From: a virus
Lineage: Duplodnaviria; Caudoviricetes
Direction: 5' to 3' (one strand)
IMG/VR virus record: IMGVR_UViG_3300044878_000177
Span: 1 to 33,435 of that record
DNA length: 33,435 bases
Part shown: positions 1 to 33,435 of the stretch, in pieces
Layout of the letters: every line of letters begins with the position of its first letter
Numbering within the stretch: the stretch's first letter is position 1
Program-made: the position numbers and the translations under genes
The notes under the pieces: model-generated
The model's input: only the letters and a program-made list of their open reading frames with translations
The model's database searches: none
Told to the model about the DNA's origin: nothing

Positions 1-117
1 ACGATTGAGATCATCAGTATAAACATCACCCAAAAAAATACCACCATCTGAAACAAGATTACCTAAATCAGTAACATAAAATGATTTTCCGTTATTAATA
101 TTAATTTCAAAATTATA
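1..117 (-). pseudogene. Start-less open frame, probably the 3' part of a host gene interrupted at the prophage left end
   Basis: 39 open codons (YNFEININNGKSFYVTDLGNLVSDGG...) running off the window, preceded directly by an in-frame TAA at 118-120; no ATG. Confidence 0.4.
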
Positions 118-164
118 TTAGGGGCAATACCAAACATACACCATAAACATTGACATTATAACCA

Positions 165-239
165 AAAAAGGTTTAAAAAGGTTTAATTCTACCTTAATAA
201 AAAAGGTCGAAAATTAAACTTATTCAAAAAAAGGTTTAA
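165..239 (+). repeat. AAAAAGGTTTAA direct repeats near the left end (possible transposase-binding sites)
   Basis: Copies at 165-176, 175-186 and 228-239; partial AAAAAGGTC at 200-208. Confidence 0.35.
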
Positions 240-1111
240 TTTTTATTCTTTAAAAGGGATTTAATGTGGTCAATTTCGGCTTCTAAGTCCCCTACGCGGT
301 CATATAATACCGTTGGATCAGGTAATTCAAAAGAAAGGTGCATTTTTACCGCCCACACTTCTTTTATATGAGATGTATCTAGAGATATATTAGGATACTC
401 TCTTCTATTATCTGATTTTAAATATAAATTGTCGTATTTTTTTAAACGGTTTAAAACACGTTTTACGAGAATACCATCATTGCTGACAATCACATATATA
501 CGGTTATCTTTTATATCTTTAATCCAATTCTCTACCCATTCACCAACGACATAAGAACCGTCGTTTAATGTTGGATACATCGAATGACCTGAAATTTGAA
601 ACATTCTAAAAGTACCGTTCTGAATATTAGGCAAACTAAACGTTGGTAAGGTCTGAACAAACTGCGGGTCTCCATAACCTAATAAATAACCCGCTGCAGC
701 TTTAGCAGGTACCAACACTACATTATCCTTTCCGCTTTCATTTACAGTAACAATCTTAGGCATTTTACTGTGTAAAGGAGAACCAGCCTCTTTTAATGAA
801 AGTGATACATTTTCTTTACTTTTCGTTTCTTCCGAAAATGTGACAGTTTTTGTGACATTTTCAAACTGTGACATATCCTTTACATTTGGTTTTAGCATTT
901 CACCTTCTCCCAAAACAAACCAAATAGGATTTAAGTCTATATAAGCATGTAGAATTTTCTCTATAGTATCTGAATTCAAACCAGCTGAATTCTTAATTGC
1001 TTTTCCAATTAAACCTACAGATAAGCCTGCATCAACAGTAATATTATTAGGGTTTAACCCTTTGTATTCCATGTACCTACATAGCCTGTGTGTAATTTTT
1101 TCTATACTCAT
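236..1111 (-). CDS. CI-like repressor: N-terminal HTH plus S24 peptidase domain
   Basis: HTH-like N-terminus, 'WFVLGEGEM' linker, S24 motifs GHSMYP (Ser) and ILVKRV (Lys); divergent from the early operon. Confidence 0.9.
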   Translation of the reverse strand: MSIEKITHRLCRYMEYKGLNPNNITVDAGLSVGLIGKAIKNSAGLNSDTIEKILHAYIDLNPIWFVLGEGEMLKPNVKDMSQFENVTKTVTFSEETKSKENVSLSLKEAGSPLHSKMPKIVTVNESGKDNVVLVPAKAAAGYLLGYGDPQFVQTLPTFSLPNIQNGTFRMFQISGHSMYPTLNDGSYVVGEWVENWIKDIKDNRIYVIVSNDGILVKRVLNRLKKYDNLYLKSDNRREYPNISLDTSHIKEVWAVKMHLSFELPDPTVLYDRVGDLEAEIDHIKSLLKNKN

Positions 1112-1163
1112 ATTGAAATAAGTCTATATTTTTATTAATTGGTATTGAAAATTATCTATATTT
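1111..1163. promoter_or_regulatory. Putative repressor operators
   Basis: TATTGAAA-N4-TCTATATTT at 1111-1131 and 1143-1163; related GTAGAATTTTCTCTAT at 949-964. Confidence 0.6.
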
Positions 1164-1164
1164 G
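1157..1164 (+). promoter_or_regulatory. Early promoter -7 element TATATTTG
   Basis: Matches Bacteroidota TAnnTTTG consensus, about 40 nt upstream of ATG 1205; overlaps operator 2. Confidence 0.7.
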
Positions 1165-1180
1165 TATCACTCTAACAATA

Positions 1181-1188
1181 CAAATGTA
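1181..1188 (-). promoter_or_regulatory. Repressor promoter -7 element TACATTTG
   Basis: TAnnTTTG on the minus strand, 70 nt upstream of the repressor ATG. Confidence 0.65.
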
Positions 1189-1204
1189 TAATAAATTTTA
1201 AGAT

Positions 1205-1384
1205 ATGAGCATATTAATTGAACAAGCGAGAAAATTTAAAACTTGGGAACTGCTTCATAGTATGACAGGTATGAGCAAAGTTTATTGCAAAAAAGTAGTG
1301 ACAAACGAAAGAGAACATAAGTCAATTGCTGCCAAACTAATCATGGAAAAGTTTGCTGAACTAGAAAAAATGCTAATCAACTAG
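1205..1384 (+). CDS. 59-aa Ner/Cro-like small DNA-binding protein (not in ORF track)
   Basis: MSILIEQARKFKTWELLHSMTGMSKVYCKKVV...; HTH-like; occupies the ner position between repressor and transposase. Confidence 0.7.
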   Translation: MSILIEQARKFKTWELLHSMTGMSKVYCKKVVTNEREHKSIAAKLIMEKFAELEKMLIN

Positions 1385-1392
1385 TCACAAAA

Positions 1393-3585
1393 ATGCAGCT
1401 GCTACCAAACGACCTACTATTTCGCAATTACAAAGACGGTGAAACCCTATGGGTATCACAACGCCTTGTATTGCAAGTTTGTCAGGTAACAGAAGAATAT
1501 CTAAGAACACGAGCTAGAGCATTATTTAAAAAATCAATCCAAAAAGGCTATAAATATGGCGACTTTTTACCCAATACAGGTAGTGCTTGGCGATGGGGCA
1601 AAGTAAACGGTACATTCTATTATGATTATGACTGTTTACCTGACCGTAAACCGACACATTACCGTTCAAAATTTGGCGCAAAGCACGAGCTTCTACAGCA
1701 GTACGAGGCTCTGCAAAGTGCCGACAAATCAAGTAAACAAAACCAAGTTAAAAACGCTATTCAGGCGCAAGTAAACTCGTTCATTGACAATACTGATATC
1801 ACATATTATATGTATGGTGCTATGGTTGGATTCAATCAAAAACAAGCTGAACAAATGGCGACTGGACGCGCTTGGTGTTTGTGGATTTTAAAACAACTAT
1901 ACAACGACAATTTTAAGCTATTAGGAATCAATAAAAAACAAGACTTCTACCAAGTGTGTACCGACATGTTAGCACCGTTAGAATTGGAAGGTTTTAAAAT
2001 CAATTCTGCAGCTTATTTACGTAATAAAGTAAACGAATTTCCTTTTTCAAGCGACTTAAAAGAACAATTGAACTTTTTTATTTCGGGTAAATATGGAAAT
2101 GACAATGCTCAAATAGTGGGTAAATACCCTCTAGTTGACGAAAGTACAGGACAAATTTACCAATTCGATATCCACCAAGCCATGATGTTTCATTTATACA
2201 TGAATCCGGGTGGCTCATCAAAAGAGTATATCCGCTCACTTTGGGAGCGTGATTATTGCGAAGATGTTCAGGAATTTGATTTACAACCTGTGGCATATCG
2301 TACTTTTTGCCATCACTTGACACGCTTTAATAAATCAATATTGACTGCAAAAGCTCGTCACGGTGAAGATCATTACAAAAAACATGTTCAAACCTACGTA
2401 ACTACTGAGCGTTTACAATTCGCACATTCATTATTTGCGGGTGATGGTTCGGGAACTATCAATTACAAATACTATAAAATAAAGAAAGTAAAAGGAAAAG
2501 AAGTTCGTGAATTAAACACAATGAAGCTCTACGTAATTTTAATTACTGATGTAGCAAGTCGAAACATTGCGGGTTGGTCAGTTGCTCCTGTTGGTTCTCA
2601 TAAAGAGACTGATGTAATGATGAAGGAAGCGGTTAAAATGGCTATTGAAAACGGTGGTAATCAAACTATGTTCGAATTCATATCCGATAACCACGGTGCA
2701 TTTACATCAAAAGAAAGCAAATCATTCTTAAATCTTGCTTTCAATAGAGTAAGAACTATCGAAGCGGGTAACTCACAAGCGAACCCTGCAGAAACGCAAT
2801 TCCGATTGTTTAAACGAAGTTTAAAAGACATTCAAAACTTCCTTTCAACTTCGTGGGGAACTGGTTTAGAAGGTCAGGCAAATACTGATTATATCAATAT
2901 TGACGATATGCCAACTTATGAAGATGCATTAATACAAATGCACGAACTTATTAAACGTTGGAATCTTACTAAACTTCGTGACGGTGTAGCTCCTGCAGAA
3001 CGTTTCGCAATCAAACATCCTAATTGCGCACCACTTGAACCAGTAGTAATGCGCTATTTATTCGCTAAACACACAAAAGTAGATGTAAGCTATATGCGTG
3101 GTTATGTAAATGTGTACCGTACAAAAGGATATAGCGAAACCGAACAATTCCAGTTTGAAATACCACAGTTTGGCGGTGCGGGAACTGAAATGATTGCTAA
3201 AGCCACAGGTTACACCACAGGAGCTGAAGTAAAAGTGGTTTGGGATGAAGATTTTGCAGACTTATATACACTTGACAATAAGTTTATAATGACTTGTCCT
3301 CGTTCAATAGGAGCTTCACAATCGCATGCTGAAACTGACGAAACTAAATCAAATGCCTTAGGACATCTAAAAGGCAGAAAAGCAAAACAAACTGAATTTA
3401 TAGATGATTTTGAAGCTTCATTAAATGAAGTAATAAATGATTTGGGATATAGTCACTCTATTGCGCTTGGAGGAAACAAAGAAACTTATAATGAAAATCA
3501 AATAAATAACGAGAATAATAACCTTAAAAACACGACCAAACAGAGAGTAAATAGAGACTTTAACATCTCTGATTGGTCGGCTTAA
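1393..3585 (+). CDS. MuA-like DDE transposase
   Basis: RNase H-fold motifs FAGDGS, ITDVASR, ISDNHGAF, QANPAETQF; 730 aa; followed by ATPase. Confidence 0.9.
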   Translation: MQLLPNDLLFRNYKDGETLWVSQRLVLQVCQVTEEYLRTRARALFKKSIQKGYKYGDFLPNTGSAWRWGKVNGTFYYDYDCLPDRKPTHYRSKFGAKHELLQQYEALQSADKSSKQNQVKNAIQAQVNSFIDNTDITYYMYGAMVGFNQKQAEQMATGRAWCLWILKQLYNDNFKLLGINKKQDFYQVCTDMLAPLELEGFKINSAAYLRNKVNEFPFSSDLKEQLNFFISGKYGNDNAQIVGKYPLVDESTGQIYQFDIHQAMMFHLYMNPGGSSKEYIRSLWERDYCEDVQEFDLQPVAYRTFCHHLTRFNKSILTAKARHGEDHYKKHVQTYVTTERLQFAHSLFAGDGSGTINYKYYKIKKVKGKEVRELNTMKLYVILITDVASRNIAGWSVAPVGSHKETDVMMKEAVKMAIENGGNQTMFEFISDNHGAFTSKESKSFLNLAFNRVRTIEAGNSQANPAETQFRLFKRSLKDIQNFLSTSWGTGLEGQANTDYINIDDMPTYEDALIQMHELIKRWNLTKLRDGVAPAERFAIKHPNCAPLEPVVMRYLFAKHTKVDVSYMRGYVNVYRTKGYSETEQFQFEIPQFGGAGTEMIAKATGYTTGAEVKVVWDEDFADLYTLDNKFIMTCPRSIGASQSHAETDETKSNALGHLKGRKAKQTEFIDDFEASLNEVINDLGYSHSIALGGNKETYNENQINNENNNLKNTTKQRVNRDFNISDWSA

Positions 3586-3596
3586 ATTTCAAATCT

Positions 3597-4523
3597 ATGG
3601 CAAAGTTAACACAAATTCAGAAACTAGAGCAAATACCTGCCGCAATTGAAGCGTATTTATCTGAAAACGAAACTACTCAAGTAGCATTAGCAAAATTGGC
3701 AGGCATAGACAAAGCCTATGTAAATCAAATTGTAAAAGGAAACGAATTAATTGGTAAAGCGAAAATTGCTGACAAATACTATGAAGCAATCGCCTTGTCA
3801 ATTGGTTTCAAGTTAGAGAAAACTTATTGGAATCACTTTAACACGTTCAATTTCAAACAATCAATTATCACTTTTGAAAATGCACGAGAAAAGAAAATCA
3901 GATTAGGAGTTGATGGCGATACCGGACTTGGTAAAAGTTATGCTGCAGGAATGTACAAAAGAAAGTTTCCGACACAAGTATTCCTTGTTAAATGTTCAGG
4001 TATCGAAAATTCAAAAGAGTTTGCTATCAATTTAGCAATTGAAGTGGGTGTCACTACTACAGGAACCAAAGGCGCAATTGTGAAAAGAGTTTGTGAAAAA
4101 ATCAAAAATCTAGGAAACAATCCGGTATTGATGATTGACGAATTTGAGAACTCAAAAGCAGGGAATATTCCAACAGTTAAAACCATTGCTGACGAATTAG
4201 AAGGTCATGCTGCAGTAATTGTAATTGGTATCGATGTTCAAAAAATGCTTACAAAAGGAGCTGAACGCCGTAAAAACGGATTTATCCAAACAAATCGTCG
4301 TTGGTCATTTGGATGGACAAATTTAGATCCATCAATTGGCGAAGATATTATTTGTATTTGCCAAGAGCTAGGAATTACAAATAAACCGGCTCAAAACTGG
4401 CTTGTTGCACGTGTAAAAGACTTTGATAGCCTTAGAAACATTTGTATAACCGCACTTGAAGAAGCCGAAAAAACAAACCAAGAAGTAACAATTTCATTAC
4501 TAAACGAACTCTTTTCATTATGA
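3597..4523 (+). CDS. MuB-like AAA+ transposition ATPase with N-terminal HTH
   Basis: HTH TQVALAKLAGIDKAYVNQ, Walker A GDTGLGKS, Walker B LMIDE; ATG at 3597. Confidence 0.9.
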   Translation: MAKLTQIQKLEQIPAAIEAYLSENETTQVALAKLAGIDKAYVNQIVKGNELIGKAKIADKYYEAIALSIGFKLEKTYWNHFNTFNFKQSIITFENAREKKIRLGVDGDTGLGKSYAAGMYKRKFPTQVFLVKCSGIENSKEFAINLAIEVGVTTTGTKGAIVKRVCEKIKNLGNNPVLMIDEFENSKAGNIPTVKTIADELEGHAAVIVIGIDVQKMLTKGAERRKNGFIQTNRRWSFGWTNLDPSIGEDIICICQELGITNKPAQNWLVARVKDFDSLRNICITALEEAEKTNQEVTISLLNELFSL

Positions 4524-4654
4524 TGACTTACAACCTTACCAAGAAGTTATTAATCATTAAAAATGATTCCGGAACAATAATAAAAGCTTATGCAGGAGCT
4601 ATTGCAGAAACCAAGTTTAAAGAACATGTAAGGCAATTATTTGAGAACAAATAA
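4520..4654 (+). CDS. 44-aa hypothetical protein (not in ORF track)
   Basis: ATGA overlap with MuB stop; MMTYNLTKKLLIIKNDSGTIIKAYAG...; fills the gap before 4663. Confidence 0.55.
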   Translation: MMTYNLTKKLLIIKNDSGTIIKAYAGAIAETKFKEHVRQLFENK

Positions 4655-4662
4655 AACTAAAA

Positions 4663-4857
4663 ATGAAAGTATCAAAAACGTATTTAGAAAATAAGATTCA
4701 AGAGTTAAACGACTGGATATTAGTAAATGAAATCAAAGAGAACAGCATAAAAACTAATAGACACATTGAGTATACTCATAAAAAAAGAAGTCGAGATTAT
4801 TATGTAAATAAGCTTATTGAACTCGAAGAAAACCAACTAACATCAATCAAAGTATGA
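4663..4857 (+). CDS. Hypothetical early protein
   Basis: ORF in operon, A-rich start. Confidence 0.65.
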   Translation: MKVSKTYLENKIQELNDWILVNEIKENSIKTNRHIEYTHKKRSRDYYVNKLIELEENQLTSIKV

Positions 4858-4906
4858 GACAAAGTTTTATAAAGAACTCAATTTTTTAATCAATAATAAC
4901 AATATA

Positions 4907-5548
4907 ATGGAAGTAACAAAACCAATTACTGAAATGTCTGCAGCAGAAATAGAGACATATCTAAAAGAAAAAAAAGCATCGGAAACCAAACAACACGAAA
5001 GCCGTAAAAAAGCCTACGAATCCGACAAAGAAAACTTTTTGAGTGAAGTTTTAAACCGATTTAAAGATGCTCAAGGCATTCTTTCAACCTTAAAAAATGA
5101 AACGATTACACACTCTGAAAACTTCAACGCTCTAAAGTATGAACTAGAAGGCAAAGCTGTGAAAGAAGCTAAGAGCTTCGAGTTAAAAAATGACCGTGTA
5201 AAAATAGTAGTCGAAAACCAAGACAAGTTTGATTTCAATGACAATGCCATCGTACACATCAACGCTATCAAGGACATTTTTAGAGAAAAATTCGAAGCGA
5301 GAAATAAAGGCTTTTATAATCTTTTGGATAGCATTCTAATGAAAAACTCCAAAGGCGAATATGATGCCAAATTACTGAATAAAGCCCGTAGACAGGCTAA
5401 AGAATTGGGTGATGAGGCTTTAATGACAGAGTTTGACAAACTAAATGACTGCCTTGTAGTCGTAGGAACTGCAAAGTATACTAGAGTTTATGCCAAGGAC
5501 GATAAGAACCGTTGGAAGGATATTTCTCTAAGCTTCTCAAGCTTGTAA
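4907..5548 (+). CDS. DUF3164-family protein
   Basis: Size, position after MuB, and C-terminal Y.R.Y.....W..I.LSFS pattern typical of Bacteroidota Mu-like phages. Confidence 0.75.
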   Translation: MEVTKPITEMSAAEIETYLKEKKASETKQHESRKKAYESDKENFLSEVLNRFKDAQGILSTLKNETITHSENFNALKYELEGKAVKEAKSFELKNDRVKIVVENQDKFDFNDNAIVHINAIKDIFREKFEARNKGFYNLLDSILMKNSKGEYDAKLLNKARRQAKELGDEALMTEFDKLNDCLVVVGTAKYTRVYAKDDKNRWKDISLSFSSL

Positions 5549-5549
5549 T

Positions 5550-5747
5550 ATGGAACAAGATGAATTATTAGAAGAGGCGGTAGAATTTGCCAAGGAAAAC
5601 GGCAAAATTAGAAGTACTCTTTTACAGATAAAGTTTAAGCTTGGATACAACCAGGCAAACAAAATAATGAAGCAGATGGAAGAACTTGAAATGTTAGATA
5701 AAGAGAATAAAGGAAAGTTTTATTTAGATAGAATTGTTATCTCCTAA
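5550..5747 (+). CDS. Stand-alone FtsK gamma (winged-helix) domain protein
   Basis: DELLEEAVEF...STLLQIKFKLGYNQANKIMKQME parallels FtsK-gamma DPLFDQAVQF...ISGVQRQFRIGYNRAARIIEQME. Confidence 0.85.
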   Translation: MEQDELLEEAVEFAKENGKIRSTLLQIKFKLGYNQANKIMKQMEELEMLDKENKGKFYLDRIVIS

Positions 5748-5767
5748 GTTTCTAAAGTCTGTAAAAA

Positions 5768-5808
5768 TCCCGAAAGGCATGCGCTTACGTTCGAGTCGTA
5801 AGCGGGAG
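5768..5808 (+). ncRNA. tRNA-like minihelix (T-arm plus acceptor-like stem); not a complete tRNA
   Basis: CGCTTACG-TTCGAGT-CGTAAGCG hairpin with canonical T-loop; TCCCG(5768-72)/CGGGA(5803-07). Confidence 0.5.
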
Positions 5809-5831
5809 CGAAAAATGAAAAATTAATACAA

Positions 5832-6455
5832 ATGAAAGCAATCGGAATCACACAATTTCAAGAAAAGTCCTTCGATGTTTATGACATTGAGGGCGAATGG
5901 TTAGACAGTTTCGACTTGATTGAAAAGAATTTCAAAATGTCGGTTACTGGTGAGTCAGGACACGGAAAAACAGAGCTTGTGGTCAAGTTCATTAAGGAAT
6001 TATGCTTAAAATTCAGAGTAAAAGCAGATTACTTCTCTTATGAACAAGGTCATTCTAAATCATTACAAGCTGCTATCAACCGTAACAATATGGAAGAAGT
6101 AAAAGGTAAAGTTATGTTTATGACTGGTGGCACTTTTGACGAACTCTTAACGAGATTAAAACGTAGAGCTTCGGCACGTATTGTGGTAATTGATAGCCAA
6201 GATTATTCCGAATTATCAACAAAACAGTTTAAAATTCTTGTCAAAAGTTTTCCTAGAAAAGCAATTATAGTAACCAGCTGGGCAAATAATGATAAACCAA
6301 GAAATAAAGCAGCAAAAGACATTGAAAATATGTGTGATATAAAGATACATGTAAATAGATATATAGCATATCCACGTAGCCGTTTTGGAGGCAATAAACC
6401 CTTTGTTATTTGGGATAAAAAAGAAACTACACCAGTTCAACAAAAACTTTTTTAA
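5832..6455 (+). CDS. Small P-loop (RecA-like) ATPase
   Basis: Walker A GESGHGKT, SYEQG, Walker B VVIDS. Confidence 0.85.
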   Translation: MKAIGITQFQEKSFDVYDIEGEWLDSFDLIEKNFKMSVTGESGHGKTELVVKFIKELCLKFRVKADYFSYEQGHSKSLQAAINRNNMEEVKGKVMFMTGGTFDELLTRLKRRASARIVVIDSQDYSELSTKQFKILVKSFPRKAIIVTSWANNDKPRNKAAKDIENMCDIKIHVNRYIAYPRSRFGGNKPFVIWDKKETTPVQQKLF

Positions 6456-6456
6456 G

Positions 6457-6858
6457 ATGGGAACAAAAAAACAAAGATTAAACACATTTTCGGATAGTGA
6501 TAGTCCTGTCAATAACTATTTCAATAACAAAAAGCGAGTAGTTGAAACCCAAAAAAAGGAAAGTCAACAATCCCTTTCGGCAGAAATGGAGTTGATTATG
6601 AAACGCAAACGAAGCACTATTTTAACGCTTGCCACCAGCACAGGCATAAAAGAGCCTGATAACTGGACAAAATTTAATAATTGGATGCTGAACTCCTCTG
6701 TTTATAAAAAAGCCCTTAATGCTTACGATTATCATGAGTTGGACGATTTATTAAAACAGTTCCACGCATTGAAAGCCAATTACGAACACAGTGCAGAAAA
6801 GATAGGTACAAAAGCATGGCATCACGCCACTGGAATACCGAAACCATCTACTAATTAG
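6457..6858 (+). CDS. Hypothetical protein, possibly GemA-like regulator
   Basis: ATG at 6457 right after the upstream stop; C-terminal W..FN......K.L......EL..L..Q...L pattern; position resembles Mu gemA. Confidence 0.5.
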   Translation: MGTKKQRLNTFSDSDSPVNNYFNNKKRVVETQKKESQQSLSAEMELIMKRKRSTILTLATSTGIKEPDNWTKFNNWMLNSSVYKKALNAYDYHELDDLLKQFHALKANYEHSAEKIGTKAWHHATGIPKPSTN

Positions 6859-6862
6859 GCGT

Positions 6863-6892
6863 AAAAAAGCCCTAAATAATACTATTTAGAGC
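6863..6892 (-). terminator. Intrinsic terminator of a putative antisense RNA
   Basis: Minus strand GCUCUAAAUA-GUAU-UAUUUAGGGC-UUUUUU; the U-G pair forms only on the minus strand. Confidence 0.6.
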
Positions 6893-6921
6893 CTTATCAA
6901 CTTGGCGGTTGTGTGAGGCTC

Positions 6922-6929
6922 CAAAAATA
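6922..6929 (-). promoter_or_regulatory. Antisense -7 element TATTTTTG
   Basis: TAnnTTTG on the minus strand, 6 nt upstream of ATG 6936. Confidence 0.5.
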
Positions 6930-6935
6930 GTACAA

Positions 6936-7166
6936 ATGGCCTATAATAGACAAAATTTCTTAACAAAAGTTTTAAAAATTCAGGAAATCGCCTTGTATCA
7001 CAACAGGCAGGGACTGTTTTTTAAAGAGATTTACCATTTACATATAGAAAATCAGTTCGATATCTGCAAAAGAACCTTTGATAGCTATCTCGGTATTAAT
7101 GCCAAGAGACAACTGAGGGAACTACGAGAAAAAAAACAAGACAATAATCAATTACAACTCTTTTAA
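6936..7166 (+). CDS. Small HTH-like protein, candidate middle/late activator
   Basis: MAYNRQNFL...EIYHLHIENQFDICKRTFDSYL; HTH-like C-terminal half; activator role is inference. Confidence 0.55.
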   Translation: MAYNRQNFLTKVLKIQEIALYHNRQGLFFKEIYHLHIENQFDICKRTFDSYLGINAKRQLRELREKKQDNNQLQLF

Positions 7167-7168
7167 TT

Positions 7169-7414
7169 ATGTACCACGAACTAAAAATTCACCCCAAATT
7201 TTACAAGGATATACTATTTGGATTAAAGAAAGTAGAAGTCCGAAAAAATGATCGGAATTATCAAGAAAATGACCTGTTAATACTCAATGAATTTGACCCA
7301 AAAATCGAAAAATACACAGGCGGTCAGGTAAAAAGGAAAGTTGATTACGTCATTCGTGATGTAGCGGGTTTAGCTCCAGATTATGTGATATTACAAATTT
7401 CAAAACCTTTGTAA
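7169..7414 (+). CDS. DUF3850 / ASCH (PUA-like) domain protein
   Basis: HELKIHPKFY..I..G.K..EVRKNDR.YQ..D.L.L.E motif. Confidence 0.85.
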   Translation: MYHELKIHPKFYKDILFGLKKVEVRKNDRNYQENDLLILNEFDPKIEKYTGGQVKRKVDYVIRDVAGLAPDYVILQISKPL

Positions 7415-7747
7415 ATGAAAATAGAAATAGCATTAACCCCAGAAGCAGCTATAATAATTGCAGCTACAATTCAATCGGTTTATAATACTAAAGCACACAC
7501 AAGACGACACAAATCAACTTTGTCAATTGCCCTTGATGTTGCTGCCAAATTAGACGGTAAAGCGGTTCATTTAAAAGCTAAAATGAATCTTTTTGATTCC
7601 AAAAAGAAGATTAAAGTTTCTTTAAAATTCCACGAAGCCGATATGTTGGAATTATTGTTATTAGACCAAATCAAAAGCGTCTCAGATGTTTATATAAGAG
7701 GTCAAATCCAAAAAACCATTGATGTTTTAAACCAAAAATTAGCATAA
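7415..7747 (+). CDS. Hypothetical protein
   Basis: Abuts neighbouring genes. Confidence 0.7.
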   Translation: MKIEIALTPEAAIIIAATIQSVYNTKAHTRRHKSTLSIALDVAAKLDGKAVHLKAKMNLFDSKKKIKVSLKFHEADMLELLLLDQIKSVSDVYIRGQIQKTIDVLNQKLA

Positions 7748-7748
7748 T

Positions 7749-8021
7749 ATGGGAACCATTTTTAAAGTTGAAAACGGTAAACATGTCAGTTTTGAATTAA
7801 AACAACATTCAGAAGGCAGGCTATCTACATGTCTTTGGTCTGATACAATGGGTTATGTGGATCAATATAAAAATGGTGAAACAATTAACGATGTTTTGGT
7901 AAGTGAAATCAAAACAATAAAGGCAAAAATCAATGATAATCCAAAAGAAAAAGCCCTTAAATGGCTTTTGTCTGAAGTAAAAAATAAAAGAATAGAATAT
8001 TCACAATTAACACTATTTTGA
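7749..8021 (+). CDS. Hypothetical protein
   Basis: Abuts neighbours; ends in QLTLF. Confidence 0.7.
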   Translation: MGTIFKVENGKHVSFELKQHSEGRLSTCLWSDTMGYVDQYKNGETINDVLVSEIKTIKAKINDNPKEKALKWLLSEVKNKRIEYSQLTLF

Positions 8022-8024
8022 ATT

Positions 8025-8459
8025 ATGGAAGAATTTATAACCTACAAAGTAACCTTCAAAGAAACTGCTGACGAATGGTTGTTTCAATACCGTAAAAGTG
8101 ATGGTGTAATCTACAATTTTACCAATATGAAGGGCAATCGAGTACTTACTTTATTAGATAAAAACCAATTCCCTGGCACTGTAAAAAGAATAGAAGAATG
8201 GACGGCTCTAAAAAAGATAATTACAATTGAACTAGTATTAGATAGCTATTCTTTTGAGGAATTTTGGGAAAAATACAATCTAAAGCAGAAGAAAGAATTT
8301 GCCGAAAAAGCCTTTAACAAATTGAGTTTAGTAGATAAAATAAAATGCTTTGCTAAGTTATCCAGTTACGATGCTTATGTCATTGCAAAAGGCATAAACA
8401 AGCAATTGATGGTAACTTGGATTAACCAAAAACGATACAACGATGAATTTAAAATTTAA
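8025..8459 (+). CDS. Hypothetical protein with C-terminal FEEFWEKY...AEKAF helical motif
   Basis: Motif resembles the C-terminal domain of phage replication-initiator-like proteins. Confidence 0.6.
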   Translation: MEEFITYKVTFKETADEWLFQYRKSDGVIYNFTNMKGNRVLTLLDKNQFPGTVKRIEEWTALKKIITIELVLDSYSFEEFWEKYNLKQKKEFAEKAFNKLSLVDKIKCFAKLSSYDAYVIAKGINKQLMVTWINQKRYNDEFKI

Positions 8460-8522
8460 ATGCTGTTTAAACAATGTGGAAAACCGCAATAATTCGAGTA
8501 AACATTTAAATAAATTTACAAA

Positions 8523-8654
8523 ATGAACCAACATTTAAAATTATTAATAAAAGCAGAAAAAGAGCAATCCTTCGCAAAAGGATTGCTCTTTGGTTTTACA
8601 ATTGCTTTCGTTTTCGTAATAGCAATATTATTTTTTATATTTGATAAACTTTAA
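8523..8654 (+). CDS. 43-aa single-TM protein (not in ORF track)
   Basis: MNQHLKLLIKAEKEQSFAKGLLFGFTIAFVFVIAILFFIFDKL. Confidence 0.45.
   Translation: MNQHLKLLIKAEKEQSFAKGLLFGFTIAFVFVIAILFFIFDKL
8559..8591. terminator. 14-bp perfect hairpin, probable terminator of the early operon
   Basis: AAAGAGCAATCCTT-CGCAA-AAGGATTGCTCTTT. Confidence 0.6.
8636..8643 (+). promoter_or_regulatory. Moron promoter -7 element TATATTTG
   Basis: TAnnTTTG 20 nt upstream of ATG 8664. Confidence 0.6.
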
Positions 8655-8663
8655 ACTACAAAA

Positions 8664-9065
8664 ATGAAAAAAATACTTGGATTATCAATAACGGCACTTT
8701 TATTGTCATGTTCATCGAGTCCTACTTATACTAAAATGGTTGAACTAAGCTATAATTTCAACAGAAATGCAGCTAATTTAATCATGGAATCAGATACTTT
8801 AAAAGGCGATTTTACACAGGTTAGAGATGGTAAAAAGCTATTTGTTAATGACTCTAACGGTCAATTCTTTTTAAAATTATCAAACAACCCTAACAGCATT
8901 GAGTTGATAGATAATGAAGGCAAAGGAAGTAAATTGGAAGAAAATAGAGGTTTCAAAATAACTAATAAAATGGTTGGAGATACATTAGTAATTCAATATT
9001 TTCCAACGGAATCAACACCATCAAGCATTCTAAAATTCGGTACAGAATATAAAATTTATAACTAA
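8664..9065 (+). CDS. Lipoprotein of unknown function
   Basis: MKK + hydrophobic core + LLSC lipobox. Confidence 0.8.
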   Translation: MKKILGLSITALLLSCSSSPTYTKMVELSYNFNRNAANLIMESDTLKGDFTQVRDGKKLFVNDSNGQFFLKLSNNPNSIELIDNEGKGSKLEENRGFKITNKMVGDTLVIQYFPTESTPSSILKFGTEYKIYN

Positions 9066-9652
9066 TGAAAAAAATACTACTCACATTGCTACTTATCCCA
9101 ACGCTTTTAATGGCTCAAAATCGCCCTGATTGGGATTATGACCCAAAACAACCTATTAGCGCTGATTTTCCGCAAAAACTACCATTCTACAATGATTATT
9201 TGCCGCTACAAAACACCTATTACGAGCTAAATATTACATTGAATAATATTAGAAAGTTGGTAACGGATAACTTGAAAATGAACCCAAAACAAACCGCTCC
9301 AAGTGGACCAGGGTTTCAATATGAAATTTACACCAATCCAACGCACAGAGAACCCTTAAAAGTGAAATACAATACGTTTGCGGTTTATGGTTTAGAGGTT
9401 GTGAAATCAATTGAAATAAACGGCGATTTTATGGATGTGGCAAACCTTTTTGTTTATATGTACGATACCAATTTTTCAGTAAACGAAACGCCTATAAACA
9501 AAGCTACAAAACACTACAAACAAGATTATGCTGTGTTTACAGTTGACAAAGAAGGAAAAGCTTCAGTTGTGATATCAAATACCCAGTATGAAGGCAATGT
9601 AGCCGAATTTACAAAGGATTTTAATAAAGCAAAAGAAGCTTTTAAAAGTTAG
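9065..9652 (+). CDS. Exported protein of unknown function
   Basis: Sec signal MKKILLTLLLIPTLLMA/Q. Confidence 0.8.
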   Translation: MKKILLTLLLIPTLLMAQNRPDWDYDPKQPISADFPQKLPFYNDYLPLQNTYYELNITLNNIRKLVTDNLKMNPKQTAPSGPGFQYEIYTNPTHREPLKVKYNTFAVYGLEVVKSIEINGDFMDVANLFVYMYDTNFSVNETPINKATKHYKQDYAVFTVDKEGKASVVISNTQYEGNVAEFTKDFNKAKEAFKS

Positions 9653-9655
9653 ATT

Positions 9656-9913
9656 ATGAGTAAAAAAGATAGTCTAGATACGTTCTATCAAGCAATAGAA
9701 CTAGTTGAAAAAATAGTTTGTCAAAAAGCATTTGATGCAGCTTTGGCTTACGAAAAAAACTGTAGAGCTAAATATGATAGATGGAATCAAACTTCTTTGC
9801 CTATTCCAAAAGGAGAACAAATGATAGATTTTGCTATGAAATATGGCACAACGGTTAAAGAAATGAAAAACTGTGAATTTCAAGTAGAACAAATACTAGG
9901 AATAGATATCTAA
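9656..9913 (+). CDS. Hypothetical protein
   Basis: Follows the exported protein; stop overlaps the convergent gene. Confidence 0.6.
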   Translation: MSKKDSLDTFYQAIELVEKIVCQKAFDAALAYEKNCRAKYDRWNQTSLPIPKGEQMIDFAMKYGTTVKEMKNCEFQVEQILGIDI

Positions 9914-10425
9914 TCAAACTCAATTTTTAGATTTCCTTTTAAATCTACCGTATCATATTCGCCCGCTTGGTATTTATCAAGCGGGTTTTTTCTGCCCTTA
10001 AATGAGCATTCGTAAGTCAGTAAATAAATATCTACAATCGAATCCATTTTATTGAAACCTTCAGTAACGATCTCTAACTTCCCAGTTGTTTCACTCTCGA
10101 TGGTTCTAGCCACCTCGTCGATGGTTGCCACGTAGTCCAAGAACTTCAAACCAAGGTCACGATTAAGTGAAATATTGGAAGTATCTCGTAATTGCTCATA
10201 GCAACAATAGAATGTTATAGTTGCCGTTGGCACATCGGTTTGGTAGTCCACATCCCAATCAACCAATAGGGCTGGCTGCGAGAAAAGTTCAAAGTTTTCT
10301 TCAAACTGTTCTTGTCCAGCATAAATATCAATGTACTGTACAGGACTTATATTTTGGCTTGTAAACTTTTCTTTATTTTCGAGCTTCTCAAAAGCTTCAA
10401 TTACTTTTTTATAGAATGTTTTCAT
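9910..10425 (-). CDS. Probable tail terminator/completion protein (Mu gp37-like)
   Basis: YIDIYAGQ...PALLVDW pattern; position after the neck gene. Confidence 0.55.
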   Translation of the reverse strand: MKTFYKKVIEAFEKLENKEKFTSQNISPVQYIDIYAGQEQFEENFELFSQPALLVDWDVDYQTDVPTATITFYCCYEQLRDTSNISLNRDLGLKFLDYVATIDEVARTIESETTGKLEIVTEGFNKMDSIVDIYLLTYECSFKGRKNPLDKYQAGEYDTVDLKGNLKIEFD

Positions 10426-10444
10426 AGCTTAAACAAGGTTTAAA

Positions 10445-10954
10445 TTATTTTAAAATGTCGTTTATTTCTCTTTGTACCAATCGCTCTATTCTACGCAGTA
10501 ATAATGCCGATTCTCCAATGAATCGCCTTTCTGGAAGCGTTATTTTGCGTTTTCGGCGGTGTGCTTTTACCGTTTCAGTACGTCCTTTTCGCTTTCTGCT
10601 GTGTTTTTTTACAGTAATGGATTGATTGATTACTGCACCTTCATTGTGCGCTTCGGCATACGGAACATCAGTACCAATGGTTACGCTATTGCGGGTTACT
10701 TTTATTTTTCTAATTGAACGTTTCAAACGCCCGGACTTTACCATCAATGAACCTCGACTTGCAGCTTTCTTTTGTTCTTCACTATGCCATTCGGGCGATG
10801 GTTTGCGTTTTTTCCAAGCTGTTACGCTTTTATCAACCCAATTTTTACGCACAAAACGCTCCTTACTGAAATTGACTGCTTCAATAGCAGCCATTTCAGG
10901 AAACTTTCGGTATAACTTCGAAAGGCGATTAAGTTTGTTTACAAATTCTATCAT
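10445..10954 (-). CDS. Virion morphogenesis (Mu gpG-like neck) protein
   Basis: SGRLKRSI, IGTDVPYAEAHNEG, LPERRFIG. Confidence 0.88.
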   Translation of the reverse strand: MIEFVNKLNRLSKLYRKFPEMAAIEAVNFSKERFVRKNWVDKSVTAWKKRKPSPEWHSEEQKKAASRGSLMVKSGRLKRSIRKIKVTRNSVTIGTDVPYAEAHNEGAVINQSITVKKHSRKRKGRTETVKAHRRKRKITLPERRFIGESALLLRRIERLVQREINDILK

Positions 10955-12699
10955 GCGGTTTCGGCATTAATTACAGTACGTCTTAGCATTTCTTTAAACC
11001 ATGCTTCGACATCTTCCTTCGTCATTCCTCCATACGCACTTTGAGCCACATTGATACCGCCTTTATTAAACGCATCAATATGAATGTCTATTTTGCGTAT
11101 TTGATTTGCTTCGCCAGCCACACGACTCACATTTTCGCCTTGTTTTTTCTTTTTAGGGTCTGTAGGTGTTAGTTTACCATCAATAACAGGGGCTTTTAGT
11201 AACGGGCTTTTAGGAGCGTTATCTGTTGGCGATTTTGGGGCTAGTTTTGGGTCTTTTTCTCCTGGCGTAATCAAATTGTTTGCTTCTCTAAACTGTTTGA
11301 TTTTATCCAGTCCTTTTTGAGCCAATCCTGTAGGGTCAATTTTAGCGGCTAACTCCAGTATTTGTTGTAATGGTTTGAGTAAAGCATCAAGCAAAACAAT
11401 TCCTATTCTTTTTAAACCACCTATAATACCATCAGTTTGAAATGCCAATTTAATGCTTTCCCAATGGTCATAAAGCGATTTAAAGGCGCTAACAACTAAA
11501 CCTATTGGTCCTAAAAACAGCATTAGCGATGCACCCCACTCATCCCATTTTGCAATTGCAAGAACAATAATTCCAATTAAGGCGACAATTGCTATAACTA
11601 TTAGTCCAATTGGATTCATACTCATTGCTATATTCCACAACCATTGAGCGCCTTCTACAAGTTTTAGTGATTTGGCTATCTTGCCTAGCATTGGAAATAA
11701 CTCAGTTCCTAAACTGACAATTCCCGATATGGCCATTCCGCCCATACCTAACGCCTGTATTAAAGGCATCCAACCGCCTACGCTTTCTGCAATGGAGGTT
11801 TGTATTCCTGCTACCCAACTTTTAAAACCAGCATCCGCTGATTTAAAGGATTTGAGTTTGTTCGGATCTAGTTCCATTGTACCAAGCCCTAGAATGAAGC
11901 TCATACCTGCATCCTCACCCGCACCTTTAAAGATATCGGTCAATGCAAGTTGTTTGGCTTGAGCAGTTGCTCCTTCCATTGATTTTGAAATCAATTGTAC
12001 GGCTTCAAAAGAGGTTTTGCCTACTAAATCTTTCACACCTAATCCAATACCTTTTAAGGCTGCGAGTTGATTGGGCCCCATTTCTTTTAAACTCAAATTC
12101 GCCTCTTTAATGGAGTCAATTGCCTTATCTGAAAAGATACCTTGTTTACTCGCATTGGTCATAATGGCAAGCATTTGAGCGGAATCAATACCCAGTTCAC
12201 GTACTTGTGGCCCATATTCTTTGAACTGGTCAAGCATATCGCCGTTTAGGTTTGCTCCTTTTTCGTAACCCGCCTGCAATAATGCCAAATTGCTTTCAAA
12301 ACTACCACCAATTTGTTCCGTCATTGCATTGGCTGCTTTGGCAATTTCGATGCTGTCTTCGTTGAAAATCTTGCTTATTTTGTGAATTTTGGCACTCATT
12401 TCGTCCACATTAGAAACATCCATTTGCTGTAAAGCAGTTTGTGTATTGCTAATGTCATTTGTAAAGTCCAATTGTTCGGATACACTATTGAACAAATCCG
12501 TCATTTGATTGATTTTAACGGGGTCAAAGGATTCTCCAATATTAGAAAACACTTTGATTTGTTTCATATTGAAGCTTTGCAGTTTTCCTTCCATCTTATC
12601 CGTAGCAGCCGATAGTTTCGCCTGTACTTGAGATAATTTGTTGTTAAACATTTTATCTCCAAGCTCCATTATTAACTCTAATTTTGATTTTTTGGCCAT
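10951..12699 (-). CDS. Tail tape measure protein
   Basis: Helical, Ala-rich; DMLDQFKEYGPQ...DKAIDSIKE core; QWLWNIAMSMNPIGLIVIAI TM motif. Confidence 0.88.
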   Translation of the reverse strand: MAKKSKLELIMELGDKMFNNKLSQVQAKLSAATDKMEGKLQSFNMKQIKVFSNIGESFDPVKINQMTDLFNSVSEQLDFTNDISNTQTALQQMDVSNVDEMSAKIHKISKIFNEDSIEIAKAANAMTEQIGGSFESNLALLQAGYEKGANLNGDMLDQFKEYGPQVRELGIDSAQMLAIMTNASKQGIFSDKAIDSIKEANLSLKEMGPNQLAALKGIGLGVKDLVGKTSFEAVQLISKSMEGATAQAKQLALTDIFKGAGEDAGMSFILGLGTMELDPNKLKSFKSADAGFKSWVAGIQTSIAESVGGWMPLIQALGMGGMAISGIVSLGTELFPMLGKIAKSLKLVEGAQWLWNIAMSMNPIGLIVIAIVALIGIIVLAIAKWDEWGASLMLFLGPIGLVVSAFKSLYDHWESIKLAFQTDGIIGGLKRIGIVLLDALLKPLQQILELAAKIDPTGLAQKGLDKIKQFREANNLITPGEKDPKLAPKSPTDNAPKSPLLKAPVIDGKLTPTDPKKKKQGENVSRVAGEANQIRKIDIHIDAFNKGGINVAQSAYGGMTKEDVEAWFKEMLRRTVINAETA

Positions 12700-12713
12700 A
12701 TTGTTATTTTTTA

Positions 12714-12721
12714 TATCTTTG
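12714..12721 (+). promoter_or_regulatory. Antisense -7 element TATCTTTG
   Basis: TAnnTTTG pointing against the minus-strand operon, between TMP and MuF. Confidence 0.6.
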
Positions 12722-12726
12722 TATCA

Positions 12727-12820
12727 ACAAGTAAAACAATGCCTCTAACATTAGCGCTCACTGAGATAAGGAATACAAAGCGTGAAGGGTTCATTTAATT
12801 GAAGGTGTTATTTTGCCGTT
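12727..12820 (+). ncRNA. Putative structured small RNA, antisense to the MuF 3' end / TMP leader
   Basis: Closing stem 12731-12744/12803-12816 with 3 G-U pairs that form only on the + strand; promoter immediately upstream. Confidence 0.5.
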
Positions 12821-14148
12821 TTCCTTAAGAGAAGACCTTTACGTAAGTTTAGGTCTTCTTTTTTTGCTTCATACCACGTTTTTACTTCCAGTCCTTTTGC
12901 GGTCATTTCGCAATCAATTACTAAAATTTTATCGTTGTAAAACTTCAAGTACCTGGACTGAAATTTTCCTTCTAATTTATCCGGGTTATTATACCAAACT
13001 TCGTCAGGACTATTCAATATTTCTTTAATGTGCGGGAATAACTGATGTCTGTTTTCAATTGGTTTTACATACTTTCCTTTGGTGTGAAAATCGAAGTTCT
13101 TTTCAGTTAATACCATCTTACGGTCGTAGTAATCTTTGAAGCCCATAAAAGTCCCTGCTTTGTCTTTTTTAAACAATTCTTTCACATTGTCTGCAGTAAT
13201 GCTTTCGTCAATTGAAATAGGGTTTAAATCGGATTTAAACGATTCCCATTTTTTTAAATCATACTTGTCTAAAGTCATATCGTTTAACTTTTTTGGCAAT
13301 CCTTTGATGTCGCTGTAAAACTGCGATTTGGTAAACACTTCTTTCAAGTCCCCTCGATTGATATTGAACTGGCTTTTTGACCAATTCGCATTTTCGGAGT
13401 TAAGCATTTCTTGAGCTACTTTACCGCTCATTACTTCGCCATCCTTTGGTGTTCGGTTGTATTGTGTAAACTCACAACGACAGCCGTGACCGTTTGGCGG
13501 GAATAACTTCATAGCTTCACGATCACTCAAATTGAATATTTTTCCGTCTAACTTACGGTGTTCGTCTCTTACTTTAGAGTCTCCTGCAGATTGATACTGA
13601 ACAAAAGACGTTACCGTGTCCTTTTCGGATAAAAAGCGGTGATACGCTGCCGAATTTTGACCTACTGCAATCGAAAGATTATATTCCGTAGTTAGATAGT
13701 TTTGGTTTAAATTAGCTGTTCGTTCATTGGCTAGTTTCTTAAAATCAGCTTCTGATCGGATTTCGTTTTTCTCCTGGTCTATTAGCAAGTCAGTCATTGC
13801 TGCCAAACGTGCCTCCGTCTTTGATGCAGAAAATTCAAAAAGGTTGTATTCCATAAGTTGATACGCTAAACTATCGGGAGTATTAAAGCCTGAAATAGTA
13901 CCATAACCCGACTTTAAACCGCCTACTAATTCCAAAGCTTCAGCAACAATTAATTGTCCTTCTGTTCCTATGGTTTTCTTTTTATTCCATATTTGACCAA
14001 TCAATTGATTGGTTAAATCATCTAGTATTTTTGAACTGGATGATGCTGTAGGCGCGCTAGAACCACAGCATTTATGATAAGTAATCTTTTTTCCAAGGTT
14101 GAGTGGTTGGATGATTATCTTTTTGCTCGGGATTTTGAATTGCTTCAT
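12808..14148 (-). CDS. MuF minor head protein with C-terminal PBECR2-like nuclease-fold domain
   Basis: MuF motifs YLTTEYN, GDSKVRDEH..LDG, FPPNGHGCRC; C-terminal HIKEILNSPDEVW...RYLKFY...TWY...RKGLLL. Confidence 0.85.
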   Translation of the reverse strand: MKQFKIPSKKIIIQPLNLGKKITYHKCCGSSAPTASSSSKILDDLTNQLIGQIWNKKKTIGTEGQLIVAEALELVGGLKSGYGTISGFNTPDSLAYQLMEYNLFEFSASKTEARLAAMTDLLIDQEKNEIRSEADFKKLANERTANLNQNYLTTEYNLSIAVGQNSAAYHRFLSEKDTVTSFVQYQSAGDSKVRDEHRKLDGKIFNLSDREAMKLFPPNGHGCRCEFTQYNRTPKDGEVMSGKVAQEMLNSENANWSKSQFNINRGDLKEVFTKSQFYSDIKGLPKKLNDMTLDKYDLKKWESFKSDLNPISIDESITADNVKELFKKDKAGTFMGFKDYYDRKMVLTEKNFDFHTKGKYVKPIENRHQLFPHIKEILNSPDEVWYNNPDKLEGKFQSRYLKFYNDKILVIDCEMTAKGLEVKTWYEAKKEDLNLRKGLLLRKTAK

Positions 14149-15433
14149 TTTTTATAAGTTTTAAAATAGCCTCCATTATCGGTGCTGATACTACATTTTG
14201 GTTATTTGATTGAGTTTGTTTTTTGCCAGTTATTGGCACGTTGAAAGTTTTAGAAAGCCACTCTTCGTCTACGTCAAATTCTTCCATAATGCCTTTTACG
14301 ATTTCCCAAAACTTAGTTAGATCTATTTCTTCTTTCGATTCTATCCATTCAAAAACATCATCATCAGAAATGTAGCTATAGCCTTGAGTTTGTAACAAAG
14401 GCAATAATTCATCATTGATATTAAAACCTATATTTTTTCTATCTGATTGGCTAATTTTGAAATCTAAAGAGCGTTCGTGAACTTCGGTATTAGATCGATT
14501 GGCTTCATTGCTTCCTATCGTATTAGAACCCACTAACACACCTGAAATTTCAGTAGTATTGTATTCAATAAATTTTGAATACACATTGTAGGCATCTGTT
14601 CTATTAGCTTCGTCGAACTTGATAGTAGTTCCTTCAGGGAAAACACCTACTGAAGCTTCAGCCAATGCCAATAATTGCTTTTCGACATTATCGATGTGTG
14701 TAGAATTGCTATTATTGGTAGTTGCTGAAATCATCGGCATTCCAAACTTTTCGCAAAACTCAGCCCATGACTGTGCTACATTTCGTTTCCAAATTAAGTT
14801 TGGAATAATATTATTAATAAGTCCTAAAGGGTCGTCTTGATTAAGTTCAATTATCCACGGCTTATTTTGATCAGAATCATATTCTATAAAAATTTTATCT
14901 TTTGATAAATCAGGATAAATTCTTTTTTGACTAGGTACTAAGTTTCTTGAAGGTAGAACAGAAAATTTAATTTTCTTATCGTTAAACTCTGAAAACTCAA
15001 TTAATTTAGTTCCAAAAAGAATAGCATCTAATTCAAGATTTAAATAGCGATAAAACCATTTTTGATTAAGTAATTTGGTTGCTTCTTCGTTTATATCACC
15101 TGTTTTTTCATTTCTTATTTGAAATCCAACACTTAAAGTTGCAGTCTTTCTAAGGATAACATTTTTTAAAAGTGTTCCGTCCGTTTTCAAATCATCAACT
15201 AAATCAAAAAAGCGATTGTACCGTGGTGTTTCAATATGTTCAATAGCGGTTAGTGCCAAACGCCAGGATTGAATTTCTTTTCTAGAGCGGTCTTTGTATG
15301 ATTTGGCAATTTGCATAATGATGGCATCAGCATTTCGTTTGCCTGATTTCAAAGGCAAAGTATCTGTTTTCGCTATAGGCGAAAAACCGCCCTTATTTCG
15401 ATTGTTTAATATTCTGTTTGTATTCTTTCTCAT
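14072..15433 (-). CDS. Portal protein (DUF935 / Mu gp29-like)
   Basis: WAEFCEKFGMP motif; size; position. Confidence 0.9.
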   Translation of the reverse strand: MRKNTNRILNNRNKGGFSPIAKTDTLPLKSGKRNADAIIMQIAKSYKDRSRKEIQSWRLALTAIEHIETPRYNRFFDLVDDLKTDGTLLKNVILRKTATLSVGFQIRNEKTGDINEEATKLLNQKWFYRYLNLELDAILFGTKLIEFSEFNDKKIKFSVLPSRNLVPSQKRIYPDLSKDKIFIEYDSDQNKPWIIELNQDDPLGLINNIIPNLIWKRNVAQSWAEFCEKFGMPMISATTNNSNSTHIDNVEKQLLALAEASVGVFPEGTTIKFDEANRTDAYNVYSKFIEYNTTEISGVLVGSNTIGSNEANRSNTEVHERSLDFKISQSDRKNIGFNINDELLPLLQTQGYSYISDDDVFEWIESKEEIDLTKFWEIVKGIMEEFDVDEEWLSKTFNVPITGKKQTQSNNQNVVSAPIMEAILKLIKNEAIQNPEQKDNHPTTQPWKKDYLS

Positions 15434-15488
15434 AAAATGTAAAATTGTGCATTAGGATTGAGTTTAAACGTGTTTTAAATCGCAAACA

Positions 15489-15956
15489 CTACCATTTGTT
15501 ATTCGTAAAAGTATTCTTGCTGCTTAATCTGAAAGAGTCTTTCACTTCACCGGTGCTTTCATTTTTAATCATCGGAAGGTCTGCGTTGCCGTTTCCTTCA
15601 ACCATTAGCTTGAGCCATTCCAATGCATCTTGATATCGGTTGGAACGGTGTTCAGGTATCTTATTTGGCGCAATCGAACAATACAAATGATACAAAGCGC
15701 AATCAATTACAATCATTACAACAAATGCATTTCTTGTGTCAATTTGTTCGCCCGGATTGTCTCCCGTTGCTGGTTCTGACATTGGCGTGAAAATGGTGGC
15801 TACATCATAACGCCCGGCTAAATAGTTTTTGATTTGTGCAATCGCCATTTGTTCGGCACTCAATAGCTTGATTTCGGTGTAGTTTTCTAGTAATATGTTT
15901 TTGATTTCATTTCGAATCAAAACAGCGTAATCGGTATCTTTTATAAATCGGCTCAT
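15489..15956 (-). CDS. DUF1320 / Mu gp36-like head-tail adaptor
   Basis: IKNYLAGRYD, DCALYHLY, RYQDALEWL. Confidence 0.88.
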   Translation of the reverse strand: MSRFIKDTDYAVLIRNEIKNILLENYTEIKLLSAEQMAIAQIKNYLAGRYDVATIFTPMSEPATGDNPGEQIDTRNAFVVMIVIDCALYHLYCSIAPNKIPEHRSNRYQDALEWLKLMVEGNGNADLPMIKNESTGEVKDSFRLSSKNTFTNNKW

Positions 15957-17530
15957 TAGAATCTGTTTTTGTTGTTTTTTATTATTTCTTTACGAGATGT
16001 GGCTTTAGGCTCAAATTTGGTTACGAATGTGATTTGATTTACTTCTACTATTGCAGATTGTAACGCATCGGGACCATCATCATTTGCGCCGCTTCCTTTT
16101 TCGAAAGCATATAGCTGTTCAAGCAACATATCAAAGTCAATCGATTCTTTACATTCATCATTAAACCAAATGTTAGCACGTTCAAAATAGCCCATCATGC
16201 TTTCAATACGGTCGAACTTACCGTCCTTACTTTTCTTGTCTGCTACAACTGGAATATACCATCCACGTTCATCGCCTTCAATATCAAAATCATTCACAAA
16301 TTCATCTTGAGCAAACAAGCCCTCAATCCGATAACGGCAATTGTATTTTAAGAAATCATTTTGTTGTACAAAATCATACAACCATTTAGCAACATTCATT
16401 CTTGATGTTTTTCGAACGTAAGCGGCTAAAACGTGAAATTCACGCCCGATTTTACCCACTAGAATCATTGCCTTATAATCTCCTGCATCCTTATAACTTA
16501 AATCGCCATAGAAACACATTCCTTCATATTTGCTCCATTCTAACCTAGTTTTCCATTGGATTTGTTCGGGTTTAAACATTTCGCCATCTTGTATGTGTAC
16601 GTGCATGTATTCACGCATAAAGGAACGATAAGGCGTTTCTTCATATTTATCCCTCCAATATTGGGCGTTTGTTTTTTCTGGCCATGTAGGTTCGAAGGTG
16701 TGCAAATCTTTGACGGCTTTGGCGGTAATGATAAAGTGCTTTATTTTCCGTTTTGCCTTTAATGCCTTTTCATTGATTTTTTCAAACTCTTTTTTCAATA
16801 AATTGATAATACAGTTTTTGTGAAAGTTGTTATTAGCAACAATGAAGCGTTGTCTCAATCCTCCTTCGTCAAAACAACCTCTTAAATCCTCCCAAGCCCA
16901 TTCGTAAGCTTCACGGGATAGTTTATCATTCTTTACTCTTTTTCGAGTATCTGCATCATCCATTAAGATATAATCAGGCCGATTTTCCTCTTCACTTTCT
17001 CCACGAGGTGACTGGCCGATACTCATCGCTTTGAATTTTACACCATCGGTCGTGGTAAAATCACCGTTTGTCCAATCTCCATAATTAAAGCGTTTGCCGT
17101 AATCATTTATTAATCGGGTATTCGATTTTAATTGTGCCTGTATTTTACCAATCAATTTTTTTGCTTTTGGGTCGGTTTGACCAATCAAAAGCATATAAAA
17201 CAAATCTTTTGTGAAGTATAAAAACAAAGGAATCCCCATACCTAAATGCACACTTTTTGCACCTGATCTGTAAATCTCTCCAAGTACACTACATATTTTA
17301 TTATTAATAATTACGTCAGCTAGTTCTACATGATAAGGCGCACACGGACTTTTTGCATAGTTAGGAAAGTAATACTCAAACCATTTTATATAATCATTTT
17401 CAAGTCTTTTGATACGGTTGAGTTTATCAATAGGCTTTTCATTGATATCAATTGTTGTAGCTTTCTTAATTCTAACACAATGTGCATCATACTCCTTTAT
17501 CAGTTTTTCCCATTTTGGACTCATTGCCAT
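15956..17530 (-). CDS. Terminase large subunit
   Basis: RSGAKS, RPDYILMDD, nuclease YGDLS and NDDGPDA. Confidence 0.92.
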   Translation of the reverse strand: MAMSPKWEKLIKEYDAHCVRIKKATTIDINEKPIDKLNRIKRLENDYIKWFEYYFPNYAKSPCAPYHVELADVIINNKICSVLGEIYRSGAKSVHLGMGIPLFLYFTKDLFYMLLIGQTDPKAKKLIGKIQAQLKSNTRLINDYGKRFNYGDWTNGDFTTTDGVKFKAMSIGQSPRGESEEENRPDYILMDDADTRKRVKNDKLSREAYEWAWEDLRGCFDEGGLRQRFIVANNNFHKNCIINLLKKEFEKINEKALKAKRKIKHFIITAKAVKDLHTFEPTWPEKTNAQYWRDKYEETPYRSFMREYMHVHIQDGEMFKPEQIQWKTRLEWSKYEGMCFYGDLSYKDAGDYKAMILVGKIGREFHVLAAYVRKTSRMNVAKWLYDFVQQNDFLKYNCRYRIEGLFAQDEFVNDFDIEGDERGWYIPVVADKKSKDGKFDRIESMMGYFERANIWFNDECKESIDFDMLLEQLYAFEKGSGANDDGPDALQSAIVEVNQITFVTKFEPKATSRKEIIKNNKNRF

Positions 17531-17961
17531 TAGCCTTCCTGATTAATTTTAAACAAAATGAACTGTTTGTGATATTCCGTAAATAGCACGGCTGTTTTTG
17601 GATCCTGGTCAGCCATCCAGTTATCAAATTCTTTGAATACTGAAAAGACAATTTGTGTACTTGTGCTACTTGACAGTGTTTCGATTACCTTATTAATCTT
17701 AGCGAGTGCATCAGCATCAATAAGCGAGACTCCTCCAGTAGCAACTGTTTTTAATTCTTTGATTAGAATCTCACGAATCTTGTGCGGTGATGCTAACATT
17801 TCGGCACGCTTGTCTTCCCAACGTCCATCTTTTCTCCATTTTGACAATGTTTGTTCGGATACGTCCAGTTGTTCGGAAATAGCTTTTGCCGTCATTCCGT
17901 CTTCTACAAACATCCTTTCAGCCATTACTTTTTTTGCCTGATTTGTGAGCAAATTTGACAT
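17530..17961 (-). CDS. Terminase small subunit-like HTH protein (DUF1804 / Mu gp27-like)
   Basis: TAKAISEQLDVSEQTLSKWRKDGRW; likely ATG at 17961. Confidence 0.82.
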   Translation of the reverse strand: MSNLLTNQAKKVMAERMFVEDGMTAKAISEQLDVSEQTLSKWRKDGRWEDKRAEMLASPHKIREILIKELKTVATGGVSLIDADALAKINKVIETLSSSTSTQIVFSVFKEFDNWMADQDPKTAVLFTEYHKQFILFKINQEG

Positions 17962-17982
17962 ATTTTTATAGTGATTTAAATG

Positions 17983-18071
17983 CAAAAATCCTTATAAATC
18001 AAGGTGTAAACTAAAATTGTTGCAACCCTTGCGAACAATTTTTTATACCTTCTTTTATCCTCACATCTTTG
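17983..18071. promoter_or_regulatory. Symmetric divergent late promoter with central dyad
   Basis: Degenerate -7 boxes GATTTTTG (-, 17983-90) and CATCTTTG (+, 18064-71) are equidistant from dyad AAAATTGTTGCAA-CCC-TTGCGAACAATTTT centred at 18027. Confidence 0.65.
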
Positions 18072-18087
18072 CTGAAAAGTTTTAGAA

Positions 18088-19209
18088 ATGATTTTTCAAG
18101 TACAGCAAAACACGATCACGGCATATGGACAAATTTTCGACGGAAACGGAATGGAGTTCGTTTTGCTTTTCTCTCAATTAGAAAAGCAATACAGTCAAAT
18201 AACTGTAAGGTGGCATTCCTATGGAGGTTCTGTATTTGATGGAAATTTGATTTATAACACAATTCAAAACAGTAAAAAAGACATTGAAATACAAATCATT
18301 GGTGTAGCTGCTTCGATGGTTGCAATAATCAGTCAATCCCGCAAAGACAAAAAACCGAGTATGGTTAGAAATGGATATATGATGATTCACGCACCGTCAG
18401 GCAGTACTAATGGTACTGCGCTCGACCATGAAAACAACGCAAAAGTTATGCGTTCAATGGAGAAAAATTTTGTAAAACTCCTTGCTTCCAGTACTGGTAA
18501 AGCTGAAAATTATGTATCAAAATGGATGACTGGAGATAACTGGTTTGATGCAGAGCAGGCTTTAAAGGAAGGTTTGATTTCGGCTATTATCGAACCTGAA
18601 AGCGATACAATGACAGCTAACCTTAATCCTCAAGAACTAGGGGCTGAAGGTATGTATTATCAATTTACCGCCTTACTCACTCCAGAAAACGAATCACAAA
18701 TAAATATAGATCATACTATGAAAAAACCAATTATTGAAGCTCTAGCCTTAACTGGTGTAAATGAGCAAAGTTCGGATACAGCAATTATTGATGCTGTTAA
18801 AGCAAAGTTTGCTGCTGAAAAGTCAGAGCTTCAAGGTAAGCTAAACGTCGAAATTAAAAAGCGTGAAACTGTCGAAGAATCATTAAAAGCCCAAGGCAAA
18901 GCAGCTATTAAGGCTGTTGTTGAAGCAGCTAAAAAAGCGGGTAAAATTACTCAAGACCAAGTGGCTACTTATGAAAGTATTGCTGAAGCTTCAGGAATTG
19001 AAGCTTTAAACATTGTTCTTGGTGCTATTCCAGCACGCATTCCTATCTCTTCACAAATACAATCACATGGTAAAACGGATGCAGTTTTAGGTCGTGAGGA
19101 ATGGGATTTTGACAAATGGCAAAAAGAAGATCCAAAAGCCTTAGAAGCTATGGCCGGAAAAGAACCAGAAAAATTCAAAGAATTGTTTAACGCAAAATAT
19201 AAAAGATAA
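18088..19209 (+). CDS. ClpP-like prohead protease with C-terminal scaffold
   Basis: HSYGGSVFDG, GVAASM, MMIHAP, WFDAEQALKEGLI. Confidence 0.92.
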   Translation: MIFQVQQNTITAYGQIFDGNGMEFVLLFSQLEKQYSQITVRWHSYGGSVFDGNLIYNTIQNSKKDIEIQIIGVAASMVAIISQSRKDKKPSMVRNGYMMIHAPSGSTNGTALDHENNAKVMRSMEKNFVKLLASSTGKAENYVSKWMTGDNWFDAEQALKEGLISAIIEPESDTMTANLNPQELGAEGMYYQFTALLTPENESQINIDHTMKKPIIEALALTGVNEQSSDTAIIDAVKAKFAAEKSELQGKLNVEIKKRETVEESLKAQGKAAIKAVVEAAKKAGKITQDQVATYESIAEASGIEALNIVLGAIPARIPISSQIQSHGKTDAVLGREEWDFDKWQKEDPKALEAMAGKEPEKFKELFNAKYKR

Positions 19210-20129
19210 TGGCAGAATTAGTTGACGGATTATGGCTTGAGCAATTTGTAGAACCTCAGCTTTTAGAAGAATTTAAAAACTATAAGGATGACTTTATAGG
19301 AACTTTCAAAGCGCCTTCCGAGGATGCAATTGATAAAGATGGTATTAAGTTCAATAAGTTGATTAATGAAATAAAATTTCATGTTAACAAGAGTACTGCT
19401 TTTGAACCAGTTGAAATCCCTAATAAAAAGGGTTTAGTTGAGTGGGATAAATTAGATACAGACTTAACTGTAGTATCTGATAAATCAATGCGAGCTTTAG
19501 CTTTTGATAAAGAAAGTGAATTAAGAAGATTGCATAATGAAGCCTTTAGAATGGGTGTCCGAGATTATGCGTTGAGAAAAATTGCTCCAAAAGGCAATAC
19601 TTCAGGAACTCCAATTTTAAGAACAACTGGAGAAGATGATGGTACTGGTAGAAAAAAATTGAAGTATTCTGATATGATTAAATATTACAGCGTACTTGAA
19701 GGTTTGAATCTTACAGATTGGACTCAAGCATTTATGATTCTTTGCGCTGAACACAGACAAGATCTTATTGAAGATAGAGGTAACACTAATAATATTCGTG
19801 ATATTGAAATTGACACCAATACGGGAGAGTTGAAAAGGTTTTTTAAACTAAAATTCTTTGAAAATAATAGCTCTGTAAAATTTACGGCAGCTGATGCCCC
19901 TGTTTCTCCACTGGCTGTTGCTCAAGCAACACATAGAAATGGGTCTTTGTTTTATTATGGACCAAATATTGTACACCACATCGAAGCGGTGAAAGTACTT
20001 TATAAACCAATGCTGCAAGATACTCGAAATCCTGATCCCCAGTCAGAACTACGATTACATTGTTATGGTCTTACAGACAAAAAGCAGGAATATGGCGTAG
20101 GTGCGTTAGTTTCTGGTATTGTTGTTTAA
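19209..20129 (+). CDS. Major capsid protein
   Basis: 306 aa, directly after the protease; call from synteny. Confidence 0.78.
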   Translation: MAELVDGLWLEQFVEPQLLEEFKNYKDDFIGTFKAPSEDAIDKDGIKFNKLINEIKFHVNKSTAFEPVEIPNKKGLVEWDKLDTDLTVVSDKSMRALAFDKESELRRLHNEAFRMGVRDYALRKIAPKGNTSGTPILRTTGEDDGTGRKKLKYSDMIKYYSVLEGLNLTDWTQAFMILCAEHRQDLIEDRGNTNNIRDIEIDTNTGELKRFFKLKFFENNSSVKFTAADAPVSPLAVAQATHRNGSLFYYGPNIVHHIEAVKVLYKPMLQDTRNPDPQSELRLHCYGLTDKKQEYGVGALVSGIVV

Positions 20130-20146
20130 TTTTTTATGTAAGTAAA

Positions 20147-20512
20147 ATGATAGATAAAATTACACTGAAGCAAGAAGCTGACAAGCTTTTTGCTTCTACA
20201 TCCCACGAAGTGTTGTTTGGAAGTCCTGCAGGCGAATTTTTCACGTCTGAAGAAAATGGTAGATTTAGCTTAAAGGCAGGTGAAAAGCTTATCAAGTTTG
20301 AAAAAACAGAAACAAAAGAGCTAAACGCTAATGATACTATTGCCAAAATTAAAGCTACTACTTCATTGGAGGCTTTAAAGGAGTTTGAAAGCGATGAGCG
20401 TAAATCGGTTAAATCGGTTTATGACTGGAAAGCGAAGCAACTTATAGAAGCAATTCAAGTTGTTGGAGCTACTGGAGCAAACGGAAACAAAGACACCGAA
20501 GCTAAAAAGTAA
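20147..20512 (+). CDS. Hypothetical head/neck-associated protein
   Basis: ATG at 20147; between capsid and sheath. Confidence 0.6.
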   Translation: MIDKITLKQEADKLFASTSHEVLFGSPAGEFFTSEENGRFSLKAGEKLIKFEKTETKELNANDTIAKIKATTSLEALKEFESDERKSVKSVYDWKAKQLIEAIQVVGATGANGNKDTEAKK

Positions 20513-20532
20513 ATTTAAAACCTATTTAAACA

Positions 20533-21789
20533 ATGGCAAATTTAGATGCTGTAAAAATAAAAAAGGGCAAAGTTGGAGCCAATAGACTCGACAATGATAG
20601 ACGTGTATCGGCTATCATTGTGAGTTCTCCACCAATTCCAACACTTGCATTCAAAGAAACCGTTCAGCTTTTCGGCTTATACGATGCGGAACAAAATGGG
20701 ATTACTGCTGAATTTGACAAAACAAATAACGTAAACGTGTATCGCCACGTCCGTGAGTTTTACCGTAATGCTGGCGAAGGAGTTCCATTGAACTTTATGC
20801 CGGTAGCACAAACTGAAACTTTAAAAACCATTGCTCAAGATGCTACAGGCGATAAATTGAAACGTTTGTTGATTGACTCTGATTATAAAGTACGTCAATT
20901 GGCAATAGCTTTGAATCCGATAGAAGTTTCAGGAAATCCAATAGTACACGTAGATGGATTAGTTCCTGACGTGTTTGAATCTATTCCTTTGGCTCAAGGA
21001 ACTGCGAACTGGGCTTATGATCAATTTATGCCAACTCATATTTTCATTGAAGGTTATAACCTTAACGGACTTGCTTCGGTTGTTCCAGACTTGCGAGATA
21101 TTGCCAATGTAGAAGCTACAAAGGTAACATTGGTAATTGGTCAAGATTGGAAATATGCAGAAACCAAGACTGGTAATGCTCAAAAATTTGCCGATGTGGG
21201 AACTATTCTAGGAGTTTGTGCTGCTAGCGCTATTAATCAAAACATTGGCGACAATGAGGCTTTTAATTTAATGGATAGCACAAAATTGGCTTGGATGGTT
21301 CCTGGGCTATCAAACCACAAAACAAACAAAGAGGTTTATGCTGAATTGCAAACTTTTGAAGACAAAGGTTATGTATTCGGAATTACTTATCCTGGACTAG
21401 CTGGCATCCGAATCAATAACGACCACGTTTGCGCACCTATTATTATAGATGCTGAAGGCAACATGAATGAGCATACTATTGCTTATGGTCGTGTTATGGA
21501 TGACTGCGCTAGACAGTTAAGAACCGCTTACTTGCCTAAAGTTAAAAAGACATATCCAGTTAATGCAGCAGGGAAATTACCTACTGGAGTACGTGTGGGT
21601 TTAGAAACCATTGGAGATAACATTTTTACAGACATGGAAAATGCCGTAGAAATATCTGCAGGAAAAACGACCATCGACCCGAATAGTGATTTGTTGGTAG
21701 CAAAAGAACTTAAAGTTTCTTTTAATGTACAGCCTACTGGAGTTCTTGGATTCTTAAACGGAACTATTAACCTAAAATCTAAACAATAA
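20533..21789 (+). CDS. Tail sheath protein (DUF2586 family)
   Basis: YRHVREFY, KGYVF..TYPG..G..INND, RVMDDCARQLR, IDPNSD. Confidence 0.88.
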   Translation: MANLDAVKIKKGKVGANRLDNDRRVSAIIVSSPPIPTLAFKETVQLFGLYDAEQNGITAEFDKTNNVNVYRHVREFYRNAGEGVPLNFMPVAQTETLKTIAQDATGDKLKRLLIDSDYKVRQLAIALNPIEVSGNPIVHVDGLVPDVFESIPLAQGTANWAYDQFMPTHIFIEGYNLNGLASVVPDLRDIANVEATKVTLVIGQDWKYAETKTGNAQKFADVGTILGVCAASAINQNIGDNEAFNLMDSTKLAWMVPGLSNHKTNKEVYAELQTFEDKGYVFGITYPGLAGIRINNDHVCAPIIIDAEGNMNEHTIAYGRVMDDCARQLRTAYLPKVKKTYPVNAAGKLPTGVRVGLETIGDNIFTDMENAVEISAGKTTIDPNSDLLVAKELKVSFNVQPTGVLGFLNGTINLKSKQ

Positions 21790-22208
21790 TGGCCACAATC
21801 ACAAGAAACGGAAAAGCCTATGATAGTGCCGATGTAGAAGTATTTATCAATGGTGTACCTGTAGAAGTAACATCTGCAACGTATGGCAATGAGGAGGAAA
21901 ACCAATTGAATTACACTCTTGGTAAAACTGCTTCAAGCTGGAGTTCTGGAAAGATTACTCCAAGTGCAACATTAGGTTTTATGATGCATGACATTGTGCC
22001 AATTGAATTGGCAGCCAATGGCGGAAGTATTTTAAATATTAAGCCTTTTGATGTGATCATCACTTTTACAAATGAGTTTAACATCATTGTAACTGATCGC
22101 ATTTTGGTAAAATTCCAAAACGAAGGTAGAGAAGTTACTGGCGAAATGGGTCTTAAAAGAGAGTATCCTATGTTTGCTCTTAAAGTTGAATTGAACGTAG
22201 CAGCATAA
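21789..22208 (+). CDS. Tail tube protein
   Basis: NGKAYDSADV..., PFDVIITF; follows sheath. Confidence 0.85.
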   Translation: MATITRNGKAYDSADVEVFINGVPVEVTSATYGNEEENQLNYTLGKTASSWSSGKITPSATLGFMMHDIVPIELAANGGSILNIKPFDVIITFTNEFNIIVTDRILVKFQNEGREVTGEMGLKREYPMFALKVELNVAA

Positions 22209-22241
22209 TTCCAAATTTCATTTTTTTTCATTTTTCACTTG

Positions 22242-22267
22242 AAGCCCTCTATCGGGAGGGCTTTTTT
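22242..22267 (+). terminator. Intrinsic terminator after tube gene
   Basis: AAGCCCTCT-ATCG-GGAGGGCTT followed by T run. Confidence 0.8.
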
Positions 22268-22293
22268 AAAATCAAATTTAAACACACAATATA

Positions 22294-22617
22294 ATGGCAA
22301 AAGCTAAAAAAGAAGTAAGTCAAGAAACTATTGAGAAAGTCGGCGGTGTCGAAAAATTAAAGCGTGTAGAATTACCACTTGATGATGATGGTAATGAGAC
22401 TTTAGAAGTAATCGTTTGTATTCCTGACCGTAGAACTATGGGGCAATATTTGAAGTATCAAAATGTGAATCCCGCAAAGGCTCAAGATATTCTAGTTAAA
22501 AACTGCTTGCTTACAGACAAGGACCAGGTACTTGCAGATGATGCACTGTTTTTGACTTGCGTAAGCGAATTAGCCCAACTGATCCCTATTAGAGAAGGCA
22601 AGATAAAAAAGTATTAG
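22294..22617 (+). CDS. Tail assembly chaperone (G)
   Basis: Follows tube gene; ends in slippery A AAA AAG. Confidence 0.8.
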   Translation: MAKAKKEVSQETIEKVGGVEKLKRVELPLDDDGNETLEVIVCIPDRRTMGQYLKYQNVNPAKAQDILVKNCLLTDKDQVLADDALFLTCVSELAQLIPIREGKIKKY

Positions 22618-22799
22618 ACGATTGCCCGGGACTGATAAACGATGACGATAAAGACATGGTTTTTAAAATAGATGCAATGATTAGCCACATTTTGCATTTG
22701 CCATTCCCGGAACAATTGGATGATGATGTTTGGGCTGAAAAATGGGCTCAAGTACAATGGCTGATTGAAAAAGGTATAGTCGCTCCAAAACACAAATAA
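22605..22799 (+). CDS. -1 frameshift extension (T) of the tail assembly chaperone
   Basis: AAAAAAG at 22605-22611; -1 frame open for 62 codons (VLDDCPGL...PEQLDDDVWAEKWAQVQWL...) to TAA at 22797-22799. Confidence 0.8.
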   Translation, partial: KKVLDDCPGLINDDDKDMVFKIDAMISHILHLPFPEQLDDDVWAEKWAQVQWLIEKGIVAPKHK

Positions 22800-22801
22800 T
22801 A

Positions 22802-23452
22802 ATGCCAATAACAGACGCTTACAAACACGTATTTGATGATGTAGTTGCATTTCCATCAAACATAACTATCGACTTGGTCGCTCGCTATGCGGCGGCTTTT
22901 GGAATGATGGCATCGGGAAAGGCAATTGAAAAAGCATTTGTAGACAAGACTGAAAAAAGAGATTACAATTTTCAGTATTTCCCGTTGCAAGATGGGAATA
23001 TTGAATATGTAAAGATGGTTGTTCCTGGAGAAGATCCTTTAGAGTTTTCTGCCGTATTGCATGGAGATAGAGGCAGCATTTTTGCACCACCGTTATTGAT
23101 CGGTTTTTCTCAAGAAAAATCATTAATAGAAACCGAAGTCAATGATGATGATCCCATCGTAATTGAACGGTGGGGAACTAAGCCCTGGGATATCACTATA
23201 AACGGAATTTTGATTGATTTAAACAATAGAATTTACCCAACGGATGAGATACGCCGTTTGAATAAAAACTGGAGATATAACGGAGTAGTTAAAGTAATTG
23301 GAAAGCAATTTGAAGAAAAAGACATTGATAGTTTGTATTTCCGTTCCATCAATTTTACATCTGTAGAAGGATATCAAGACACTATACAATTTACCATCAA
23401 TGCCAGTTCAATAAAAGCCGTGAATTTCACGCTTTTGAAACCCAACAGTTAA
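22802..23452 (+). CDS. DUF6046-like tail tube initiator
   Basis: QEKSLIET.V......VIE.W....W.ITINGIL pattern; position. Confidence 0.7.
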   Translation: MPITDAYKHVFDDVVAFPSNITIDLVARYAAAFGMMASGKAIEKAFVDKTEKRDYNFQYFPLQDGNIEYVKMVVPGEDPLEFSAVLHGDRGSIFAPPLLIGFSQEKSLIETEVNDDDPIVIERWGTKPWDITINGILIDLNNRIYPTDEIRRLNKNWRYNGVVKVIGKQFEEKDIDSLYFRSINFTSVEGYQDTIQFTINASSIKAVNFTLLKPNS

Positions 23453-24459
23453 TGAATTATTTGTATCACAATATCAGTATAAGAATTACGATTGCTGATA
23501 ATTTACAATTTACGGTTTGCCAATCGATTCATATTGAATCAAGTGTACAAGTTCTTGCAAATAACGCTAAAATTGAAATGCCAAGGGAGTTTCGTAATGC
23601 TGTTGATGAAGTGGGTAAATCTATCAATATTGCGGGTAAATCTATTTTAGATTTTATGAAACGTGGCGATGCCATTAAAATTGAATTTGGATATGATGGT
23701 GATTTGCAAAACGAGTTTGAGGGATACATAACAAAAATTGGTGCTGAAATGCCTTTGCTTCTGGAGTCCGAAGATGAAATGTTTCAACTCAAGAAAGCAC
23801 CTAGAATAACCAAGTTTATAAAAACGGGAAAGTTAATTGATATTCTGAAAGCCGTATTGCCTGCTAAATATAAAATTGAATGTAATGGAGATTATTCAAT
23901 TGGCAAATGGCTTATAGAAGATGCAACTCCATACAATGTATTGGAAGAACTTCGAGACAAAGCGGGAATTCGTGCTTACTTCAAAAATCCGACCACATTG
24001 TGTGTTGGAATGATTGTAGATTTTAAAGCCGAAGCGGTTCATAAATTTAATTTTAGTGAAAATGTGAGACGTGGCAGCAGTTTAAAATTTGAACAAAAAG
24101 AAAGCAAACCAATGTTTACAACAGTTGAAAGTAAACAAGCAGATGGGAAAGTATTGTCAGTATCTGTTGGCGAAAAGGGAGGCGATGAAAAAACGATGAA
24201 GCTTTGGCCAAATATGACAAAGAAGGAACTGGAACTATGGGCAAACAAACAACAAACGAGCGTTTCCTATAGTGGCTTTGAAGGTTCTTTAGACAGTTGG
24301 TGTTATCCAAGAACTGCACCTGGACATGCAGCGCAATTGTACCGTCCGTTTTATAAAGACAGGCATCAAGATGGAAGGTATTTTATTGAAAGTGTAACTA
24401 TTGATGTAAACGGTTCTGAAGGTATTAAAAGAACTAATAATTTAAGTTACAAATTATGA
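23452..24459 (+). CDS. Baseplate hub (late control D / Mu gp44-like)
   Basis: GDAIKIEFGYDG..NEFEGYI, GRYFIESV. Confidence 0.85.
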   Translation: MNYLYHNISIRITIADNLQFTVCQSIHIESSVQVLANNAKIEMPREFRNAVDEVGKSINIAGKSILDFMKRGDAIKIEFGYDGDLQNEFEGYITKIGAEMPLLLESEDEMFQLKKAPRITKFIKTGKLIDILKAVLPAKYKIECNGDYSIGKWLIEDATPYNVLEELRDKAGIRAYFKNPTTLCVGMIVDFKAEAVHKFNFSENVRRGSSLKFEQKESKPMFTTVESKQADGKVLSVSVGEKGGDEKTMKLWPNMTKKELELWANKQQTSVSYSGFEGSLDSWCYPRTAPGHAAQLYRPFYKDRHQDGRYFIESVTIDVNGSEGIKRTNNLSYKL

Positions 24460-24938
24460 GTGAATTTGAAGAACTATTTAGACAAGCTGTAATTGGCTCA
24501 AAAAAAAACAAAGGCAAATTCACCCTAATAGTTGGGACGGTTAAGAGTGTTGAAAACGACACTTGTACGGTTGATAGTTATGAAGATGTTCGGTTAAATG
24601 CCATTATTAAAGATTCTGATAGCCAATTTACGGTTTATCCAAAAGTAGGTTCAAAAGTGGTTATTGGCCGTCTAGAGAATGAAGATAATGCTTTTGTAAT
24701 TGGTGTTTCTGAAATTGAAAAAGTAACGATTAAAATAGGTGATTTGTTATTCGAAATAAACAATGGCAAGTTTAAGATTAAAAGCGGAAGTGTAAGTCTT
24801 AAATCGATTTTAAACGATGGCTTTGAGCAATTAGGTAAAGCAATTATAACTACACCATCGGGACCAGGGAAATTTTCTCCTGCAGATATAAAAGTATTTG
24901 CAGATTTACAAAGCAAAACAAACCAATTACTAAGCTAA
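24456..24938 (+). CDS. Baseplate spike (gpV-like)
   Basis: OB-fold-like DVRL...YPKVGSKVVI; TPSGPG. Confidence 0.75.
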   Translation: MSEFEELFRQAVIGSKKNKGKFTLIVGTVKSVENDTCTVDSYEDVRLNAIIKDSDSQFTVYPKVGSKVVIGRLENEDNAFVIGVSEIEKVTIKIGDLLFEINNGKFKIKSGSVSLKSILNDGFEQLGKAIITTPSGPGKFSPADIKVFADLQSKTNQLLS

Positions 24939-25153
24939 TGGCATTAAACGATAACGCTTTTAAAACAAAGATAATTGCACTTCAGGATGAAATGATGCAG
25001 GCTTTAGATTATGAAACCGCAAAGGTTCAATATGCTGAAAAATTGATGCTCGCTATTAAAGAGTATATAATGTCCGGAATTGTTACGGTGATGGTTGCTA
25101 CAACAGGAACGGCTATGGCTCAAACGGGTACTGGAACAGGAACAATAAGTTAA
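24938..25153 (+). CDS. Small baseplate/spike-tip protein
   Basis: C-terminal TGTGTGTI; position. Confidence 0.55.
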   Translation: MALNDNAFKTKIIALQDEMMQALDYETAKVQYAEKLMLAIKEYIMSGIVTVMVATTGTAMAQTGTGTGTIS

Positions 25154-25155
25154 AA

Positions 25156-25443
25156 ATGAGAAAAGATATATTGAGAGACGAAAACGGTGAGTTGGCTTTT
25201 AAAAATGGCGATTTTGCTATAGGTCAAAGCGACCAACAACACGTTGAAGATATTTTAGACTTGCAACCAGGAGAATTAAAAGAATTTCCTTTAGCTGGTT
25301 TTGGAGCTATCAATTATATCAAAAAAACAATTACTGCAGATGAGTTTAAACGGGATTTAAAGATTCAGTTAAATTATGATGGTTACGATAATGCAACCAT
25401 TGACACCAGTAAAGGAATTGAAAATTTAAACATTGAAATATGA
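25156..25443 (+). CDS. gp25-like baseplate wedge protein
   Basis: GDFAIGQSDQQH...PGELKEFPLAGFG. Confidence 0.7.
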   Translation: MRKDILRDENGELAFKNGDFAIGQSDQQHVEDILDLQPGELKEFPLAGFGAINYIKKTITADEFKRDLKIQLNYDGYDNATIDTSKGIENLNIEI

Positions 25444-25988
25444 TGAGAATAATAAATTATTTTTTAAAAGGATTTGGATTTAGCTCCCTAGATGAATTTC
25501 TTAAAAGTGCATTCGGATTCATTTATACATCAACTTCTATTATTAAAATCGATTTAATTGTGGCCTTTATTTTCTCAACTGTTAGTTTCTTGTTTGGTTT
25601 CAATCATTTGTTTTTAATGGCTTACGTTGTCCTTTTGGTTTCAGAATGGTACACAGGAGTACAAGCTTCGCTCAAAAGAGGCGAACGACACGAAAGTCGA
25701 AAGTTTGGTAGAATGATTTTAAAAATAGCTACTTATTTAGTGCCTATTTACATCTTAAACACTTTTGCCAAAAATGCTGATTTTATCAAAATAATGGATA
25801 TGGAATTAGATCCTTTTGCGTGGTTGTATTGGGCGGTTTTACTGGGTATTATTTGGCAGTTATTGGTTAGTCTTTTGGAAAATTTAGACAGTTTAGGTGT
25901 TCGTTATGCGAAGACATTAATCCGAATTATCAATAAAAAGTTTTACAAACAATTTGAATTAGATGATGGAGATAATAGCCTTACATAA
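25440..25988 (+). CDS. Holin-family membrane protein (holin_4_1-like)
   Basis: Several TM segments; WYTGV...ESRKFGR..LK, SLLENL..LG. Confidence 0.75.
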   Translation: MMRIINYFLKGFGFSSLDEFLKSAFGFIYTSTSIIKIDLIVAFIFSTVSFLFGFNHLFLMAYVVLLVSEWYTGVQASLKRGERHESRKFGRMILKIATYLVPIYILNTFAKNADFIKIMDMELDPFAWLYWAVLLGIIWQLLVSLLENLDSLGVRYAKTLIRIINKKFYKQFELDDGDNSLT

Positions 25989-26265
25989 TCAAACATTAGC
26001 GGATATAACTATTAGGCATTGTGGAACTATCGAAGCTTTGGCCGATATAGCCATTCTAAACAACATTAGTATTACCACGGATTTATATGCTGGACAAATT
26101 ATTCAGATTCCATTAAAAGATTATGGTAATCAAGAAGTGGTTAATTATTTCGTTGCAAACAAGGTTGAACCAGCAACGGCTTTAACCAAAGAACACATCG
26201 CATTAGTAGAAGGGAATTCGGGTATTGGATATTGGATAATTGAAAACAATTTTATAGTACAATAA
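25963..26265 (+). CDS. LysM-like baseplate protein (gpX-like)
   Basis: NQTLADITIRHCG....IAILNNISITTDL..GQ. Confidence 0.78.
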   Translation: MMEIIALHNQTLADITIRHCGTIEALADIAILNNISITTDLYAGQIIQIPLKDYGNQEVVNYFVANKVEPATALTKEHIALVEGNSGIGYWIIENNFIVQ

Positions 26266-27107
26266 TGGCTAGAACTGTAGCACAAATACAAAATTTAATG
26301 TTAGCGGATATTGCTTCAGATGATACTTTGACAACAGCGTTAACGTCGTCTAGTAAGTACGCTGTTTTTAGACTATTCACATTTATAGTGGCTACAGCTG
26401 TATGGATTCACGAAACTTTTTTCGACCAGCATACTGTAGAAATTGACACAAAAATATACAATCAAAAATCAGGTAGACCATCATGGTATAGAGAAATGGC
26501 TTTGAAGTTTCAATACGGTTTTGACCTTGTTGCTGATAAAGATTATTTTGATAATGGCACGGCATCACTAGAACAAATTGAAGATTCTAAAATCATCAAA
26601 TATGCTGCTGTAAATGAATCGGATGACGAAAGCAGGCTAATTGTAAAAATAGCAGGTGAAGTTGATGGTGTTTTAAGTGACTTTACAGACCGGTCTCAAG
26701 TTATCGCGATAAAAGCATATTTCAAAGAAATAAAATACCCAAGTAAAATAACAATAATCAATTATAAGGCTGATCGGCTTTATTTAAATATCCAAATAAA
26801 ACGTGATGCTTTAGTTTTAAATGAAAGCGGAATGAGCATTTTAAACGCTAATTATCCTGTTCGAGAGGCTATTCAGGAATTTATGAAAGAACTTCCTTTT
26901 GATGGCGATTTGAGGCTTTCTGCTATAGTGGATAAAATGCAAAAAGTGCCAGGCGTTTTGGATGCTACAATATTAAGCGCTGAAAGTTCATGGATAGACC
27001 CTCAACAGAATGGTTATGCAACTCCACAGCCTATATTCATTTCGAAAGTAGCTGTAAGTGGTTATTTCGAAATTGTAACATTTGACAATATTAATTATGT
27101 GGTTTGA
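26265..27107 (+). CDS. Baseplate J-like wedge protein
   Basis: MARTVAQI, WYREMALKFQYG, LPFDG, IVDKMQKVPGV. Confidence 0.8.
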   Translation: MARTVAQIQNLMLADIASDDTLTTALTSSSKYAVFRLFTFIVATAVWIHETFFDQHTVEIDTKIYNQKSGRPSWYREMALKFQYGFDLVADKDYFDNGTASLEQIEDSKIIKYAAVNESDDESRLIVKIAGEVDGVLSDFTDRSQVIAIKAYFKEIKYPSKITIINYKADRLYLNIQIKRDALVLNESGMSILNANYPVREAIQEFMKELPFDGDLRLSAIVDKMQKVPGVLDATILSAESSWIDPQQNGYATPQPIFISKVAVSGYFEIVTFDNINYVV

Positions 27108-27582
27108 TATTAATTGGAATATCTATGGGGTTCAAAATTTACCCAACAAGTGGCGTGATGTAGTTTCTATCCAGTATATAAAAGTGCTGCTACGACCGAT
27201 AAATGATATTTATTACAAATGGTACAACTGGCGAATTGACAATATTTATAAGCTAGAACATACAGGACAAATATGTTATTTGAGAGGTTCTTTGAATGAC
27301 AAATTTGACCCAATTGAAAGGCGTATTTATATAACTGACGGGTTAGAACATGATACTTTTTACATATACACGGAGGCGGAAGATAGAACGATTTGGTTGT
27401 ACACTGAGGCCGAGAATAAAACAATTTATTTAAGGACAGAAGCCGAAACGGCTGACACAGGTTTGGACTTTATAGTTTATGTGCCTTTAGAAATTTATAA
27501 TACACAAAAAGACTCTTTGATAGCTCATATTGAGTTTTACAGAGTAGCGGGAAAAAGATATAAAATTATTACAAATGAATAA
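27097..27582 (+). CDS. Baseplate wedge (gpI-like) protein
   Basis: GQICYL...LNDKFD, DFIVYVP, YRVAGKRY; ATG at 27097. Confidence 0.75.
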   Translation: MWFDINWNIYGVQNLPNKWRDVVSIQYIKVLLRPINDIYYKWYNWRIDNIYKLEHTGQICYLRGSLNDKFDPIERRIYITDGLEHDTFYIYTEAEDRTIWLYTEAENKTIYLRTEAETADTGLDFIVYVPLEIYNTQKDSLIAHIEFYRVAGKRYKIITNE

Positions 27583-28390
27583 AACGAATTTTGTACAAAC
27601 AGGCGGTTGGCCTTTGAACGCTGAGCGATTGGAAGAGCTTGAAACAGCTTATTCAATTTTCAACGCCTTTGGGGCTTTGGCGGGTAATTTAACCATTATA
27701 TCAGGATGCGTTACAGCAGGATCAAATGTAAGTGACGGTTATGTTTATATCTCTGGAGAGCTATTAACTTTTAAAGCTGCTGCAGTTACACCAACCTCGA
27801 CGGTGATTATTGTTGAGCAAAAGGTAAATCGTCCTTTTGAAAATACAGAGGTTAAGACGGTTCACACCATTCGCTACGCCACTTTTGGAACTGCTGAAAC
27901 CTCATGGCTATGGAGTGACTTTATGCGCCCAATGGAAACAAAGGCGTTAATCGCTGCTTTATATTCAAAAGCAGATAGAACAACTACGGATAATATTCTA
28001 AACCGCTTGGTTAATGTAGAGACAAAATTGGCGACAATTGATGCTTATGCGGAAGTAAACGTACAGGCTGATATGAATGTAACAGATGTGAATAATGATG
28101 CGTATGTTAAAAACAAACCGACAACACCAGCGTCTGAAATCATACACAAAGGCTTTTATACGATAGGTGACCCGGATGGAGAATCTACCTATTTGATTTC
28201 ATTTCCTTCTGTAGGTACGGCAAATTATGCTGTATTAGGTTCTTTGGAAGGTAGGAATGGAAATAAATCAATAGACATTGGTTCATCCTATGTCATATTC
28301 AGCAGAACGCATAATTCCTTTATAATAGGGGTTGACGATATGGGAGGTGTTCAAGCCTTAGATTTTAACTATGTTTTATTGTCAAAATAA
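27575..28390 (+). CDS. Tail fibre protein
   Basis: IISGC, DGYVYISGEL N-terminus; NVQAD...AYVKNKP repeat; beta-rich C-terminus. Confidence 0.75.
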   Translation: MNKTNFVQTGGWPLNAERLEELETAYSIFNAFGALAGNLTIISGCVTAGSNVSDGYVYISGELLTFKAAAVTPTSTVIIVEQKVNRPFENTEVKTVHTIRYATFGTAETSWLWSDFMRPMETKALIAALYSKADRTTTDNILNRLVNVETKLATIDAYAEVNVQADMNVTDVNNDAYVKNKPTTPASEIIHKGFYTIGDPDGESTYLISFPSVGTANYAVLGSLEGRNGNKSIDIGSSYVIFSRTHNSFIIGVDDMGGVQALDFNYVLLSK

Positions 28391-28406
28391 TAATCAATAT
28401 ACAAAA

Positions 28407-28832
28407 ATGGCAACAAATATAAATACAATTTTAAATTGGTTTATGACTGGCAAGAAACCGACACAAGCACAATTTTGGGCTTCGTTGATTAGCTTTTGGC
28501 ACAAAGATGAAGCGATACCGCAAAATTCAGTATCAGGCCTTATAACTGTACTAAATGCAAAGACCGAAAACGATCAGTTCAACGCTCATAAAACAGATGA
28601 AAACGCCCATGCTGCTTTGTTTGCAAAAGTTAGGATAGTTGCCAATGGGAGGTTTACCATTTATAAAAATTCATTGAACACCAACCCTGAGACTGCTTAT
28701 AAATTAGAAGCAAATGATGTTGCTTGTGGTTTTATACCTAACACTCAAATTTTTATTCCTTTTGGGATGTATCTAGGCGGAGATATTGCTGATACTGAGA
28801 ACTGGAATACAAGTCCAATGGACTTCTCATAA
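28407..28832 (+). CDS. Tail fibre-associated protein
   Basis: N-terminus NWFMTGKKPTQAQFW..SFWHKDE, as seen in Bacteroidota phage fibres. Confidence 0.65.
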   Translation: MATNINTILNWFMTGKKPTQAQFWASLISFWHKDEAIPQNSVSGLITVLNAKTENDQFNAHKTDENAHAALFAKVRIVANGRFTIYKNSLNTNPETAYKLEANDVACGFIPNTQIFIPFGMYLGGDIADTENWNTSPMDFS

Positions 28833-28862
28833 TTAATTTTAACTCAATTATATTTAATAACT

Positions 28863-29894
28863 ATGAAAAAGATCACTTTTTTTTTAATGCTGTTTACAGC
28901 AACTTTTGGATTCTGTCAGAATCAAACCTTTACAGGTGTTAAAACATTCAACAGCGCACCTGTTTTTAAAAATTTATCTAATAATAATGGCAATAATAAA
29001 ATTTTGACCATTAATGATTTGAATAAGTTGCAATGGCGTGATGCTAATTCTTTTACAACTACTTCTGATTTGCAGGGAGTGCTTGGTGTTGGAAATGAAG
29101 CAAATATGAATGATGGTGAAATCTTATTATTAGGCGCTTCAAAAACTGATAGGATTACAAGGATAGCCTATCCTAATGCTAAGTTTGAGATGAATAACAA
29201 AAATGGCACTCTTAATCTTGGTGCAAATGATCCTAATACAGGGGAGTCAACATCAGTTGTTTTAGAAGGAGGAGGTCTTGATATATATGGCAAAACTGTA
29301 ACAATAAGAGATCCAAATACAATTGTTAGGTTTACATCGCAACCAACCCCATCAGGAGCACAAGACATTTTGTTATTTCCATTTTATGGAACTGGACAAA
29401 CAAACACATTAGCCACAAGAAGAGACGTTGCTGCTATTGGTAATAAATCTTTAGATGATATTTTGACAGCTGGAAATACATCTGACAAAAGTATTCGTTT
29501 AATTGGGACAAATAGTGTGTCATTTTTAAACTTATCTAGAACAGAGGGAATTATGAATTTACTTCCTGATGGCTCTGTATATATGTTAAATTCATCTGGA
29601 TTAGAAGTGCACGATGGTACAAGTGCAACATCATTTAAAAATGCTGGATATTTAGAATGGAATAATCTTGTAGACAAAAGTAACAGGATAAATTTCAAGA
29701 AGACTACTGCTGGTAATGCTGTATTCAACTTACCTGAATACACAGGAACTCATACATTGGCAACAATAGAAACTATAGCTCCAGCATCAGCTGCAGCTGC
29801 AGGAACAACTGGAGAAATAAGAACAACAGCAAATTATATCTATTGGTGCATTGCACCGAATACATGGATAAGAGCGGCAGGAAACACCTTTTAA
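28863..29894 (+). CDS. Tail-fibre-like protein with Sec signal peptide
   Basis: MKKITFFLMLFTATFGFC/Q; repeats DLQGVLGVGN and SLDDILTAGN; C-terminal GTTGEIR...YIYWCIAPNTWIR. Confidence 0.65.
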   Translation: MKKITFFLMLFTATFGFCQNQTFTGVKTFNSAPVFKNLSNNNGNNKILTINDLNKLQWRDANSFTTTSDLQGVLGVGNEANMNDGEILLLGASKTDRITRIAYPNAKFEMNNKNGTLNLGANDPNTGESTSVVLEGGGLDIYGKTVTIRDPNTIVRFTSQPTPSGAQDILLFPFYGTGQTNTLATRRDVAAIGNKSLDDILTAGNTSDKSIRLIGTNSVSFLNLSRTEGIMNLLPDGSVYMLNSSGLEVHDGTSATSFKNAGYLEWNNLVDKSNRINFKKTTAGNAVFNLPEYTGTHTLATIETIAPASAAAAGTTGEIRTTANYIYWCIAPNTWIRAAGNTF

Positions 29895-29900
29895 ATATAT

Positions 29901-30146
29901 ATGTATATGCAAACAAGAAAATCAAAATTTGGTTTCAAGCAATTACAACAATCAACCCCTGTGTGGGCATTATGGTTGTTTAGAATTACATTTTTGCTAA
30001 CGAAAATAGTTGTAGGTTACATCGCTGCAACAAATCTTTTATCTCCAGAATCAAAGTATGAAGTGACTTTATTTTTGACGCTCCTTGTTGATCCTTTAGC
30101 CTTTGGGTTATCAAAAATGTTCGGTGTTAGTGTCGAAGAAAAATAG
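29901..30146 (+). CDS. Small 2-TM protein, holin-like
   Basis: Two hydrophobic segments; directly upstream of endolysin. Confidence 0.6.
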   Translation: MYMQTRKSKFGFKQLQQSTPVWALWLFRITFLLTKIVVGYIAATNLLSPESKYEVTLFLTLLVDPLAFGLSKMFGVSVEEK

Positions 30147-30208
30147 GTTAGGTTCCTTGGAAGACAGGAAGTAAAAAAAGTAGTCCTTCAGTATTAAAAA
30201 AGTAAAAT

Positions 30209-30715
30209 ATGAAACCACAATTATTTGTAGAAAAGTATCTGTCGCATGCGAAAAAAGTTGAAGTCAAAACGGGGATTTCTGCCATCGCCACATTAACCCA
30301 AGCTGCACTTGAAAGTGCGTGGGGTGACGTTGCACCAGGCTTTATGTTTTTTGGGGTTAAAGATACCGATGGTATTAACGGTAATGAGCAGTTAATAACT
30401 ACTACCGAGTACACTAAAAGTATAAATAACCCCATGCCTATCGCAATTTCGACAACTCCTGTTGTTCGTAATGGTATCAAAATGTTTAAGCATAAAGGAA
30501 AAGATTATTTCAGGAAATACAATACGCCTGAAGATTGTTTTAATGATCATGCACAATTCTTTTTAAAGAATAAGCGATATGCAAAGGCATTGGCGGTCAA
30601 AGGAGATTACAATAAGTTTTTTGACGAAATCGCAAAAGCCGGGTATGCGACCGATCCCAATTATGCAAAAACTTTGAAAGAAGTATCAAAATCAATTGTA
30701 AAGCACATAAACTAG
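30209..30715 (+). CDS. Endolysin, GH73 glucosaminidase/FlgJ-like
   Basis: QAALESAWG, FFGVK, FRKY, AGYATDPNYA. Confidence 0.92.
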   Translation: MKPQLFVEKYLSHAKKVEVKTGISAIATLTQAALESAWGDVAPGFMFFGVKDTDGINGNEQLITTTEYTKSINNPMPIAISTTPVVRNGIKMFKHKGKDYFRKYNTPEDCFNDHAQFFLKNKRYAKALAVKGDYNKFFDEIAKAGYATDPNYAKTLKEVSKSIVKHIN

Positions 30716-30716
30716 T

Positions 30717-31295
30717 ATGAAATTATTGAAATACGTGGCGGTTTCGCTATTGGTATTTGGCTGTAAAACTAAAACGGTTACAGTTGAAAAATCAATTGAA
30801 AAAGAAAAAGAATCGATGACAATGCACTTTGATTCATTGCTTAAACAATCTACCAACACGCAATTAGATTGGCAGAAACAACAATGTAGTATTACTGATA
30901 ATTTGAAGCTATCAAGTGCTTTAGAATTGGATAGTTTAGGCAATAGAAAGCCATTTCATTTTAAGCATTATGTTGATGGCCAATTAGCAGAAGAAATATA
31001 CCTCGAGGGTGGCGAGATTAATAAAGAAACAAAGTCTAATAAAGCTGATGAGGTAGAGAATAAGCAAGAACGCAAACAAGAAAACACAAGAATTGAAAGT
31101 GATGTAGGTCAAAAAAAGCAAGGTGAAAAGAGTACCTTAAATAAAAACAAAAAGGCTAGTATTAAAGGCTTTCAGTTTGGTTTTTATATTTGGTCATTCT
31201 TGCTGATTGTTGTACTTATTATACTCACTTGGATTGCCAAAAAAATTAAACTTCCTGATAAGTTTAAATCGATATTCAATACAAAAGGAGGATAA
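30717..31295 (+). CDS. Unimolecular spanin candidate
   Basis: Lipobox VFGC plus C-terminal TM FYIWSFLLIVVLIILTWIA; after endolysin. Confidence 0.75.
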   Translation: MKLLKYVAVSLLVFGCKTKTVTVEKSIEKEKESMTMHFDSLLKQSTNTQLDWQKQQCSITDNLKLSSALELDSLGNRKPFHFKHYVDGQLAEEIYLEGGEINKETKSNKADEVENKQERKQENTRIESDVGQKKQGEKSTLNKNKKASIKGFQFGFYIWSFLLIVVLIILTWIAKKIKLPDKFKSIFNTKGG

Positions 31296-31427
31296 AAAAG
31301 CCCTCCGACATTTAAAAAAAACTCTCACATTCATTCTAAACTGACGCACTAAAGGTCGTCGGAGGACAATAAGTCTTCTGACCCTTTAGTGCGTTTGTTA
31401 TTTATGAATGTGAGAGGTGCAAATATA
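31294..31427. promoter_or_regulatory. Structured leader with antisense promoter upstream of the DNA-modification operon
   Basis: Nested inverted repeats 31322-34/31404-16, 31344-55/31383-94, 31361-67/31373-79; alternative pair 31302-09/31358-65; minus-strand TATATTTG at 31420-27. Confidence 0.7.
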
Positions 31428-31457
31428 CAATCATTAATCATCAATCAAAAAACGAAC

Positions 31458-32099
31458 ATGAATAAATATCATCAAATTTTACATCAAATTTTAAGTAAAG
31501 GAAAGAACCAGGATAACAATAAAGGTTCTATAAAGTATTTGCTGAATCAAACACTTGAACTTAAACCAATTGATTTATTGGAGTTGTTCGAAGGTCATGC
31601 AGTTGCACGAAAAAAACTAAAAGATGAGTTAGGCTTGTTTATGGCTGGGGAACGTTCCACTAAAGCGTATAGGGAAATTGGCGTGTCATGGTGGGACTAT
31701 TGCGGCCCTATATTGGTAAACAGTTACCCCACTTATTTTGAACAATTGCCAAAGCTTATCGAAAGGATAAATCTAGAAAAACGAACTTCTAAAAATTATG
31801 TTCTTTTTCTTGGTTCTAACAATACCGAAAGCAACCAACAACCATGTTTAAGTTTGATTCAGTTCCAAATCGAAAAAGGAAAAATTGTGGTTAGTGCCTA
31901 TCAAAGGAGTTCTGACGCCAGTTTAGGATTGCCGTCAGATATTTATCATTTATACTTAATCACTAAGCAAATAAATCTTGAATTAAAAAGCATTACATTA
32001 TTCTTAGGAAATGTACACATATACGAGAATAACATCGAGAATACTAATAGTTTATTAAGAGGAGAAACAGCCACTTTTAACCTAAACACGGGTAATTAA
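31458..32099 (+). CDS. Thymidylate-synthase-fold protein with cytosine-type active site (dCMP methyl/hydroxymethyl-transferase-like)
   Basis: QPCL (catalytic Cys), YQRSSD..LGLPSD, GNVHIYEN; ATG at 31458, 213 aa. Confidence 0.85.
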   Translation: MNKYHQILHQILSKGKNQDNNKGSIKYLLNQTLELKPIDLLELFEGHAVARKKLKDELGLFMAGERSTKAYREIGVSWWDYCGPILVNSYPTYFEQLPKLIERINLEKRTSKNYVLFLGSNNTESNQQPCLSLIQFQIEKGKIVVSAYQRSSDASLGLPSDIYHLYLITKQINLELKSITLFLGNVHIYENNIENTNSLLRGETATFNLNTGN

Positions 32100-32164
32100 T
32101 CACTGCCAAATACACTATAAAGATAGTGTAAAACAATCATTTAAACAAATATTCAATCAAAAAA

Positions 32165-33013
32165 ATGACACAAAAAATCAAGAAATTTACACAAGCGCCA
32201 TTACCTTTTATGGGGCAAAAGAGACGGTTTTTAAACCAAGTTAAAGAAGTATTAAGCAATTGTCCAAATGATGCAACATACGTCGATTTATTTGGTGGTT
32301 CGGGACTGTTATCACATACAATCAAGCAACATTACCCATTGGCAAAAGTGGTGTATAATGATTATGATAATTATAGGTTACGTCTTGGCAATGTTAGTAA
32401 TACCAATAGCCTTATTAGTGATATTAGGGCTATCGTGACTGACTGTCTAAAGGATAAAAGAATAGTAGAACCACAAAGGGGTTTGATTATTAAAAGAGTA
32501 CTGCAGGAAGAACAAACAACCGGCTATGTTGACTATATTACTTTGTCGAGTAATGTATTATTTAGTATGAAGTACGTGCAATCATACGCAGAATTGGAAA
32601 AGGAAACGCTTTATAATTGCGTTAGAATGAGTGATTATAATGCTGAAAACTATTTAGAAGGTGTTGTCATTGAATCCCTCGATTACAAAGAATTGTTCTC
32701 AAAGTACCAAGACTATACTAATGTGGTGTTTTTAGTTGACCCACCATACCTAAGTACTGAGGTTGGAACGTATAAGAATTACTGGAAATTAAAGGACTAC
32801 CTTGATGTTCTTAATGTGCTACAAGGTACTAATTATATCTATTTCACATCAAATAAAAGCCAAATAGTCGAGCTATGCGAATGGATGCAGGATAAGCCGG
32901 CTTTGTATAATCCTTTTGCGGGTTCAACCACAAGCACAGTAAACAATCAGGTTAATTTTAGTGCCAGTTATACCGATATAATGTTGCATAAGATAAACTA
33001 TAAATTTAAATAG
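32165..33013 (+). CDS. D12-class-like amino DNA methyltransferase (probably N6-adenine)
   Basis: APLPFMGQKR, YVDLFGGSG, YND, LVDPPY. Confidence 0.9.
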   Translation: MTQKIKKFTQAPLPFMGQKRRFLNQVKEVLSNCPNDATYVDLFGGSGLLSHTIKQHYPLAKVVYNDYDNYRLRLGNVSNTNSLISDIRAIVTDCLKDKRIVEPQRGLIIKRVLQEEQTTGYVDYITLSSNVLFSMKYVQSYAELEKETLYNCVRMSDYNAENYLEGVVIESLDYKELFSKYQDYTNVVFLVDPPYLSTEVGTYKNYWKLKDYLDVLNVLQGTNYIYFTSNKSQIVELCEWMQDKPALYNPFAGSTTSTVNNQVNFSASYTDIMLHKINYKFK

Positions 33014-33032
33014 GTTTTAAACACTGTTTAAA
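33005..33032. repeat. Triple TTTAAA at 11-bp phasing
   Basis: TTTAAA-TAGGT-TTTAAA-CACTG-TTTAAA. Confidence 0.7.
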
Positions 33033-33081
33033 CTCTCAAATTGAGAGCTTCGGTTTTTTTTGTGTTTTCTCTTAACTAATC

Positions 33082-33435
33082 TTATTGGACGATTTTTTCA
33101 CTATTATCCTTTTTTTGAGCTAATAGTATCACTGCTATTGATGTTATTATAAAAGTTCCATATGTAAATAAAAACCAAAAATTAATTATGGTATATTCTC
33201 TTATTAGTGCATTTGCATATGTTACTGGTATTAATAAAATTAAAAAACAAATAAGCAAGATTTTATAGCTCTTACTTTTATAGAAAATAACTAAAGCTAT
33301 AAGTATTGGTATAACAAAAAGTCCTTCCCATAATATAATTACGGAATTATTAAGTATATCATTAATAGATTGAAACAACCCTATTATTAATAGGGCAAAA
33401 TTTGGAACTTCATTTTCGTCCAATCCGGGTATCAT
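33082..33435 (-). CDS. AT-rich multi-TM membrane protein, probably 5'-partial (moron or host gene)
   Basis: Hydrophobic ORF reaching the window edge. Confidence 0.55.
   Translation of the reverse strand: MIPGLDENEVPNFALLIIGLFQSINDILNNSVIILWEGLFVIPILIALVIFYKSKSYKILLICFLILLIPVTYANALIREYTIINFWFLFTYGTFIITSIAVILLAQKKDNSEKIVQ

Follow-up and report, generated by a model that had tools for sequence, protein, structure and literature searches.

At the right end of a Mu-like Bacteroidota prophage, in the position taken by the mom operon in phage Mu, a gene encoding a short protein related to thymidylate synthase (ThyA) directly precedes a DNA methylase gene, raising the question of which reaction a ThyA-fold enzyme catalyzes at this locus and to what end. 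To address it, we analyzed the 33,435-nucleotide viral sequence harboring both genes (hereafter, the window), which corresponds to IMG/VR record IMGVR_UViG_3300044878_000177, a fragment estimated by CheckV to be 56% complete. The explanation that we favor, with moderate confidence, is that the ThyA-like protein methylates cytosine at C5 and thereby helps protect DNA, alongside an m6A methylase. A first-pass annotation of the sequence had proposed a candidate new modification system, which overstates the case: both kinds of enzyme are known, and the new parts are the stand-alone, kinase-free use of the ThyA-fold enzyme and the RNA leader preceding it.

Gene content of the prophage right end

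Pfam searches with the 48 proteins of the AT-rich window (GC ~0.34) recovered a Mu-like set comprising repressor, transposase, AAA ATPase, Mu portal, Mu F, gp36, Clp protease, holin and endolysin, in agreement with the initial assignment to a Mu-like phage; the small early ORFs mostly have no Pfam family. The two ORFs were called with the same limits as in the first-pass annotation (Table 1) and constitute the final pair of the late plus-strand block, the ORF that begins at 33082, beyond the methylase, lying on the opposite strand. The terminator-like hairpin that follows the methylase gene is likely near the right end of the prophage. Placement at the mom locus, as originally proposed, is consistent with this arrangement and with the upstream leader, which also precedes Mom in related phages. 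No ORF between 31295 and 31458 is in the role of com, and no Com family match was returned by Pfam in the window. As first reported, kinases, dCTPases, glycosyltransferases and polymerases are likewise missing from the Pfam matches of the 48 proteins encoded by this fragmentary record. A longer ThyA-like ORF with a GTG start at 31389 was rejected because its relatives start at ATG.

Elsewhere in the window, Pfam identified a DUF3850/ASCH-domain protein in the early region (7169-7414), ASCH-type domains having been proposed as readers of modified bases, and a Mu F head protein that carries a PBECR2 nuclease-like domain as a fusion (12808-14148). The head and tape-measure block (9910-17985) forms an inverted morphogenesis module, being encoded on the minus strand and flanked on both sides by plus-strand blocks.

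Table 1. Features of the late right-end region, in window coordinates
Feature	Position	Strand	Basis or remark
Late lysis genes (context only, outside the module)	30209..31295	+	ORF calls, Pfam
Glucosaminidase endolysin	30209-30715	+	Upstream context
Lipoprotein	30717-31295	+	Last two Gly codons form leader helix D
Conserved structured leader	31281..31427	+	Fold z, repeats, covariation, covariance model
TAnnTTTG motif facing into the leader	31420..31427	-	Alignment A3 columns, upstream-region counts
Short ThyA-fold protein, 213 aa (Cys130, Asp161); probably methylates C5 of a deoxycytidine nucleotide	31458..32099	+	Pfam, alignment, model
Predicted Hia5/Hin1523-type DNA adenine N6 methylase, 282 aa (FGGSG, DPPY192); likely of relaxed specificity	32165..33013	+	Similarity to SuMu gp53, phrog_56
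Terminator-like hairpin with T run past the methylase	33033..33060	+	Sequence

The methylase has no Pfam match itself, although one member of its family matches MethyltransfD12, and a search against solved structures returned 0 matches. It does match phrog_56 (E 4e-31) and SuMu gp53 (39% identity over 96%, E 7e-52), the gene for which lies directly after com at the right end of its phage. Its initial classification as a DPPY methylase is confirmed by a DPPY motif at residue 192 and a DLFGGSG motif at residue 41. Hin1523 and Hia5 are reported to produce m6A alone and to be very relaxed in their specificity (PMC3299994), and sequence similarity indicates that the methylase is likely a further enzyme of this type, producing m6A on DNA.

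Fold, active site and product of the ThyA-like protein

Searches of Pfam (Thymidylat_synt, E 2e-20), PHROGs and PDB sequences and structures all identified the 213-aa protein as a thymidylate synthase. An AlphaFold model (29-row alignment, mean pLDDT 81.9) aligned with E. coli ThyA over 208 residues with a Z of 18.9 and an rmsd of 2.9 (Foldseek, VIA-align), with model residues 1-211 spanning ThyA residues 1-264 and residue 211 aligning with ThyA residue 264. The C-terminal tail had been described as about 35 aa shorter than that of ThyA, but the folate cap is kept in the model (pLDDT of only 56 in this last block) and the ~30 missing residues are internal. MAFFT alignment did not place the tail on the ThyA end; the F207-x-L209-N210 tail motif is kept in 237-239 of the 242 family sequences.

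This family set comprises 242 unique sequences, at 50% identity or more, from 321 loci. The nearest relatives of the gene are found in Flavobacterium laiguense (96%) and F. fluvii (95%), and 462 matching stretches were detected in the species collection, versus no match at 1e-40 in a phylum sample of 400 genomes, which was accordingly set aside. A 42-row tree places the short family on a branch of its own (100/99) that is separate from host ThyA and from the T4 gp42 and Xp12 enzymes, the last two meeting on long branches with unsure placement. The Asp at the position of ThyA residue 177 is also kept in ten distant short members; distant members sit on short contigs, and scans of viral contigs yielded no loci for two of them, P0188 and P0138. 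Five ThyA relatives of full length (250-270 aa; P0224, P0235, P0237, P0254 and P0268) fall between ThyA and the short family in the tree; all have Asp at 177, and two keep His147. Three or four family-gene copies and up to five leader-gated cassettes per genome were observed in G005 (L140-L143, L345) and G004. A literature search conducted mostly outside subscription journals found no study of the family or its leader, and the family motifs are absent from four supplementary files of the MetaGPA study (PMC8670742), files that may simply lack sequences.

Alignment to RefSeq E. coli ThyA corroborated the active-site residues identified in the first-pass annotation. The catalytic C146 corresponds to Cys130 (TGT at 31845), N177 is replaced by Asp161 (GAT at 31938; Asp in 242/242 family sequences) and H147 by Leu131 (Leu, Val or Ile in 242/242), while the QRS.D and H.Y motifs are kept (R166=R150, S167=S151, D169=D153, H207=H187, Y209=Y189). 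The reported Asn, Lys and Asn at phosphate-binding R21, R126 and R127 are indeed present (N21, K112, N113), but Asn at the first position is restricted to the small clade of the window's protein (10 of the 242 family sequences, against 204 with Lys and 28 with Arg), so that the four phosphate arginines 21, 126, 127 and 166 read N (K/R in 232/242), K, N and R. Residues K22, E57, W78, W79, Y90, K112, N113, Q127, C130, R150, S151, D153 and D161, together with Y93 (the Tyr94 equivalent), are invariant (242/242), H187, Y189 and P91 are each present in 241/242 sequences, and Arg109 is near-invariant. Residue invariance across 242 sequences indicates that the enzyme is under strong selection and is not the product of a decaying gene.

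According to PMC8670742, Asp at position 177 changes the specificity of ThyA to dCMP, and contigs with modified cytosine are best distinguished by positions 177 and 147. It is reported in bioRxiv 2024.12.05.627091 that five of seven Asp-type enzymes made 5mdCMP in E. coli supplied with T4 gp1 kinase, while the other two gave no 5mdC in the same assay. Under the Asn177Asp rule, cytosine is likely the substrate of the ThyA-like protein. The cytosine specificity and anti-restriction role put forward in the first-pass annotation are supported by the invariant Asp, by the presence of a host ThyA with intact Asn177 in 5/5 host genomes, and by the use of a leader common to Mom and methylases.

The gene could alternatively supply dTMP, either from dUMP or via conversion of dCMP to 5m-dCMP and deamination. 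The closest solved relatives of the protein are ordinary thymidylate synthases, the genome is AT-rich, and a deaminase-family gene (31-38% identity, type ambiguous) is present in 5/5 hosts. dTMP supply is, however, at odds with the replacement of Asn177 and His147 by Asp161 and Leu131, with scores far under all eight NCBIfam ThyA cut-offs (best, 59 bits) and with the retention by the hosts of their own ThyA.

Two products of a cytosine-directed enzyme had been contemplated, 5-methyl- and 5-hydroxymethylcytosine, of which the first has gained ground and the second has lost it. The T4 hydroxymethylase signature consists of Asp/Glu three residues before the Cys, Ser/Thr two before the Tyr and no tail, and the T4 D145N variant is inactive (PMC6400193). 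This signature is missing from the family, which has Gln127 (242/242) and Pro91 (241/242) at these positions. 5-methylcytosine is the likelier product because the T4 signature is absent, the tail is kept, and the Xp12 methylase also has an amide (N162) three residues before the Cys. A 5-hydroxymethylcytosine product, with a role otherwise as in the favored explanation, appears quite unlikely: water could enter past the polar Gln that replaces Leu143 and the Cys that replaces Trp83, as it does past Asp145 and Val85 in T4, and no DHFR gene was seen among the recurrent neighbors scanned, but the water-activating acid, whose amide mutant is inactive in T4, is absent, the site-sealing tail is kept in the model (tail pLDDT 56), and no glycosyltransferase was found in the window or among the scanned neighbors.

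The upstream leader and its cargo

The ~145-nt leader contains a long hairpin (31322-31416; fold z -9.0), and a similar element precedes the module regardless of which gene is first. Segment A (31300-31309) pairs with D (31287-31291) in a short helix or, alternatively, with B (31358-31367), and the long hairpin carries B:C at its top, its inner stem being followed by a U-rich tract. Across 55 aligned leaders, two-sided changes were detected in 11/17 pairs of the tested part of the long hairpin and in 8/10 pairs of A:B; both helices exceed all 500 shuffles and all slid controls, with kinship uncorrected and the structure derived from the window's own sequence. Because B:C is favored at equilibrium and is followed by a U-rich tract (63/78 leaders), B:C would act as a terminator and A:B as an antiterminator, and the presence of G-U pairs within B:C suggests that the sense strand is the structured one. 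A:B forms without masking in 70/78 leaders, a pattern-selected and partly circular figure. Helix D is present in 58/80 leaders, with the upstream stop mostly ~30 nt before A; translation-coupled control via helix D was discarded as a general rule, since D falls within the upstream frame only in the window's clade.

The reverse-strand TAnnTTTG motif would be a Bacteroidota -7 promoter driving an antisense RNA. Its plus-strand form, CAAAnnTA, was found in 103/129 upstream regions chosen by position and in 94/113 pattern matches chosen without the motif, and the CAAA..TA columns are invariant in alignment A3, partly through the way of anchoring. A covariance model detected a single leader in the window (116 bits; next-best window match, 21.7 bits), a leader upstream of the small ORF hp44 in Hankyphage (57 bits), and 13 leaders across the genomes of five hosts, of which 11 lie at family loci and one each before a lone Hia5-like and a lone Dam-like methylase. 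No Rfam family reached its gathering score for the leader, the only matches being sub-threshold generic hairpins.

Scanning 31 of the 64 parts of a viral contig set for the leader pattern identified 120 leader loci, 113 of them distinct and 94 with identified cargo within 400 nt. The first gene in these 94 loci encodes a Hia5-like methylase (31), a ThyA-like family member (19, a share that is not unbiased, as the pattern was derived from leaders of the ThyA-like gene), a Dam-like methylase (18), an ABC-ATPase cassette (17), an N6/N4 methylase fusion (4), Mom (3) or a C5 methylase (2), the four kinds of DNA methylase together amounting to 55/94. Eleven long-flank cases, all without CAAAnnTA, have no cargo match, and the eight others end too soon. 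The Mom, C5, N6/N4, D12 and ABC labels are confirmed by Pfam, and the GNAT and formyltransferase labels were assigned by eye. All leader cargo of known function is DNA-modifying. Since the leader is common to Mom and methylases, the ThyA-like gene is tied to DNA modification rather than to dTMP supply, and this interchangeable cargo constitutes the strongest contextual support for a role in DNA modification. The leader is also a marker by which additional DNA-modifying enzymes of Bacteroidota phages can be located.

Several arrangements behind the leader are of interest in their own right. In 17 loci (L370:2763-5069, L363 and 15 more), the leader is followed by ABC-ATPase, GNAT-like and formyltransferase-like genes and sometimes then by a C5 or Dam-like methylase; this ABC-ATPase cassette (17/94) is likely another DNA modification cassette. 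True Mom-family genes stand behind the leader without com at L415:2626-3360, L454 and L466. An hp44-type 80-aa protein with a weak winged-helix match is encoded between leader and family gene at L082:4680-4922 and 66 gut loci, and hp44 is a candidate regulator in Bacteroidales phages.

In non-Mu Bacteroidota phages, family members at 50-57% identity (L183-L193, L220, L263-L273, L323) are found without a leader among replication and terminase genes, directly followed in one locus (L186) by a dCMP deaminase gene; an N6/N4 methylase gene lies beside the family gene in one non-Mu locus. Location among replication genes, once by a dCMP deaminase, fits nucleotide supply. In the window, however, the gene is in last place in the late operon, behind a leader common to Mom and methylases, and we regard dTMP supply as unlikely.

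A close counterpart of the module is found in Hankyphage (Bacteroides phage p00, BK010646), which encodes a 'thymidylate synthase' (DAC76694, 67.5%) and a 'DNA methyltransferase N6' (DAC76695, 53%) in the same order, at the right end and behind the leader, differing in the presence of hp44 between the leader and the ThyA-like gene. Hankyphage is a widespread, culturable gut prophage, and the function of the ThyA-like gene can thus be tested at once. In the expression data of PMC12135933, the main text of which makes no mention of the ThyA-like gene, silencing of the repressor induced 'ThyA' by log2 1.99, 1.54, 1.77 and 4.37 and the methylase by log2 3.88, 4.24, 1.62 and 2.40 at 1, 2, 6 and 22 h, respectively. 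At 1-6 h, 'ThyA' induction is ~1.5-2, versus 3-5.5 for most structural genes (PMC12135933), and this weaker induction may reflect basal expression in the lysogen.

These expression data also bear on the notion that the enzyme acts on CMP or the cytidine pool so that competitor phages are poisoned or kept out of the lysogen, leaving the phage's own DNA unmarked. MilA and BcmA carry Lys and Ala at positions 126 and 167, the Lys at 126 in MilA being tied to CMP use; the ThyA-like protein has the Lys (Lys112), but Ser151 in place of the Ala. The MilA A176S variant, which reproduces the Lys and Ser pair of the ThyA-like family, still turns over CMP (PMC5175136), and by analogy CMP may be a substrate of the ThyA-like enzyme. 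The weaker induction of the Hankyphage gene would also agree with pool poisoning. Nevertheless, we deem it decidedly unlikely, given that Ser151 is the deoxy-type residue, that the slot is common to DNA-marking enzymes and that expression rises with the lytic program in Hankyphage.

Independence of the two genes and route of the mark into DNA

A co-occurrence survey located a methylase gene at most 1.3 kb from the ThyA-like gene in 144 of the 239 loci with unique family genes, the partner being Hia5-like in 115 (76 after, 39 before), Dam-like in 18 and unclassified or broken in 11. No methylase is nearby in the remaining 95 loci, including 49 of the 124 that are fully flanked. Adjacency in 144/239 loci would be compatible with sequential action of the two enzymes on one base, but a methylase neighbor is missing from 49/124 fully flanked loci, the partner may be Hia5-like or Dam-like and the gene order varies, each gene also occurs alone behind the leader, and Hia5-type enzymes are reported to modify adenine only (PMC3299994). 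Because the two genes are not obligate partners, a two-step reaction is highly improbable, and the earlier suggestion that the modified base undergoes a second step, or that the enzymes must work as a team, is not supported.

Neighbor clusters seen in at least three loci were scanned with Pfam (59 of 96, leaving out likely antisense frames, recognizable lysis and tail proteins and very long ones). The 59 clusters, one of which is DUF4406, contain no kinase, dCTPase, DHFR, deaminase or glycosyltransferase. Similarly, no C5 methylase lies within 3 kb of the ThyA-like gene in the 321 loci, whereas Hia5-like and ABC cassettes do pair, in small numbers.

Several points count against the favored explanation: no kinase is among the scanned recurrent neighbors, although T4 gp1 was supplied in the published assay and dCMP is a minor pool in bacteria; two of the seven Asp-type enzymes in that assay gave no 5mdC; the phosphate site is remodeled, with invariant R126K and R127N, the Lys at 126 being the MilA feature tied to CMP use; and in non-Mu phages the family occurs among replication genes. 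The cytosine mark may reach DNA through dCMP and host kinases, through dCDP or dCTP, or by action on DNA itself; with its altered phosphate pocket, the enzyme could accommodate a di- or triphosphate, and a kinase would then not be needed. Folate-dependent, post-replicative methylation of cytosine directly in DNA would dispense with a pathway partner, none of which was found among the scanned neighbors, and would match all other identified leader cargo (methylases and Mom), which acts on DNA; the changed phosphate pocket, with its extra invariant Lys22 and near-invariant Arg109, and the absence of nearby C5 methylases also agree with it. We know of no ThyA-fold enzyme that acts on DNA, however, and the 213-aa protein has no extra DNA-binding or base-flipping domain. 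In addition, the family keeps His187 and Tyr189 in 241/242 sequences, the equivalents of the His207/Tyr209 pair that binds the free 3'-OH in both thymidylate synthase and T4 dCH (PMC5175136). A free nucleotide is a likelier substrate than DNA because of this pair, making direct action on DNA an unlikely explanation.

Under the favored explanation of parallel cytosine and adenine marking, the locus would be a mom-position cassette of two DNA-marking genes that work independently but are gated by one folded RNA leader, presumably through terminator/antiterminator control. The Hia5-type enzyme would make m6A on phage DNA, and the ThyA-fold enzyme, with folate as its methyl source, would methylate C5 of free dCMP, dCDP or dCTP, which host kinases and polymerase would build into phage DNA. 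The resulting partial 5-methylcytosine would provide armor against host restriction. A more far-reaching version, which we consider rather doubtful, holds that the family, large and highly conserved, methylates cytosine in dCDP/dCTP or directly in DNA and confers a one-gene, SAM-independent and sequence-independent 5mC armor, with a terminator/antiterminator leader and antisense promoter replacing Com across all Bacteroidota mom-slot cassettes. Base modification at the nucleotide level is known from lytic phages of large size, which encode the kinase, dCTPase and polymerase it requires. If the favored explanation is correct, a stand-alone version in temperate, host-replicated phages would represent a new way of modifying DNA at this level, and 'thymidylate synthase' auxiliary-metabolism annotations in the thousands (at least 8000 clusters) would be corrected.

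The ThyA-like protein shares with E. coli ThyA its fold (Z 18.9), catalytic and folate residues and C-terminal cap, and differs from it in N177D, H147L, R126K, R127N, W83C and L143Q and in two internal deletions (213 versus 264 aa). With T4 gp42 (23% over 87 aa) it has in common the Cys/Asp/His/Tyr core and a basic residue at position 21 of the family, whereas the family lacks the Asp145/Ser94 signature and has the tail, and no kinase, dCTPase, glucosyltransferase or polymerase was found with its gene in the window. The Xp12 dCMP methylase (QNN97214) likewise combines a ThyA fold with Asp at 177, a lost His147 and an amide three residues before the Cys, but identity is only 28% over 85 aa, the two fall on separate tree branches and the Xp12 enzyme keeps both phosphate arginines. 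Xp12 is moreover a lytic phage with full C replacement, in which DHFR and deaminase genes adjoin that of the enzyme; the linked deaminase, DHFR or kinase and the phage-encoded replication of such a system were not encountered with the ThyA-like gene in the window or among the recurrent neighbors scanned.

The adjacent methylase resembles Hia5, Hin1523 and Nme1821 in length (282 versus 281 aa), FxGxG motif, DPPY position (192 versus 194/191) and mom location (PMC3299994), a likeness drawn through SuMu gp53, but com is absent here and an RNA leader takes its place. Relative to the com-mom operon of Mu, the module has no Com, different chemistry and a leader outside Rfam families, yet both consist of the last late genes, carry DNA-modifying cargo and are apparently controlled through RNA structure.
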